From an uncultured delta proteobacterium (GTDB lineage: Bacteria; Desulfobacterota; Binatia; UBA9968): a stretch of 64,000 bases of DNA. Position numbers and translations under genes: made by a program. Shown here one piece after another: positions 1 to 64,000 of the stretch (position 1 is its first letter; the number at the start of each line of letters is the position of its first letter). Below the pieces are notes generated by a model. That model had not been told where the DNA came from, did no database searches, and saw nothing but the letters and a program-made list of their open reading frames with translations. The DNA lies in NCBI GenBank assembly GCA_963847445.1, contig CAWJZV010000048.1, positions 224,001 through 288,000 on the forward strand. The letters are read 5' to 3'.

Positions 1-214
1 TGCTGTGGGCGTCGGCGTCGTTGGGCAGTTCCTGAACCGCTTTGGTCAAATGTCCCACTGCGCCTTTGTAATCCTTCGCATCGATCGCTTTGCGCGCCGC
101 CACGACGTTGGGATTTTCCGTTTTCCCTTTCGGCTCGGGCAAATCGGCAAACGCAATCGTCTGCCATGCCAACAATCCGACCGCAACAACCATGCAGCGA
201 AACCAATACTTCAT
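1..214 (-). CDS. Exported TPR-like protein, N-terminal part (runs off window start)
   Basis: Manual translation from ATG at 214: MKYWFRCMVVAVGLLAWQTIAFA-DLPEPKGKTENPNVVAARKAIDAKDYKGAVGHLTKAVQELPNDADAH; signal peptide with AxA site, TPR-like helix pattern, GGAGG RBS. Not in the ORF track. Confidence 0.7.
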   Translation of the reverse strand, partial: MKYWFRCMVVAVGLLAWQTIAFADLPEPKGKTENPNVVAARKAIDAKDYKGAVGHLTKAVQELPNDADAHS

Positions 215-346
215 AGAACCTCCGTTAAGTGGTTATCGATATCTTCGGATGTTACCCGTGAGCAAGCTGTCCCGCAATACTCAATCATGCCGATCTCTAT
301 CACTAGTCTCGTTCGTTAAGAAGAATGCGGCATTTAGTTCGGACTA

Positions 347-488
347 TCCCCTCTTTGGAAAAGAGGGGCCAGGGGAGATTTTCTTGCTTCCGAACGGCTC
401 CATCGTCGCAGAACATAACCGATCTACTGCGAGAAAACGCCCCACACGAGAAACAAATCCCCCTTGATCCCCCTTTTCCAAACGGGGA
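347..488. repeat. Inverted pair of palindromic repeats (REP/MITE-like)
   Basis: TCCCCTCTTTGGAAAAGAGGGGCCAGGGGAGATTT (347-381) and its imperfect inverse AAATCCCCCTTGATCCCCCTTTTCCAAACGGGGA (455-488). Confidence 0.7.
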
Positions 489-601
489 ATCGGTCATCGT
501 TAGCGATTCGCTTCTTCAGCTCCGTGTCTAGCCAATAACCAATGGGTGATTTCACCTAGCGCAACTTGATCTAGCTTTGCCCGGATCTCGCAAGTCGGCG
601 G

Positions 602-1619
602 CTATGCTGCTTTCTCAGCTCCGCTCTGACTTCGCGCAACATCGTTAGATCGACCAAGCGATCCGACGGAATCTCCGCGCGTGATGCCGGACTCCTGGCG
701 AATCTTGTCGATGATCGATTTCAAAACCGGCTCTTCGATATCGCCGTCGGGGTTGAGCACTTGCGCAGGATCTTGTAGGTATCGACGGCGACTTTCTGGC
801 TCCAGGCCGAAATCTTTCTGTAAATAGGCGACCACGTCAGTTTCGTTTTTGACGATCGCTTCCATGCTGCGCAAGGTGGCGCGGATCATCGCCTTGACCT
901 GCTCGCGGCTGATCTTTGAATGACTCACCCGCGCCACCAATGCCACCCTGCAGGTCGCGCACGTCGTAAGTGTTGCCGAGATCGACGTAGCCCGCCAACG
1001 TCGCCATCGAAGTATACGGCGGCGTCAGAATCACCGCGTCGGTCGGCTTTGGCCGAGCAGCGCCGTATAACTATTCGCCGTGGTGTTGGTCGAGACATAA
1101 GCAACCTTTTCGTTGCCGTCAGGCCATCTTCATCACCGTCATGCGCCGCGTAGTGCGCCAAAGAACCGATACCGCTGACCGAGACGTTTTTGATCCGCGC
1201 CGGCGTCATGCCGGGCTGACCGATCAGGCTGAAACTCAAGCGCGTTTGAATGAAATGTAATCCGTGCGCAGCGGCAAGCCCTTCATGGCGGCGCGCAAAG
1301 ACACTCCGCCGGCCGCGGCGTAGTCGACCTCGCCCGCCAGAAGCGCCGTCACGCCGAGGGGCGGGCGCATGACGATGATCTCCAGATCGATGCCTTCCCG
1401 CGCGAACAACCCCTTCGCTTTGCCGAAATAATACGGCAACAACGTCAGCGCCTTGGCCGGCACCGTCAGCCGCACTTTTTCCAGCGGCTTCCCTTGTTGC
1501 GCGCCGACCTTGGGCGGCATCGCAAGCAAGAAAGCCAGCAACAACAATTTCACTGCGCCTTTTGTCCAACGGCAGGGCGCCCCGCCGGTCGCCCCTACTC
1601 TGACGCCGCCAATCATCAT
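602..1619 (-). CDS. ABC transporter substrate-binding protein, NMT1/SsuA-like (frameshifted)
   Basis: Pieces in several frames: signal peptide + EKVRLTVPAKALTLLPYYFGKAKGLFAREGIDLEII (1236-1619), ILTPPY (837-1034), C-terminal part (602-946). Alternative start GTG at 1553. Confidence 0.75.
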
Positions 1620-1792
1620 AATTGTGTTCCCGTCAATTCGAATGTCGTTACCAGAGCCACGCCACCGCCACCCCCAGGGCGAATCATGATTCGCCCCTAC
1701 GTCGGATTTCCTCTAGGGATCGTTTTTTGCGCCCTTTGCGCTCTTTGCGGTGATACATTCTGCGAAGTCCGAGTCTTCTCATTTTTTGTAAT

Positions 1793-3235
1793 CTATGTGC
1801 CCTTTGTGGTTAAATCTCTTTCTTCCCCGCCAGAGCTCGCGGCAAATTTCTTCGTGACTTTGTCTTTCAACTCCTTGCTCGCGCCCGAGACTTTGGGAAA
1901 CTCGTTGATCCATTCATAGGGCCGGCAGGCGTCGATGATGCCGCGCGACTGGAAGCCGCGCTCGCTCGGCGGGATGATCGGATCGATGGGATTGCTCCAG
2001 CAGCGGCGCAGGATGTCGATGTCTTTCGCCGGGTCGGTGCGCGTGCACAGCGCCCACAGGAGTTCGTTGCTGTCCCAGATATCGATATCGTCGTCGACCA
2101 CCATGACGTAGCGTGTCAGCAGCGCCGCGGCGCGGCATTGCGACGCGATCAACGCCGCTTGCCGGGCATGGCCGGGATAGCGTTGCTTGATCGACAAGGC
2201 GACCAGCAAGCGGGTTTGATGATAGGCGACGCTGCGCACGTCCGGCACGCCGGCCTTGTCGAGGTAGTTCCAGATATAAGCGGCGCGGATCAAATTATTT
2301 TCCGCCCCCGGCGCCGGCTTGAACGGCGGCGCGCCGGTCATGATCGGATCGTTGCGGTACATGAGCCGCTTCACTTTGAGCATCGGCTCCGAGCGCAGAC
2401 CGCCGGCGTAGTAACCGGTGAACTCGCCGAACGGTCCTTCGGGGATACTCGTGCCGGGCAACACTTCGCCCTCGATGACGATTTCCGAATAGGCCGGGAT
2501 CGGCAGGCCGGTGTGTTTGCCCAGGATCACTTCATAGGGTTCGCCGCGCACGCCGCCGGCATAGTCGTATTCGGACTCGCCCGCCGGGATTTCCATCTGG
2601 CCGAAGAACCACAGCAGCGGATCGGGACCGAAACTGATGGCCACGGGAAACGGCTGGCCCTTGTCGAAATATTTTTGCCGGTGAATATGGCCGTGATGGC
2701 CCGGCGAGATGTAGAGCGCCAGCGTATCTTTATCGTGCACCATGACGCGGTAACAGCCGACGTTGATCCAGCCTTCGTCGGGGTCGCGGCTGATGGTCGT
2801 GTCCATGGAGCCGATGTAGCGGCCGCCGTCGCCCTCATGCCACCACGGCACCGGCAAGGACAATAGATCTATATCTTTGCCTTCGAAAACATTTTCCAAC
2901 ACCGGCCCGCTATCGACGACCCGCGGCGGCAGCAAGGTCGGATGGTCGAGACGCTTCTTCCAGGCGTCGATGAACTGATCGCGCGTGTAATCCAGCGGCA
3001 GATGGTTGGTCAAGCATTGGCGCTTGAGCGTCGGATTGTGCACGCCGGTGAGCACGCGCCGCCCCGCCGGATAGTCTTTGATCTTGTCGAACAGCACCGC
3101 CGGCGGCGGATTGGACTGCGCCGCGACTTCGGCCACCGCGCCGATCTCCTGGTTCCAGTCGGCGCCCTCCACCACCCGCAACTCGCCAAACGAATCGACG
3201 CCGTCCAACCATCCGCGCAGATCACGATAATGCAT
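1793..3235 (-). CDS. UbiD-family (prFMN-dependent) decarboxylase
   Basis: MHYRDLRGWL start with GGAGG RBS; INVGCYRVMV, SEIVIEGEV, PEGPFGEFTGYY (ExPxxE), VVDDDIDI, WALCTRTDP, IIDACRP motifs. Confidence 0.93.
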   Translation of the reverse strand: MHYRDLRGWLDGVDSFGELRVVEGADWNQEIGAVAEVAAQSNPPPAVLFDKIKDYPAGRRVLTGVHNPTLKRQCLTNHLPLDYTRDQFIDAWKKRLDHPTLLPPRVVDSGPVLENVFEGKDIDLLSLPVPWWHEGDGGRYIGSMDTTISRDPDEGWINVGCYRVMVHDKDTLALYISPGHHGHIHRQKYFDKGQPFPVAISFGPDPLLWFFGQMEIPAGESEYDYAGGVRGEPYEVILGKHTGLPIPAYSEIVIEGEVLPGTSIPEGPFGEFTGYYAGGLRSEPMLKVKRLMYRNDPIMTGAPPFKPAPGAENNLIRAAYIWNYLDKAGVPDVRSVAYHQTRLLVALSIKQRYPGHARQAALIASQCRAAALLTRYVMVVDDDIDIWDSNELLWALCTRTDPAKDIDILRRCWSNPIDPIIPPSERGFQSRGIIDACRPYEWINEFPKVSGASKELKDKVTKKFAASSGGEERDLTTKGT

Positions 3236-3347
3236 TCCGCCTCCTTCGAACCGTGGCGATCTTAGAACGGACAATGCCTCGGCACAACCGTTCAATGTCT
3301 CAATCGAGCATGGTGAGTATCACTCGCGACTAGGCGAAGTGAAGATC

Positions 3348-3458
3348 CGTCAGGCCGGCGCGGACCGGCATCGCACGCATCATCCATCTGGATACCGTTT
3401 TCCAACGGTATGCCGGACGCTGTCGGCCACTTGGGTTCCGGCTTCCGCCGGAATGACG
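3348..3458 (-). repeat. Composite three-hairpin REP-like element (copy 1)
   Basis: Reverse complement aligns with 40952-41066, sharing the core GACAGCGTCCGxCATACCGTxGxAAAACGGTATCCAGA. Confidence 0.7.
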
Positions 3459-3616
3459 GATGGGGAAACGACTTCGAGTCGGAAGATTAACAATCCCTCT
3501 GTTTGGAGCGAAGCGTTGTTCAACTCCATACTTTCGCGCAGCGGGTTGTTTGTATATAGTTACGCCATCGATCCGGACCGTGCGCCGAAAAGCAAAACCA
3601 TCGGAGGACAATTTCC

Positions 3617-4900
3617 ATGTCGAAACCTTATCTAAATCGCACTGTCCTCGCGGCCAGCCTCGCCGTGGTTTGGTCCTGCGCAACGGCGACCGACAGTCCG
3701 CCGCAGCGCTACGCCGCCGGCACCGGCCCGGCCGACCAACTTCAGTTGCCCGCGCCATTCGACACGCCGTCGGTGCGCAACCAATCGAAAGTGATCGGCT
3801 GGCCCCAAGGCAGAACGCCCACGGCCGCGCCGGGCTTCGAAGTCAGCCTGTTCGCCGACAAACTCGCCAATCCGCGTCAGACCTATGTGCTGCCAAACAA
3901 AGACGTCCTCGTGGTGGAAAGCATTCGCGAGTGGCCCGGCCGCGCCGATCGGCCGGAAAAGTCGGCCAATCGCATCACGCTGTTCCGCGACACCGACAAC
4001 GACGGCAAGCCCGACTTGCGGGAAACCTTTCTCACGGATTTGAACATGCCCGAAGGCATGCTGCTGCTCGGCAATTGGTTCTATGTCGGCAACACCGACG
4101 CCGTGGTTCGCTATCCCTATCGCGCCGGACAGACGAAGATCGACGGCAAAGGCGAAAAGATTATCGATCTGCCGGCCGGCGGCCATCACACCCGCACGCT
4201 CAGCGCCGATCCGGCGGGCAAGAAAATTTACGTCGCCATCGGCTCCGCCTCCAACGTCGACGAAGAAAACGCTTGGGAAAAAGATCAACGGCGCGCCGGT
4301 ATTATCGAAATCAATCCCGACGGCAGCGGCATGCGGATATTCGCCAGAGGTCTGCGCAATCCCGTCGGCATGGACTGGGAACCGAGAACCAAGACTCTCT
4401 GGACCGTCGTCAATGAACGCGATTTACTCGGCGACGATCTCGTGCCGGACTATCTCACCAGCGTGAAAGACGGCGCGTTTTACGGCTGGCCCTACTCGTA
4501 CTTTGGCCCGATCGAAGACCCGCGCAAGAAAGGCCAACGCCCCGACCTCGTCGCCAAAGCGATCAAACCCGACTACGCCTTGGGCTCGCACACCGCGTCA
4601 CTCGGCTTGGCATTCTACAACGGCAAAGCATTTCCTCAACGCTATCAAGGCGGCGCGTTCATCGGCATGCACGGCTCGTGGAACCGCTCCAAGATGGTCG
4701 GCTACAAAGTCGCGTTCGTGCCGTTCGCCAACGGCAAACCCGCCGGACCCATCGAAGACATCCTCACCGGCTTCATCGCCGACGAGAGCAAGTTCGAAGC
4801 CTACGGCCGGCCGGTCGGCGTCACCGTCTTACCTGACGGCTCGCTGCTCGTCGCCGACGACAGCGGCGGCAAAGTCTGGCGCGTCACGGCAAAGAAATAA
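3617..4900 (+). CDS. L-sorbosone dehydrogenase / PQQ-dependent sugar dehydrogenase family beta-propeller protein, exported
   Basis: Signal peptide; GLRNPVGMDW, VNERDLLGDDLVPDYLT, YGWPYSY, GSWNRS, GRPVGV motifs; GGAGG RBS. Confidence 0.9.
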   Translation: MSKPYLNRTVLAASLAVVWSCATATDSPPQRYAAGTGPADQLQLPAPFDTPSVRNQSKVIGWPQGRTPTAAPGFEVSLFADKLANPRQTYVLPNKDVLVVESIREWPGRADRPEKSANRITLFRDTDNDGKPDLRETFLTDLNMPEGMLLLGNWFYVGNTDAVVRYPYRAGQTKIDGKGEKIIDLPAGGHHTRTLSADPAGKKIYVAIGSASNVDEENAWEKDQRRAGIIEINPDGSGMRIFARGLRNPVGMDWEPRTKTLWTVVNERDLLGDDLVPDYLTSVKDGAFYGWPYSYFGPIEDPRKKGQRPDLVAKAIKPDYALGSHTASLGLAFYNGKAFPQRYQGGAFIGMHGSWNRSKMVGYKVAFVPFANGKPAGPIEDILTGFIADESKFEAYGRPVGVTVLPDGSLLVADDSGGKVWRVTAKK

Positions 4901-5127
4901 CCAACGAGAAGAAGATGTTACAACACAGAGCGCACGGAGATCACAGAGCAAGTGCCGGTCGCGAGCAGCCCCGTTGGAAATCGAATAATTTACCGCAGAG
5001 TACGCGAAGGGCGCAAAGTTCCGAGCTCTTTGTAGCGTATGGCATACGCCCTTCCTCACAGCGAAGGATGAACTTTGGTTTCACCGCGAAGGGCACCAAG
5101 GTTCGGATAATTTGAAATCCGACCTTC

Positions 5128-5571
5128 GTGACCAACGTCAAAGCTGGCGCGCTCTACGGCTGGCCCTATTCGTATTTCGGCCAGAACGAAGATCCACGCA
5201 AAAAAGGCCAACGCCCCGACCTGGTCGCCAAACCGATCAATCCGGACTTCGCCCTAGGCGTCCATACCGCGCCGCTGCGGCTGGCATTCTACAACGGTAA
5301 ATCCTTCCCGCGCGCTACCAGGGCGGCGCCTTCGTCGGCCTGCATGGATGATGGAATAGATCGAGATTGGTCGGTTACAAGGTTGTTTTTGTGTCTTTCG
5401 CCAACGGTAAGCCAAGCGGCGCCATGGAAGACTTCCTCATCGGCTTCTTGCCCAACCCAAAAGCCTACGAAGTCCACGGCCGCCCGGTCGGCGTCGCCGT
5501 CTGGACCGACGGCTCGCTGCTCGTCCGCGACGACGGCAGCAATAAAGGCTGGCGTCAGCGTGAAGAAATAG
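5128..5571 (+). pseudogene. C-terminal fragment of a second sorbosone dehydrogenase-family gene
   Basis: YGWPYSYFGQNEDPRKKGQRPDLVAK and, after a frameshift, VGYKVVFVSFANGKP...GRPVGVAV match the last third of 3617-4900; no N-terminal part. Confidence 0.8.
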
Positions 5572-5874
5572 GCAGCGGGCAAGAGTCAACAGCTTGACGA
5601 AAATCCGGCAAAGTTCGAACTTTAAACTTCGTCATATTCCTTTCACGACTCGTTTCGTGGTCCAGAAGTTCATAGAATCCTGCTATCGTCATGCCGGCGA
5701 ATGCCGGCATCCATCTTCATCTTCGGTTCGCCGGCGATAAATCTGGATTCCGGCTGCGCGGGAATGACGGAAAAGGCTTTGCGGTTTTTGCCCGCAATCT
5801 TGAGACAACTCACTAGCGGCAGCAACCGCGATTCAACGATCTTCCCACCACTCCACTACTCCAACACTGCTTGC

Positions 5875-6624
5875 TCACGTCCTGCCCACTTCCAACAACT
5901 GCCCGGAGACATAATCGGAGTCGCTGGTGGCAAAAAACAGAAACGCCGGCGCGATCGCTTCCGGCGGCACCAACTCCCGTTCGCGCCGGGCGATGCCCAA
6001 CTGTTCGCGGCGGAACTTGGTCAGCTCCTCGGTCATGCGCGTGTCGGCCGCCGGCGAGATGCAGTTGACCTGGATGTTGTGCGACTTGAGTTCGTTGGCG
6101 GCATTTTTGGTCAAGGCGATGATACCGCCCTTGGCCGCCGCATAGTCGGCGACGCCGTAGGAGCCGCGCAATGCCGAAGGCGCGGCGAGATTGATGATCT
6201 TGCCTTTCTGCTGTTGCTTCATGATCGGGATCACCGCTTGGGTGCAATTGAACGTGCCCTTCAAGTGCACGCCCAAGGTCTCGTCCCAGCGTTCTTCGGT
6301 GATATTTTCCAGCGGTGCTAGTCGGAGAATGCCGGCGTTATTCACCAGCACATCGATACGCCCCCACTTGGCGAGCATCGTTTGCACCAGCTTGTCGATG
6401 TCGCCGCGGCGCGTCACGTCGGCGAGCATGGAGATACAATCGCCACCCAGCGCGGTGATATCCCGCTCGGCTCTTTCCAGCGTATCGCGATCCTGCACCG
6501 CCGTGATCGCCACCCGTGCCCCCTCCCTTGCAAACCTCAGCGCCACTGCCCGGCCGATGCCGCGGCTACCGCCGGTGACGATCGCCACTTGTCCGTCGAG
6601 TCTACCCATAAGAATATTGCGCAC
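5875..6624 (-). CDS. SDR family NAD(P)-dependent oxidoreductase
   Basis: TGGSRGIG, NNAG, YAAAK motifs; probable start at 6609. Confidence 0.93.
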   Translation of the reverse strand: MRNILMGRLDGQVAIVTGGSRGIGRAVALRFAREGARVAITAVQDRDTLERAERDITALGGDCISMLADVTRRGDIDKLVQTMLAKWGRIDVLVNNAGILRLAPLENITEERWDETLGVHLKGTFNCTQAVIPIMKQQQKGKIINLAAPSALRGSYGVADYAAAKGGIIALTKNAANELKSHNIQVNCISPAADTRMTEELTKFRREQLGIARRERELVPPEAIAPAFLFFATSDSDYVSGQLLEVGRT

Positions 6625-6719
6625 TCCTTTGCTGCTGGTGAAATTAGTCTAGAAGACGACAATTGCGCAAGCTCAGCGAGTTTGGTACGAAGCGCCATCG
6701 GATTGCATGAGGTGTCTTT

Positions 6720-7706
6720 ATGCCGCGACCCTGCGCATTAGCTATGACGATAGTCCTGTTAAGCGCGCTGTTCTTAGCGCCGGCCTCGGCGCAAATGAAA
6801 GTGCGGCTAAACTGGTCGGCCATCGCCGCCGGCCAGAGCGGCATCTGGATCGCCCATGACGAGGGACTTTTCAAGAAAAACGGCCTCGACGTCGAGCTGC
6901 TGCATATTCCGTCGAGCTCCCTGATCATTCAAACTATTCTTGCCGGCGAGGTTGCGATTTCCTATGTCGACGGGCGCAACACGATTCAGTCCAACCTAAC
7001 CGGTTCCGATATGGTGCTCATCGCCGGCGTGACCAATCGCTTTCCCTTCACTTTCATGGCGCGCCCGGAATTCAAGCGCGTCAGTGAATTGCGCGGCAAA
7101 CGCATCGGCGTCACCCGCGTCGGCTCCTCGACCCACACCGTGACGCTCTACGTGCTCAACCAGGCCGGACTCAAACCGGGCGACTACGAAATAGTTCCTT
7201 TGGGTGAAGTGCCGAATATCTTGATCGCCCTCGCCGCCGGCAGGATCGACGCCGGCCCGCTGTCGTCGCCAACGACCATCCGCGGGCGCAAGGCCGGCTT
7301 AGTCGAACTCGCGACTCCGGCGAAAGACGGTCCGGAATATGTTTCCATCGCCGTCGGCGCCACCCGCGCCTACATTCGCAGCAATCCGGAAATCGTCCGC
7401 CGCTTCATGCGCGCCTACGCCGAAGCCGTGCATCTTTTCAAATCCAACAAACCGATAGCGCTAAAAACATTGCAAAAATACACCCGCGTCACCGACCTGG
7501 AGATCCTCGAAGAAACCCATAAAGAATATCGCGAGTTGATCGAATCGGTCCCCTACCCGAGTCGCCGCGGCATCGAAACCATCCTCGCCGAGTTGGCCGC
7601 CAGCGATCCCAAAGCGCGCCAAGCCAAGCCGGATGATTTCGTCGACCGGCGATTCGTCGCGGAGCTAGAGCGAGACGGGTTCTTCAAGAAGCTGGGAGCA
7701 AAGTAG
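6720..7706 (+). CDS. ABC transporter substrate-binding protein, NMT1/SsuA-like
   Basis: Signal peptide; EGLFKKNGLDVEL, LRGKRIGVTRVGSST, DFVDRRFV. Confidence 0.88.
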   Translation: MPRPCALAMTIVLLSALFLAPASAQMKVRLNWSAIAAGQSGIWIAHDEGLFKKNGLDVELLHIPSSSLIIQTILAGEVAISYVDGRNTIQSNLTGSDMVLIAGVTNRFPFTFMARPEFKRVSELRGKRIGVTRVGSSTHTVTLYVLNQAGLKPGDYEIVPLGEVPNILIALAAGRIDAGPLSSPTTIRGRKAGLVELATPAKDGPEYVSIAVGATRAYIRSNPEIVRRFMRAYAEAVHLFKSNKPIALKTLQKYTRVTDLEILEETHKEYRELIESVPYPSRRGIETILAELAASDPKARQAKPDDFVDRRFVAELERDGFFKKLGAK

Positions 7707-7773
7707 TTAAACCGGCAACATATAAATGCCCGTCCCCAGCCCTGGGGGAAGCAAGACGGCGCCGCCTGGTAGC

Positions 7774-8859
7774 TTAGATGAGCTTTTTCTCAAGCAGGAA
7801 TCTGTAGATTACTTGCGCAACGAGACTATGTCCCTTTTCATTCCAATGAATGTCTACCGGAAAATAGAATGCTTCTCCGCGCAATCCTCGCGCTTTTAAC
7901 GTTGGAGTTAAATCGAGGCACAAAAGATTGCGCGCGCCGCAATACGCCGCAATTGTTTTATTGAGTCGGTTAACGCGTTCTTTAAAGACGTCAGTCGACT
8001 TTATTCGTTCCTTGGCGAGTTCCCAATACACTTCTTCTTTTTGTGGGAAGTAAAGCAGGATGAAGGTTGCGTTAGTGCGTTTGCTCTCTTGGTAAGCATC
8101 TTCAATCTGCCTTGCTATGCCAGCCCAGGCTGACGCAAATTCTTGATCTGCAATTGCGTACGGATCGCGCAACCGTCGATCCAGCAGCTTGAGACCGATC
8201 GTGTGTCGCCGGTCATTTGTCCCGCCTTTGTTAAGGGAGCGGAAGACGGTGTTAAAAATATTGTAGCTGGCCGAGTAACGCGCCATGAATCCTTTTGCGG
8301 TCATCCGTTGTTTGCGATTGACCGGCGGCGCTTCAAAACGTACCCCATCCCTCAGGTCATTGGAGAACAGCGCATAGAAAACAACCTTGGGACGCAACCG
8401 CACTCCATATTTTTGCAAAACTCGCGTGTACTGATGCGGGCCATGGCCGGGCACGCCAAAATTTATGATCTCGCGATTTGTCAGTCGCGCCAGCTGCGCC
8501 ACCCACGTCGCCTCTTGGTCAACGCCTGCGCCAAATGTGAACGAATCTCCAAAGGCGGCTCCCCAAGCAGGGCCGCCTAAGGTTCCGCCGCGAAACCCTG
8601 CGCTGGGAAAATTCAATCGGGTTTGTATCCGGAAGCTGAACTCCTCGCCGGGGAAATAGTAATCAGTTTGGGGCCGGATCATATTGCCAATTGGCGGATC
8701 CTTGACGTAGTAGGTGTCTCCTTCCATCAGAACAACCAGATTTCGCAATGGGCCGGGCAAGAGATGACTCGGCAAAAGATAGACGGTAAGATCGAAAGCG
8801 CCCAAGGTAAACAAGGTGCTCAACAGCACGAGCGCCGTTTTAGCGAGAAAGCTTTTCAC
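7774..8859 (-). CDS. SGNH/GDSL hydrolase-like (AlgX/AlgJ-like) membrane-anchored protein
   Basis: N-terminal TM; GDSFTFG (block I), NFGVPG, NDL, DIHWN (DxH); lower GC than neighbours. Confidence 0.85.
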   Translation of the reverse strand: MKSFLAKTALVLLSTLFTLGAFDLTVYLLPSHLLPGPLRNLVVLMEGDTYYVKDPPIGNMIRPQTDYYFPGEEFSFRIQTRLNFPSAGFRGGTLGGPAWGAAFGDSFTFGAGVDQEATWVAQLARLTNREIINFGVPGHGPHQYTRVLQKYGVRLRPKVVFYALFSNDLRDGVRFEAPPVNRKQRMTAKGFMARYSASYNIFNTVFRSLNKGGTNDRRHTIGLKLLDRRLRDPYAIADQEFASAWAGIARQIEDAYQESKRTNATFILLYFPQKEEVYWELAKERIKSTDVFKERVNRLNKTIAAYCGARNLLCLDLTPTLKARGLRGEAFYFPVDIHWNEKGHSLVAQVIYRFLLEKKLI

Positions 8860-9390
8860 GATTTCTTTACTTTGAAACTAAGACTTAATGCGAGAAATAC
8901 GGTGTCAACGCCGCAGCGAAATGTCCTAGCTGACGCCAGCGGTAATATGGCCACCGCAGCCAACCCGAAACACAAGAGAAATCGTCGCTAGGAAGAGCAT
9001 CCAAATCTGCCGATGCATATTCAATAATCATATACGCGAGAATTTTATGGCGCAAGCATTTCGTCGTTGGCCGCAGCTCCATCGCGGCGCATCTTGCATC
9101 CCGCTATTTCTTATATAGCCGGTCGAAATCTCCGATATCATCGAGCTCGTTGATAAAACGCAGAACGGCAAAATCTTCGGCCTTCGCTCCGTTGGCTCTC
9201 AGGTCTCGCCATGATCGTATTCAATCCCTCCGAGGTCGCGCTTGATACATCGCCGGCGGCGCCAGCACGGTGGTCTGCACGCGTTGGTTTCCATGGCGTG
9301 CGGTCGCCCCTCTCAGAGAGCAGACACAGGGATTTGCCCTTTGACGATGCGTTGAATCCAGAGTGGACCACTGCCGGTATCCCTTTCCGC

Positions 9391-9421
9391 TTGACTGCGC
9401 ATACCCATTCCCTGTTAAAGT
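9391..9421 (+). promoter_or_regulatory. Possible sigma-70 promoter of the GlcG-Rdh operon
   Basis: TTGACT, 19-bp spacer, TGn-TAAAGT extended -10, 40 nt upstream of ATG 9461; spacer is long. Confidence 0.35.
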
Positions 9422-9460
9422 AGCCGTAACAGCACAGCAGGAGGAGGTTCCCCGGCAACT

Positions 9461-9862
9461 ATGGCTATACCTGGAGAAAAAGCGATTCAGATGGTGCGCA
9501 ATGCGCATACCCAAGCGGCGCAGTTGGACATTGCCGTGACTGCGGTGGTGGTCGACCAGAGTGGTCGCATGATCGCGCTCGGGCGCATGGACAAAGCGCG
9601 GCCGATCACGGTAGAGATCGCCCTTAACAAAGGTTACACTGCGGCGAGCTTCCAGCAGCAGACCAAAGACTTGGCCGGCGTGGCCAACCAAGCCTGGTTT
9701 CAAAGTCTGGTGGTGTCGAGCAGCGGCAAAGTAATGCCGGGTGGCGGCGCCATACCGGTGGTCGAAGGCGGCAACGTCGTCGGCGCCATCGCAGTCTCGG
9801 GCGGCACCGACGATCAAGATCAAAAATGCGCCGAAGTGGCGCTGGCGGCTTATCAAGGATGA
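9461..9862 (+). CDS. GlcG/HbpS family (heme/cobalamin-binding) protein
   Basis: VVVDQSG, RMDKA, KGYTAA, GGAIP, GAIAVSGG, DQKCA motifs; GGAGGAGG RBS; no signal peptide. Confidence 0.9.
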   Translation: MAIPGEKAIQMVRNAHTQAAQLDIAVTAVVVDQSGRMIALGRMDKARPITVEIALNKGYTAASFQQQTKDLAGVANQAWFQSLVVSSSGKVMPGGGAIPVVEGGNVVGAIAVSGGTDDQDQKCAEVALAAYQG

Positions 9863-9963
9863 AGTGACAGTGATGCGAGACAGAGACCGCCCCGGCGCTT
9901 TCTTAACTTTCTTTCTCTGTCTCTATCTCATGGCTCTGTCTGACTAAACCCGGAGGGCAAACG

Positions 9964-11277
9964 ATGTCCAAAGTTGAAACTCCCAACCCAAACAACGGCA
10001 ACGGTAGCGGCGAGTTCCCGACGCCCTATCTCGGCCGCACCGTGCGCATCGTCGGCAAGTTTGAAAACGTCGACATGAATCAGTCGCCGCACCCGAAAAA
10101 TCAGCGCGGCGAACTGGGCAAGCCGTTGTTCAATTGGTATCACAACACGGTGTCCAAAGATCCACTGACCAGGGTATCGGCGCCAAACCATTTCGCCGAC
10201 CGCAGACATTTCTTGAGCACGGTGGTCAACCAGGCGGCCAAGGGCAAAATCAATCCGCAGAAAGTTCCGGTGAACGATCCCGCCGCCATGGCGCGCCATA
10301 TCAAAGCGGTAGCGCACTACATGGGCGCGGATATCGTCCGCATCGCCAAGGCCCATCCAAATTATCTTTATGCTGCCGGCGGCGGCCGCTATGTCCAAGA
10401 CGGCACGGCCAAGGACGATTACGCATCCCACACGCCGGAGCAGATGGCGCGCAAATTTCCCTACATCATCATGGCGACCACCGCGTGGGACTACAACAAA
10501 CTGCAAGCGCACCGCCATCTGATCGGCGACGCCGCCTATCACATCTCGCAAATCAAGGGCAACATGATCCTGAAAGCCCTTGAAGGTTACATCAAAGAAC
10601 TCGGCTACACGGCGCTGCGCGGCGTGGCGGTGCCCCAAGCGGTGGGCGTTGCCTCCGGCGTCGGCGAGTTAGGCCGTAACGGGCTGGTCATCAGCAAGGA
10701 ATACGGCGCCCGCGTGCATATGCCCGACCCGATCATGACCGATCTGCCGCTCGTGGGTGACGAGCCAATCGACATCGGCGTCGACGATTTCTGCAAAGTC
10801 TGCCGCAAGTGCGCCAACACCTGCCCGACCAATAGCATTCCAGTGGGCGACAAGGTCGTCCACAACGGCGTCGAGAAATACAAGATCAACTGGCTCACCT
10901 GCTACAAGCTGCGCCCCTACGTGCACGATCACTGGGGCAGCTGCCTGACCTGCGCCACGGTCTGTCCCTACACCAAGCCGAAAACCTGGTGGCACAACCT
11001 GGCGACTTCGTCATTGCACTATTGCCCCTACGTCCTGCGCCCGGTGCTGGTGAAGTTTCTCAAATGGGTCGATGACCGATTCTGGGGTTTGGTGCGTAAC
11101 GCGCGGGTGACTTGGCTGGGCTACGATTCCGGCGTCAAACCCGGCGAGCATGCCTGCACTGTCGCCGGCTGCAACGCGTCGCATGAGAAAGCCGGCGCCA
11201 AAGCGGTCGCCGGCAGCGTCGGCTACTATGCGCCGCTCAAGGAAAACACCAATCGATTCGTCAAGCGGGAACCGTAA
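9964..11277 (+). CDS. Reductive dehalogenase-like cobalamin / 2x[4Fe-4S] protein (no TAT signal)
   Basis: IKAVAHYMGADIV, YIKELGYTA, SGVGELGRNGLVISKEYGARV, TDLPL, CKVCRKCANTCP and C...CLTCATVCP motifs of the RdhA/QueG superfamily. Confidence 0.85.
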   Translation: MSKVETPNPNNGNGSGEFPTPYLGRTVRIVGKFENVDMNQSPHPKNQRGELGKPLFNWYHNTVSKDPLTRVSAPNHFADRRHFLSTVVNQAAKGKINPQKVPVNDPAAMARHIKAVAHYMGADIVRIAKAHPNYLYAAGGGRYVQDGTAKDDYASHTPEQMARKFPYIIMATTAWDYNKLQAHRHLIGDAAYHISQIKGNMILKALEGYIKELGYTALRGVAVPQAVGVASGVGELGRNGLVISKEYGARVHMPDPIMTDLPLVGDEPIDIGVDDFCKVCRKCANTCPTNSIPVGDKVVHNGVEKYKINWLTCYKLRPYVHDHWGSCLTCATVCPYTKPKTWWHNLATSSLHYCPYVLRPVLVKFLKWVDDRFWGLVRNARVTWLGYDSGVKPGEHACTVAGCNASHEKAGAKAVAGSVGYYAPLKENTNRFVKREP

Positions 11278-11870
11278 GTGGCTTTGAAGTTTCCCTGGTC
11301 CGGCAAGGACTCCCACAAGGACGATCCCTTCTGGGAGTTTTTCATCAATACGCCGCCCGCCGATCTCACTAATACGGTGACGGAACTGATCCGCAATGCA
11401 CCGGCGGGGAATATTTTCCCCAATAAAGCCGAGCTGCACACGCCCGAGATCACCTCCAGTCATGTCAAAGGCATGGCGCAGTACTTCGGCACGGAGCTGA
11501 TCGGCATCGCCAAGCTTGATGATCGTTCCCCTCGCCCGATGCGCCAGCGGGCAAGGACGAGGACAACGAATTTCCGTTCGCCATCCTGTGCGCCGTCCAT
11601 GCCGACTACGACCCGCGCCAAGCCAAAGGCATCGGCGGCCAGATGCCGGTGCAAAACGGCTTGTTCATCACTTTTGTCTTGAGTTCATGGATTCGCGAAT
11701 TGGGCTTTCGCGCCACAGTGGTGCGCGACGCCAACGTCGACGCGCTGGCGGCCAAAGCAGGCTTGGGAACGTTGAATGGCAATGGCCGGCTGGTCAGCCG
11801 CGAATTCGGCGCCCAGGTTTACGTCGCCGATGCGATCTACACCGATCTGCCGCTAGCCGCGGACGGCTAG
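11278..11870 (+). CDS. Rdh-like cobalamin-binding core lacking the Fe-S domain (one frameshift near 11530)
   Basis: GTG directly after upstream TAA; reconstructed ~197 aa with HVKGMAQYFGTELIGIAK, FPFAIL, WIRELGFRA, AGLGTLNGNGRLVSREFGAQV, TDLPLAADG-stop. Confidence 0.75.
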
Positions 11871-11981
11871 GCCTTCGGCCATTCCAGATTACAAATTTCA
11901 GATTTTCAAATTGCCGATCCGAACTCTGGAATATGTAATTTGGAATCTGGAATTAGATATTTCGAGCGAAGCGAGGACCCC

Positions 11982-12645
11982 GTGCCCTACATCATCACCG
12001 AACTTTGTACCAATGACGGCGCCTGCGTCGAAGTTTGTCCGGTAGCTTGCATCCACACTAAACCGGGCGCGCCGCAATTCTACGTCGACCCGGAAGTCTG
12101 CATCGACTGCGAGCAGTGCGAGATCGTCTGCCCGGTGGACGCGATATTCAAAGACGTGGATATTCCCGCCCAATACGCCTACGCCATCGAAGTGAACGCG
12201 GCATTCTTCCGGCAGAACAAAGCGGCCATCGGCCCGGTGCCCTTCGCTACCGCCTGGGCTATGATCGAGTCCGCCCAAGAGTACGCCAGCCTGGTCGGCA
12301 GCGCGATCACCGCCGTGGTGGTCGACGAGGCCGGCGCACCCATAGCGGTCGGCAAGATGGACAAGGCCGAAGCGAGAAGCGCCGAGTTGGCGTTCAACAA
12401 GGCCTACACCGCCGCCGCGTTTCACGTCTCAACTACTGAATTGGTGCCGCAAGCGCGCCAGGCCTGGCTACGCAGCCTGATGATTTCGCACCGCGGCAAG
12501 ATTTTGCCCATGGCCGGCGCCCTGCCGATCGTCAACGGCGTCACCATCGTCGGCGCCATCGGCATCGCCGGCGCCAGCCGTCCGGAACAAGATCGCCCTG
12601 TGCTGCCGCGCCGGCATGTCAGTGTGGGAAAACCACGGCCATTGA
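11982..12645 (+). CDS. Dicluster ferredoxin fused to GlcG/HbpS domain (frameshift near 12595)
   Basis: GTG with GAGGA RBS; CTNDGACVEVCP and CIDCEQCEIVCP, then VVVDEAG, KAYTAA, GAIGIAG, EQD; corrected end ALCCRAGMSVWENHGH-stop. Confidence 0.82.
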
Positions 12646-12708
12646 TAAACACTGCCGCGTTGATTTCGTAGGGGCAACTAGACGTTGCCCAGGGCAGGTT
12701 AAAAGACC

Positions 12709-13884
12709 ATGCCGCAAACCATCGACCAGAAATCGCTTTTCTCCGAAACCAATCTATTTAGCCAAGGCGTGCAGGCAGGTGAATTCACATTCCTCGCCCA
12801 AGATGGGCGCGGCCCGGATGGCACCGTCAGAGCAGCACTGTCCGCCGAACAAGAAGTACGCCAATGTCTTGTCAATCTCGACATGGGGCTGCGCGCATGC
12901 GGCCAATCATCGGCTGACTTGATAAGTCTCGCGGTATATCTTTCCGACTACGGCGATGCTGCCGCCGTGGCCAAGACGTTGCGGGATCGCTTCGGCAACG
13001 ATGCCCCAGCCGTAAATTTCGTCGGCGTCAACGGCCTCGACGGCGGCTGCCGCGTGCGTATGGATGCCATCGCCACCAGCAGCGAAGATCGCGAAACGTT
13101 GCACATCGCGGATCTGCCGCTGTCCATCGGCGCCGGTTGTCATGGCGTGCGCGTCGGCGCTTGGTTTTTTCTCTCTGGCACAGACGCCGCAAAAGGCGAC
13201 GGCCGTATCGCCACGCCGTCGTCGATTCAAAGCCAAACCACCGAAGTCCTCACGCGCATTGGCAAGATTCTCGCCAGACATAAACTCGGCCTCGGCAATC
13301 TCTGCCGCACCTTCATGTTCATGCCAGGCACCCAGCACCGTCCCGGCTACGGCGAGGCGCGCAAGAAAGTTTACCAAGGCGTATTCACCGAGGATGCTTA
13401 CCCGCCCAACTCCGGCATCTACATCCGCAGCCTCGGCGAAAACATTCTGCTGCGCTCCATGGCCATCGCCTACCGCGGCGAGCAGAGAATCGTAACAAGT
13501 CCCAAAGTGCGCCTGGCGCCCGGCTCATTTTCACAATCGGTGCGGGTTGGTAATTGGCTACTGCTCGCGGGCCAAGATGCCGTAACGTTCGACCGGGTGG
13601 TGGAATGTGAAGGCAGCCTCGCCGGCCAAACCGAAGCGACACTGCGCCACACCAAAGACATCGTCGAAGCCGCCGGCGGCACTCTCGACGACATCGTCAA
13701 GACCACTGTGTATTTGGTTGAAGGATCTAGTCGCGCAGAATTCACCGAAGCGTATCGCAGGTTCTTCGCCGCCCACAGCCGCAACAGCACCATGCCCGCT
13801 GGCTTAACCGTGGTCGTCGAAGAGCTATCGCCGCGCTGCTCCGTAGAGATCGATTCGGTAGCTTACTTGCCAACCCGAAATTAA
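12709..13884 (+). CDS. Rid (YjgF/YER057c/UK114) family protein with three tandem domains
   Basis: Three ~130-aa units: FSQGVQAGEFTFLAQD / CHGVRVGAWFFLSGTD / FSQSVRVGNWLLLAGQD, ending VRMDAIA / LRSMAIA / VEIDSVA. Confidence 0.82.
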   Translation: MPQTIDQKSLFSETNLFSQGVQAGEFTFLAQDGRGPDGTVRAALSAEQEVRQCLVNLDMGLRACGQSSADLISLAVYLSDYGDAAAVAKTLRDRFGNDAPAVNFVGVNGLDGGCRVRMDAIATSSEDRETLHIADLPLSIGAGCHGVRVGAWFFLSGTDAAKGDGRIATPSSIQSQTTEVLTRIGKILARHKLGLGNLCRTFMFMPGTQHRPGYGEARKKVYQGVFTEDAYPPNSGIYIRSLGENILLRSMAIAYRGEQRIVTSPKVRLAPGSFSQSVRVGNWLLLAGQDAVTFDRVVECEGSLAGQTEATLRHTKDIVEAAGGTLDDIVKTTVYLVEGSSRAEFTEAYRRFFAAHSRNSTMPAGLTVVVEELSPRCSVEIDSVAYLPTRN

Positions 13885-13903
13885 TCGGCGGCTAAAATAA
13901 CGG

Positions 13904-14275
13904 TTAGTCCAGCAGGATTAGAAATAGACCGACGATCACAACCACCGCGGCAAAGGAGGCGATCGCCGCCGCCGCCGGACCGAGGGGAAAAACGAACACA
14001 ACCAGGATGGTGCCGGCGCATAGCGCAATGAAGGCAGCGATGATCGCCTTCACCCACATCTCACCGGTAAGAACCCTGTCCGGCCGCAATTTACTTACCG
14101 TGCCGAGCCAATCTATCGGTAGCGATCCCGTTTGCTCAACCGCGCCGGCGCCTGGGTTGGCCGCTTGGGCTTTGCGCCGCTTCACCGCCCAGTGCCGCAA
14201 TAGCATCCAGACCATTAGTGCCAGCAGCACAACAAGAACCACTGAATACGATATTACCGCCTGCTCTAGACTCAT
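13904..14275 (-). CDS. Small hypothetical membrane protein (about 3 TM)
   Basis: 123-aa ORF with three hydrophobic stretches; no family recognised. Confidence 0.6.
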   Translation of the reverse strand: MSLEQAVISYSVVLVVLLALMVWMLLRHWAVKRRKAQAANPGAGAVEQTGSLPIDWLGTVSKLRPDRVLTGEMWVKAIIAAFIALCAGTILVVFVFPLGPAAAAIASFAAVVVIVGLFLILLD

Positions 14276-14458
14276 CGCGCTTGATCCATCTTCACAGAGT
14301 AGGTTCTGTGACCGTTTCCCTCACTGCGAATATTAAACGATCTGAACCCCAGTGTTCCAACGCCGGTGGCGGGATTTTGCCCTTTTGAGTTCATTTAACG
14401 ACAACGATTGTCAGCCTTGCCACCGACGGTTGAGCGCGCGAGCCAAGAACCTTGCCGC

Positions 14459-15466
14459 CTACTTAACTTCCCCTGGAAATAGCTTGGACGCATGGTCGCG
14501 GTTCACCGCCTGAATAAACGAGTTGTCGTAGAAGCGTTTCGGATCGGCGCCCTTGCCTCGACCGTCCGGCGCATCGTCAAGCACGACCCGGATCGCCGCT
14601 GGATCGACGGTCAGATCCTTGTTCCAAACGCGCAACCCTTGCTGGTAATTATCCGCGAGGATTTTGGCGTCGGTGACTTTGGAGTATTTGGATTCGAGCT
14701 TGCTGGCATACTCTTCGTCGTCGATGGCGCGTTTCACGCCATCCAACAGTCCCATCAAAAATGCCCTGATGGTGTTGGGATTTTTTTGCGCGAACTCGCG
14801 CGTCACCGCGGTGCCAGGGCCGATGATTTTCAATCCTTCTTTGTAAAAATCGACGATCACCGGATAGCCTTTTTGCTTGGCCATGTCGGATTGCGGCGGC
14901 GTGTTGATCATGGCGTCAGAGTTGCCCAGTGTAAACGTCGAAAACGCCTGCGCGGGTGTACCGTGAAACATCAACTTGATGTCCTTGGGAATCTCCATCC
15001 CGTACTTCCGTGCCGTCCCGCGCATGGCGATCTCGCCGAAAGCGCCGGGCGAGGTCGTCGCCACCGTCTTGCCGCGCAAGGCATCGAAGCTGGTGACGCC
15101 TTTCTGGCCGAATAGCATGAGCGAACTCTTGTCGACGCCGGCGGCGACATAAATAATATCCGCACCGGCGAGCGTCGCCATCATCGCCGCCGACCCGCCC
15201 TGGTAAATATCGATCTTGTTGGAGATCAATCCCTGCACCGCGACAGCGGCGCTGACCGCGGAAATGTTAACGCTCAATCCATATTTATTGAAGTACCCCG
15301 CCTCATGGGCGATCAAAAGCGGCATCGTCGTATGGGCGAACGCAGCCACGGCGATATCGAGACTCTTCTTTTCCGGTTTGCCCGTCTGCGCACCGGCATT
15401 GGCAATTAAAAAGGCCAGCAGCGCCGACCCCCAGACAATTCCCCGAAGTGAAAACCTCATTACCAT
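14459..15466 (-). CDS. ABC transporter substrate-binding protein, NMT1/SsuA-like
   Basis: Signal peptide; EAGYFNKYGL, LRGKTVATTSPG, FYDNSFI; AGGAGG RBS. Confidence 0.88.
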   Translation of the reverse strand: MVMRFSLRGIVWGSALLAFLIANAGAQTGKPEKKSLDIAVAAFAHTTMPLLIAHEAGYFNKYGLSVNISAVSAAVAVQGLISNKIDIYQGGSAAMMATLAGADIIYVAAGVDKSSLMLFGQKGVTSFDALRGKTVATTSPGAFGEIAMRGTARKYGMEIPKDIKLMFHGTPAQAFSTFTLGNSDAMINTPPQSDMAKQKGYPVIVDFYKEGLKIIGPGTAVTREFAQKNPNTIRAFLMGLLDGVKRAIDDEEYASKLESKYSKVTDAKILADNYQQGLRVWNKDLTVDPAAIRVVLDDAPDGRGKGADPKRFYDNSFIQAVNRDHASKLFPGEVK

Positions 15467-15544
15467 AAACCGTTCAACCTCCTGACTCCTGAGTCCTGAC
15501 TTCTACTCCTCACCCCTCACCCTTACTTTTTGGTTGCGGCTTGG

Positions 15545-15660
15545 TCATTTCGCTTCGGCCAATACCTGCCGCAACAGGGTAAAATCGATGACATCATCCG
15601 CCTTCACTTCTTTCCCCGTGGTCTGTTTGATCAAGCCGAGTTGGTTTTTAATCGCGCTAT
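15545..15660 (-). pseudogene. 3' remnant of another NMT1-like solute-binding protein gene
   Basis: Manual translation: DSAIKNQLGLIKQTTGKEVKADDVIDFTLLRQVLAEAK-stop, like the C-termini of the other SBPs (e.g. HDMALLREVQREM at 39438). Confidence 0.65.
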
Positions 15661-15669
15661 CCTTGCCCA

Positions 15670-16142
15670 AGCGAAAGAACCCGACGGGCCAGCATCGGTG
15701 CTGGGCTTCGCTCAATAACAAGGATGACCAACTCTATAAGATCAGCCGTGAATTATTCAAATCGCAAGCGGTGGTTTTTTTCGTCTCCGTTCGATGGGGG
15801 CAAACGAACAGCGTATATCAGCGCCTCTTCGAACGCATTAGCTGGATCGAGAACAGAGTTACCTCACTTGGAGAAAAGCCGATACCTCAGCTTAAGAAGC
15901 TTGAAGCGGGCATCGTCCTGTTCGGTCACAACTGGAACGACGAACAAGTTCTGAAGACTCAGCAGCAGAACTTCGAATGGTTCGGCTGGAAAACACCCGA
16001 GGCGCTTAGCTTCAACTGGCAATACACCGAAGATGCGGATGAGGAATCTCCCGAGTCCTACCGTGATGCGGTATCAGAATTCGGTGTTCTGCTACAGTTG
16101 GCGCTCCCACACAAGGCTGCATCCGTTAAGGTCCCCCGATAA
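15670..16142 (+). pseudogene. C-terminal part of a flavodoxin / NADPH-dependent FMN reductase-like protein
   Basis: KNPTGQHRCWASLNN, SQAVVFFVSVRWG, YQRLFERI, GIVLFGHNW; the upstream ORF portion is antisense SBP sequence, so the true N-terminus is missing. Confidence 0.6.
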
Positions 16143-16367
16143 CCCCCCCTTTTGTTTTGCTTGACGCTATTCCTTCGGATCTGCCATCGATCAACAAGCC
16201 CAAAATTCAAGCGCTGCCAAACGCTCCATCGCCCAAGACAACACCGGGATTGTCATCAAACAGAAACTCGATTGACAACTTTCTAGTCCGGCGATATTGC
16301 TCGCGTCAGAAAAAAGGTGCTTGAATTGTCCTATACAGAAACACCTGACTGAATTGCGCGACGTACG

Positions 16368-17156
16368 ATGGGCGACATGACAACGAGTCCCTATCCACCG
16401 TTCGACGGGGTCGAGCCCTACGGCACCGTCCGTTCGGTTGCCGACGAACGGGCGCACCGCAAGCGGATGTGTGCGCTCGGATACCGCATCTTCGGCGCGA
16501 TGCGGTGGGGAATGCTCGGCGACGGTCATATTTCGGCCCGTGACCCCGAGTTCACCGATCACTTCTGGCTGCTCGACTGGGGTGTCCCCTTCAGCGCGGC
16601 GACGGTCCACCAGTTGGTGCTGGTGGGGCCCGGTGGCGAGGTGAAGGATGCCGACGGCAACGCGACCGGTGCCGTCAACACGGCCGGCTACAACATCCAC
16701 CATCCGCTGCTCGCTGCCCGTCCCGACGTCGTCAGCGCATCTCACACCCACACAGCCTTCGGCACGCCATGGTCGGCCAACGTCGAGCCGTTCCGCGCCC
16801 TCAGTCAGGAGGCCTGTGCCTTCGTGTTCGACCAGGCCCTTTTCAACGATGAGGAGGTGGAAGTGCTTTCGATCGATGGCGGCAGTCGCATAGCCGCAGC
16901 ACTCGGCAACAAGAAGTTCTGCATCCTGCGCAACCACGGCCTGCTCACGGTCGGCCGGTCGGTGGAGGAATCGGTTGGCTGGTTCGTGATGGCCGAGCGG
17001 GTGGCCGAGGTCCACGTGAAAGCGCCAAATGGGCGATCGATCTCTGACGAGGCCACTGCCGCTGCGGCGTCGACACTTGCCCTTGACGCCGTCGGATGGC
17101 GGATGTTCCAGTGGCTCCAGCGGTCGCTTGTTGCCGATCGATCGGTGGTCGACTGA
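16368..17156 (+). CDS. Class II aldolase/adducin family protein
   Basis: GHISARDPE, IHHPL, HTHT, ILRNHGLLTVG metal-binding motifs. Confidence 0.92.
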   Translation: MGDMTTSPYPPFDGVEPYGTVRSVADERAHRKRMCALGYRIFGAMRWGMLGDGHISARDPEFTDHFWLLDWGVPFSAATVHQLVLVGPGGEVKDADGNATGAVNTAGYNIHHPLLAARPDVVSASHTHTAFGTPWSANVEPFRALSQEACAFVFDQALFNDEEVEVLSIDGGSRIAAALGNKKFCILRNHGLLTVGRSVEESVGWFVMAERVAEVHVKAPNGRSISDEATAAAASTLALDAVGWRMFQWLQRSLVADRSVVD

Positions 17157-17402
17157 ACAGCGCGGCCCGCCAGCTGCACAGGCGTCACACCGGGAGCGGC
17201 TCGCGGTGACTAAGTCTGCAGCGTGGAACCTCTATGTCTGCTTGCTGAGAGTCTACAAGTGTGCTGGACTAAGTGTGCTGGGTCGGACCAAGGCAATCTG
17301 TTGATTTAACAACACAAGGTTGCTTAAAAGGCATCGTTTAACAGCTTAGAGGTGGCTTTTTACACCGATAAAGCGACCTCCAAGAAAAACGCTGCCGCGC
17401 GC

Positions 17403-17522
17403 CAACGCTGAACAACTGCGGCCGGTTTTAAACGTTCCACCGCTACGCTCAGTTCAAGTGGTTCCAATCGTCAGCAGATGATTTAGGAAACGGAAACTTA
17501 CTTCTGGCGATCTGCTTCTATC
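17403..17522 (+). repeat. ~120-bp dispersed repeat, copy 1
   Basis: Near-identical to 20189-20305 (CAACGCTGAACAA...CCACCGCTACGCTCAGTTCAAGT...GGAAACGGAAACTTACTTC...CTGCTTCTATC). Confidence 0.85.
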
Positions 17523-17878
17523 TCTGAGGACTATCTTGCTGCGCGAACCGTCCGACACTTGTGCTGGCAAATTCACTGGCAAGAACGGCGCTCTGAGGAC
17601 ACCAAACATCATTCTCTGGGATGAAAGCTTCGAAGATGCGAGGACATAGGCTGGTCCGACCCCGTAAAGCACAGTAAACCACATGTTCGGACTTGGTAGC
17701 ACACTGCGTCCGCGTGGCCGGCCGCGGAATGAGCGAAAAAGCAGCCTGTCCCCGTTTTAGATCCCTTTTTAGATCATCCTTTTTGCTAAACCGGCGCTTA
17801 AAGGTTTTCCTTGTGATGCCGATTTAACGGAGGAATCGGCATCGCGACTACACCACCGACGAGCATCAGGAGCGTCAA

Positions 17879-18877
17879 ATGCAGGAAATTCCCATCAAAA
17901 ATATCATGAGCACGGAGGTTCGATGCGCTTCGCTGTCGACGCCTCTTTCACAGGTCATCCAGTCGATGAAACGACGCCATCAGTCGTGTGCGGTCATTAC
18001 CGAGAACGGTCGGCCCGTAGGAATAGTCACTGAACGCGATATTGTTCGCCAGGTGACAGAGCTGATCGACAAAGGTAGAGGGTACGATCCGGCGGTGAGT
18101 TCAGTCATGTCTGCGCCGCCGATCACGATTCATGAGAACGCGACTTTTTTCGAAGCTCTGGTGGTCGCCAAATCCAACCGAATCCGCCACATACCGGTCA
18201 TCGACAGCCGCGGTGAATTGGCCGGTATCGTCACCTATAGCGATCTGGTCGCAGCTCATTTCCAGGTCATCAATCGCTACACGGAGATTCTTGAACGGGA
18301 GGTTGCCTCCCGCACCGAGCAATTGACTGAGGCAAACGAGAAACTTCGGGAACTCTCTTTGGAGGATGGTCTACTCAAGATCGGCAACCGACGGTCCATG
18401 GAGGTCGACCTCAATCACACCCATTCTGCCGCGGTGCGCTACCGCCGTTCCTATGCTGTCATTCTATTCGATGTCGACTATTTTAAGCTTTACAACGATC
18501 ACTACGGCCACGCGGGGGGCGACCGAGTATTGCAGCAAATCAGCGGCTATCTAAAAGACGCCGTTCGGAAATCGGATCGCGTCTATCGCTATGGGGGAGA
18601 GGAAATACTGGTGTTGCTGCCGGAAACTTCACAAGACCATGCTCACACTGTGGCACGACGACTTGTTGAGGGGATTGCGAATTGCTGTATTCCACACGAG
18701 GCACACCCACTGAAAGTCCTAACGGTCAGTGGCGGCGTCAGTTTGTCGGACGAGACAGACGGCGAGGAATGGAACCGCGTGGTGCAGCGCGCCGACAGCG
18801 CCCTATACCAGGCAAAACATCGTGGGCGAAACCGGATTGTAGTCTTTGAATTCGACTCACCCCTGGCCACAAACTAG
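17879..18877 (+). CDS. Diguanylate cyclase with tandem CBS domains
   Basis: Two CBS repeats (GIVTERDI, GIVTYSDL), coiled coil, DVDYFKLYNDHYGHAGGD, RKSD I-site five residues before GGEEI. Confidence 0.92.
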   Translation: MQEIPIKNIMSTEVRCASLSTPLSQVIQSMKRRHQSCAVITENGRPVGIVTERDIVRQVTELIDKGRGYDPAVSSVMSAPPITIHENATFFEALVVAKSNRIRHIPVIDSRGELAGIVTYSDLVAAHFQVINRYTEILEREVASRTEQLTEANEKLRELSLEDGLLKIGNRRSMEVDLNHTHSAAVRYRRSYAVILFDVDYFKLYNDHYGHAGGDRVLQQISGYLKDAVRKSDRVYRYGGEEILVLLPETSQDHAHTVARRLVEGIANCCIPHEAHPLKVLTVSGGVSLSDETDGEEWNRVVQRADSALYQAKHRGRNRIVVFEFDSPLATN

Positions 18878-19082
18878 ATTGCACACAGCAACTTGAGAAT
18901 CAGGCCTTGAAACTTGCAAGTGTGGAATCTTTCTGCCTGCTTGCTATTGAACCCAAAAGTTTCTGAGCGCAAAACAGAGTGACCCGAGACACTGTATTTG
19001 CCGATCTTTATGTAGCTGATAGGATGCGGCGAGCCAATTTTGTCGATCATGGCGGCTGCGGCCGCCATTGAAAGGATCCCTG

Positions 19083-20114
19083 ATGGTTTTGGTCCGCCAA
19101 CTCGACCGGCATGTCGCCGCCCGAACATTTGTCACCGCCGTTTTCACATTGCTGGCCGTCGCTTTGCCATTATTTTCCTGCCAGGCCGCGGCGGCGCCCA
19201 CTAAAATCGTCATCAGCTACGCGATCCTGAGCGAGCGCGAGGGCGTGCTCATGGTCGCCCGCGATCAGGGCTTTTTCGCCAGGCAGGGACTCGATGTCGA
19301 GTTGGTTTACATGCCGAGCGCGCCAATTTCCCTGGCAGCCATGGCCCGCGGCGACTCCCAGGTCAACACCGGTTCAGCCTCGGGGGCCATCCTCGGTGCC
19401 ATGGCCGGCGGACTGGATCTGGTTTTCGTCGCCGGGCTGGTCAATAAACTAACCGGCGTCATCGTCACCGGGCCGAGTATCAACAGCCCGGCCGATCTCA
19501 AGGGCAAGACCATCGGCGTGACCAGCATCGGCGGCGGCAACTGGGTGTTTACCATGCTCGCGCTCGAACATTGGAAGCTCGATGTCAAACGCGACAATAT
19601 AACCATCCGCGTCATCGGCAACGACTCGGTGCGCGCCCAGGCGATCACCAACGGCACCATCGACGCGACCCAGCTTTCCGCCTACTCGTTGGTGACGCCG
19701 TTGAAGCGCCAGGGGGCTCGGGTGCTGGCCGACCTGCCGGATCTGGGGGTGCCCTACCAGGGGGTGACGGTTTTTACCCGGCGCAGCTATCTCAATCAAA
19801 ACCCTGATACGGTGGAAAAACTGTTGACCGCGATCGTCGAAGCCATCGCCTTTATCCAGGACCCGGCGAATAAAGCCGCGGTGTTGCGCAGCTTGTCCAA
19901 AGGGCTGCGCCTGGCCAAACCCGAAGACAGCGCCGAGGGATACGAAAGCGTCAAGCCGCTGTTCGAACGGAAGATTTATCCGACGGTCGAGGGCGTGCGC
20001 AATACGATTCGACTGCTCGGCATGAGCAACGAAAAGATTCGCAATCTGCGGCCCGAAGAGATCATCGACGATCGCATCGTCCGGCGCTTGGAGCAGAAGG
20101 GGTTGTTTCGTTAG
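19083..20114 (+). CDS. ABC transporter substrate-binding protein, NMT1/SsuA-like
   Basis: Signal peptide; QGFFARQGLDVEL, DLKGKTIGVTSIGG, IIDDRIV. Confidence 0.88.
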   Translation: MVLVRQLDRHVAARTFVTAVFTLLAVALPLFSCQAAAAPTKIVISYAILSEREGVLMVARDQGFFARQGLDVELVYMPSAPISLAAMARGDSQVNTGSASGAILGAMAGGLDLVFVAGLVNKLTGVIVTGPSINSPADLKGKTIGVTSIGGGNWVFTMLALEHWKLDVKRDNITIRVIGNDSVRAQAITNGTIDATQLSAYSLVTPLKRQGARVLADLPDLGVPYQGVTVFTRRSYLNQNPDTVEKLLTAIVEAIAFIQDPANKAAVLRSLSKGLRLAKPEDSAEGYESVKPLFERKIYPTVEGVRNTIRLLGMSNEKIRNLRPEEIIDDRIVRRLEQKGLFR

Positions 20115-20188
20115 GTAGTCGCAGTCGCGACCGGTCAAATCGTTCAACCCGCTGGTTCTTCGTTCAAGTGGGCCGCGCTGCGACGGGG

Positions 20189-20305
20189 CAACGCTGAACA
20201 ACCGCGGCCGGTTTCAAACGTTCCACCGCTACGCTCAGTTCAAGTCGTTCCAATCGTTAGCAGATTTGGGAAACGGAAACTTACTTCGGGCTATCTGCTT
20301 CTATC
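20189..20305 (+). repeat. ~120-bp dispersed repeat, copy 2
   Basis: Direct repeat of 17403-17522. Confidence 0.85.
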
Positions 20306-20481
20306 CCATTGCGGCGCCGCGCTTTGACGCCAAAGACCAACCCGGTCATTGGTGAGCCTGTCGAACCATTGAACGGCTTGCCTTCGATAAGTCTCAGGCC
20401 CTGAGCATGCCGAAGGGAACGTTTTGAACTCTCTGAAGAATAAGCTGCCACGCATGCTAGGGCATTCATCGTCTCACAACT

Positions 20482-20796
20482 TCATTCGCTTTTAAGCCCA
20501 TCACGAAAGGCAATCGCTTCCAGTTCCACCCGGACAGCGTCCATGACGGGAACCACGGGGCGCGCCTCGAATTCAAAAGCAGGCAACATCGAGCAGAACT
20601 TGTGCACCGCCAAAGGATCGTCGCAATCCAGCATCATATATCCACCCCAGTCGCCCACTCGTACAACGAACAACTCGATCTTGAAATTGGCGGGCGCCTG
20701 CCATTGAGTGAATACCTCCAGGATCCGCTTCTGGGCATTTTCGTATTCTGCAGGCGAACCTTGCGGGCGTTCGGACCACGTGATCATGTATTTCAT
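20482..20796 (-). CDS. DUF3303-like small protein
   Basis: MKYMITWSERPQGS...GGYMMLDCDD...FEFEARPVV pattern; 104 aa. Confidence 0.7.
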   Translation of the reverse strand: MKYMITWSERPQGSPAEYENAQKRILEVFTQWQAPANFKIELFVVRVGDWGGYMMLDCDDPLAVHKFCSMLPAFEFEARPVVPVMDAVRVELEAIAFRDGLKSE

Positions 20797-20925
20797 GAAT
20801 TTATCTTGCCTTTCTTGTTCGACTAACTTCGTTTCTGTTGGTGTGACCGTCTCACCGCAGGTCCGAACTGGCGGAAATATCGCCAGCCAAACCGACGCGG
20901 CAAAATCCAAAAACCGGCTCGTGGT

Positions 20926-21375
20926 CTAACTATCTGGAATTTTCGCCTCGACAAGTTTCGCCAGAAGAGTGAGCGATTCCTGCCAGCCGAGATAGCAAGC
21001 CTCGGCAGGAATGACATCGGGCACCCCTTCTTGCACGATGTTCAACTCAGTCCCGACCGATACCTTCTTCAAGGTTACCGTCACCTGAAGTTCCCCTGGC
21101 AGGTTCGGGTCGTCAAATTTGTCCGTGTAGCGAATGCGTTCGTGCGGCACCAGTTCGAGATACGTGCCGCCGAAGGAGTGGCTATGTCCGGTGGTGAAAT
21201 TCGTGAACGACATCTTGTGGGTGCCGCCGACCTTGGCGTCCAAGTGGTGAACCTTGCCGGTGAATCCGTTTGGCGGAAGCCATTTGGCCATCGCGTCGGC
21301 GTCGAGGAACGCCCGATAGATTCTCTCAGGCGTCGCACGGAGCACGCGGTGAAGGCGGATGGTGTTTGTCGACAT
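20926..21375 (-). CDS. SRPBCC / AHSA1-like START domain protein
   Basis: MSTNTIRLHRVLRATPERIYRAFLD, KWLPP, GWQESLTLL; AAGGA RBS. Confidence 0.9.
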   Translation of the reverse strand: MSTNTIRLHRVLRATPERIYRAFLDADAMAKWLPPNGFTGKVHHLDAKVGGTHKMSFTNFTTGHSHSFGGTYLELVPHERIRYTDKFDDPNLPGELQVTVTLKKVSVGTELNIVQEGVPDVIPAEACYLGWQESLTLLAKLVEAKIPDS

Positions 21376-21441
21376 GATTTCATTTCCTTTCGATGGGTGG
21401 TGTTGTATGCAGTGATAAATTTTTTGCAGTGGCCGATCGCC

Positions 21442-21498
21442 GCCTAACGTTGAGTTCGGTGACTGCCGAAGGCAGTCTGCTGGCACGAAAGGTTGCGG
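21442..21498 (-). other. Degenerate integron attC-like site (57 bp)
   Basis: Minus strand: CCGCAAC-CTTTC-GTGCCAGC-AGACTGCCTTCGGCAGTC-ACCGAAC-TCAAC-GTTAGGC; canonical R' GTTRRRY, attC-like box spacing and central hairpin. Confidence 0.5.
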
Positions 21499-21549
21499 TG
21501 ACGTATTTCCTGCTGTGATCTTGATTGTGAACGTTGTGAACACAGAATG

Positions 21550-21945
21550 CTAGACATCGGTTTTGCCAAATCGAGGAATGCCTTGATTCTGGCCGGGAGG
21601 ATCGAGGACTGTTTCGTCCAACGCGAGCGGCTCTCCGATCCATTGCGCTAGACTGGTGTGGTCAGCGACATCATCTTGCGTGAGCGGGTGGACAAGAACG
21701 GTTAGCCCACTGGAAGAAAGCAACGGGATAACTACCTTCAATGCCGCGGCCAAGAAGTGCACTTCAAACTGCGGCTTGGGGTGTGGCCCAACACTCTGGT
21801 CGCGCATTGCACCAACGAAGAGCAAGCTGGTTAGAACTCCGCTGGCTCGCATCGCGTCGAGCTGTTGATGAAGCCGCTCAGCAACGGCTCGGCTGCGTGG
21901 CTCATAATACACATGGGCGTGGTATGGTGCGCTGGGTTCGTTCAC
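21550..21945 (-). CDS. DOPA 4,5-dioxygenase family protein
   Basis: YHAHVYY, VGPHP, VLVHP, DHT..AQWIG motifs; probable GTG start at 21945. Confidence 0.88.
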   Translation of the reverse strand: MNEPSAPYHAHVYYEPRSRAVAERLHQQLDAMRASGVLTSLLFVGAMRDQSVGPHPKPQFEVHFLAAALKVVIPLLSSSGLTVLVHPLTQDDVADHTSLAQWIGEPLALDETVLDPPGQNQGIPRFGKTDV

Positions 21946-22324
21946 GGCGTACTCATTCCGGCGAGTTGTTGGCAATGCATCGCGTTCTCACTCCGGCAGT
22001 TGCGGCCACGTTGGCCTCCTATCCCGCTCGGGCCGCAGCCTATTTCGGCTACCAGGCCACAGTCAAGTTGGTTTACGGTTTGGGTGAGAGGCGCAGTCCA
22101 GACGTTAGTAACGCCGGATCGAACCAAAGCAACCTCTTGATTTGACAATCCAAGGTGAGCCTGTCGAGCCACTTGAACGTTTTGAACTCTCTGAGGACTA
22201 CGTTGGTGCGCGAACCAGAAATGAGGCTCTGACACAAAAACACAATCGCTGGGAAGAAAGCGTCGATGATGCTAGGACATAGCTGGGTGCGACCGGTGAA
22301 CTCATTGCGTTTTGATTTCTGAAT

Positions 22325-23137
22325 ATGGCGAATCGAGTCTTTCTCATCGCGCTTGGCCGCGCCTTCGGCGGAGCGCTCATTTTCACCTTGCCCATGCTCA
22401 TGACGATGGAGATGTGGTGGCTTGGCTTCTCCATGCCACCTTGGAAACTCGCTCTCTTACTGTTGGCCACCCTACCGCTCTTGATCGGGCTCTCTCATTA
22501 CATGGGCTTTGAGGACACGTTCGGGTTCAAAGACGATGCCCTGGACTCCTTTGTGGCGCTGGCGGTGGGATTCATTGCCGCGGCCGTGAGCCTGGCGCTT
22601 TTTTCGGTGATTGACAGCGAAATGTCGATGCAAGAGATCATCGGGAAAATATCGATTCAGGCGGTGCCGGGCAGCATCGGTGCGATGTTTGCGCAAAGCG
22701 AATTTGGCGGGGACGAGAAACAGCAGCGGGAAAAACAGCGCCACGCCGGCTATTTCGGAGAAATTTTTATCATGGCGGCAGGAGCGCTCTTCCTCGCTTT
22801 CAACCTTGCTCCGACGGATGAGATCATGTTGATCGGCCATCAAATGAGCCCCTGGCACTCGATCGCGCTGGTCGTGGTCTCTCTCCTCGTCATGCATGCA
22901 TTTGTCTATTCGGTCGAGTTCCTGGGAAGCGCGCCGGTCCCGGAGGGAGCCTCGCGGCGCGGCATCTTCGTGCGCTATACGGTCGTGGGCTATGCTATTG
23001 TATTGCTGATGAGCGCCTACATGCTTTGGACCTTTGGTCGAACCGACGGCTTGCCGATCGGTCAAGTGATATCGCCTTTGATCGTGCTCGGCTTTCCATC
23101 GGCCGTCGGCGCGGCAGCCGCAAGGCTAATTCTTTAA
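22325..23137 (+). CDS. TIGR02587-family integral membrane protein
   Basis: RAFGGALIFTLPMLMTMEMWWLG, AVPGSIGA, FNLAPTDE, GAAAARLIL. Confidence 0.85.
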   Translation: MANRVFLIALGRAFGGALIFTLPMLMTMEMWWLGFSMPPWKLALLLLATLPLLIGLSHYMGFEDTFGFKDDALDSFVALAVGFIAAAVSLALFSVIDSEMSMQEIIGKISIQAVPGSIGAMFAQSEFGGDEKQQREKQRHAGYFGEIFIMAAGALFLAFNLAPTDEIMLIGHQMSPWHSIALVVVSLLVMHAFVYSVEFLGSAPVPEGASRRGIFVRYTVVGYAIVLLMSAYMLWTFGRTDGLPIGQVISPLIVLGFPSAVGAAAARLIL

Positions 23138-23147
23138 CTGCACCGCC

Positions 23148-23631
23148 ATGGCGACGCGCGCTAAGAAACCAGATCAAAAACGGCGCCACAGCGACAACGA
23201 AGGCGCGCTGCCGGGCAGTTCACGCTCCGGTTTTTCCGGCAATACGCAAGAGTCTCAAGCCATTCCTGCTTTGGAATGGATCATGGGGGGCATAGGCTTT
23301 TTGATCATTGCCTGCGTGCTCGGGTTCCTGCTGTATACGGGGATCAACGAAGACCATCCGGTGCCCGACGTGAAAATTGTCGGTGGATTCAGTGCTGCGA
23401 ATTCGCAACGGTTATCTAGTTCGTGTGACTGCGACGAACGAGGGCGGCTTGACTGCAGGGGGAGTGATCGTCGAAGGCGAGCTGCGCAAGGGCGCGGAGC
23501 CGGTAGAGCGCAGCGAAGCGGTGATCGAGTTTCTTCCGCCGCGCTCAAAGAAGCGCGCTGGTCTCTTCTTTAGCAGGGATCCAAACCAATTCGAGCTCAA
23601 GCTGCGCCCGCTCGGATATGAGGAACAGTAG
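23148..23631 (+). CDS. TIGR02588-family protein (frameshift near 23378)
   Basis: IPALEWIMGGIG TM, then ATNEGGLTA, VEGEL, IEFLP, GLFFSRDP, LGYEE; usual partner of TIGR02587. Confidence 0.8.
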
Positions 23632-23758
23632 TTTTTGGAACAGGCGAGAATTCGATCAACCGCTTTGCTCGTTCAACATGTTGCAGAGCGTCGCAAACTT
23701 GATTATGTGAAATGGCAAAACCAAACGACTCGCAAAACAGCATCTGGAGGAAGTAACA

Positions 23759-24817
23759 ATGAAAAAAACCTGCATCCCGGTGGTTACTCTAAGTATTTTC
23801 TTGGGGCTGATATTTCTTTGGCCTGCCGTTGGTCCGGCGCAGACGCCTTTCTATGACGGCAAGACATTGACGGTCGTGCTCAGCACCGATCCCGCGGGAA
23901 CTTCGTCGGTTCGCCTCAGACCCTTGATTCCCTATTTGCGCAAACACATTCCCGGCAATCCAACCATCGTGGTCGATTATATGGAGGGCGGCGGCGGTCG
24001 TAAGGGGGCAAACCATGTTTTTAGAAGCGCTCGCCCTGACGGTTTGACCGTCGGCGCCTTGAGCGGTTCGGTGATCGCGCTGAGCATTATGGGCGAGAGC
24101 GGCGTCATGTACGATATCAACAAGTTCATCTATCTCGGCGCCACTGAAGGCGTCGCTCATCAAGTGTTTTATACGAGGAAAGAACTTGGTCTGGACAGCC
24201 TGGATAAGCTGCGGGCGGCGAGCGGGATCAGGTTGGGCGCCCAGTCCGTGGGCCATTCCGGATACGTCGCCGGTCGGGTGTTTGCCTACTTGATGGGATT
24301 GAAAGAGCCGAAATTTGCCACCGGCTATACCGGTCCCGAACTCGACGTGGCGCTGCTCCGCGGCGAGATCGATGCCCGGTCGAATCTGGCGACTTCGATT
24401 TTGATGCGCAACTCGGACTGGCTGGACAAGGGGACGATGAATTTTCACTCCATCGTGGAAATTCCCAAAGGATCGAAGCATCCCCGCTTCGCCAAACTCG
24501 CCGAGCTCGAGAGCTTCGCAAAATCCGATACCGACCGAAAGCTCGTTACCGTATTCCGCTCCTTTCGAAATGCCGGGGCGCCGTTCGTTGTGCCCCCCGG
24601 GACGCCCAAAGACCGGGTAGAGATACTGCGGGAGGCGATGCGGCGGGCATTTAAAGATCCCGAATTTCTCGCCGACTACAAGAAAATTATCCGGGAGGAT
24701 TTCGAACCGGTGATGCCGGAAGAGGTCGATCAGGCGATTCGCGAGATCCCGCGCGACCCCGAGATCAACGAATTGGTCAAGAAACTCTCCGGGCCGGGTC
24801 CGATGCCTTTGCGATAA
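23759..24817 (+). CDS. Tripartite tricarboxylate transporter (TctC/Bug-like) substrate-binding protein
   Basis: Signal peptide; FYDGKT, KHIPGNPTIVV, RPDGLT, RGEID, PPGTPKDRV, FKDPEF. Confidence 0.87.
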   Translation: MKKTCIPVVTLSIFLGLIFLWPAVGPAQTPFYDGKTLTVVLSTDPAGTSSVRLRPLIPYLRKHIPGNPTIVVDYMEGGGGRKGANHVFRSARPDGLTVGALSGSVIALSIMGESGVMYDINKFIYLGATEGVAHQVFYTRKELGLDSLDKLRAASGIRLGAQSVGHSGYVAGRVFAYLMGLKEPKFATGYTGPELDVALLRGEIDARSNLATSILMRNSDWLDKGTMNFHSIVEIPKGSKHPRFAKLAELESFAKSDTDRKLVTVFRSFRNAGAPFVVPPGTPKDRVEILREAMRRAFKDPEFLADYKKIIREDFEPVMPEEVDQAIREIPRDPEINELVKKLSGPGPMPLR

Positions 24818-24994
24818 CGGACAGGCACGTTTTGACTAACTGCACACCGGCGGCTGGTTTGCCTACTTCGTTCGGCGTGACGCAGCCACATGGCGTCGTT
24901 GATTGGATGAGGCAGAGGCGCCAGCCGTCGGTTACCGCGCGAATTAACAAAGACTGAACACCACTGCGATGGTTTCGCAGATCATCACGAGTAG

Positions 24995-26553
24995 TTAGGC
25001 AGCCGGCGCGGACAGTTCCACCAGCGCCTTTGGCAGACCGTCAACGATATCCGACGCAATCAGTCCGATCGGCCCCTTGGCTTCAGCGGCGCGGTCACCG
25101 ACATAGCCGTGTAAAAAAACGCCGAGCTTCATCGCATCCTCGGCGGACATCCCCTGCCCCAGGAGTGCGGCGATGATTCCCGCCAGGACATCGCCCATGC
25201 CGCCGCTGGCCATGCCGGGATTTCCAGTTGGATTAACGAATACCTTGCCGTCCGCCGTGGCGATCACCGTCCGCGCGCCCTTCAGCACCACATGACAGCG
25301 GTGCGCGGTGGCGAAACCGCGCGCGACCTCGATGCGGTCGGCATTGACGTCAGAGGTGCTCTTGCCGATCAGCCGAGCCATCTCGCCCGGATGGGGCGTG
25401 AGGATCGGCGCCGTCTGAGCGCGGCGCAGGCGGTCCAAGTCAAGCGCCAGATTATTCAAACCGTCCGCATCGATGACCCACGGCATAGCTACATTGCGCA
25501 ACAGCCAGCGGGTCGCCGATTGGGTCGCGTCGCTGACACCGATGCCGGGGCCAAAAAGCAAAACTGTTTTTGCGCTCGATCAAACGCCGCCAATCGGCGT
25601 CGCTCAGCATTTCCAACTGCTCGCACGTTTCATCGCCCAATGGCTCGGTCATCACTTCGACCAGCGCGCCGGCGAAGATCCCATTCAACGCGCGCGGCGC
25701 GGCGAGGGTCACCAGACCTGCGCCAGTGCGCATCGCCGCGCGGCAAGCCAAGATCGCCGCGCCGGTCTTCCCTCTCGCCCCGGCGACCACCAGCAGATGG
25801 CCGTAGGTGCCCTTATGCGTGTCCGATTGGCGCCGCGGCACCAACCAACGAACGGTTTCTCGATCGAGCAGGTCGATTTGCGGCGCGACTTCGGCCAGCG
25901 CGCGGCTATCGATGCCGATGTCGGCAACGACCAACTCGCCGACGTGAGTTAAACCCGGATGAATCACCTCGCCGAGTTTCGCATAACCCAGGGCCACCGT
26001 CATCTCGGCTTGAATCGCCACGCCCAACGGCTGTCCGGTGTCGCTGTCCATGCCGGAGGGAATATCGACGGCGACAGTGGGCAGGCCGGATGCGTTCATC
26101 AGTGTGATCGCTTCGCCGAACAGACCGGCGACGGCGTTCTTCAAGCCGGTGCCGAGAATCGCGTCGACCAAAAGGCCGTGCCTGGCGAAACTTTGACCTG
26201 AGCAACTCCAGCCCGCTGCCGTCGATTTCTGTAACCTTGCCTTTGAGTTTGCTCCAGGCGCGCAGATTATGCGCCGCGTCGGCCGTAAGCTCCTCGCGCC
26301 GCGCCAGTAACGCGACCTCGCAGGGGATGCGCTTTTTTTTCAACAGCCGGGCGACGACAAAACCATCGCCGCCATTGTTGCCCTTGCCGGCAACGATCAA
26401 CACGCCTTTCTTGGCGGCTCGCGCGAAACGCTCGAGGATCGCCGCCGCGATACCCGCGCCGGCACGCTCCATCAGCGTCAAGCTCGGCGTCGCATACTTC
26501 TCGATCGTCAAGCGATCCAGCTCGCGCATCTGTGCGGCGGTGACAACAATCAT
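24995..26553 (-). CDS. nnr: Bifunctional NAD(P)H-hydrate epimerase/dehydratase (two frameshifts)
   Basis: GKGNNGGDG, DAILGTG, VDIPSG, HKGTYG, DADGLN, TPHPGEM, GGMGDVLAG across three frames. Confidence 0.93.
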
Positions 26554-26644
26554 GGTTTCAATTTTCGGAGTTAAGACTCGTTTGGGATTCCGGTCCGAGC
26601 CCTTGAACTTTTGAACCCTTGAACCTTGAACGAAATACTTCGGA

Positions 26645-27371
26645 TCACGAGCCGCGAGCGCGGCGCAGCAGCGTCTTCATTTCGCGCACGGCTTGTTGCA
26701 TGCCGACCAGCACCGCCCGGGCGATGATGCTGTGGCCGATGTTGAGCTCGACGATTTCTGGAATAGCCGCTATCGGCAGGACATTGTCATAATCGAGGCC
26801 ATGGCCGCCATGGACTTCGAGGCCCAGCCGCTTGGCGAGTTGCGCGCCGGCGATAATCTTGCGCAGTTCCCTTTGGCGCTTTGCCCCATTGGCATTGCAG
26901 TAGCTGCCGGTATGAATCTCGATGCCATGGGCGCCGGTGTCCCTGGCGCATTCGATCTGCTCTTGGTCTGGGTCGATGAACAGCGACACCTCGACACCGC
27001 GCGATTGCAAACGAGTTACCGCGTCCTTGATCTTACGTTTATGTGCGACAACATTGAGCCCGCCTTCGGTGGTCAGCTCCTGGCGTTTCTCCGGCACGAA
27101 GCAAGCGTTTTGCGGCCGAAGTTTCCCGGCGAAGCGCACCATCGCCGCCGTCACCGCCATCTCCAGATTGACTTTGGTTTTGCCTCGTTCCATCAAGCGC
27201 CGCACGTCATGCTCCTGGATATGGCGGCGGTCTTCGCGCAGGTGCACGGTAATGCCGTTGGCGCCGGCCTTCTCGGCGAGCAGCGCTGCCGCCACCGGAT
27301 CGGGGAGCTTCGGCTAGCCGCGCCTGGCGCACCGTGGCGACATGATCGACGTTGACGCCCAAGCGGATCAT
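26645..27371 (-). CDS. pdxJ: Pyridoxine 5'-phosphate synthase (frameshift near 27310)
   Basis: MIRLGVNVDHVATVRQAR, ITVHLREDRRHI, NLEM, IEIHTG, GHGLDY, NIGHSI. Confidence 0.95.
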
Positions 27372-27429
27372 GGATTATGACTCTTCATCTGCTTGTGTCG
27401 ATTGAGTCAGAAATTGGAACGGATTCATT

Positions 27430-27728
27430 CACCACGAAGGCACGAGGGACACGAAGGGTTCGGATAATTTCAACTCCGAACTTCGTGATCTTCGTACTAC
27501 CATACCTCGAAATGTACGCGGCTTGCGCAAATTTTGCGGTGCCAGAATACTGAACATGGGATCGACTACTCGCAAAGGCGCCAAGCTCGCCAAGTTCGGA
27601 GGGAAGAGATGCAATATCTTGAAGAATTTATTCACCGTTATTTTCCGACCTTTGCGGACCTTTGCGTCTTTGCGAGAGATATTCCGAGTTTCGGTTGCGG
27701 CTTCGCCGCACTATGTCCTTCGTGATGA
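27430..27728. repeat. Nested palindromic repeat cluster
   Basis: Outer CACCACGAAG.../...CTTCGTGATG arms interrupted by an inner element carrying CTCGCAAAGGCGCCAAG.../...CTTTGCGTCTTTGCGAG arms. Confidence 0.7.
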
Positions 27729-27764
27729 AAACTCTTTTCGCGACCAGCACTGACTCGTCTCGTT

Positions 27765-29213
27765 TTACCTGCCCACTTCGGCGCGAATCTCATCGGCGAT
27801 GCTCTGGGCCATGGCGCGGATCCTTTTTTCGTCCTCGCCTTCCAACATCACCCGGGCCAACAGCTCGGTGCCCGAGTAGCGCACCAGCACCCGGCCGCGC
27901 CCGGCCAGGCTGCGCTCGATCTCGCCGATCTGCTGCTGCACCTTGGCCATGTGCTCGAAATCTCTCTTTTCCTTGACCTTAATGTTGAGCAGTACCTGCG
28001 GCAGCCGCTTCATGACGGTCTTCAACTCGCTCAACCGTTTACGCTTTTCGACCATCAGAGCGAGCATCTGCAAAGAAGTAATGGCGCCGTCACCGGTGCT
28101 GTTATGGTCGAGATAAAGGATATGGCCGGATTGTTCGCCGCCGAGATTAAAGTTACCGGCGAGCATTTTTTCGACCACGTATCGATCGCCCACTTGAGCG
28201 CGCACGACTTCGAGGCCGGCCTTGTGCATCGCCAGCTCAAGGCCCAAGTTGCTCATCACGGTGGCGACCACGCCGTTGCCTTTAAGAGTGCCCTTCTCTT
28301 TCATGTCGAGGGCCGAGATCGCCAGCACCTGGTCGCCGTCGAGAATCTCGCCGGTGTCATCGACGAACACGGCGCGGTCGGCGTCGCCGTCCAAGGCGAC
28401 GGCGAAGTCGGCGCCCTCGTGCAGCAACATTTCGCGCGCGGTTTCGGGATAGAGCGCGCCACAGCGCCGGTTGATGTTCTCGCCGTCGGGCTGGACGCCG
28501 ATGGCTAAGACTTCGGCGCCCAATTCAGTCAACACTTCCGGCACGACTTTGTAAGCGGCGCCGTGGCCGCAGTCGACGACGATCTTCAACCCTTCCAAGG
28601 TCAGATGGCGCGGATAACTGTTCTTGAGAAAAACATTGTAACGGCCGACGGCGTCCTGAATACGCGAAGCTTTGCCGATCTCGGCGGCGGTCGGCCGGGA
28701 CTCTTCGGTCTCGCCGCTAAAAATCATTTCCTCCATGCGCGCTTCGACTTCGTCGGGAAGTTTAAAACCGTCCCAGGAAAAAAACTTGATGCCGTTGTCT
28801 TGATAGGGGTTATGCGAGGCCGAGATCACCACGCCGGCATCGGCGCGCATGCTGCGGGTGAGAAATGCCACCCCCGGCGTCGGCAACGGACCGACCAGCA
28901 ACACGTCGGCGCCCATGGAAACGATCCCCGAGGCCAGCGCGGTCTCGAGCATGTAGCCCGAGAGCCGGGTATCCTTGCCGATGAGAATCTTGAAGCGATG
29001 CTTGTCGGTCTCGCCGTTGCGGCGGGCGAACGCCGGCGACGGCATGCGGCCGGGCAGATCTCGCTCCGATTCAGATAAAACCTTGGCGATGGCGCGGCCG
29101 AGCTTGAGCGCCATCTCCGAGGTCATGGGCTCTTGATTGGCGACGCCGCGCACGCCGTCGGTGCCGAACAGTTGGCGCGTCAATTTTTTCTTATTTCGTG
29201 GCGGTTGATTCAT
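27765..29213 (-). CDS. glmM: Phosphoglucosamine mutase
   Basis: [42 protein letters not shown]. Confidence 0.97.
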
Positions 29214-29237
29214 CCTGGTTGACTCCTCGATTGCGAT

Positions 29238-30167
29238 TCACGGCGCCGGCTTGGCGATCCGAACCCTGACGCTGAGCGGCCTTTGTTCGACGACCTCGAT
29301 ACCCGCCGGCAATTTGATTACTGGAGCCAGACTATGTTCGCCTGGGGCCAACCCCGTCAAACTCAAAGTAACCGTGTCTGCATTCAATTGTAGCTTGTCG
29401 ACGATACTTTTGGCACCGGCGACGCGTAAAAAAACCGTCCTCGGCGAAAACGTGAACAGCCCTTTATATCCCTGCGTGTTGATCTCGACCTGGGCGAAGT
29501 CGCGGCTGGCCTGCTCTTCTTCGAGGGCAACGGCAATCTCCACCTGGTCGGGCGAGAAGGTAAGCGGTTTGCCATCGGTCGCCAGCCGCACTTGACGCTT
29601 GGGGACACCGCGGGTCTCGTGCAGATCCACCGGCACGGTTTCCACCGCCGTGAGGCGGCGCACTTCTTCCGCCGGCCCCTGCACGGTCACCCGTGCCGGC
29701 TGCACCGTGGTTTGGGCGACGCGGAACCCCGCCGCGGGCTTGCCCGATAAGCGCACCGAAACCGGCAGGGTCAGCTTGATCACCGGCTCCATGCGCAGAT
29801 GGACCACCGGCGGGGTAATGCGCGCCACCGTCACGCCGCGCGGGATATTGAACAAACTGCCACCCAAAGGATAGCTGAGCGACCCAGGCTTGGCGCTGGT
29901 GAGATCGAGCGACAGTTTCATTTCATCGGCATCGATGGTCGAAACCAACGTGCGCGGTCCGGTGACGCGCAAGGCCACGAAATCGACACGATTATCCATC
30001 ACCATGAGATCGCCGGGAATATTGCGAAACTCCACCGGCACTTCGATGGAGCGCTCGATATCGCGGTGGCCGGCGAGCCAAAGCCCCACGGCGATGGTCA
30101 AGGCCAGCGCCTTGAGGCCGAAGTTGCTGCCGGCCAGCGCGACGATCTTTTCCCAGAGCTGTTTCAT
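29238..30167 (-). CDS. cdaR: CdaR/YbbR family protein
   Basis: N-terminal TM then YbbR-like repeats; located between cdaA and glmM with ATGA overlap. Confidence 0.87.
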   Translation of the reverse strand: MKQLWEKIVALAGSNFGLKALALTIAVGLWLAGHRDIERSIEVPVEFRNIPGDLMVMDNRVDFVALRVTGPRTLVSTIDADEMKLSLDLTSAKPGSLSYPLGGSLFNIPRGVTVARITPPVVHLRMEPVIKLTLPVSVRLSGKPAAGFRVAQTTVQPARVTVQGPAEEVRRLTAVETVPVDLHETRGVPKRQVRLATDGKPLTFSPDQVEIAVALEEEQASRDFAQVEINTQGYKGLFTFSPRTVFLRVAGAKSIVDKLQLNADTVTLSLTGLAPGEHSLAPVIKLPAGIEVVEQRPLSVRVRIAKPAP

Positions 30168-30922
30168 GACTTGATCAAATCCCGCAACGCTGAACGCAGC
30201 CTGGTGCCATCGATATTTTCGGTGACATTGCCGCCGACCACCAGCGCCACGGTGCCTTCCTGCTCCGACACCACGACCGCGACGGCATCGGTCTCCTCGG
30301 TGACGCCAAGGGCGGCACGATGGCGCGTGCCCCAGGATTTACGCAGGTGCGGATTGGTGCTGAGCGGCAGCAAACAGCGCACCGCGGTCACCCGGTTTTT
30401 TTGAATCACCAGGGCGCCGTCATGAATCGGCGAATGGGGCAGAAAGACGCTTTCCAACAGCTCACGGCTGACCCAAGCATCGAGCCGCGTGCCGATCTCC
30501 ATGAATTCGCTCAAGCCGACATCCCGTTGAAAGACCACCAAAGCGCCGACACGCTTGCTGGCGAGGGATAACGCCGCCTGGGCGACCTCTTCGATGACAT
30601 CTTCGTGGCGCTGCTGGGAACGCTCCAGCGTCGCGAACAACGGCGCGGTGCCGACCTGGGTGAGCGCGCGGCGAATGTCGCTCTGAAAGATCACGATGAT
30701 CACCAAGATGATCGAACTCAGGAAGTTATCGAGGATCCAGTTGAGCGTGAACAACCCGAGAATGCGGGATGACACGTAGGCGACCAAAATGACCGCCAAG
30801 CCGATAATCATTTGCATCGCCCGGCTGCCGCGCACGATCTGCAGCGCCCGGTAGACCAGGAAAGTGATGATGCCGATATCGAGCAGGTCTTGCCAGCGGA
30901 TTTGGTGCAGCAGCTCTAGCAT
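30164..30922 (-). CDS. cdaA: Diadenylate cyclase CdaA
   Basis: Three TMs, FQSDIRRAL, HDGA and TRHRAA motifs, VSEQEG; start MLELLHQIRWQD. Confidence 0.95.
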   Translation of the reverse strand: MLELLHQIRWQDLLDIGIITFLVYRALQIVRGSRAMQMIIGLAVILVAYVSSRILGLFTLNWILDNFLSSIILVIIVIFQSDIRRALTQVGTAPLFATLERSQQRHEDVIEEVAQAALSLASKRVGALVVFQRDVGLSEFMEIGTRLDAWVSRELLESVFLPHSPIHDGALVIQKNRVTAVRCLLPLSTNPHLRKSWGTRHRAALGVTEETDAVAVVVSEQEGTVALVVGGNVTENIDGTRLRSALRDLIKS

Positions 30923-30933
30923 TCGCGCCTCGG

Positions 30934-31872
30934 CTACTGGTGAAAACCGAATCGCAGCGCGTCGGCAACCCGTACCGCCCGGCAAGTTGCCGCGACATCG
31001 TGGACGCGGATGATATTGGCGCCGCCGAGCACCGCCGCCACCGCGGCGGCCAGACTGCCTTCGAGCCGCTGGTCCGGCTCGAGACCGAGAATCCTGCCGA
31101 TAAAAGCCTTGCGCGAGACGCCCACCAGCAACGGCTGCCCGAGGGCGGCGAGCATCGACAGGCCGCGCAGTAGTTGAAGGTTGTGCTCGACGGTCTTGCC
31201 GAAACCGATACCAGGATCGAGCACGATCGCCTCGGCATCGACACCGGCATCCATGGCGTCGTAGAGCCGCTCGGCGAGAAAGTCTCGCACCTCGCGCACG
31301 ACATCGCCATACTGAGGATCGATCTGCATGGTTCGCGGCGTGCCCTGCATGTGCATCAAAATCACCGGGACCTTTTCGCTGGCAACCAACTGCGCCATCG
31401 CCGGATCGAAACTCAGGGCGCTGATGTCGTTGACCATGTCGGCGCCGGCATCGAGAGCGGCGCGGGCCACCGGCGCTTTGTAACTATCGATGGAGATCGG
31501 CAGCGCGCACTGCCGGCGCAAACCTTGGATCACCGGAAGCACGCGGGCCAGCTCGTCGGCTTGCGCCACCGGCGCGGCGGCGGGGCGCGAAGACTCGCCG
31601 CCGATGTCGATAATGTCGGCGCCGGCTTGCGCCATCGCCAAACCATCGGCAATCGCCCGGCCGGTGTCGAAGTGACGGCCACCGTCAAAGAAGGAATCCG
31701 GCGTGACGTTGAGCACCGCCATCACCGCGGTGCGGCGCGCGAAATCGATCCGGCCATGGCGCATTTTCAGCTCGCGGCTGCCATCCGATGCCATCGGCAC
31801 CAACGGATTGAAGGTGCCCACGGTCCGGTTCAAATCTGGCGGATTGCTTTGGGACATCGCTGGAACCGACAT
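30934..31872 (-). CDS. folP: Dihydropteroate synthase
   Basis: LNVTPDSFFDGG, DIGGESSRP, NDIS, DPGIGFGK, SRK, RVHDV. Confidence 0.96.
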   Translation of the reverse strand: MSVPAMSQSNPPDLNRTVGTFNPLVPMASDGSRELKMRHGRIDFARRTAVMAVLNVTPDSFFDGGRHFDTGRAIADGLAMAQAGADIIDIGGESSRPAAAPVAQADELARVLPVIQGLRRQCALPISIDSYKAPVARAALDAGADMVNDISALSFDPAMAQLVASEKVPVILMHMQGTPRTMQIDPQYGDVVREVRDFLAERLYDAMDAGVDAEAIVLDPGIGFGKTVEHNLQLLRGLSMLAALGQPLLVGVSRKAFIGRILGLEPDQRLEGSLAAAVAAVLGGANIIRVHDVAATCRAVRVADALRFGFHQ

Positions 31873-32014
31873 GTAAAATAAATAGCAGCCAGAGGCAAGT
31901 TAATGCCGCAATCAATAAACAGTTACGCCGGCTCGGTCGATTGCCGACGCCGGCGTATCGCAGCTAATTGGGCAGGTGGAGTTGGGAAACCGCAGCTCCC
32001 CGGAATGAACCTAA

Positions 32015-33847
32015 CTAAGCGACTGCCGCCGACGGCGTATACGGAGCCCCACCACTGCCGCCGAATTCGCGCACGATGGCGTCGATTTCGGAACCGTCGA
32101 GCACCTCTTTTTCGAGCAAAGACTCGGCGACTTTATGGAGCAGCCGGATATTCGTCCGCAAGAGATCTTTCGCCTTATGATAACTTTCCTGGATGATGCG
32201 TCGCACTTCAGAATCGATTTCGATGGCGGTGCTCTCTGAATAATCGACTTTTTGCGTGAAGTCACGCCCCAAGAAAATCTCTTCCTCTTTCTTGCCGAAG
32301 GTCATCGGACCGAGCTTCTCGCTCATGCCCCATTCGCAGACCATGCGGTGCGCCAAATCGGTGGCTTTCTCGATATCGTTTCCCGCGCCGGTGGTGGTAT
32401 GATCGAGTATCAGCTCCTCGGCGACCCGGCCGCCGAAAAGAATCACCAGGTTATTGAGCAGGTATTCCTTGCCGTAAGTATGTTTCTCGTCGATCGGCAA
32501 CTGTTGGGTCAACCCGAGCGCCATGCCGCGCGGAATGATGGTCACCTTGTGAATCGGATCGGCGCCCGGTAGCAGCTTGGCGACCAGCGCATGGCCCGCT
32601 TCGTGGTAAGCGGTATTGCGCTTCTCCTCATCGCTGATGATCATGCTGCGCCGCTCGGCGCCCATCATGACCTTGTCCTTAGCCAGCTCAAAATCACCCA
32701 TGTCGACTTTTTCTTTGTCGTTGCGCGCCGCCAACAGGGCCGCTTCATTGACCAGATTTTCCAAGTCAGCGCCGGCGAAGCCTGGAGTGGCCCGGGCCAA
32801 AACGCCGACATCGACGTCCACGCCCAACGGCACCTTCTTGGTGTGCACCTGGAGAATTCCTTCCCGACCTTTGACGTCAGGCCGAGGCACGACCACGCGC
32901 CGGTCGAAACGGCCCGGCCGGAGCAAGGCGGGATCGAGAACATCGGGCCGGTTGGTGGCAGCGATGAGAATGACCCCTTCGTTAGTCTCGAAGCCGTCCA
33001 TCTCAACCAGAAGCTGGTTGAGGGTCTGTTCGCGCTCATCATGACCGCCGCCGAGGCCGGCGCCGCGATGGCGCCCGACCGCGTCGATCTCGTCGATGAA
33101 AATGATGCAGGGGGCGTTTTTCTTGCCTTGAACGAACAGATCGCGCACCCGGGAAGCACCGACGCCGACGAACATCTCGACGAAGTCCGAGCCGCTGATG
33201 CTGAAAAACGGCACACCGGCTTCGCCGGCGATGGCCCGCGCCATCAAGGTCTTGCCGGTGCCCGGAGGGCCCACGAGCAAGCAGCCCTTGGGGATGCGGC
33301 CACCGAGTTTGGTAAATTTCTTCGGGTCCTTTAGGAAAGCGATGATCTCCTGAAGATCGTCTTTCGCTTCATCGGCGCCGGCGACATCGGCGAAAGTTAC
33401 TTTATGCTGGTTCTCGGTGAGCAGCTTGGCGCGGCTCTTGCCGAAAGACATCGCCTTGCCGCCGCCGACTTGCATTTGGCGCATGAAAAACACCCACACG
33501 CCGATCAGCAACAGCATCGGGAACCAGTTGAGGAGAAAAACCATGTACCAAGGCGAATCGTCCTCGGGCTTGGCGGCGATCTTAACTTTCTTATCGCGCA
33601 ACGACTTCACCAGATCCGGATCGGTCGGCGCAAAGGTGCGAAAGCGTTCGCCGTTCTTGTATTTACCTTGAATATTGTGGCCTTGAATCACGACTTCCTG
33701 GATATCGCCGCGGTCCACGGCACTCATGAAGTCGCTAAATACGATCTCCGGCTCGCGTCCATGCTGCTTGCTAAACACGCTGAAGATCACCAAGAAGACC
33801 AGCGCTAGCACCAGCCATAGAGCGATGTGTTTATGTGATTGGCTCAA
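32015..33847 (-). CDS. ftsH: ATP-dependent zinc metalloprotease FtsH
   Basis: Two TMs, [27 protein letters not shown]; TTG start. Confidence 0.98.
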
Positions 33848-33921
33848 TCGAATTCTCCCAGATTCGCAACAAGCGAAAGTCTAACACACGCATGGTAGCC
33901 GATCAATATGAGTTCTAAGAA

Positions 33922-35351
33922 CTAAGTACCTAAAGGGACTACTCTAATTCGTAAAATGGCCCGGCTCGCCGGGGTCACCAGGGCGACCCGGCTGCGGCCA
34001 TGGCCGGGAATCCACAGAACCTGGCCAGCACCGATCAACATCGGCAACTTCGCCCGCTCCGACAGCGCGACCTTGCGATCGATAAACAGCTCCTTGACCT
34101 TCTTATGGCCATCCATGCCTAAGGGGGCAAACCGATCGCCGTTGCGAAAGTTGCGCACGGTCAAGGGTTGCGGCAGCTCATCGGCGTCGAACAGCGCTTC
34201 CATCGAACTGGTCGGTTGAACCTCCACAGGCGGCACCAACGGTTCCAGAAGGAAGCCGACAGCGGCTTCCGGGATCGATAGCGGTTCGCAGAGCGTCACA
34301 GGATAGAGATAACAAATCGGTTGCCGCTGTCGAGCCCCCTGCACCAAGCGCAGCAAATCATACTCCCGGCGCAACTCCCAACCGCCGGGGATCGCTAGTC
34401 GCCCTTGCGCCGGACCGGCGGCAGCCAAACCGCACAAGGCCTCGACATGCGCGAATTCGATACCGCGCAAGTTGCCGCGCACCTCTTCGATCCAGCGCCG
34501 CAGCATCAGCCGCTGTAGAGCGACCGGGTTGGTGCAGCAGAATACCCCGGTCCAGCCCATCGCCACGCCGGCATTTCTCCAACCCGGCCTGGGCGACCTG
34601 TTCGAGCACCGCCTGTTCGTCGCGCAACATCGCCGCCTGCTCCGCCAGCCGCGCGGCGATGCGCCCATCGATGCGCTCGCGCAACTGCGGCAACAGCTCC
34701 AGACGAATCCAGTTGCGTAGGAGCCTGGTGTCGCGATTGGTCGCATCGTTGCGGTAATCAATTTGCCGTTGGCGAAGAAATTCCAGAATTTCCGCCTTGG
34801 ACGTTTCTAGGAACGGTCGAACGATCGCGCACCCATGAGCCAAATCAGCGCCGCTTGAATGCAGTGTTTGCGCTGGACTCATCCCGCCCAACCCCTTCCG
34901 CCCTGCACCGCGCAGCAACCACATCAACATGGTCTCGGCTTGATCGTCCTGAGTATGCGCCGTGGCGATCTTGATTGAGCCCCCGGCGCCGGGCGATCTG
35001 AGCGAAAAATTGGTAGCGCTGCTGCCGCGCCAATGCTTCCAGATTGCCTTTGCCGGCCCGAGAGCGCAGCCCGGGCAAGTCGATTTCCTTCATATGAAAT
35101 GGCAGCCCGAGCTTGCCAGCCAAGGCCGCGACAAACCGCGCATCCTCCTGCGCCTCTTCCCCACGAATCCCATGTTGCAAATGCGCCGCTTCGAGATGCA
35201 GTCCCAACTCGTCGCGCAACTCGTGCAGCACATGTAATAACGCCACCGAATCCGGCCCGCCGGAAACGGCGACGAGGACGCGGTCGCCGGGAACTAACAC
35301 TGGGTGAGTTTGGGAAAAATTGCTAGTCCGTCGTGCAAAATCAGAAATCAT
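33922..35351 (-). CDS. tilS: tRNA(Ile)-lysidine synthetase (frameshifted)
   Basis: SGGPDS PP-loop, HGIRG, IVRPFL, RNWIR, C-terminal KKVKELFIDRKV; three frames; upstream of ftsH. Confidence 0.92.
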
Positions 35352-35483
35352 GGAAGACTAATATTCGTTATCCTCGGAGATTTGATAGGGCATCCATAAC
35401 GCCGATGACCGTCAACATCAACATTGACTCCGAAACCTATGATAAATACCAAAAGGTAAGAATTTATTACCAAGGTGTAAACA

Positions 35484-35753
35484 ATGACCATTGTCAAAGG
35501 TGCGGAAAAGGGGCAACTCACACTGCCGATAGACTTGCGGCGAAGACTTAGGATCGGCAAAGACGACTATCTCTCGGTGGAAGCGGAAGGCGAAGTCCTA
35601 AAACTTCGCAAGGTCGGAGCGCGCAGACTTCTCGGTTCAAACGATCCGATCTGGGACTTTGTTGGAAAAGGCTCAAGGGGAACTCAGGATGGGTCCACCG
35701 ATCATGACCGCCACATTTCGGAAGGAGCGCGCAGACGGTGGCTCAAGCGCTAA
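35484..35753 (+). CDS. AbrB/MazE-type antitoxin (VapB-like)
   Basis: KGQLTLPIDLRRRLRI swapped-hairpin motif; overlaps the PIN gene. Confidence 0.8.
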   Translation: MTIVKGAEKGQLTLPIDLRRRLRIGKDDYLSVEAEGEVLKLRKVGARRLLGSNDPIWDFVGKGSRGTQDGSTDHDRHISEGARRRWLKR

Positions 35754-36134
35754 CTGACACCAGCGCGATTTACGCTTTGATCGATCGAGACGATGCTCAA
35801 CCACCGCAGAGCGACCGCGATCCTGCGCGCGTCCGTGCGCCAGGGCGTCACCCCGTTGATCACGAATTTCATAGTCGCAGAGTCTCATGCCCTACTTTTA
35901 TCGCGTTTGGGCGCCAGTATCGCACGAGATTGGCTAACCAAACAGATCTGGCCCATCGAACCCGTGACTTCGGCGGATGAAAAAAAGGCCAAAGAGATCA
36001 TTCAGCGCTACACTGACAAAGAATTCTCATACACAGATGCGACAAGCTTCTCGGTTATGGAGAGACTCGGTATCACCTCGGCTTTCGCATTCGATATCCA
36101 GTTCAAACAATACGGGCTCAAGCTTCTCACCTAG
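35738..36134 (+). CDS. PIN-domain toxin (VapC-like; frameshift near 35797)
   Basis: DTSAIYAL, NFIVAES, SYTDATSF, AFDIQF acidic PIN residues. Confidence 0.85.
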
Positions 36135-36208
36135 ACAACCGACGACGAGCTGTTACTTCCCTCCCGAAGGGGCTAAAGGTTTAAAGGCTAGATCAGGCAG
36201 AGCCCCAG

Positions 36209-37357
36209 TCAGAACGTCAACTTTCCCGCGTACCCGGTCATCTCGACATAACCGTTGCCGCCGACCGGCTTGCCGCGGACGATGCCGCGAATCTGCGCCG
36301 CACCTTCCCAATAGGTCACGCGCGTGCTGCGATGGGTGATCAGTTCCTGCTCAGGAAATGCCGGCGCGATCTCCAGCTCGATCGCTTCCGAGGGAACCGT
36401 CACCTTCCACTTGATTGGATAAGTGGCACCGCTTGTCGGGCTCTTCCAGCGTTGGAGCGCCTCGATGCGGTAATCATTGACCGACAAGTTCTTGCTCACC
36501 CCGTCGGCACTCACCAGCGTGCCGCTGGAATAGGGGTCCGCCGAGCCGTCTTTGCGGCGCATGAGATAGAGCATCAGCTCAGTTTGATTGTCGAGCTGGA
36601 TGCTGAACCAATCCCAGCCGACCTGGTCGTCGCGTAGTTGATTGCTGCCGAACTCGTGGTCCATCCAGGTGAAGCCGCGGACTTTTTCACTTTTCCCGTC
36701 GATGGTCAGCTCGCCGTCGGTGTGCATGCGCGTGAGCGAATAGTAGTAGGACGCCCGCCCCGCGCCTTCGCCCTTCTGGCTCAAGCCGTTTTGGCCATGG
36801 AGCACGGGTGCTTTCATCGAGCGAAGGCCGAGGCGCAACTGCGTGCCACGGTCGTTGACTTGAATGACGTGATTTTTCTCATCGCCGTCAACTTTCCAGT
36901 CCTCGTTCCAGACATGGAAGCGATCGGTCGCCGCGCCGGCTTTGCCGGCAATGCCTCGATTGATGCGTTCGCGGAAAGTAAACTTCTTGGCGCCAATGTC
37001 CGACAGCGCGAAATGCGCCATGTAAAGCTCGCTGAAGAGCGGCGCTTCTTTACTGTCTTTCTGGCGGTCGCGCAGGCCGAAGCGAAAAAACGTCACCTGG
37101 TAGCCGTAGCGTTTGCCGCTTTGGCTTTCTAAGTGGCCGGTGTAGTACCACCACTCGGTTTTGAAATCGGGGTGGGAAAAGTGATCGGCCGGAAAAATCA
37201 ACTTTCGCCCGGGCAAGGCGAGCTGGTAGGTGAACCCGGTAGTGAGTATACATACAGCGATCAGAGCAACGACGAGCGAGCATGACGCACCCACACCCTT
37301 CCCTCTCCGCTCAAGGGAGAGGGTTGAAGAAAGCGCCCGCGCCGTCGGTGACACCAT
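36209..37357 (-). CDS. AttH / lipocalin-like (CrtC-like) secreted protein
   Basis: FPADHFSHPDFKTEWWYYTG, YYYSLTR, WMDHEF, GWDWF, YWEG, GYVEMTGY; probable start 37357. Confidence 0.88.
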   Translation of the reverse strand: MVSPTARALSSTLSLERRGKGVGASCSLVVALIAVCILTTGFTYQLALPGRKLIFPADHFSHPDFKTEWWYYTGHLESQSGKRYGYQVTFFRFGLRDRQKDSKEAPLFSELYMAHFALSDIGAKKFTFRERINRGIAGKAGAATDRFHVWNEDWKVDGDEKNHVIQVNDRGTQLRLGLRSMKAPVLHGQNGLSQKGEGAGRASYYYSLTRMHTDGELTIDGKSEKVRGFTWMDHEFGSNQLRDDQVGWDWFSIQLDNQTELMLYLMRRKDGSADPYSSGTLVSADGVSKNLSVNDYRIEALQRWKSPTSGATYPIKWKVTVPSEAIELEIAPAFPEQELITHRSTRVTYWEGAAQIRGIVRGKPVGGNGYVEMTGYAGKLTF

Positions 37358-37420
37358 GCGAATTTTTTTTTCCTGTTGGCAGAATTGCAGGGCCATTTCG
37401 ACTAGTGTTATAGGGAGCCT

Positions 37421-38251
37421 ATGGAAAAGCAATACAGCCGCGACGCCTTGCTCATCACCGTCTCTGACTTGCAGAAAAAACTCGGCTCGCCGAATCTGTG
37501 CATCATCGACACCCGGCCAGCGGAAGATTTTGCCCAGGGCCATATCCCCGGCGCGACTCATTTCGATCTCTTCGGCCTGAGTCTGGTCGACACCAGCGAC
37601 GCCCCGCTCAGAGCTTTCATGTTCATGATCCACCATGTACTCGAACTGCGCGGTGTCAGCGAGACCAAAGAAGTCGTCTTCTACGAAGGCAACTCAGGAA
37701 TGCGCGCGGCGCGCGGCGTTTGGTTCTTGGAGTACTTCGGCCATGCCGACGTCAAAATGCTCGACGGCGGCATGCAGGCATGGCTAGCCTCCGGCGCGCC
37801 GGTGACGACCGACGGAACGGTGCCCAAAGCCGCAGCGTTCAAAACCGCCGAACGGCGCGAAGTTTTGGCTACCGCGGACGACGTGCTGCGCGCTTTCGAC
37901 CGGAAAGACACGATCATTCTCGACACCCGCAGCGAAGGCGAACACTTCGGCACCATGATTCGCTCGGCGCGCGGCGGCGCGATCCCGCATTCCATCCACA
38001 TCGAATGGACCGACAACCTCGATGCCGCCGGCAAGTTCAAACCGAACGAAGAGCTGAAAGCGATGTACGACCGCGCCGGCGTCACGCCGGACAAAGAAAT
38101 CTATTCCTACTGCCAGGGCGGCTATCGCGCCGCCCACAGCTACATTGCGCTGCGATTGTTGGGCTTTGCCAAAGTGCGCAACTACATCGGCTCGTGGAAG
38201 GAATGGGGTGACCGCACCGATCTGCCTTTGGAAATCCCACAGAAGAAGTAA
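37421..38251 (+). CDS. Two-domain sulfurtransferase (rhodanese, SseA-like)
   Basis: GHIPGA, LDGG, YCQGGYRA active-site loop, YIGSWKEW. Confidence 0.92.
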   Translation: MEKQYSRDALLITVSDLQKKLGSPNLCIIDTRPAEDFAQGHIPGATHFDLFGLSLVDTSDAPLRAFMFMIHHVLELRGVSETKEVVFYEGNSGMRAARGVWFLEYFGHADVKMLDGGMQAWLASGAPVTTDGTVPKAAAFKTAERREVLATADDVLRAFDRKDTIILDTRSEGEHFGTMIRSARGGAIPHSIHIEWTDNLDAAGKFKPNEELKAMYDRAGVTPDKEIYSYCQGGYRAAHSYIALRLLGFAKVRNYIGSWKEWGDRTDLPLEIPQKK

Positions 38252-38478
38252 AAAGTGAATGATTCGACCACAAAGAACACAGCGCGCGAAGCCGCAAGCA
38301 AATACAGAAGGAGTGGTCCGTCATACCGAACGTCAAATTGGCCGCAGACCAAATCGGGATTCGCGCGTGCGCGGGAATGACGCGTCAACAGACCGCCTAT
38401 GCAGGGAATCCGTCCGACATCTTCGTGTCCTTCATGCACTTCGTGGTGAGAACATCCTAACGAAAGCCCGGTATACAC

Positions 38479-39438
38479 ATGGTCATGAAACACTTTCTAT
38501 TACTAGCGTTGTTCGCTTTCACTCTACGCGGGTCCGGTCTCGCCTTCGCCGCCGACGCCCGCAAGGTCACGCTTTCCTACTCGGCGGTGAGCATGACCTG
38601 GTTTCCGGTAAAAGTTGCCGTGGAAAAAGGTTTCTTTCGTAGCGAAGGATTGGAACCACAGCTGATCCAAATGAACGGCAACGTCGCCACCATCGCGCTA
38701 GCCAACGGCCATGTCGATTTCTCGTTGAATATTTCACCGGTGCTCAACGGCGCCATGCAGGGGCTGGGCACAAAACTCGTGGCGGCGTTAAACTCAAGGC
38801 CATTCTTTTCCCTGGTGGTGCGCCCGGAAATCAACAGCGCCGCCGACTTGAAAGGTAAAGTCTTCGCCGTCAGCTCGTTCGGCAACACCCAAGCGATTCT
38901 GACGGAAAAACATTTGCAGCACCTCGGTTTGAAGAAAGGCGAATACCAGCTGCTCGCCATGGGCGCGACGCCGGCGCGGGTGGCGGCGATGGAGAAAAAT
39001 ATCGCCCAAGGCAGCCTGATGCCGCTGCCAACTAACGTGCAGATGGAAAACCGCGGCTTTCGCCTGCTCGGCAATACCGCCGAGTTCGTCACCCACCCGA
39101 TCGCCGGGCTTGGCGTCCATGAAGATAGAATCAGAAAAGATCCCGACATGATCAAGCGGGTCGTGCGCGCGACGCTGCGCAGCCTGCAACTCTTGCAGAC
39201 CAGTCCAAAAGAGACCGTCAAGATTCTCATGGATTGGACGCGCGCCAACGAGAAGGATGCGTTACGTTCGCTGGAGCTAGCCAAGCCTGGCTTCAGCAAG
39301 AATGGCTTGCTCACCGACGACGATTTGAGCATTGAATGGGGTTTCATTCAGCAGCAGACCAAGAAAACCCAGGTGCCGGTGAGCATCGCCCATGACATGG
39401 CGCTGTTGCGGGAGGTGCAACGGGAAATGGGCCTATAG
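38479..39438 (+). CDS. ABC transporter substrate-binding protein, NMT1/SsuA-like
   Basis: Signal peptide (AFA); EKGFFRSEGLE, DLKGKVFAVSSFG. Confidence 0.88.
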   Translation: MVMKHFLLLALFAFTLRGSGLAFAADARKVTLSYSAVSMTWFPVKVAVEKGFFRSEGLEPQLIQMNGNVATIALANGHVDFSLNISPVLNGAMQGLGTKLVAALNSRPFFSLVVRPEINSAADLKGKVFAVSSFGNTQAILTEKHLQHLGLKKGEYQLLAMGATPARVAAMEKNIAQGSLMPLPTNVQMENRGFRLLGNTAEFVTHPIAGLGVHEDRIRKDPDMIKRVVRATLRSLQLLQTSPKETVKILMDWTRANEKDALRSLELAKPGFSKNGLLTDDDLSIEWGFIQQQTKKTQVPVSIAHDMALLREVQREMGL

Positions 39439-39440
39439 TA

Positions 39441-39590
39441 GCAGGCTGCTGAAAAAAGATCCATATGCGTCGTTGCGCTCAATCGCCTCGCGTCAACGTA
39501 CCGCTGATGTACGCCTCGAGCCTGTCCTGAGCGCAGTCGAAGGATCGATTTTTCGCGCGCCTTGCCTCTGGATCTTTTTGAGCAGCCTGC
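39441..39590. mobile_element. MITE-like element with ~22-bp terminal inverted repeats
   Basis: GCAGGCTGCTGAAAAAAGATCCA ... TGGATCTTTTTGAGCAGCCTGC; 150 bp, no ORF; internal GCCTGTCCTGAGCGCAGTCGAAGG repeat. Confidence 0.75.
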
Positions 39591-39795
39591 AAGAGAAGAA
39601 TTTAAATCGCCGAACAAGCCGCCATCGTTACCGGCGCCGGCAGCGGTCTAAACTCGAATAACGGCCGCACGAAATCTTCAAGCCGTTCAACCGCATCGCT
39701 CCGTTCAATCCGTTTGAATACCAAGCCCTACGTGAGGTAAAGAAACGGCAACGTCGTTAGCAAATTTATTCGGCAATCGGCCAGGGAGATAATCT

Positions 39796-40740
39796 ATGCG
39801 AACCTTAGACTTACTCGCCAGCGACTCGTCCCACCTACCCTTTCTTTACGTGTTCAAAGAATCCAAGGTCATGGAGAAGTACGGCTTCGAGATCGATCTG
39901 CATATCGTCGGCGGCGCCAAAGCGCCGACCATGGCGCACCGCGCCAAGCTCGCGCTGGCCGGCGAGATCGATTTCCTGAGCGGGCTGCATCATGAGACTT
40001 ACCGCGAGCGCGCCAAGGGCGAAAAGCGCTTGACCTATCTGGCCCAGGCGCAGAACAACTGGGACGACCGTTTGGTGGTGCGCCCGGAAATCAAAACGGT
40101 CGACGACCTCAAGGGCAAAAAAATTGTCTGCCATTCCAAAGCACCCTGCGTGTCCGGTAATTTGCGCGCGGTCTTGGAAGAATGCGGCCTTAAGCCGGAA
40201 GAAATCAACATGGACGTGATCGACGACACTTCCGGCAAGTTTTTAGAATTCGTCGATGAGATTACCTCCGGCAAAGCCGTCGGCGCCCTGGTCGATATGC
40301 CTTTTGACCTCTATGGGATCAAAAAAGGATTGCACATTCTCGCGCTGCCCGACCGCCCGGTGATTCATAACACCACGCTGCTCGCGACCAGCGATTACAT
40401 CAAGGAAAACCCGGAAACCGTCGACGCCTTTATCAAAGGTTTCATCGAAGCGCTGCACTATTTCAAAACCAAGCCGGCGGAAGTGGTGGCGATCCTGAAG
40501 AACAATTTAGCGGCGCGTTACGGCCTGCAAGACGACGAATACTACGTCCACTTGCAGCGCGAGTGGGCCAAGCTGCTATCCAAGAAACCCTACCCGCTGC
40601 CGGCGGCGATCCAAAATGTCTACGACCTCGACGTCGGCAAGGATCCCAAGATGCAACACATCGGACCGATGGAGCCCTGGGATTTGCACTATCTGCGGCA
40701 GATCGACGACACCGGGTTTATCGACAGGCTGTACGCCTAG
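39796..40740 (+). CDS. NMT1/SsuA-fold protein without signal peptide
   Basis: DDLKGKKI, DYIKENPETVDAFIKGFIEALHYF, WDLHYLRQID; starts MRTLDL after GGGAG RBS with no hydrophobic leader. Confidence 0.75.
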   Translation: MRTLDLLASDSSHLPFLYVFKESKVMEKYGFEIDLHIVGGAKAPTMAHRAKLALAGEIDFLSGLHHETYRERAKGEKRLTYLAQAQNNWDDRLVVRPEIKTVDDLKGKKIVCHSKAPCVSGNLRAVLEECGLKPEEINMDVIDDTSGKFLEFVDEITSGKAVGALVDMPFDLYGIKKGLHILALPDRPVIHNTTLLATSDYIKENPETVDAFIKGFIEALHYFKTKPAEVVAILKNNLAARYGLQDDEYYVHLQREWAKLLSKKPYPLPAAIQNVYDLDVGKDPKMQHIGPMEPWDLHYLRQIDDTGFIDRLYA

Positions 40741-40951
40741 CCAAAATGGCAAATCTCCGCAATCCCGTTGACTCAGCTCGGGGTAAACCTAGATGCGTCG
40801 GATATTTTGCTGATAGTTAATCTAGCCGGCATGCGCTGACCAAGCCGGTCGCGCCAAGGTTTAATTCACTGCGACGCGGTCAATTGAACATCTCTCGGCT
40901 CTATGCCGAAAAATTTTGCCAGTGTCGACTCGGAGTCGAATTTCTATTCGT

Positions 40952-41066
40952 CGTCATTCTCGCGAAAGCGGGTGGCCAGGTGACGGACAGCGTCCGTCAT
41001 ACCGTAGAAAAACGGTATCCAGATTCTCGGAAATGGGGATGGACCCCGGTGTTCACCGGGGTGACG
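40952..41066 (+). repeat. Composite three-hairpin REP-like element (copy 2)
   Basis: Homologous to reverse complement of 3348-3458. Confidence 0.7.
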
Positions 41067-41189
41067 ATGGCGCGGGCATGGCGGAACTTCTCTTCGCCTG
41101 AAGCATGCCCTGAGCAAGATCGAAGGAGCGACGGAATTCAACCATCTCCGATGAGAGACATGGATCTATTCAACGCGACCGTAGCCCGC

Positions 41190-42223
41190 TTACCGCCGGC
41201 CATCGCTGAACGCCAGCGGGCCGCCGATCTCCCACAAATAAATCATATGGTTGTTGCCGGCGACGTCGCGATAATTTTCCGCTACCTTGGGCTGCCACTC
41301 GGCCATATCGAAAGTGTAAGAAACCACCCGCGCGCCGGTCTTCAACTGGCTCATGAGGCGCGGCCGGACGGTCAGATTACCGTCGTAGGAGAGATAGAGC
41401 GTCACCACCGATGGCAACGATAAATCCGCCGTCAAGAAATCCTGCTGGCGGATTTCCACCAGATGCTCGACGCCTTGTTTGCGCACATTCTCGCGCGCCA
41501 GTTTGACCAGACCGGGATCGATCTCGAAGCCCACTGCCTTGACGGCGAATTTCTTGGCCGCGGCGATCACCACGCGGCCGTCGCCGGCGCCAAGATCGTA
41601 GAGCACATCTCCTGGTTTCACCGCCGCAAGTCGTAGCATGCGATCGACAACTTCCTGCGGCGTCGGATCGAAGGGAGCCAATTGCCCGCTGCTTCTGGTA
41701 CGCGATTCGTCCGGCGCGTCGGTAACACGGCGCTCCTCGCGCACCACTCCGGGTGCCATTTCGGTAATCACCATGTTCGACGAATAGTAAGGTGTGTCGA
41801 AAATCACGATGCCTGGATAGGGATAGATAGATCGGCCAATGCGGTCGGTGCGGACGATGCGGATGGCGTGGTGAGCCGTCCGGTCTCGATGACCACCGTT
41901 GGCGCATGGCGCAGCGTATTGGGCTGGACCACCGGAACTCCTCCGCCATGGAAGACCGGCGGCACGAACAGTTGCGGCGTCACGGTTGGAGTACTGCGGA
42001 TCTGTGCGTTGGGCGCCAGTGCCCCGCCAGGTGTCGTCGTGGTCGTGATCGTCGATGTGCTGGCCCCGCCTTGCCGTGTTTGACTCGTGATCGTGCCGGG
42101 TTGCGCCGCCCGGCCAGCCGAGTTTCCAGCGCCGGTTGCGGCACCACGCAAGCCCTGGGCTGTGGCACGCGGCGGTAAGGTCAAAAATACCGTGAGAACA
42201 GTGAGCAGCGCTAGAGATTTCAT
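41190..42223 (-). CDS. Exported class I SAM-dependent methyltransferase with low-complexity N-terminus (one frameshift)
   Basis: MKSLALLTVLTVFLTLPPRATA leader with GGAGG RBS; Thr/Gly/Pro-rich linker; PTPQEVVDRML, YDLGAGDGR, GFEID, VTLYL. Confidence 0.78.
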
Positions 42224-42245
42224 AACGCCTCCGAAATAGAGGGAC

Positions 42246-42275
42246 ATCATAGGAAGACCGCCCCTGCCAAGTCAA
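42246..42275 (-). promoter_or_regulatory. Sigma-70-like promoter of the methyltransferase gene
   Basis: TTGACT-18 bp-TATGAT on the minus strand upstream of ATG 42223. Confidence 0.55.
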
Positions 42276-42288
42276 CACGCTAACTTTG

Positions 42289-43559
42289 TCAGACGACACG
42301 CCGAGGCCGCGCACCACCGGCGCTCGCCAGGCGATGAGCAAGGCTAGAACGATAACGATGGCGCCCATCAAACTCACCGTCATCGGCGCGCCGACATAGT
42401 GGGCGCATACCCCGGCAAACAGCGAACCCACCGGCATGAGACCGCGGTCGAGCGCATAAATGCTCATCACCCGGCCGCGCAGATGGTCGGGCACGATCAA
42501 TTGGATCATCGTGTGGGTGGTCGCCATGTAAAAGATTTGAAACACGCCTTGGCAGACGAGCGTCAAGAGCGACAACGTAAATGAAGTGGTCCAGGAAAAC
42601 AGGATCATCAGAAACCCGAGCACGACCAGACTGACGAGCATAAAAACGCCCTGGCGTTTGATCCGGCTCGACAGCGTGGCCAGGGCGAGACCGGCCAGCA
42701 GCGCGCCCAAACCAGGGGCGGCTAAGAGCATGCCCAGCCCTTCCGGCCCCACGTGCAGGACATCTTTCTGGAACACCGGCATGAGGATTTGAAACGGCAT
42801 GGCGAAGACCCGCGGCACCAACGCCGCGGTCATCAGGGCGAAGACGATGGGATTGGACCAAACGTAGATCAGACCCTCCTTGAGATTCGCCAAAGGAGAA
42901 GTGCGCCGCGCCTCGCCAGGTGTCGCCGGAACGACCATCCAATAGACGATTAAAACTACCACCGCGTAGGCGGCAGCTTGAACGAAGAAGTTCCCCGCCG
43001 CGCCGAAGGCGACAATCAGTAAGCCGCCCGCCGAAGGGCCGATGACTTTGGTCATGTTGAACGCCGCTGAGTTCAGCGCCACGGCATTCATGAGGTCCTG
43101 CTTTGGCACCAGCACCGGCACCAAACTTTGGCGGATCGGATCGACGAACGCCCAAGCGATGCCGGTCAAGACCGTGAAGGTAAACAAATGCCAGACCGCC
43201 AGTATCCCCGAAGCCACCAAGACACCCATGAGGAAAGTCAGCGCAGCTAAAAAGCATTCGCAAGCAAGAATGAGCCGGCGCCGGTCCATGCGGTCGGCGA
43301 AGACGCCGGCAATGGGACTGGCGACGAGAAACGGCAGCGCACGTAGTCCATTGAGGACACCGAGCAACACCGACGAACCGGTCAGATCGTAAACCAGCCA
43401 GCCCAGGGTCACTTGTTGGACCCATTGGCCGGCGCTCATGAACACCGTGCCAAACCATAGGTAGCGATAATTACGATGGGTCAGCGAGGTGAAAGTCTTG
43501 GCGAGAAAACCCTGTGCCAGCGCCGGCGCGGCAGATTCGATACTTGCGGGCTCTTTCAA
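42289..43559 (-). CDS. MFS transporter (EntS/MFS_3-like)
   Basis: SLTHRNYRYLW, AGVFADRMDRR, ALNSAAFN, VPDHLRGRVMS; ~12 TM; the in-frame stop appears lost to an indel near 42300; start uncertain (43559 or 43625). Confidence 0.88.
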
Positions 43560-43696
43560 GGCAATTGTTCCTGGTCGCGCTGGGAATCCCCGAGCGCCGC
43601 TAGATCCAGCGAAATATTTGTGCACGGAGAAAGCGCGAAATAACTAGCGCGAAGAGCCGTAGTATGGAGCTTACGCTCTAAGATCGCCGCAGTTGT

Positions 43697-44490
43697 CTAA
43701 TTGGCTCTGGCGACGAATTTAGCATCTTCGGTGCGAACAAAGCCAGGAGGATTGCCATGTTTTGAGCGCACTTCCAACCACTGGCCGAGGCCGCGCACCA
43801 CTGTGATTTCCGTGCCGCCGCCGATCCGGTTCAGCACGCGCGAGCTGCTCAGCGGTTCCTCATGGACGTCGGTGGCACGCACTGTTTCGTACAACCCCGG
43901 CTCGATGATCCGGCGCGCCGCCGGCGTTGGCGGTGGTGGCGGCAAAGCGGAACTCTGCGCGCGCGACCGCACCGGTGGTAGCGCGGGCGCGGGGCGATTT
44001 GCCAACCTGTTTACTTCCCGCTCGGCGTCCTTGCGCTTTTGCTGCGCCGCCGCCAGACTCTTTTCCCGGACGTTAAGCTTGGTTTTAAGTTCTTCCAGTT
44101 GCGCCGCGCTGACTTTCAATTCTTCACCGGTCTGCGCCAACTGCGCTTCGAGAGCCTTGAGCTTTTGCTCGCTCGCTTGCAGCGCTTTTTCCTTAGCTTC
44201 CAGTAACGGCGCGAGGTCTGAACGCTCACTGTGTCCGCCGACGAGAAACACACCCAGACCGAAGACCAAGACGCCCAAGACCAGAATAAGCTTCGAGCCC
44301 AACGGAATGGCTGATTGTGCTCGGTGTTAACGCTGGCCGCCGGTGACTCTTTGTCTTGACTCGGCCACTGTGGCATTGGCGCGGCGCTAAGACTCGCCCG
44401 GCAGTACGGGCAGCTCAAAGTGTCCAGCGCGATACTATTGGCGCAATTGGGACAGAGGCGGGTTTGGATTGTCGATACTGCCATTGGCAT
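43697..44490 (-). CDS. Zinc-ribbon / TM / coiled-coil / SH3b-like domain protein (frameshift near 44305)
   Basis: CPNC...CPYC, TM segment, coiled coil, Pro-rich linker, C-terminal GQWLEV...GFV SH3-like motif. Confidence 0.7.
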
Positions 44491-44689
44491 CTACTCCACA
44501 GCGAATCTCGACGGAAGCCATCGATTGGTCCCCTCGGATGCCGCTAACTCGACATCATTTTGCGGCGATCTGGCGGCACCGTCAAGGCTTTTGTCGATTA
44601 GAAGTTGGTCAAGACAGAAATGAGACAAAAATGATAACTTGCCCCGGCAAATTTCCTGGGCTATACAACGCTGGGAGGATTTTCTAACC

Positions 44690-45622
44690 ATGGCAGTGAT
44701 CATCAGCGAAGCACAAACTCGCAAGCTTATCGACATGTCCCAAGCCGTCAACCTGGTGGACAAAATATTTCGCGACCGCGCCGCCGGCAAGATGCGCAAC
44801 GTGCCGCGCCGCCGCCTCAAGGGCAGCTCCAAGCAGCTCAACATGATGGCCGCCTGGAACCAGGATTCCGACCTGATCTGCCTGCGCTCCTACGCCGCCG
44901 GCGCCAACATCGTCACGCTGTTTCACGGCGGCAAGGGCGGCATTCAAGGGATCGTCAACATGGCCTACTTGAGCAGCCTGCGCACAGGCGCCGCCACCGG
45001 CGTCGCCGCCAAGTATCTTGCCCCCGCGGGTAGCAAAGTTCTCGGCATCATCGGCCCCGGCTGGCAAGCGACCTTTCAAGTAGAGGCCGTCATGGAAACC
45101 TGCGATATCGAGCAAATCGTCGTCTGGGGCCGCACGCCCAAGCGGCGCAAGGATTTCGTCAAGCAAATGAGCAAAGTGGTCAAGAAAGTCGACTGGAAGG
45201 AAGTCGACAGCATCGACGAGTGCGAAGGGCTCTCGGACATCCTGGTGGTATCGACTGATTCGACGACACCGGTGGCGACGGGAAATAACCTGAAGCCTGA
45301 AGTGCTGGTCGCCTCCATCGGCGCCAATGCCACGGTCAAGCACGAAGTTTCCAATAGCCTGATCCGGCGCATGGACCTGATCGTCACCGACGACATCGGC
45401 GCCGCCAAAGCCGATAGCGGCGACCTGGTCGAAGCCTGCCAAACCCGCATCGCCCGCTGGGAAGACATCTTGCCGCTGGAAAAGTTCGTCGCCGGCGGCG
45501 CGCCGCAGCCGCGCCCCAAGCGCATCTTCTTTCAATCCAACGGCATCGCCGATGAAGACCTAGCCGTTGGGAAGTTCGTCCTCGACCAGGCCAAGCGCAA
45601 GAAAATCAAGGTGAGAACGTGA
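44690..45622 (+). CDS. Ornithine cyclodeaminase / mu-crystallin family protein
   Basis: LSSLRTGAATGVAAKYLA, GIIGPGWQA, SIGAN, FQSNGIADED; GGGAGG RBS. Confidence 0.9.
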   Translation: MAVIISEAQTRKLIDMSQAVNLVDKIFRDRAAGKMRNVPRRRLKGSSKQLNMMAAWNQDSDLICLRSYAAGANIVTLFHGGKGGIQGIVNMAYLSSLRTGAATGVAAKYLAPAGSKVLGIIGPGWQATFQVEAVMETCDIEQIVVWGRTPKRRKDFVKQMSKVVKKVDWKEVDSIDECEGLSDILVVSTDSTTPVATGNNLKPEVLVASIGANATVKHEVSNSLIRRMDLIVTDDIGAAKADSGDLVEACQTRIARWEDILPLEKFVAGGAPQPRPKRIFFQSNGIADEDLAVGKFVLDQAKRKKIKVRT

Positions 45623-45823
45623 GCGAGATCTAGGCCGTAGTACAACCGGACATCAGCATGAAGGCGCGAGGTCGAAATGACAGCTTTTACGACAACTCGC
45701 GCCTGTCATTTCGAGGCAAAGTCGAGAACTTCGTGCCTTCCGCTAAGTGTCGAGTCAGGTCACAACCCGGCAAAAGCGTCAGTGACCTCAACGGACTGGC
45801 ATTGAAACGACAGATTCGATCAA

Positions 45824-46902
45824 ATGGCGCAACCTTTACCGGCGAGCTCGGCCTGCAATTCGTCACCCATTTGGCCAATCACTACAGCCTGCGCGACCTC
45901 GTGCGGTTGGCGCAGCTCGGCGCCGATAGCGGTTTCTGCCAGATTTGGGTCAACGACAACATTCGCTACCGCAATCAGATGGTGGTGCTGACCGCCATCG
46001 CAGCGCAGGTGCCGATTCGCCTTGGCACAGCGATCATGGTGCCTTATTTCCATAATCCCTTGGACATGGCGGACTCCTTCGCCGCGCTCTCGGAATTGTG
46101 CGAAGGCCGCGAGATCAGCATCGGCATCGCCCGCGGCGATCTCGGCCAATCGCCGCAGCATGTCCAAGCGCACAAGCCCATCGCCATGGTCAGCGAGACC
46201 ACCCGGCTGCTGCGCCGTGCGCTCGCCGGCGAAGAGTTCCCCTACTCCGACTTTCCTTTTTTGACGGAATTCTACCGCCTCAATCCCAAGGGCAAATTCC
46301 AGCTCGCCTTCAAGCCAGAAACCGAGTTCAAATTCTATGGCGGCGGCAACGGGGCGCAAGCGCTGCGCCTGTGCGGCCGCATCATGGATGGTATAATCAG
46401 CTCGGGAACCTACATCCCGATGCTCAAAGCCGGCCGTCTCGAAGCCATGCTCGCCACCGCCGATAGCGCGGCACTAGCCGTAGAGCCTGGGAAACGCTTG
46501 CGCAAGGTGTGCGAATTGAATGTTTCGATTGCAGCGAATCGAGAGCACGCATTGGATTTTCCCCGGCGCCAAGTGGCGCACTCGATCCTGCAATGGGAAG
46601 CGTTGGGCTTCACGCCGGAAGAATACGCCAAGATGGGCGTGGCAAGAGAGCAGGTTTTGAAGCTAAAAGAAGCCTTCGAGTCCGGCGCCACCGTCGAGCA
46701 AGCCGCCGCCCTGGTCACAGATCATATGGTGCGCTGCTACTACGCCGCGGGAAAACCGGAGGAAGTCAGAGATCAGATCATCGAACTGGTCGGCGCCGCC
46801 GGCCGCTTGGGCTACGACCATGTCGCCTTCGCCAAGCTTGGACCGGATTACGACGAAGCGATCAAGTTACTGGCGGAACAGGTCGTGCCGGCACTGCGCT
46901 GA
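45824..46902 (+). CDS. LLM-class flavin-dependent oxidoreductase
   Basis: IWVND, IRLGTAIMVPY, IGIARGD, GGNGAQAL; probable ATG 45824 with an indel just after the start. Confidence 0.83.
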
Positions 46903-46969
46903 CCGCCGGCAAGATTCACAGGGGCGCTATGTGCTGCCCCGATGACTGTCAAAATTTGACTTCAGCTCC

Positions 46970-47686
46970 CTACGGCTTGACAAACTTCAGCACGAAGCGG
47001 TCGCTGCGGTCGCGGATCTTGACGACACTGAAATCGCGGGTGTCGTCGGCGCGGCTGAGCATTTTTCCTTCTTCGCCCAGTCGAAAGCCGACCCCGGTCG
47101 CTTCCTTGATCACCAGCAGCTTGTCCATGCGGTGCAGCGTTTTCGCCTCGCTGTCGCCGGCGCCCTCTTTCGCCGAGTGATCGACGACGCCGTAACTGCC
47201 GCCGCTCTTCAGCGCGGCGAAGATTCGGGCGGTCATCGCGCGCCGAACATCGGCGGCGATCTCGTGATAGTCAAGATGGAGCAAAACGAAATCGAGAGAA
47301 CCATCCTGGGGCAGCGCGAGCTTGTCGAACGGTCCGTCGAGCACGCGCACGTTACTCATGCCAGGTTGTTTCAACCGATCGTGCAATTCCTGGCGCGGCG
47401 CGGGATTGGCCGAATAGACAACCCCTTCGGATCCGACGATCTGGGACAAGATCGCCGTGTAGTAACCACGGGCGGCGAAGATGTCGGCGACTCTCTGGCC
47501 GCGCTTCACGCCGTAGAACGCCATCACCTCGTGCGGCTTGCGCACGGCATCGATATTTCGTTCCGCTTCCGGACGATGGGTGTTGGTCAAAATCTCCGAG
47601 TAATTGGGCGCCGACATCGCGGCGCAACCTGCCAGCAAAACTCCGATCAATGCGCAAGCCATCGGATCCAACCGTCGGTTCGACAT
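46970..47686 (-). CDS. Lipoprotein, predicted SAM methyltransferase (COG4798-like)
   Basis: LAGC lipobox; RKPHEVMAFYGVK, VADIFAARGYYT, VVDHSA, LHR, DRFVLKF. Confidence 0.8.
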   Translation of the reverse strand: MSNRRLDPMACALIGVLLAGCAAMSAPNYSEILTNTHRPEAERNIDAVRKPHEVMAFYGVKRGQRVADIFAARGYYTAILSQIVGSEGVVYSANPAPRQELHDRLKQPGMSNVRVLDGPFDKLALPQDGSLDFVLLHLDYHEIAADVRRAMTARIFAALKSGGSYGVVDHSAKEGAGDSEAKTLHRMDKLLVIKEATGVGFRLGEEGKMLSRADDTRDFSVVKIRDRSDRFVLKFVKP

Positions 47687-47710
47687 AAATTGCTCCCGGT
47701 CTTGCTCGCC

Positions 47711-48432
47711 CTACGGCCGTTGAAAAGCCAGCACGAACCGGTCACTCTGATTGCGCTGCTTGTTGACGTTGAAGTCGCGCTTGTCCTCGGGCTTGCGCAG
47801 CATGGCGCCTTCTTTCGCCAGCTTGAAACCCGCCGCGGTGACCTCTTTGATGACCAGCAGCTTGTCGATGCGATGCAAGGTTTTCACCGCCTCATTGCCG
47901 CTACCGTCCTGAGCCGAATGATCGACCACGCCGTAGATGCCGCCGGGTTTGAGCGCGCCAATACCCGCTTGTTCAATTCCGGGCGCGCCTCGATGGCGAC
48001 ATCATGATAGTTCAAGTGAATCAACACGAAATCCAAAGAGCCGTCCCGCGGCAAGGCGAGCTTATCGAACGCGCCGTCGGCGACTCGCACGTTGGCGAAC
48101 TTTGCGTTCTTCCAGCGTTGATTGATTTCATCCCGGGAACTGGGATTCTGCGTGTAGACGACACCGGTTGGTCCGACGACCTCGGAGAGAATCGCTGTGT
48201 AATAACCGCGCCCGGCCCACAGATCGGCGACCTTGTCGCCGCTTTTGACGCCGTAGAACGCCAACACTTCGCTCGGTTTGCGAGCTGCGTCGAGCTCGCG
48301 CTCGTTGGCCGGACGATCGGTATTGGCAACGATTGCCGAGTAGTTTGGTAATGAGGCCGCGCAGGCGGCGAAACCCACCATCGACAGGGTCAAAAGCATC
48401 CAACCTAAAGGTTTCACTGTCCAACGATTCAT
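47711..48432 (-). CDS. Lipoprotein, predicted SAM methyltransferase, tandem paralog (frameshift near 47955)
   Basis: FAAC lipobox; RKPSEVLAFYGVK, VADLWAGRGYYT, VVDHSA, DRFVLAF; closely similar to 46970-47686. Confidence 0.8.
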
Positions 48433-48582
48433 GAGCACTCCTCCCGGAAGTTAAATATTGCTTCAACTCTAGTGATTGGAAAAACAAATGCAAGGAAAGT
48501 ATGCGGGTTTAAAGCCCGCGCTAATTTCGTAAAGCGTTTTTTGCGTTCTGCGTTTTTGCGGCCATGAGGCCTGCGATTCTCA

Positions 48583-49359
48583 TCACGGCCGGCCGCGATC
48601 CAGCGCATGTTCGACGTCGTGCTTGAGCAGGTTCCAGATCTTATCCATGCAGCTGGCGAAGTCCGGATCGCGCATGCTCTTCATCGTCCGCGGGCGCGGC
48701 ACATCGACGGTGACGATGCTCTTGATCAATCCCGGCCGGGCGCTCATCACGGCGATGCGGTCGCACAGCATGACCGCTTCGTCGATGTTATGAGTGACCA
48801 AAATGACGGTTTTCTTGTCGCGCTCCCAGATGCGCAAGAGCTCCTCGCGCATGAGCAGGCGCGTCTGCGCGTCCAAGCTGGCGAACGGCTCGTCCATGAG
48901 AATCACTTCAGGATCGTTGGCCAGGGCGCGGGCGATGGCGACTTTTTGTTTCATGCCGCCGGAGAGTTCGTGCGGCTGGGCGCCGGCGAAATCCAAGAGA
49001 TTGACGACTTCGAGAAAAAACCGGCTGATCCGTTTGTAAACCGACGGTTCTTCCTTGCGAAACTCTGCGCCCAGAGGGACGTTCTCTTCGACGTTGCGCC
49101 AGGGCATCAGCGCCGATTCTTGAAACACCATCGACACCGGCGACTTGCCGCGCTGCGTGCCGATGAACTGCACCGAGCCGCTATTGGGCGTTTCCAAGCC
49201 GGCGATGATATGCAGCAAGGTCGTCTTGCCGCAGCCGGTGGGTCCGATGATACCGAAGAACTCCTGATCGCGCACCTCAAGATTGACACCGCCAATCGCC
49301 CGCGTCGTGCCCTGAGTGGTGACGAACTCTTTGGTAACCCCGTGAACGACGACTTTCAT
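48583..49359 (-). CDS. ABC transporter ATP-binding protein (TauB/SsuB-like)
   Basis: GPTGCGKT, LSGGMKQK, LMDEPF, VTHN. Confidence 0.93.
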   Translation of the reverse strand: MKVVVHGVTKEFVTTQGTTRAIGGVNLEVRDQEFFGIIGPTGCGKTTLLHIIAGLETPNSGSVQFIGTQRGKSPVSMVFQESALMPWRNVEENVPLGAEFRKEEPSVYKRISRFFLEVVNLLDFAGAQPHELSGGMKQKVAIARALANDPEVILMDEPFASLDAQTRLLMREELLRIWERDKKTVILVTHNIDEAVMLCDRIAVMSARPGLIKSIVTVDVPRPRTMKSMRDPDFASCMDKIWNLLKHDVEHALDRGRP

Positions 49360-49486
49360 TTCAAACACCACCCAAAGATCGCAAATTCACCATCGAAGGT
49401 ACACATCGAAGAGGCACGAAGTTGGGAAATTTCGTTTTTTGCGCAAAACCATTCGTGTCCTTCGTGCCTTCTTGGTGGCAAAGCTC

Positions 49487-50906
49487 CTATCCGAGAAAAT
49501 CTTCCAACCTTACATTGACCAGACCCTGCGGCTTCACCGGTTCGAAATAATTGCGCAGCTCCTCGGTCAGCGCCGGGCCTTTGGTGGCGTCGATCAGCAT
49601 CTTCGAACCGATGCGCGGATGAAATCCCATATGGTTGCCGGGATTGGGCAGCAGTTCGGCGGTGAGATCGCCGGTGTGACACAGCGTATCGGGAATAATG
49701 AAGACATCGGATTTGGGATTCACCCGGGTCGACATCGCGTACATGATCGCTTGGGCGTTGTGCGGGTCAATATCCTCGTCCACCGCGATGCCGATCTTTG
49801 GGTGTAGATAGGGACTCGACAAGAGCGCCATCAGCGCGCTGCGCACCTCGCCCATCTTGCGCGGCGTCATCTGCACGACGATGATGTGGCTGCCGCCGGC
49901 ATAGGGCAAGGCGACGACGTCTTTGACGTCGATGAAACCGCCGACATCCTTGATGCGCGCGTAGAGAACCAATTCCATCGGGAAACCGTCCAGCGGCTGC
50001 GATTCGGAGATCGGCCGGCCGCCTTGGAGCGCGTAATAAATCGCGTTCTTGCGCATGGTGATGCATTTAACGTTGATGATCGGGTGCTGCAGCGTGCCAT
50101 GGGTCATGCCGGCATGCTCGCAAAACGGCCCTTCGTCTTCCATGTAGTTGGGCGGCACCTCGCCTTCGATGACGATCTCGGCATCCGCCGGCACCATGAC
50201 GTCGATGGACTCGCAGCGCACCACGTTGACCGGCTCTTGCAACAAGGCGCCGGTAATATCGATCTCATCGGTTTCGTAACCGGTCGTCCAGGTCGACGCG
50301 ATATAATAGGCCGGGTGATGGCCGATCACGGTGGCCACCGGCATCGGTTTGCCCTCTTTCCAATATTTCTGCATGCAAATATCGGTGTGGCGCTTGGGGT
50401 GAACGAAGATGCCCATCTTCTTCGGACCTTTGATGTGATCGCGCTGCAAGGCGATATTCTGCGTGCCGGTCTCAGGATCCTTGACGAATTGCATCGCCGA
50501 GCCGATGAACGGCACTGCCGCGGTCGCTGTCGGAATGCACATGGATCGGAATCCGCCCCAGATCGGCGTCGTCGCCTTTCCAGATGATTTCTTTCACCGG
50601 CCCGTCTTCGACGATCTTCGGTTTGATCAATCCTTTCGCGATGCGTCCGCCCAACTCCGTCAACGCTTTGTCCTTGGTCGTGCCCAAACCCAACGCCATC
50701 TTTTCCCGGCTGCCGCACATGTAACTGACCGCGGACCAGTTGGGATACCCCTTGAGATTGTGGAACATGGTCGCCTTGCCCCGCTCGTTCTCGCCGCGAT
50801 AAGCGAGGCCGGCCAGGTTGGTCAGCGGGTCGACTTCCTTTTTAATATCGAGCAGCAGTTTGTGCTCGCGAATTAAACTAATGTAACTGCGCAGGTCCTG
50901 GGACAT
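49487..50906 (-). CDS. UbiD-family decarboxylase (frameshift near 50530)
   Basis: MSQDLRSYI, AEIVIEGEV, EGPFCEH, VDEDIDP, KMLIDAT. Confidence 0.9.
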
Positions 50907-51092
50907 GGCTTCAGCACTCCTGATTGAATTTGTAGAATGGTTGTAATGCAACCCGGCGGTCAATTGCAATCAACCCTAGGTTGGCCAGGTCAAATGTTGG
51001 CGCCGCCGGCAAAATGTTTCCGCAAACCCGCAACCCGAGAAACGAAACCATGTCCTGAGCAATGTCGAAGGGCCGCAACCGCGTTGGGCGTC

Positions 51093-52121
51093 CTATCTCC
51101 CGCCGAAGACCTCATGAAAGGTTTTGGCGTAGCCCTCGAAGTTTTCCAGCACTTCAGCAGGCGCGAAGGCGGGTTTGATGCCTTCGATGAAGCGCGCTTG
51201 CTCGGGCGGCGTGTCCGTGCGGTCGGGGATGCGGCTCATGCCCCGCACCAGCTCCTGGCCGCGCTTCGACAGCACGAAGTCGATAAACAGTTTGGCGGCG
51301 TTGGGATGAGGCGCTTTGGCGGAGATGCCGACGGGGTGAATGTTGGCGAACACAGGATTTAAATAAACCCAATCCACCGGCGCGCCGGCCGGTTTCATCG
51401 TTTCGAAGGTTTGCGAGTAGGCGCTTAACGCGCCTTTAAATTCACCGGCGGCAACCAGCTGAGCAAGGATCGTCCGGCCATTGCGCAGCCCGACCTGTTT
51501 GGCGAGCTCACGCATGAAAGCCAGCCCCTTCTCTTCGCCCATCGCTTTGATCATGGTGCCGAACCACTCGTACGCCCGCGTATCGATGCCGATATTGCCT
51601 TTCCACTCCGGCTTCAGCAGATCGTTGTGCGTCTTGGGAATGCTCGCCCGCGGCACGTTGCGCGTGTTGAAGCCGAAGGCGGAATAGTTGGTGTAGATCG
51701 AAGTCCAAGTGGCCTGCGGATCTTTGTAGCCGTCACGATAGAACTTGCGTTCGGGCGAATCGTAAGTCGCCAGCATGCCGCGCTTTTTGAGATTGTAACC
51801 GTAGAAGCTCGTGCTCATCACCACGTCAAACAAACCGCGCCCGGCGCGTCCCTCGGTGAGAATGCGCTCCATCAACTGCGCGTCGGTGGCGCGGTAAAAG
51901 GTCGCTTCGATCTTCGGATAAAGCTTTTGAAAGCCGTCGGTCAAAGTTTTCGTATCGGTGGCGTTGAAGGCCGCGTAAAACATCATCTTGCCTTCCGCCT
52001 CGGCGAGAGTTCTTACATCCTGCGCCCAAGCCGCACCGGCGCTGATGAATACCGATGCCGCCACCGCCACGCGCGCAGCAAACCTTGAACTTTGAACCTT
52101 GTATCTTGAACTAAACATCAT
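51093..52121 (-). CDS. Extracellular solute-binding protein (AfuA/Fe3+-like family)
   Basis: Signal peptide (AWA); AEGKMMFY, DLLKPEWKG, APHPNAAKLFIDFVLS; ATGA overlap with upstream gene. Confidence 0.85.
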   Translation of the reverse strand: MMFSSRYKVQSSRFAARVAVAASVFISAGAAWAQDVRTLAEAEGKMMFYAAFNATDTKTLTDGFQKLYPKIEATFYRATDAQLMERILTEGRAGRGLFDVVMSTSFYGYNLKKRGMLATYDSPERKFYRDGYKDPQATWTSIYTNYSAFGFNTRNVPRASIPKTHNDLLKPEWKGNIGIDTRAYEWFGTMIKAMGEEKGLAFMRELAKQVGLRNGRTILAQLVAAGEFKGALSAYSQTFETMKPAGAPVDWVYLNPVFANIHPVGISAKAPHPNAAKLFIDFVLSKRGQELVRGMSRIPDRTDTPPEQARFIEGIKPAFAPAEVLENFEGYAKTFHEVFGGR

Positions 52122-52840
52122 GGCATCTCCGCCAACAGCCGCCCGTAACCCTGCAACGGCTCGTTCAGGTTCAGAATCTTCTTGGTCGCCCACACCTGCG
52201 CCGGAATGCTCGACAGCACGGTGGTCTTCAAATCTTTCTCCAGCATCTCGATCACCGGCAGATTGTGCCAGCCGGCGCCGAGCATGTAGATGCCGTCGGC
52301 CCTGCCGCTGTCGAGAAAAACTTTCTTGGCGAAGTTGTAGATCGCTTCCGGCGATAGTTTACCGGCATCCTTGAACGGCACCTCGATGCCCTCCATCGCC
52401 TTGACGACAAAACCGTCGTCTTCGAGAAACTTGGCAAAGCGCTGGTTCATTTCGCCGGTGAAATAGGTCACGCCGACCAGCTTCTTCATGCCGAGCGCGC
52501 GAAATGCGTCGACCTGCGCGATGGTCGCGACGGTGACGGGAATTTTGTATTTCGCGGTCAACGAATCGGCAATCTGCCGGTCGGCGCCATGGCCACGCAC
52601 CATGGTCGGCGGCGCGCCCATGATCATCACGACGTCGGCACCCAGCTCAGCCAAGCGCGCAACTTTTTTCTCGGCGACAGTCAACGCCTCCTGGAGCTCC
52701 TTCTCGTTGCCGGCGCGAACGCCGGCATGAGCAGGTATGAAGCCGACCCCTTCCGGCATAAGCTTGATGAAGCTCTCCATCGATCCCGGACGATAAGTGG
52801 GTTTGACCAATCCGACAATTCCTCGTGATCCGTAGTACAT
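52118..52840 (-). CDS. Asp/Glu racemase / maleate isomerase / arylmalonate decarboxylase superfamily protein
   Basis: GIVGLVKP, IPVT, AFRALG, ADGIY, LEKDL, VLSS, GYGRLL pattern; no cysteine in 240 aa. Confidence 0.8.
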   Translation of the reverse strand: MYYGSRGIVGLVKPTYRPGSMESFIKLMPEGVGFIPAHAGVRAGNEKELQEALTVAEKKVARLAELGADVVMIMGAPPTMVRGHGADRQIADSLTAKYKIPVTVATIAQVDAFRALGMKKLVGVTYFTGEMNQRFAKFLEDDGFVVKAMEGIEVPFKDAGKLSPEAIYNFAKKVFLDSGRADGIYMLGAGWHNLPVIEMLEKDLKTTVLSSIPAQVWATKKILNLNEPLQGYGRLLAEMP

Positions 52841-53287
52841 ATACTCACCGCTCGCTTTCTTCGCTATTCAACCGCTCGAATATCCTACTCATAAGTTCTT
52901 ATCAAGCGGCAAGCCCGGTGACAATGAATCTCCAGGATTGCGAGTCAGCGGATTGCGGTCGCGATAATCTTACTCGACAGCGCCGTCAGCCGGACAAAGT
53001 TTTGGTGGAAAGAAAATTTCGCTCCGAGAAATTTGCGTCGCAAATAAACGACGATCGCTTCGCGACAACCCGGATATTCACCTATGCCGGCCAACGATTC
53101 TTCCATAGCTTCACTCGAGCCGACTTGCCATCTCTTCTCGCCTGGAAATTAGACTCTAACCCGGCCCCGAATAAAACGGATTATGCGGTTGTCACGGCGG
53201 CGCTAATCTTGTTATTGGAATAACTACCGGTGCACGAACCGGGTTAATCAAATCGCTAATCCGAACGGGGACTTTGAGGGGGAACCA

Positions 53288-54281
53288 ATGAATATCCAGT
53301 TTAGCGTCGGCATGGCGCCCAATCCGCGCACTTGGCCGCTATTTGACGGCAGGGTAAAAGCCGATGGCATCGACCTGATCATGTCGCCGGTGCACGCTTC
53401 CGAGTTATTTTGGCGCCAGCTCCGCTTTGCCGACTTCGACCTGTCTGATATGTCGTTCTCGTCACTGCTGATCGCCATCGCCCACGGCGATAAGCGTTGG
53501 GTCGGTTTGCCGATCTTCACCACGCGGCGGTTATTTCATACCGGCATTCTGGTCCGGCGCGATGCCGGGATCGACACGCCGGCTGATCTCAAAGGCAAAC
53601 GGGTCGCCGTCCCGGAGTACCAGCAGACCGCGGCGTTATGGACGCGCGGCGCGCTGCAGCACGAGTTCGGCGTCGCACCGAAAGATATGGAATTTTGGAT
53701 GGAGCGCAATCCCGAGCACAGCCACGGCGGCGCCACCGAATTCACCGCGCCGCCGGGGGTGACGATTCATCAGATCCCGCTCGGCAAAGACATCGGCTCG
53801 ATGATGCTATCCGGCGAGCTCCAAGCCGCGCTGCATTATCTCGTCAACCAGAATCTCGTCGACCGCAGCAGCGCCGACCTGTGGCACCACCCGGCGATAA
53901 AATACCTATTCCCGGACCCGAAAGCTGAAGGCGTAAGGTATTACAACAAGACCGGAATCTATCCGATCAACCACTGCGTCGTGCTTAAACGCGAGATCGC
54001 CGAGCAGCATCCCTGGGCGATTCTCAATCATTTATAAGGCCTTCGAGCGCGCCAATGCCATCGCCGACGAACAACGTATGGAACATGTCAATTACTACCT
54101 CGAGACCGGCCGGCTGCCGGCGGACGCAAAAACTGCCCTGGCGACGACCTTGGTCCAATACGGCATCAAGGCCAACCGGCGGGTGTTGGAAACCGCGGCG
54201 CAGTATTCAGTCGAGCAAGGATTGACGCCGCGCCTGCTCAAGCTCGATGAAGTATTTGCCCCGAGCACCATGGAGCAGTAG
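53288..54281 (+). CDS. 4,5-dihydroxyphthalate decarboxylase-like protein (frameshift near 54030)
   Basis: RTWPLFDGRVKADGIDL, DLKGKRVAVPEYQQTAALWTRG, TGIYPINHCVV, YGIKANR, EQGLTPR. Confidence 0.82.
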
Positions 54282-54441
54282 CCGCGCCGGTGATTTGCCG
54301 CCGGGTCACGGCCCGCGCCATCGGCCCAACGCTTTCCTGGATATCACCCGGGTCAAGCAGGAAGTCGGCTACCGGCCCGAGTACACGATCGAACGCGCGC
54401 TGGAAGAATACCTCGACTGGCTCAGGATCCATCCAGAGTAA
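54282..54441 (+). pseudogene. 3' remnant of an NAD-dependent epimerase/dehydratase gene
   Basis: LDITRVKQEVGYRPEYTIERALEEYLDW is the typical extended-SDR C-terminus; the rest of the gene is absent. Confidence 0.65.
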
Positions 54442-54552
54442 TTATCCAGCCGCTTAGTTTGCATGGTGTGAAAGCTTATCGCGACGGAGGTCGAGACGAG
54501 TTGGCCAATGCATTCTCCATAAATTACCGGCGGGGCGGCTGGGCAAACTTGA

Positions 54553-55939
54553 TTAAGCCTTAATTTTGTATTCTTCGAGCTTACGATAGAGCGTTGTGCG
54601 GTCGACACCAAGCATCTTAGCGGCTTCGGTCTTGTTGCCTTGGGTCGACTCTAACACTTTGCCGATATATTCCCGTTCGAGATCGGCGAGCGTAAAGTGT
54701 TTGGCGATGCCCTGAACCATTAAGATTTCTAGTTCAGCTTTTTTAGCCATGCCGGGCGGCAAATCGTCCATCCCGATTACAGCGCCTTTTCCCAGAAGTA
54801 CGGCCCTTTCGATGGTGTGTTCGAGTTCACGGATGTTACCCGGCCATTCGTATGCCTTTAACGCCGCCATGGCAGCGGCGCTAACTCCGTCGACTTGATG
54901 TGTGGCGCCGGCGGCGAACTTTTGCACAAAATGATTCACCAATAACGGAATATCGTGGCTGCGCTGGCGCAGGGCCGGCAATTCGATGCGAATGACGTTG
55001 AGCCGATAGTAAAGATCCTGCCTGAACTTGCCGCTTTGCACCTGGTCGACAAGGTTGCGATTGGACGCCGATACGACGCGGGCGTCGATCTTTTCGCTCT
55101 GATTAGCGCCCAGCGGACGAACTTCCTTGTCTTCCAATAAGCGCAGCAATTTTGCCTGTAGAGCGAGGGGGATTTCGCTTATTTCATCCAAAAATAGCAC
55201 TCCGCCGCTGGCCTCCTGAAACAAACCGTGACGATCTTTTCGGGCGTCGGTGAAAGCGCCGCGGACATAGCCGAACAATTCGCTTTCAAGCAAATTTTCC
55301 GGAATCGCCGCGCAGTTCACCGCGACAAACGGCCCCGTCGCCCGCGAGCTATTCTGATGGATCGCACGGGCAATCAATTCTTTACCGGTGCCGCTTTCCC
55401 CTTCAATCAATACATTAGCGGCCAGGTCAGCCACTTGCGCGGTGATTTCCAAGACCCGCTGGATCGCCTCGCTTTGGCCGATGATATTGCGAAAGCGATC
55501 GCGCGCCTGAACCTCAGTGCGCAGCCTTTTGAGTTCGGCGCGGAGTGCTGTCTGTTCCAACGCGCGCTTAACCTGAATCAGAATCTCGTCGTTGTGGAAG
55601 GGTTTAGTCACGTAATGAAATGCGCCCGCGCGCATCGCTTCGACGGCGCTTTCGATGGTGCCAAATGCCGTAACCAGCAGCACTAAGCGCGCCGTTGTCG
55701 ATCTCGCGCAAACGCCGCACCAGCTCCGTGCCCTTCATTCTCGGCATCATCAGGTCGGTAATCGTCAAGGCAAAAGAACTCGATTGGAATTTCTCGATGG
55801 CCGCGTCGCCATCGTTAGCCACCTCGACCGAATAGCCGTCATCGCACAACAAATCCGTCAGCAGTTGACACATCGCGGCATCGTCATCGACCACAAGAAT
55901 ACGCGCCAATGGATTCTTCAGTGCTTGATTAGCCTTCAT
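54553..55939 (-). CDS. Sigma-54-dependent response regulator, NtrC/AtoC type (frameshift near 55685)
   Basis: Receiver (VVDDD, TDLMMP), GESGTGKE, ESELFG, GAFTDA, LDEI, WPGNIREL, Fis-type HTH. Confidence 0.94.
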
Positions 55940-57477
55940 GCGACCATTTCCCGCTGTACGCCCACCGGGGCTATTGTTTCGATCGGCAGGACAATTTCAA
56001 ACCGGGTATAGGCGCCAGGCTGACTGTCGACGCGGATCTCGCCTTGATGATCCTTGATTATGCCGTAGGCGACCGACAACCCAAGTCCTGTGCCTTCGCC
56101 CACGTCTTTGGTTGTGAAAAACGGGTCGAATACCTGCCCGAGATGTTCGGCGGGGATGCCGGCGCCGTTGTCTTCAAAGTTAATCCGCAGCTTGTCATCG
56201 TCAACCATCCCATCGTCATTGACACTCTGATGGCGCACCACCTCTGCGGTGATTTCGATAGTTCCGCCGGGTGGCAAAGCGTGCAGCGAGTTGAGAAACA
56301 GATTGATAAACACCTGCTGCAGCTGATGCGGATCGCCTTTAATACTGGGCAGCGTCGGGGCTATTTTGATGTCGACGGCAATATTCTTTTCGACAATTTT
56401 ATGTTCAAGAAGCCCGGTCACGGTCGCGAGCAGTTGTGCTAGATCGACGCTGCGAAAAGCCGGTTCGCGGCGCCGGGAAAACTCCAGAAGCTGCCGAACG
56501 ATCCCGGCGATGCGATCGATTTGCGATCGAATGATTTCCAAGTTCTTACCGGTATCCTCGGCGCTTCGCGGTCGTCGCAACAAGAACTCGGCGCGGCCGC
56601 CGATAATACCTAAGGGCGTGCCGATTTCATGAGCTAGGCCGGCGGCGAACTGACCGACGGACGCGAGCTTTTCCGATTGCCGCAGGTTTCGCTCCAGAGT
56701 CAACCGTTCCTGCTGCTCTTCGATCAGTCGGCCGTACAAGTCCTGAAGGCGTTCGCACATCCGGTTGAATTCACCCGCCAACGAACTGATTTCGCTTTTC
56801 TCCTGGATTTGAATTCGTTCTTGCCAACGTCCATCGCCGATGGCTCGAATGCGCTCGATTAGCCCGTCTATTGGCCGCGCGACGTTGCGTCGCACGAAAA
56901 ATAAAATGAGCAGCGAAAGCAGCGCGATCATAATCGAACTCGTGACGATGATGCGATTGCGTCGGGTCTCGAGAGTTCGGCTGGACTCTAAGCCGCGCCG
57001 CGCGAGCACGAACGCGCCGACGAGCTGGTTGTCATGATTTCTAATCGGACCGATCCGGTAATAAACCGGATAGGCCGAATTTTCGACAACCCCCTCCAAT
57101 TCTTCACCGGTACGGAGCACCTCGCGCGGAGAAATACCCAGCACTGGAGCCGGATCGAGGTTGGGGTATTCCTGAGTGCGGGTTAGAGACACCGACTGCG
57201 CCACTGGGTTGGCCGATCGGTCATAGATGACGATGCCATGAATATTACCCGGCCTGCCGACACCATCGATAAAATCCTTCGTCGCTTGAACATCACGTGC
57301 ATCGCCATAGATGAAACGCAATGCGGCTTGAACCGAGCGGGATAGTCCCACCATCCCAACGCGCATTTCCCGCAAGATATTTTCTCGATCCTGACGAAGG
57401 CTCAAGTATCCATGGACCAGCATGATGATTACAATGGTCGAGATCAAAGAGACAACGAGTTTTGTTCCGAGCCGCAT
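55936..57477 (-). CDS. Sensor histidine kinase (2 TM, HAMP, HisKA, HATPase)
   Basis: AHEIGTPL H-box, NLFLNS, DNGAG, FFTTK, GTGLGL; ATGA overlap with the regulator. Confidence 0.95.
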   Translation of the reverse strand: MRLGTKLVVSLISTIVIIMLVHGYLSLRQDRENILREMRVGMVGLSRSVQAALRFIYGDARDVQATKDFIDGVGRPGNIHGIVIYDRSANPVAQSVSLTRTQEYPNLDPAPVLGISPREVLRTGEELEGVVENSAYPVYYRIGPIRNHDNQLVGAFVLARRGLESSRTLETRRNRIIVTSSIMIALLSLLILFFVRRNVARPIDGLIERIRAIGDGRWQERIQIQEKSEISSLAGEFNRMCERLQDLYGRLIEEQQERLTLERNLRQSEKLASVGQFAAGLAHEIGTPLGIIGGRAEFLLRRPRSAEDTGKNLEIIRSQIDRIAGIVRQLLEFSRRREPAFRSVDLAQLLATVTGLLEHKIVEKNIAVDIKIAPTLPSIKGDPHQLQQVFINLFLNSLHALPPGGTIEITAEVVRHQSVNDDGMVDDDKLRINFEDNGAGIPAEHLGQVFDPFFTTKDVGEGTGLGLSVAYGIIKDHQGEIRVDSQPGAYTRFEIVLPIETIAPVGVQREMVA

Positions 57478-57582
57478 TGGAATAGTCGATCCAGTCGATT
57501 CAATTCAGCTAGCCTTAGCCAATAGAACGGCCAGCGTAAATTCACGTTACCGAGACAGCCAAGATTTCGCCGTCGCAGCGGA

Positions 57583-57698
57583 TGTCGTAAAATGCCTCGG
57601 TCTGTGGAATTTTACAACAAACCTCCAGTTGCATGTCGATACTGCTAATTTTTGAACGCTAGCGCTTAACCGCCTTCACAATGTTTCAATTTGCCACA
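57583..57698. promoter_or_regulatory. Enhancer-binding protein sites (TGT-N11-ACA-type boxes)
   Basis: TGTCGTAAAATGCCTCG (57583, degenerate), TGTGGAATTTTACAACA (57603) and TGTTTCAATTTGCCACA (57682); first two are 20 bp apart. Confidence 0.65.
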
Positions 57699-57759
57699 CT
57701 TTTCACAGCACCATCGTTCGGAGTTGCCCGTTTTATCTGAGATTAAATCGCGCGATTCA

Positions 57760-57775
57760 TGGCATCGCAATTGCT
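57760..57775 (+). promoter_or_regulatory. Sigma-54 -24/-12 promoter
   Basis: TGGCATCGCAATTGCT has GG-N10-GC spacing and closely follows TGGCACG-N4-TTGCW; lies beside a sigma-54 activator gene. Confidence 0.8.
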
Positions 57776-57836
57776 GAACCAGCGCCTGCGGCATGTGCAA
57801 AAACATGTCGACAAATTTAACGGAGGAAAACTGACG

Positions 57837-57956
57837 ATGTTGAAAAAACTCTGGGGGGCGATGCTAATAGTCGCGCTATTCGCGCTTGCTGGTTGCCCTG
57901 AGGTTTCACAACAGGGCAGCGGCGGTTCGTCCGAAAAAATGAGCGGCGGAGATTAA
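57837..57956 (+). CDS. 39-aa lipoprotein (20-aa mature lipopeptide)
   Basis: GGAGG RBS; MLKKLWGAMLIVALFALAG-CPEVSQQGSGGSSEKMSGGD with consensus LAGC lipobox. Confidence 0.72.
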   Translation: MLKKLWGAMLIVALFALAGCPEVSQQGSGGSSEKMSGGD

Positions 57957-57982
57957 CGCGCCGACTTCCAACCAAGCCACTT

Positions 57983-58028
57983 CGACGCGCGGCAGCCAAC
58001 TGAAGCATAGAAGTTGCCGCGCGTCGAC
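57983..58028 (+). terminator. Hairpin downstream of the small lipoprotein gene
   Basis: TCGACGCGCGGCAGC ... GTTGCCGCGCGTCGA (14/15 Watson-Crick pairs plus one G-U); no strong U-tract. Confidence 0.45.
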
Positions 58029-58199
58029 GCATCTTACTGCGGCTTACTGTGCTGTCGTGGCACAATAATAGCCAACTTGAGCGATCAGAACCGCACCACG
58101 GTCCTCAATAACCATAGATTTGCCGCGCGGTTCTGCCATTCAGCAAATGCCGCCATCGCGGCCCAAGACCAGTTAGGTCCACTTAACCATTCGTACTGG

Positions 58200-59647
58200 C
58201 TATGGCAACTTCAGTCCAAGCTCATTGGCCACCGCTTGCTCGACGACCGTGCCCTTGAAGAAGTCCGGGTTGTTGCGCGTGTGCAGCTGCGCCGCGTTGG
58301 TGAAGGTGAACTCGCGGAAATCCTGCTCGGTGACGAATCCCTTCTCCACCAATTCAGAAGCTTCTGGAATCACCTCCGCGAAATCGGGCACGTCGAAATG
58401 CGTGAAGTCGGAGCTGAAGACCGGGCGTAGCCGCACGCCCATGCGCGGATCGAAGGCCCACATGGTCGCCCGGTCGTCGGCCTCGCAGCCGAAGTAGAAG
58501 TTACCGGAGAACACCGCTCGGATATCGTCCTTTGAGTTAACTCCTGACGCTGCAAAATCGTCCGCGACATGCTCGGGGCGGCAGAGTTCTTCAATACTGC
58601 ACTCCGGGCGAAATGCGATCGAGACTGTTCATGATCGCGTCGGCGCTGGCTTGCAGTTTTTGATCGCCATAACGGTCGATAAGTCGATGCAACTCGGCGA
58701 CGATTGGTTGTGCTGGGGTATTGCAAACCAGCGCGTTGCCGCTTCTCCCAGTGTTCGATTAAGTCGAGACACATCTGACAGGCCCAGCTCACGCCGCCTT
58801 CCATGAAGCCAAAATTGAGGCTTGGATAGCGACGCACCAGACCGCCCAGGAAAACGCCGCGCGCAAAGGCATGGTTCGATTCCGCGAAGTGGCCGACGTG
58901 GTTGTAGGTGAAGTTGCTGATCGATGCGCGATCTTGCCAGCGACCGCTACCCGAGTGTTGGGTCACCGCCACGCCAAGTTCGACACAGCGCCGCCACAAC
59001 GGCTCGTAGTCATAAGGGCTGTCGAGAGCGATGGTATCGACAGTACCAAGCGGCCTTCCGCGCATCGCCTCCGTCCGCCGCAGCTGGGATCGCCCGCTCC
59101 TGGTTGCCGCGCAGCATGATCGCTTTGAAACCGCGCTGCTTAACCGCGTATTCCAGTTCCTCAAGCGCTTCGTCCGGCGTCACTGACGGAATGATAGCTA
59201 CCGGCGCGAACCTGGCGGCATAGGGCGCAAACATGTCCGCCGTCATCATGTTGTAGGCACGCACCGCGGCCCGGTGCAGATCGACCTCAGACATGCCGTT
59301 GATGCTGAGCCCAAAGCTCGGATAGATCAGCGCGAAGTCGATACCCAATTCGGGCAGGCGCTCGTTCAGCAAGGCCGGCAGCAATGCCGTTGCCTTGTCG
59401 AGAGTATTGGTGGTCGCCCCCCACCAGATGGCGCGGCGCGTGCGATTATGCTGCCGCTCCTTCCAGTGTGGACGCGGTACCACGCGTCCCTTGCGCGCCA
59501 CACCGCTCTCATCTGGTCGACAGATTTCGCGCCGCCCACTTCGCTGAGGTATTCTAGAAAGACCGGAATCGGCTCCATCCAATGGCCGTCGCCGTCGATC
59601 ACCGGATGCTTCAGCCCGTCGTGTATCTCTGCGGCTCGATTCTCCAT
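58200..59647 (-). CDS. Amidohydrolase-2 family protein (several frameshifts)
   Basis: VIDGDGH, ALIYPS, YEPLWRRCVELG, FMEGGVSW, FGCEADD, FSSDFTHFD across four frames. Confidence 0.85.
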
Positions 59648-59814
59648 AGTCACCACTCCTCTTGTGAATTTACTTCTTCTATAATCGCTAAGCCGGCGAG
59701 TCGTCAATCGCATTCGAGCGCATGAGTGCTCGGGGAAAATTGACCAGGGGTTACCTGTTAGCCGGCAGTTCACTTCGACCACGATTCTTCAAGAACTGAC
59801 GCGACTCACCGGAG

Positions 59815-60068
59815 CGGCAACGTCTCAAGGCCTACGAGAAGTTTGCCAACATGATCGAGAGTCGCTGGGAAAGTATCGCAGGTTACTGCAAGCTTGAAAA
59901 CAAGGTTGCGCTCGGCATTGTGAAAGGATTGAGCAACAAGATCCGTGTGATCTAGAGACGAAGCCACGGCCTACGCGACGAGGAATTCTTGCATCTGAAG
60001 ATTCTTACTTGCATGCTGGACCGATCTAAGATCATTTCAAAATCACCCAATCGATATGGAGATGATCC
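59815..60068 (+). mobile_element. ISL3-family transposase 3' remnant with right end
   Basis: LKAYEKFANMIESRWESIAGYCKLENKVALGIVKGLSNKIRVI-stop-RRSHGLRDEEFLHLKIL resembles ISL3 EGxNNKIK...RxYG; ends in an IR-like GGAGATGATCC. Confidence 0.75.
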
Positions 60069-60092
60069 TCTATCTAACCTTCACGCCAACAG

Positions 60093-62327
60093 TTACGGGA
60101 TCGAAGTACGCGCTTCCGGTCTAAACGCCTGAGGTAAATTCAAGATAATTCCATTCAACCCTTCTTGTTTAATCGTTCGTAACTGCCGCTCGGCATCATC
60201 GCGCAAAACAAAATTGCCGAGGCGAACTCGCAGCGCCCCTTCGGCGCCTGCTTCGGTTAGCGAAACCGCGAAGCCTTTTTTCTCCATCCCCTCAGCCCAA
60301 CGCTGCGCGCGCTCCTTGTCGTTGAACGCCAGTTGAATGATAAACCCCTCCAGCGGCTTCGGCGCGGTGCGCGCGATCGGCGGCTTTGCGAGCGCGGTTG
60401 CAGTACGGCTTATTGCCGAGCAATGCCAACTGTTCACCGATTTGTTTTGCTGGAGCTTCTTCCACCACGGGTGTGGGTGCGAGAGCTCCCGGCCGCGTCG
60501 TTTCGTCGACGACTGGCGGCGCGTTCGTTGTTTGAGCTGGCACTGGAAGAATGATTTCAAGCGGCGGTTCTGGCGGCACCGGCCTCACGGCGACCGGCGG
60601 CGCCCTGACAACCTCTGCGGGCATAGACTCCGCTGTAGCGGTCGGCGTCACTGCCCTTTCAACCTTCGGCGGTTCCGGCGGCGGCACATACATCGCAACC
60701 GGCGGCGACTTTGGCGTGTCAACAACCCGCTCTGGCGTTAAGCTTTCAATCGGCTTAACTTGGTTTGCCGGCGGTGCTTGCACTTCTCTTGGCGCCGCAA
60801 CCTCAACCGGCGGTGGCGGTGCGAGTTTCGGCGCGACTGCAGGTTTGGGGGCATCCAGCACGGCACGCGCCGGCTCGACGCTTTTCACGTTGGGTTTAAC
60901 GACCGACGCAGCTTCTTTGCTCTCGGCAACAGCAGCAATTTGCGGTGTTGGAACTGCTTTTGGCACCAGTGCGACAACCGCGGGCGCCTCGACCTCAACC
61001 GGCGGTGGCGCTGCGAGTTTCGGCGCGACCGCAGGTTTGGGGGCATCCAGCACGGCACGCGCCGGCTCGACGCTTTTACGTTGGGTTTAACGACCGGCGT
61101 AGCTTCTTTGCTCTCGGCAGCGGGAGCAATTTGCGGTGCTGGAGCTGCTTTTGGCACCAGTGCGACAGCCGCAGGCGCTGCGACCTCAACCGGCGGTGGC
61201 GGTGCGAGTTTCGGCGCGACTGCAGGTTTGGGGGCATCCAGCACGGCACGCGCCGGCTCGACACTTTTCACGTTGGGTTTAACGACCGGCGTAGCTTCTT
61301 TGCTCTCGGCAGCGGGAGCAATGAGCGGTGTTGGCACTGCTAATTTAGCGACTTCTCCTGGCGCGGCCTCGACAAGCGGTAGTTCCACTGGTACTGCAAT
61401 CACGGCTGTCGGCACGGCTGGTTTTGCCGGCGTTTCCGGTATGATCGGCACTCTCGGCGGAAGGGATTTAGGTTTTTGCGCTACGGTTACGGGCGGCTTT
61501 GACGACGCAACTTTGGCCACCGGTTCTCTTAGTGGGGGCGCATCCTTCTTGCCTTGATCCGGCGAGTCCGTCTTTATCGCTGGTGGCGGGTTTGCAGCCG
61601 CTGGCGCCGCGAGGATATCGTCTTCGCGGATCGCAGGACGAAATTCCTGATGGACTTCCGGCGCCCGATACGATACCAAATTGAGCGGACCATCCTCTTC
61701 TACCGCGAAGATCGTGGCATCGGCCAACAAATCGTTCTGGTTGATTTCACGGCGCAAAAAGTTGCGGGTTTTTTCTTTGGCAAAATAAACGATCACTCGT
61801 TCCAGTGTCACCCGATTGGCCGCCGGTTCGGCGATGATGTTACGCCATGCCAGATTCAGTCCGTAACCGGTCACTTCTTTATCTTGATAAATATCGTTTT
61901 CTTCACTCAAGATCGTTAGCAACTCAGGCCCGTATGAAGAGAACAGCCGGCTAACCTTGTCGCTATGCGCACCTTTGGTCTCGAAGGTTTCCGGCACAGC
62001 TAGCACCACTTCGAGATAACGCTCATCGGCTGTCTTGGTCGCCGAATGGGTAAAGAAACCGATCCCGCCGACCGATGAAATATTATTGGCGAATTGCAGC
62101 GAGGAGGTCTTCGAATTGCGCACGATGCGCTCGACCAAGCGGTCGACGTTGTCCTTGTACTTGGTGCCGAGATAACGCGCTCTTGAGGTGCTGTAGTATG
62201 TCACCGGTGTGGCAATCAAACCGGTGCGGGAAGGCTTCTTGCTCGCACTATCATCCAACAGCCCACAGGCTCCCAAAAGTAGCGTCATCGATAACAGCAA
62301 GTGTTGAGAAATTCGATAAATTTTCAT
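60093..62327 (-). CDS. SPOR-domain lipoprotein with Pro/Ala-rich repeat linker (two frameshifts)
   Basis: LGAC lipobox, globular N-terminal domain, PAVAPKLAPPPPVEV repeats, C-terminal FIIQLAF...RVRLGNF SPOR. Confidence 0.8.
60795..61335. repeat. 192-bp (64-codon) tandem repeat, about 2.8 copies
   Basis: CCTCAACCGGCGGTGGCG anchor at 60801, 60993 and 61184 (periods 192 and 191). Confidence 0.92.
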
Positions 62328-62377
62328 CGAGCCTCCGCTGCGAAGCGCGGCGCGCAAAGTTTCGTCGTAAAGGTTTC

Positions 62378-62405
62378 TTGACAGGTTTTCGCAAGTACTT
62401 ATAAT
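62378..62405 (+). promoter_or_regulatory. Consensus sigma-70 promoter
   Basis: TTGACA-16 bp-TATAAT, 88 nt upstream of ATG 62494 in an AT-rich intergenic region. Confidence 0.8.
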
Positions 62406-62493
62406 GAAACGGAATTTTGAAGATTATACTAAAGAATATAGTTCTTACACGTGCTAAAGACAACAATTTCTTAGCTAACTGAGAGCAAATATT

Positions 62494-63955
62494 ATGGCAT
62501 TAGGTGAACTGTTACGGGCAAAGGGAATCATCACGCAAGAACAACTTGACCGCGTTTTGCACCAACAAAAAATCGCCGGCGGCCGGCTCGGCGATAATCT
62601 AGTCGCCCTGGGTTACCTGACTCGTGAAGATCTCGAAGCGGTGATCTCGGAACCGCCACCGGTGCCGAAAACCATCGATGAGACCGGCCTGGAAAGCAAT
62701 TTCTTGCTCAACTGCTCTGCTGCGCACGATGTACATCTCGGCGCTGCAGACGATTCCCGAGCTTGCCGAGCAGATCATGCTGACCCGCGGCGTCATCGAT
62801 GAACTGCTCAACTTCGCCAAGAAAGAAGCGCTAGTCGAGATTCGCGGGCCGTCGGAGAAAAACTACAACATCATGCGCTACGCCTTGACCAACGCCGGCA
62901 AGGAGCGCGCCAGCGAAGCACTGCGCCGCTGCGAATACATCGGCCCCGTGCCGGTACCATTGGATGTCTACCAAGAGCAAGTACAAAAGCAGACCATCAC
63001 CAACGAAGTGATCGGCATCGAAAAATTGAGAAAAGCGATGTCGCATCTCGTGCTGTCGCCGGACATCGTGCGCCGGCTTGGACCGGCATCCAACTCCGGA
63101 CGCGCCGTCTTGATCTACGGCGCCGCCGGCAACGGCAAGACTTCCATTGCCGAAGCGTTGGTGAGCGCCTTCGAGCAGCCGGTCTATATCCCCTACGCCA
63201 TCGAAGAAGACGGTCAGATCATCAAGATCTACGACCCCTCCGTCCACGTAAAATTTCCCACCAACAACGGTGCCGACAGCAATGGCGGCGTGCCCAATCC
63301 GATTCTGCTGCCCCATCTCGAATACGATCCGCGCTGGGTACGCTGCAAGCGGCCCTATCTGATCACCGGCGGCGAACTGACGCTCGAAATGCTCGACTTG
63401 GACTTCGACGTGCACTCGAAGTACTACGAAGCGCCGCTGCAGATGAAAGCCATCGGCGGTGTTTTCGTCATCGACGACTTCGGCCGCCAACGGGTGCGCC
63501 CACATGAGCTGTTGAACCGGTGGATTTTCCCATTGGAGCGAAAGGTCGACTATTTGACTTTGCACACCGGCAAAAAAATCACCGTGCTGTTCGACCAGTT
63601 GGTTATATTCGCCACCAACTTTCCGCCCGAAGAGCTGATGGACCCGGCGCAGCTGCGGCGGGTTCACTACAAGATGCAAATTCAACCGCCGACGGAGCAG
63701 GAGTTTCGTGAAATTTTTCAGCGTATCTGCGACTCCTACGGCTTGGAATTCAACGATGAAATGATGAACTACCTGTTGAATTCATTTTACAATAAGCACA
63801 AAGTTCCCTTTGCCGGTTTTCATCCGAAATTTATCGCCGAGCATGTGGTCGCGGCGTCCAACTACCTGGGCACACCACCGCGCATTACGACCGAATTGTT
63901 GACAGATTCGTTACAAAACATGGTGGTCTTACCGAATTCCGCTGTTCCCGAGTGA
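62494..63955 (+). CDS. MshEN-like domain fused to an AAA-family ATPase (frameshift near 62715)
   Basis: ALGELLRAKGIITQEQLDRVLHQQ and RLGDNLVALGYLT motifs; YALTNAG winged-helix-like part; GAAGNGKTS Walker A; VFVIDDFGRQ Walker B. Confidence 0.82.
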
Positions 63956-64000
63956 CCCCTCAATGGCCAAACCGATTGCCTTGATCGTTCAATCGAGCGA

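Follow-up and report, generated by a model that had tools for sequence, protein, structure and literature searches.

A four-gene cassette combining an RdhA-like iron-sulfur enzyme, an Fe-S-less half-copy of its core and two DUF336 proteins in uncultured soil bacteria

The RdhA/QueG superfamily has, to our knowledge, only two known chemistries. PceA of Sulfurospirillum multivorans (4UQU) is a homodimer and represents the respiratory RdhA, which have a TAT signal and an RdhB protein. NpRdhA (4RAS, 6ZXU-6ZY1), JtRdhA and BhbA are soluble and lack both. Enzymes of the NpRdhA type join an Rdh core and two Fe-S motifs to a second core copy devoid of Fe-S motifs, which is fused at the N-terminus, and also carry a phthalate-dioxygenase-reductase-type domain. 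According to the available part of one source (PMC10463259), in catabolic RdhAs this vestigial domain imitates the interface of the dimer. A different family, DUF336 (GlcG/HbpS-like), includes the PduO C-terminal domain and OrfY, both from B12-enzyme operons. The accessible part of PMC4923194 places these domains alongside B12 adenosyltransferases and has HbpS binding both aquo-cobalamin and heme, in agreement with the background given in the original prediction.

The window (the whole stretch of 64,000 nucleotides from an uncultured delta proteobacterium that was analysed) contains five ORFs, g1 to g5, on the + strand at 9461-13884, flanked by opposite-strand genes at 7774-8859 (-) and 13904-14275 (-). 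The prediction of five co-oriented genes held for these + strand ORFs, but its "Fe-S-less Rdh core" is not one open frame in the window, being interrupted by a frameshift near 11540. We counted synteny in 40 related loci, all in other genomes. The half-copy g3 follows g2 in all of them, and g1 lies upstream of g2 in 37, the remaining three loci beginning inside g2. The ferredoxin fusion g4 is found downstream in 34 of the 40, i.e., 34 of the 36 assessable loci; L009 and L014 have room downstream of g3, yet g4 does not adjoin. With 40 loci in other genomes showing it, the gene order is far beyond chance, and the predicted multi-gene unit was borne out for g1-g4, but not for g5. The core of the cassette consists of a GlcG/DUF336 protein, an RdhA-like Fe-S enzyme, an Fe-S-less RdhA half and a ferredoxin-DUF336 fusion. 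All four genes are under purifying selection across relatives (median dN/dS 0.04-0.13, the values for g1 and g3 being 0.04 and 0.13), and the stop of g2 adjoins the start of g3 or overlaps with it. As anticipated, the cluster matched no described pathway: targeted literature searching found no description of such a cassette.

The enzyme at the centre of the unit, g2 (9964..11277, +), has 437 aa and narrowly misses the curated cut-off of the RDH profile TIGR02486 (156.5 bits, E 1.4e-45, cut-off 160.35). Its best match in PDB is PceA (1.3e-26), followed by NpRdhA (2e-25) and, more weakly, by QueG (5d6s, 2e-12). It has the same Fe-S motifs as PceA, both complete (C277/280/283/287 and C313/327/330/334, Fer4 motifs at 275-336), and the eight cluster cysteines are invariant in an alignment of 30 sequences. 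A CxxxGCxxxH motif and YYAPLKENTNRF are conserved in its C-terminal part. The original prediction had placed a cytoplasmic Rdh-like enzyme here, lacking a TAT peptide, an RdhB-type anchor and an NAD(P)H reductase, and each of these points stood. Unlike a respiratory RdhA, g2 shows no RR among its first 60 residues and has no hydrophobic segment or membrane helix; a search with a 19-residue hydrophobic window was equally negative for g1, g3 and g5. The sole small membrane protein nearby is encoded at 13904-14275 (-), convergent to g5; it has 123 aa with strongly hydrophobic segments, and neither Pfam nor NCBIfam offers a match. Since its gene recurs in only five loci, window included, it does not represent a conserved anchor. 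Domain searches of g2 and its neighbours revealed no fused or adjoining NAD(P)H reductase. Finally, g2 belongs to the same superfamily as QueG but is not a QueG, as it scores 58 bits with the QueG profile TIGR00276 (cut-off 200) and a true QueG (~400 bits, above the cut-off) is additionally present in 35 of the 40 cassette genomes.

The difference from the solved dehalogenases lies in the catalytic pair, which we take to be Tyr246 and Arg305 in PceA and Tyr426 and Lys488 in NpRdhA. These positions were located by sequence alignments with g2. Gln196 and His252 of g2 occupy the places of the dehalogenase Tyr and Arg/Lys, as judged by spacing and alignment rather than by superposed structure. Each of the 22 sequences in the window's clade (the window and 21 loci) has the Gln/His pair, as does P0001, whereas six more distant relatives used as outgroups keep Tyr and Arg/Lys. 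Tyr192-His193, four and three residues ahead of Gln196, is conserved as well. Since the proton-donor pair is rebuilt, the substrate of the cassette is probably not an organohalide of the PceA/NpRdhA type, as far as the alignments can tell.

It is unlikely, in our view, that the cassette instead encodes a conventional reductive dehalogenase of the catabolic, cytoplasmic kind that acts on natural organohalides. In such an enzyme His252 or the nearby Tyr192-His193 would be the proton donor that replaces the Tyr/Arg pair, the vestigial domain would have become a separate gene, and the ferredoxin would stand in for the fused reductase. The conservation of Tyr192-His193 so close to Gln196 is consistent with this, as are PceA and NpRdhA being the nearest solved relatives, an RDH profile score only 4 bits below the cut-off, the name "reductive dehalogenase" given to orthologues in the sources, and the "simplified cytosolic" RdhA-like proteins of ~395 aa that appear in the available part of PMC12219181. 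However, both positions of the pair are altered throughout a clade whose more distant relatives keep them. Moreover, g2 occurs in one copy per genome and is 71-98% identical between genera, in contrast to the paralogue-rich, fast-diverging sets of substrate-specific RdhA, and halo-aromatic catabolic genes do not recur nearby.

The second core is not part of g2, but is encoded by the separate gene g3 (11278..11870, +; ~190-197 aa in relatives), whose GTG start directly follows the g2 stop. It is 28% identical to residues 61-266 of g2 (E 3e-21) and ends at TDLPLAADG, the point at which the Fe-S domain of g2 starts; it is a paralogous Rdh core without the Fe-S domain. The ORF is uninterrupted in 33 of the 40 loci. 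Its predicted structure is only moderately confident (pLDDT 73.6), with NpRdhA, PceA and QueG as best folds. The cassette thus resembles the NpRdhA-type enzymes in having a second, Fe-S-less core, but as a separate gene after the enzyme instead of an N-terminal fusion, and differs from the PceA homodimer in its predicted hetero-partner. When longer proteins were sought, the close relatives yielded one fused form (P0271), and in a distant relative (P0015, 603 aa) the Fe-S-less half is fused ahead of the full enzyme.

The GlcG/HbpS domain had been predicted to occur twice, and PF03928 (Pfam gathering score 25 bits) indeed matches both g1 (97.3 bits) and the C-terminal domain of g4 (83 bits, residues 103-219), making both clear members of the DUF336 family. 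g1 (9461..9862, +; 133 aa), with GGAGGAGG 5' of its ATG, is also placed there by its nearest solved relatives: Klebsiella OrfY (2a2l, 1.5e-17), NahX, the PduO C-terminal domain, EfgA and HbpS. g4 (11982..12671, +; 220 aa in relatives) follows an A+T-rich spacer of 111 bases (11871..11981, +), the 3' end of which is a GAGCGAAGCGAGGA-like leader also present ahead of g4 in many relatives. We set the g4 start at GTG 11982 and rejected TTG 11940, given the M/V-PYIIT start behind GAGGA in 15 sequences. The ferredoxin motifs CxxDxxCxxxCP and CxxCxxCxxxCP, in a part matched by Fer4, precede the DUF336 domain, which ends in a conserved CC...GH tail. With its best-hit profiles, NF045480 and NF045490 of the 7Fe ferredoxin FdxA, the first ~98 residues of the ORF from TTG 11940 score 66 and 51 bits (cut-offs 125 and 135); by sequence, the N-terminal domain is a related ferredoxin and not an FdxA equivalog. 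The single hydrophobic 19-residue window of g4 lies inside the GlcG domain and is taken for a beta-strand rather than a membrane helix. In contrast to the DUF336 members compared, the domain here shares a chain with a ferredoxin and accompanies an Rdh-like enzyme, and the cassette differs from the NpRdhA type by this fusion and a second DUF336 protein in place of the reductase-type domain. A genome of the same family encodes paralogues 38-43% identical that lack g3 and GlcG; a plain ferredoxin like the N-terminal domain of g4 follows two of the five paralogue genes (four stretches examined).

We give an even chance to the proposal that g1-g4 (9461-12671) encode a cytoplasmic, ferredoxin-fed corrinoid/iron-sulfur reductase of the RdhA superfamily. 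In such a system, g2 would bind a corrinoid as PceA and NpRdhA do, and g3 would pair with it through the surface by which PceA dimerises and which the fused vestigial domain fills in NpRdhA. The ferredoxin domain of g4 would pass low-potential electrons to the clusters of g2. The DUF336 domains of g1 and g4 may assemble together, and this pair could keep the ferredoxin attached to the enzyme, serve to hold or load the corrinoid, or do both. The more specific idea of an obligate heteromer, in which a rebuilt RdhA-type subunit, a dummy core and a ferredoxin-wired DUF336 pair catalyse a reduction that is neither dehalogenation nor that of epoxyqueuosine, is tentative and on balance doubtful. With fold and clusters retained, both proton-donor positions exchanged and unusual partners acquired, the clade is a candidate for a third chemistry of the RdhA/QueG superfamily. 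If true, this would open a new branch of B12/Fe-S enzymology and DUF336 would acquire a first defined role, as a module for corrinoid handling or electron relay. The cassette offers a testable context for this widespread domain that recurs beside B12 enzymes.

The frames of g1, g2 and g5 are intact in the window, whereas those of g3 and g4 are shifted, which the original prediction had missed. Compared with L005 and L008, g3 lacks one base near 11540, within a loop whose length varies, and its frame is split into 11278-11682 and 11643-11870. In g4, an extra T at 12593 swaps the conserved end ...LCCRAGMSVWENHGH for an unrelated tail; without it the stop is expected near 12645. These frameshifts are most likely assembly errors, because similar breaks occur in several other genes of the window (at least five, by comparison with the genome of a close relative). 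That the cassette of this genome is a decaying pseudogene cluster, with g3 and g4 truly frame-shifted, is quite improbable. Such decay would agree with two indels of one base each that set the window apart from all close relatives, neither within a long homopolymer; with the g3 site being covered solely by one X5 contig, a variant without a 24-base insert; and with X1, represented by one DNA contig, not being listed among those without the T at 12593. Yet contigs of X5, X6 and X15 do lack the extra T, the at least five other genes split alike fit assembly noise, and g1, g2 and g5 are intact, with g1-g4 under purifying selection across relatives.

The host genome uses B12: it encodes six B12-binding domains and two cobalamin riboswitches. 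CbiB was not found in this genome, which is 91.8% complete. One might then regard the corrinoid as the substrate of the cassette rather than its cofactor, with g2 and g3 forming a CblC/CblD-like pair of an active core and an inactive look-alike with DUF336 partners. Such a pair would use reduction to remove or replace the upper ligand of salvaged corrinoids, or would pass cob(I)alamin to other enzymes. An apparent salvage of B12 by the host (no CbiB found, riboswitches and B12 enzymes present), the adenosyltransferase association of DUF336 domains in the available part of PMC4923194, a weak match of the g3 model to the B12 chaperone CblD (5cv0, E 0.02) and a high sequence conservation that fits a fixed substrate are in line with this reading. 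It is nevertheless very unlikely, as the CblD match is weak and concerns a model of moderate confidence, none of the 40 loci has a linked cob, btu or adenosyltransferase gene, no riboswitch is present at the cassette (no Rfam match across 8800-14500), and within the sampled class a single order yielded the cassette, while B12 use is general. The neighbour genes of the 40 loci gave no substrate clue and included no B12 gene.

The cassette is carried by many uncultured soil bacteria. The g2 family is common among the proteins of public metagenomes: the best 120 clusters (at 90% identity) are all at least 69% identical, and some of them have hundreds of member sequences. RNA-library contigs cover the cassette, which is a weak hint of expression only. 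Database names for the g2 family are only assigned automatically ("reductive dehalogenase", "4Fe-4S dicluster protein", even "QueG"); therefore, counting genes of this family as organohalide reducers may mislead environmental surveys.

The last gene, g5 (12709..13884, +), encodes 391 aa with three Rid/YjgF domains in one chain (three PF01042 stretches). Such a triple-Rid protein had been counted as part of the predicted system, but g5 is an optional, lineage-specific add-on outside the conserved core, because it adjoins the cassette in only seven of the 40 related loci; a gene of this type occurs anywhere in the genome in 19 of the 40 cassette genomes. Its score with the RidA profile TIGR00004 (124 bits, cut-off 106) is a sum over the three stretches. 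We take Arg105 to be the active-site arginine of E. coli RidA. This arginine is absent from all three g5 domains, which speaks against a RidA imine deaminase: domain 3 has PAG aligned to the PAR of PH0854, and domains 1 and 2 have PAV and PPN at the matching place, the latter two read by eye and weaker than domain 3. No chorismatase family of Pfam or NCBIfam matches g5. The predicted structure (pLDDT 90.9) has the chorismatases Hyg5/FkbO (4BPS, 5AG3, 5A3K) as best full-length folds (Foldseek ranks 1-7, TM 0.64-0.71 on target length, E 1e-16); these are likewise single chains of three Rid/YjgF-like domains, a likeness of fold only, at 13-14% identity.

The five genes lie on the + strand, with a GDSL/SGNH hydrolase gene (7774-8859, - strand) at their 5' flank. 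The gene g1 (9461-9862, + strand) encodes a stand-alone DUF336/GlcG protein of 133 residues (PF03928, 97 bits) and g2 (9964-11277, + strand) an RdhA-like Fe-S enzyme of 437 residues. The third gene, g3 (+ strand), is a half-copy of the Rdh core that starts directly after the g2 stop codon (TAA GTG). According to profile matches, g4 (+ strand) encodes a two-cluster ferredoxin joined to a second DUF336 domain, and g5 (12709-13884, + strand) contains three Rid/YjgF stretches. The true start of g4 is the GTG at 11982: among 15 sequences compared, the protein opens with M/V-PY(I/V)IT right behind a GAGGA box, and the frames upstream are closed or unconserved. The five co-oriented genes of the original prediction are thus present on the + strand, but g3 has no single open frame in the window.

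To study the conservation of these genes, we made a pattern search with one genome per GTDB species, which gave 40 loci, and scored gene presence by tblastn over all 40. The half-copy g3 is directly 3' of g2 in all of them, some being cut by contig ends. We found g1 upstream of g2 in 37 loci (the other three start at or within g2), and g4 downstream in 34, four of the six others stopping at a contig end. In two loci (L009 and L014) the place of g4 is taken by other genes (pyruvate kinase, cupin, TENA/PQQC). The proposed multi-gene unit therefore holds for g1 to g4, which are kept together in related loci, but not for the triple-Rid protein, which adjoins the cassette in only seven of the 40 loci (7 of the 28 that extend ~1.2 kb or more past g4 or have a partial g5 there). 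A greedy ORF call returned g3 as an unbroken frame in 33 of the 40 loci (median 194 residues). Median pairwise dN/dS values, which are rough because dS is near saturation, were 0.038 for g1, 0.097 for g2, 0.128 for g3 and 0.090 for g4 (58/78, 75/78, 74/78 and 50/55 pairs used, respectively, after exclusion of undefined or very low dS). A scan of 74 neighbouring proteins revealed no recurrent gene beyond g1-g4, no shared substrate theme, and no B12 genes or regulators. Among these neighbours are NMT1/SsuA-like binding proteins, SDR, UbiD, amidohydrolase_2 and transporters, besides many more. The four genes form a real and conserved cassette of the RdhA superfamily, which has a rebuilt active site and unusual partners.

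Two genes of the cassette have broken frames in the window. In g3 one base is missing near 11540 relative to the closest relatives (L005 and L008), in a loop of variable length among relatives; apart from this indel, the N-terminal 83 and C-terminal 108 residues are 95-96% identical to L005. In g4 there is an extra T at 12593; as a result, an unrelated tail stands in place of the conserved C-terminus (...LCCRAGMSVWENHGH), and the conserved Cys-Cys ... Gly-His tail at the end of the DUF336 domain is lost. Such lesions could reflect decay of the cassette. The extra T is missing from Illumina-type contigs of two DNA runs (X5 and X6) and one RNA library (X15) from close relatives; the contig of a third DNA run (X1) over 12593 is not listed as lacking the T, though it has one further gap that is not itemised. 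Coverage of the g3 site consists of one X5 contig, a variant without the 24-base insert. Among the sequencing runs searched, the highest share of words in any run was 0.51. We also checked the window against long ORFs from the genomes of relatives (G001, and L008 of a different genome). At least five further genes are split between frames in the window. Single ORFs in G001 correspond to 25007-26403 (breaks near 25560 and 26190), 33925-34981 (near 34528), 36233-37161 (near 37046) and 37421-38253 (near 37985). A second GSDH-like paralogue (5119-5555, break near 5310) is a single ORF in L008. This amounts to about one frame break per 4-5 kb across unrelated genes, which suggests that the assembly of the window is indel-prone. 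Given this rate, both cassette breaks are very likely assembly noise and not decay, and the organism itself probably has an intact cassette, of which two bases are mis-assembled in the window. A programmed frameshift in g3 was discarded, since the site lacks a slippery heptamer and the frame runs on without a break in relatives.

The g2 protein scored 156.5 bits with the RDH profile TIGR02486, just below its cut-off of 160.35, and 58 bits with the QueG profile (cut-off 200). Its closest PDB entries are PceA (1.3e-26) and NpRdhA (2e-25), followed by QueG (2e-12). The genome of the window (G000, 91.8% complete) encodes QueA (318 bits, C14:25577-26614), and neither QueG nor QueH was found in it above the cut-offs, so that g2 might have been its missing epoxyqueuosine reductase. 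Nevertheless, 35 of the 40 cassette genomes encode a QueG (about 400 bits) in addition to g2, and three more have QueG fragments. We conclude from these separate QueG, together with the low score for the QueG profile, that g2 is not the epoxyqueuosine reductase, the alternative that the original prediction had named. The gap in G000 is best put down to incompleteness of the assembly. Weak matches of the QueG profile in ORFs of about 300 residues are recurrent among relatives. G000 also has a second Rdh-like ORF of 283 residues (C16:40728-41297; L002 1375-2226, - strand), whose match to the RDH profile (107 bits) is confined to the middle of that profile and which gave no Pfam Fe-S match.

The predicted active site of g2 differs from those of PceA and NpRdhA. 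A check of the numbering on the PDB alignments placed Asn272 and Arg305 of PceA and Lys488 and Tyr426 of NpRdhA at their literature positions; these are catalytic residues of the two enzymes. In both enzymes the Tyr is 19 residues ahead of the Tyr in the (M/L)GY motif, and the Arg/Lys four residues past the Gly of the G-P-x motif. At matching spacings, g2 has Gln196 (within AAYHISQ) and His252 (within GARVHMPDP). In an alignment of 30 sequences, Gln/His is found in all 22 members of the window clade (the window and 21 loci) and in a 53%-identical relative (P0001). The Tyr and Arg/Lys pair is retained by six more distant relatives; a 39%-identical one (P0007) has Leu/Ser. The eight cluster cysteines are invariant in all 30 sequences. 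The N-terminal region is likewise conserved in the window clade, as is a C-terminal extension (CxxxGCxxxH ... YYAPLKENTNRF). At the C-terminus of g2 (11137-11274) the Cys-x3-Gly-Cys-x3-His motif and YYAPLKENTNRF tail are clade-specific, a similar CxxxGCxxxH being found in P0007; they may form an extra metal or partner site.

The g3 protein aligns with residues 61-266 of g2 (28% identity, E 3e-21) and ends in TDLPLAADG, precisely at the point from which g2 continues into its first Fe-S motif. The two catalytic positions are occupied by Val and Tyr in g3. The structural model of g3 (pLDDT 73.6) matches the cores of NpRdhA, PceA and QueG (E 4e-7 to 1e-3), with a further, weak match to the B12 chaperone CblD. 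In catabolic RdhAs, a vestigial, cobalamin-free duplicate of the core mimics the dimer interface of PceA, according to the parts of PMC10463259 consulted. In the cassette, in contrast, the duplicate is a separate gene that follows the enzyme and abuts it translationally. Since g3 is a copy of the Rdh core and the vestigial domain mimics a dimer interface, g3 would pair with g2, and we predict a g2-g3 heterodimer. A distant relative of 603 residues (P0015) has the Fe-S-less half fused ahead of the full enzyme, and close relatives of g3 are almost never fused (one protein in a search for longer forms). The "simplified cytosolic" RdhA-like proteins of about 395 residues lack the vestigial domain; in contrast to the cassette, neither a separate half-copy nor DUF336 partners are mentioned for them in the portions of text examined (PMC12219181).

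The N-terminal domain of g4 carries the motifs CxxDxxCxxxCP and CxxCxxCxxxCP, and its top profile matches are 7Fe FdxA families, under their cut-offs. G331, a genome of the same family as G000, encodes several g2 paralogues (five or six by search, 38-43% identical) without g3 or a DUF336 gene. Two of five such genes, on four stretches (L047-L050), are followed by a plain ferredoxin similar to the N-terminal domain of g4. This ties the ferredoxin to the g2-type enzyme, DUF336 aside, and we infer that it is the electron donor of the enzyme independently of DUF336. The nearest structures to g1 are Klebsiella OrfY (2a2l, 1.5e-17), NahX, the C-terminal domain of PduO, EfgA and HbpS. For the binding of HbpS to its ligands, PMC4923194 reports a Kd of 1 µM with heme and of 34 µM with aquo-cobalamin, and it places OrfY-type proteins alongside PduO-type adenosyltransferases. 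The DUF336 domains of the cassette may hold a corrinoid, hold heme or be a mere scaffold. In total, G000 encodes eight DUF336 domains and six B12-binding domains, and has two cobalamin riboswitches, both outside the cassette; CbiB was not found in this genome. A tandem pair of DUF336 genes occurs elsewhere in it (C46:260363-261229).

The model of g5 is confident (pLDDT 90.9). Its best full-length folds are the chorismatases Hyg5 and FkbO (E ~1e-16, TM 0.64-0.71 by target length, 13-14% identity), followed by single Rid domains. Domain 3 has another residue in place of the RidA arginine (PAG vs PAR), and so, by reading of the sequence, do domains 1 and 2. The g5 family is a large one, with 521 clusters at E<=1e-5. 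We found g5 in 19 of the 40 cassette genomes, and for most of those where it does not adjoin the cassette it is encoded elsewhere in the genome. It is therefore an accessory of one sub-lineage and no subunit of the conserved system.

The original prediction of a system lacking a TAT peptide and an RdhB-type anchor was confirmed. No TAT-like RR was found in the first 60 residues of g1-g3 (g2 included) and g5, nor any membrane-helix-like window in these proteins, and the single hydrophobic window of g4 is within its GlcG domain. The only small membrane protein nearby (123 residues, several strongly hydrophobic segments; 13904-14275, - strand, convergent to the cassette) was rejected as an RdhB, because it matches no family and lacks conservation (five loci, the window counted). 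A conserved, twin-arginine-like motif, ADRRHFLS, is found at residues 78-85 of g2 (10195-10218), about 80 residues from the N-terminus; no hydrophobic segment follows the motif, which may have been retained from an ancestor that was exported.

We found matches to g2 in two of 301 genomes of the phylum sample (at E<=1e-80) and in 15 of 251 of the class sample, G000 counted in both. Eleven other genomes, all from two families of the window's own order, have orthologues of g2 with 74-91% identity. None was found in 15 genomes of a third family of this order, nor in the searched genomes of other families of the class. The 40 loci are mostly labelled Candidatus Binatia or "uncultured delta proteobacterium", with a few Acidiferrales, Udaeobacter and Gammaproteobacteria. 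A search of the protein collection with g2 gave 508 clusters at E<=1e-20. The 120 best of them all have identities of 69% or more, and some comprise hundreds of member sequences. Only automatic names are attached to them ("reductive dehalogenase", "reductive dehalogenase domain-containing", "4Fe-4S dicluster" and, in one case, "QueG"). Among 1.84 billion representatives, only 60 score E<=1e-30 against g2, and few of these span the N-terminal region.

Literature searches for a reductive dehalogenase with GlcG, DUF336 or Binatia, made in papers open without subscription, returned no report. A broader search on the superfamily yielded one unrelated review, and one on dehalogenases in Binatota yielded the genome paper of that group together with its preprint. 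This agrees with the earlier statement that the gene set matches no characterised pathway. The four-gene cassette is apparently undescribed, and the mechanism we attach to it is a predicted one. Between 8800 and 14500 we found no match to Rfam families, including the cobalamin riboswitch, and a scan for promoters and terminators at the cassette gave no signal beyond shuffles. In four metatranscriptome libraries, which come from four studies, there are contigs that match the 3' end of g2, the g2/g3 junction (e.g., 11050-11448, ~97% identity) and g4. They are a weak hint that the cassette is expressed, DNA carry-over being possible. Upstream of g4, behind an A+T-rich spacer, there is a GAGCGAAGCGAGGA-like leader (11955-11981), which is conserved at the DNA level in six fairly distant relatives (L007, L008, L013, L015, L040 and L044).

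Follow-up and report, generated by a model that had tools for sequence, protein, structure and literature searches.

A separately encoded, core-only paralogue of an RdhA-like corrinoid enzyme, probably its non-catalytic partner, in a Binatia genome and its relatives

Among RdhA enzymes, PceA is exported by the Tat pathway and anchored by RdhB. Catabolic RdhAs carry a vestigial duplicate of their cobalamin-binding core that is itself unable to bind cobalamin. According to the article that describes it (PMC10463259), this vestigial domain packs on the true core in the manner of the second monomer of the PceA dimer, with the result that NpRdhA is monomeric. Desulfobacterota and Chloroflexota have been described as harbouring a ‘simplified cytosolic’ type of RdhA-like protein, about 395 aa long and without the vestigial domain (Microbiome 2025, PMC12219181). 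A full-text search of openly available articles returned neither a separately encoded core-only partner of an RdhA-like enzyme nor a gene cassette of the kind described here.

The window (the whole stretch of 64,000 nucleotides that was analysed, from an uncultured delta proteobacterium of the Binatia) contains such an arrangement. We refer to the larger protein as RdhL and to the smaller, core-only protein as RdhS. The features of the locus are as follows.

9461..9862, + strand: GlcG/HbpS-like gene, the first of the cassette (PF03928)
9964..11277, + strand: RdhL, 437 aa, an RdhA-like corrinoid/2x[4Fe-4S] enzyme (TIGR02486, Fer4 and PDB matches)
11275..11280, + strand: TAAGTG junction, where the RdhL stop abuts the RdhS GTG (translational coupling)
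11278..11540, + strand: N-terminal part of RdhS, codons 1-87, in the frame of the GTG at 11278
11540..11541, + strand: frame-shifting gap of one base relative to the orthologues in L006, L007 and L009
11541..11870, + strand: C-terminal part of RdhS (frame +2), ending ...TDLPLAADG, with the TAG at 11868-11870
11982..12645, + strand: ferredoxin-GlcG/HbpS-like fusion gene, with an extra base near 12593 and its C-terminus (12595-12645) in the +1 frame
12709..13884, + strand: triple RidA/L-PSP fusion gene, 391 aa, with three stretches of PF01042, found in close relatives only

RdhL scores 156.5 bits on TIGR02486, against a cut-off of 160.35, contains two ferredoxin-type cluster motifs (Fer4 domains), and matches PceA, NpRdhA and QueG in the PDB. 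No twin-arginine (Tat) motif was seen in the N-termini of RdhL and its relatives. Residue 251 is an invariant His, aligned with K488 of NpRdhA and with chain position 305 of PceA, and a C-terminal extension carries an invariant CxxxxC (C397 and C402) that lies in contact with RdhS in the complex model discussed below. Judged from these sequences, RdhL may not be a classical dehalogenase. The same genome (G000) also encodes a second RDH-like paralogue (G000:C16:40728-41297; compare L002 and L004), a 287-aa open frame on a different contig, 37-43% identical to RdhL, which may have been shortened by a frame break.

The order of the genes is conserved. In a scan that took one genome per species and gave 48 named loci, RdhS lies immediately 3' of RdhL in every case (48/48). 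The ferredoxin-GlcG gene, which the first-pass annotation had also noted after RdhS, comes next in 42 of the 48. Four of the remaining loci end at a contig end, and two (L029 and L032), whose contigs run on for more than 5 kb, keep RdhS without it (2/44 loci with a continuing contig). A same-strand GlcG gene precedes RdhL in 40/48 loci, directly in 39 and 2.2 kb away in L068; the triple RidA fusion gene occurs in 7/48. The GlcG/HbpS family is linked to corrinoid handling as the C-terminal domain of PduO. The ferredoxin of the fusion gene is of the FdxA type (NF045480, 66 bits), unlike the Fe–S domain of RdhA, and the ferredoxin-GlcG protein is likely the electron donor to RdhL. Positions 1-16000 of the window contain no match to an Rfam family, and hence none to a cobalamin riboswitch.

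RdhS is a paralogue of the B12 core of RdhL, about 197 aa long, and is encoded in the window in two frames. Its span comprises two overlapping ORFs on the + strand, in different frames, at 11278-11682 and 11643-11870. Read from the GTG at 11278, frame 1 gives VALKFPW...IGIAKLDDRSPRP, after which homology ends; the same reading is also written VALKFPW...HVKGMAQYFGTELIGIAKLDDRSPRP. Frame 3, from about 11541, gives APAGKDEDNEFPFAILCAV...TDLPLAADG and then the TAG; with its inner block it reads APAGKDEDNEFPFAILCAVHADYDP...WIRELGFRA...TDLPLAADG, then stop. The N-terminal part covers a conserved N-terminal segment together with the opening helix and strand of a core of the RdhA type, and is 96% identical to residues 1-83 of the intact 197-aa orthologue in L006. 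A protein of this length had been proposed at the outset, after a single frame correction, and orthologues that are written in a single frame show the same protein; the one-base correction stands, while the site first suggested for it, near 11530, does not, alignment of the orthologues placing it at 11540/11541. The RdhL stop (TAA, 11275-11277) is directly contiguous with the GTG of RdhS, and the junction recurs in orthologues, either as TAAGTG again or as the overlapping TAGTG, which confirms the stop/start coupling noted earlier.

The relationship to RdhL is clear in each part of RdhS separately. Compared with the 437-aa RdhL, the first part shows 31% identity across 52 aa (E 1e-8); for the second, the figure is 36% across 105 aa (E 2e-15). 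In a profile–profile comparison (hhalign), RdhS 17-197 aligns to RdhL 67-273 with a probability of 99.8% and 30% identity. Every one of the sequence blocks that the first-pass annotation had quoted as parallels between the two proteins was found. RdhS terminates in TDLPLaaDG, and in RdhL the next element is PxDxG..FCxxCxxC, with the first CxxCxxC; the profile–profile alignment agrees with the original observation that RdhS stops exactly where the Fe–S domain would start. None of 35 RdhS members matches a Fer4 family, and no Pfam model matches any of these 35 or the copy in the window. TIGR02486 matches 34/35 members, all far under its curated cut-off of 160.35 bits. An intact orthologue scores 46.6 bits, over profile positions 119-196 only, and the second half of RdhS from the window 35.1 bits, over positions 118-196 (E 1.3e-8). 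On these scores, and in having no pair of [4Fe-4S] motifs C-terminal to the core, RdhS differs from the RdhA catalytic subunit.

The ADYDP, AGLG, V-H/Y-V and TDLPL motifs of the core are retained, and since several such motifs remain, RdhS may, to judge by sequence, still have a ligand pocket. Where RdhS is paired with NpRdhA K488 and with PceA chain position 305, its residue is H or Y (by alignment count). An insertion of about 20 residues that RdhL carries between its first two strands is absent, and a variable linker stands in its place. Missing too are five residues of the loop AHRHxIGDAAYH, invariant in RdhL: two of AHRH, plus AAY. In RdhA enzymes such as PceA and NpRdhA, the corresponding region holds the catalytic Tyr and its partner. 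The single-chain model of RdhS has a mean pLDDT of 68 (80-90 in the core), and Foldseek places it closest to NpRdhA, PceA and QueG (probability 1.00, E 2e-5 to 1e-3), followed by nitroreductases (E 0.036-0.052) and a B12 trafficking protein (5a4r; E 0.043, probability 0.87). By Foldseek on this model, and by hhalign, RdhS has the cobalamin-binding core fold of RdhA.

RdhS belongs to a widespread family of short proteins. All of the orthologues fetched (19/19) are single ORFs of 187-205 aa with a GTG start and an end of the form ...TDLPLA(A/P)D(G), and intact homologues of about 190 aa beside Rdh-like genes, which the first-pass annotation had advised looking for, are thus what was found at these 19 loci. 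Of 60 genomes of relatives, 28 (the unpublished G005 among them) hold an orthologue-level match, at 58-93% identity, in every case with a large RDH-like match about 1 kb upstream of it on its own strand; the imperfect copies among the 28 are G019, with an internal TGA, G023, split over two contigs, and G031, ended by the contig end. The titles of the records behind the 48 loci name delta-proteobacteria/Thermodesulfobacteriota, Candidatus Binatia, Syntrophobacter(aceae), Chloroflexota/Dehalococcoidia and a few other bins. A collection of 5.8 billion proteins contains, in the length range 108-345 aa, 1186 clusters at E<=0.001. The best 120 of these 1186 are all 187-233 aa long, match over their full length, lack Pfam domains, and bear the name ‘hypothetical protein’, with ‘reductive dehalogenase’ as a rare alternative.

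A profile search with no restriction on length returned 415 representatives at E<=0.001. Those at E<=1e-30 number 52, are all 93-292 aa long, and include no fusion with a catalytic core. Candidate fused forms were examined and rejected: for P0022, P0003, P0018 and P0019 the longer database proteins are out-of-frame read-throughs, and P0033 and P0049 are RdhS family members with low-complexity extensions. The longer homologues examined being of these kinds, close homologues do not continue into an Fe–S domain; the possibility that RdhS is simply a local truncation of a longer protein, which had been raised at the start, finds no counterpart among the 52 close representatives, none of which exceeds 292 aa.

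RdhS is under purifying selection. The median pairwise dN/dS of the family is 0.148 (149 of 171 pairs with usable dS). For RdhL it is 0.095 over 130 shared pairs, in 125 of which RdhS has the higher value. Across a common set of 35 genomes, the alignment columns of RdhS average 59% identity and those of RdhL 81%. The copy in the window differs from its nearest intact orthologue (L006) by 20 synonymous and 10 non-synonymous substitutions, a dN/dS of 0.144; this is the usual family value and gives no indication of decay. These two ratios, together with the 19 intact orthologues, led us to reject the class of pseudogene or decaying duplicate for RdhS, and they uphold the earlier description of the protein as diverged rather than decayed.

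We compared 78 core domains, cut with the RdhS profile, in an unrooted tree from a quick search. All of the short proteins (37/37) form one clade (SH-aLRT 99), which is sister to the cores of 14 RdhL-type proteins (98); the two together are supported at 97, and the remaining RDH-like cores fall outside the pair. In each of the NpRdhA-like proteins P0115 and P0129, the N-terminal domain falls next to the core of the same protein (100), and the two domains within P0058 pair together (94), as do those within P0074 (98). P0058, P0074, P0115 and P0129 thus have tandem RdhA-type cores, the members of each pair being mutually nearest relatives. From these groupings, core-only partners arose several times, by separate duplications. 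RdhS itself, as far as its sequences indicate, would represent one old duplication that later diversified alongside RdhL. The RdhS profile matches NpRdhA (4RAS) twice, in the extra N-terminal domain (76-219) and in the core (345-501).

Models of RdhL with RdhS, built from a 35-row alignment for each, gave an ipSAE of 0.88 in 3/3 runs, against 0.25 for the best of three controls, a score that may come from the model's memory of family dimers already solved and so speaks for likeness rather than for binding. The mark used for a complex is reached by 116/157 solved complexes and by 2/215 mismatched pairs. Partner pLDDT does not fall below 83, and the runs have 77% or more of their contacts in common. 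The modelled interface involves RdhS 13-70 and 119-142, and RdhL 66-119, 175-212 and 384-402. Of the RdhL residues in it, 43 can be mapped to RdhS, and 41 of these sit at equivalent positions, which makes the interface pseudo-twofold. Its 44 residues include 13 of the 21 invariant residues of RdhS (Fisher p 3.7e-5), and the invariant residues C397 and C402 of RdhL and H54 and H62 of RdhS are all in the modelled interface.

RdhS, then, is probably a non-catalytic partner of RdhL. We think it reasonably likely that it is a functional, structural partner, the unfused counterpart of a vestigial core, derived by a separate duplication, and that its frameshift in the window is an assembly error. Of the roles that the first-pass annotation had offered, that of a beta subunit fits best with an intact protein under purifying selection, coupled to RdhL at 48/48 loci, and with the modelled score relative to controls. 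Stop/start coupling would allow RdhS to be synthesized in step with RdhL, and in equimolar amounts. Each protein would then present the same two helical surfaces to the other, forming the pseudo-symmetric heterodimer of the model. Cobalamin and the Fe–S clusters would reside in RdhL only, and RdhS would be structural, corresponding by analogy to the vestigial core domain of the NpRdhA type. The complex model and the coupling together lead us to infer such a heterodimer, with catalysis confined to RdhL; that inference takes in the binding of the two proteins, a structural role for RdhS and its lack of cobalamin.

The break in RdhS is peculiar to this assembly, all 19 fetched orthologous loci being in one frame. 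Relative to three orthologues (L006, L007 and L009), one base is missing at 11540/11541, within the linker that joins strands one and two of RdhS (window 11518-11575). The length of this linker varies between strains, and it is this variation that gives the orthologues their range of 187-205 aa. The best public sequencing run contains 0.50 of the sampled words, and contigs from four public runs proved to be those of relatives only, none of the own-strain allele being seen to span 11540. In run X1, depth is 3.46 in the bin 11534-11564, with no piece listed across the break. Two contigs (X2 record 14 and X3 record 21) do cross the linker, 23 bases short of the window's sequence, which corresponds to an in-frame allele 24 nt shorter. 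A programmed frameshift was considered and rejected, in that no orthologue needs one and no slippery motif was seen at 11535-11545.

Frame breaks are not confined to RdhS in this genome. A second lies 1.05 kb downstream, where the ferredoxin-GlcG gene has an additional base near 12593 and its conserved C-terminus, ALCCRAGMSVWENHGH, is consequently read in the +1 frame; this C-terminus is in frame in 14/14 complete orthologues. When 152 intact ORFs of the related genome G003 (54,953 aa) were placed on this genome, 62 adjacent frame switches were counted, a number that is not polarised: the reverse test gives 43 such events in G003, so that the 62 are not all attributable to G000. The essential ileS gene is in at least five pieces in different frames (G000:C7:241406-243806), and a paralogous match to the ileS family (G000:C18:21636-23865) is fragmented as well. 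rpoB and rpoC (contig C34) are intact and ileS is broken, which indicates that indel noise is uneven between contigs. In a search with TIGR00963, secA had no match in this genome. On the - strand of the window, a short-chain dehydrogenase gene (5850-6590) is intact, and G003 differs from it by one base at 5973 and at 6277; the G003 assembly, therefore, carries frame breaks too. Two regions of G003:C1, at about 102-114 kb and 128-135 kb, each have counterparts on two different G000 contigs (from among C42, C32 and C44), aligned at 90-93% identity. These doubled alignments suggest two strains, or contamination, in the G000 bin, for which contamination is 6.9%.

Broken or truncated copies of RdhS that are not due to a contig end are confined, among the 48 named loci, to records of the MFD series (4/15, against 0/33 of the others), which we presume to be long-read assemblies. 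We conclude, on indirect evidence, that the frame break is very probably an indel error of the assembly and not biology. Were RdhS instead genuinely frameshifted in this strain, it would be a recent pseudogene in a decaying operon. The missing base is, after all, present in the assembly, the next gene is also broken there, and the break falls within a linker prone to indels. We nonetheless judge this quite improbable, given a dN/dS against the nearest intact relative that matches the family median and shows no sign of relaxed selection, frame breaks across the genome that extend even to an essential gene, and the restriction of broken copies to MFD records.

Other accounts concern what an intact RdhS does. 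It might be a corrinoid carrier or chaperone, which holds B12 through its nitroreductase-like core, as CblC/MMACHC does, and loads or repairs RdhL. The RdhA core fold distantly resembles that of the B12 trafficking protein 5a4r, several core motifs are kept, the cassette holds two GlcG/HbpS-like genes, and a transient contact with RdhL would be compatible with the complex model too. Against this, loop segments invariant in RdhL are deleted from RdhS, it is most conserved on the surface predicted to touch RdhL, stop/start coupling suggests synthesis at 1:1, which better suits a subunit than a catalytic chaperone, and the fused analogue in NpRdhA is reported to be without cobalamin (PMC10463259). 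The B12 chaperone put forward in the first-pass annotation thus gains nothing specific beyond that one Foldseek match, at E 0.043, and with two loop segments deleted we hold it to be unlikely. Alternatively, RdhS and the ferredoxin-GlcG protein could make up a second, split RdhA-like enzyme, its Fe–S domain supplied in trans, as had also been proposed. RdhS does end exactly at the Fe–S boundary, and the ferredoxin fusion gene does follow in most loci; but residues conserved in the RdhL loop are absent from RdhS, the ferredoxin is of the FdxA type and not an RdhA Fe–S domain, L029 and L032 keep RdhS without it, and it is more simply seen as an electron donor to RdhL. We consider a split enzyme highly improbable. 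There is also a small chance, in our estimation, that RdhS is more than a scaffold: an obligate subunit that holds or hands over the corrinoid, or that completes the substrate channel of RdhL or a metal site between the subunits.

If the pairing of RdhL with RdhS is real, it would seem that RdhA cores depend on a dimer-like partner, and this partner is supplied in at least three ways—as the second subunit of a homodimer, as a fused duplicate and as an unfused duplicate—through independent duplications. Cytosolic RdhA-like enzymes from soil organisms labelled Desulfobacterota, Binatia and Chloroflexota, described without a vestigial core domain, would then have that domain supplied by a separate, coupled gene. 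Expression of such RdhL-type enzymes should include the small RdhS gene, and annotation of RdhS as ‘hypothetical’ or ‘reductive dehalogenase’ should end. Were RdhS to prove more than a scaffold, this widespread soil operon would provide the first B12 reductase of the RdhA type that is heteromeric and needs a truncated paralogue for its activity. The case also illustrates how indel noise in metagenome-assembled genomes can mimic a split gene.

Among known proteins, CblC/MMACHC and nitroreductase-like folds bear a distant likeness in fold to RdhS (5a4r, E 0.043) without a match in sequence, and their scores are far weaker than those of RdhA and QueG (E 2e-5 to 1e-3). RdhL fits the description of the ‘simplified cytosolic’ RdhA-like proteins by length, by the taxa in its record titles and in having no visible Tat motif, clade placement aside; the description given of them makes no mention of a separately encoded core-only partner (PMC12219181). 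PceA of Sulfurospirillum multivorans (4UQU) has the same core fold as RdhS, and its two-core dimer is, on the modelled interface and the published account (PMC10463259), the arrangement that RdhL and RdhS would imitate. The PceA homodimer consists of two complete, cobalamin-bearing subunits, whereas the partner of RdhL is a truncated paralogue, and PceA is Tat-exported, whereas no Tat motif was seen in the N-termini of RdhL.

The vestigial domain of the NpRdhA type (4RAS/6ZY1; also BhbA and JtRdhA) is, like RdhS, a duplicated B12 core minus the Fe–S domain. It packs, according to the same account (PMC10463259), like the second monomer of PceA, and RdhS is modelled on RdhL in a comparable, pseudo-twofold manner. 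The vestigial domain is fused at the N-terminus, whereas RdhS has an ORF of its own, 3' of RdhL, in all 48 loci. N-domains of the NpRdhA type group with their own cores and RdhS is sister to RdhL, a pattern that, in the unrooted tree, argues against common descent. And RdhL, unlike enzymes of the NpRdhA type, has no C-terminal reductase domain; its cassette has GlcG-like and ferredoxin genes instead.
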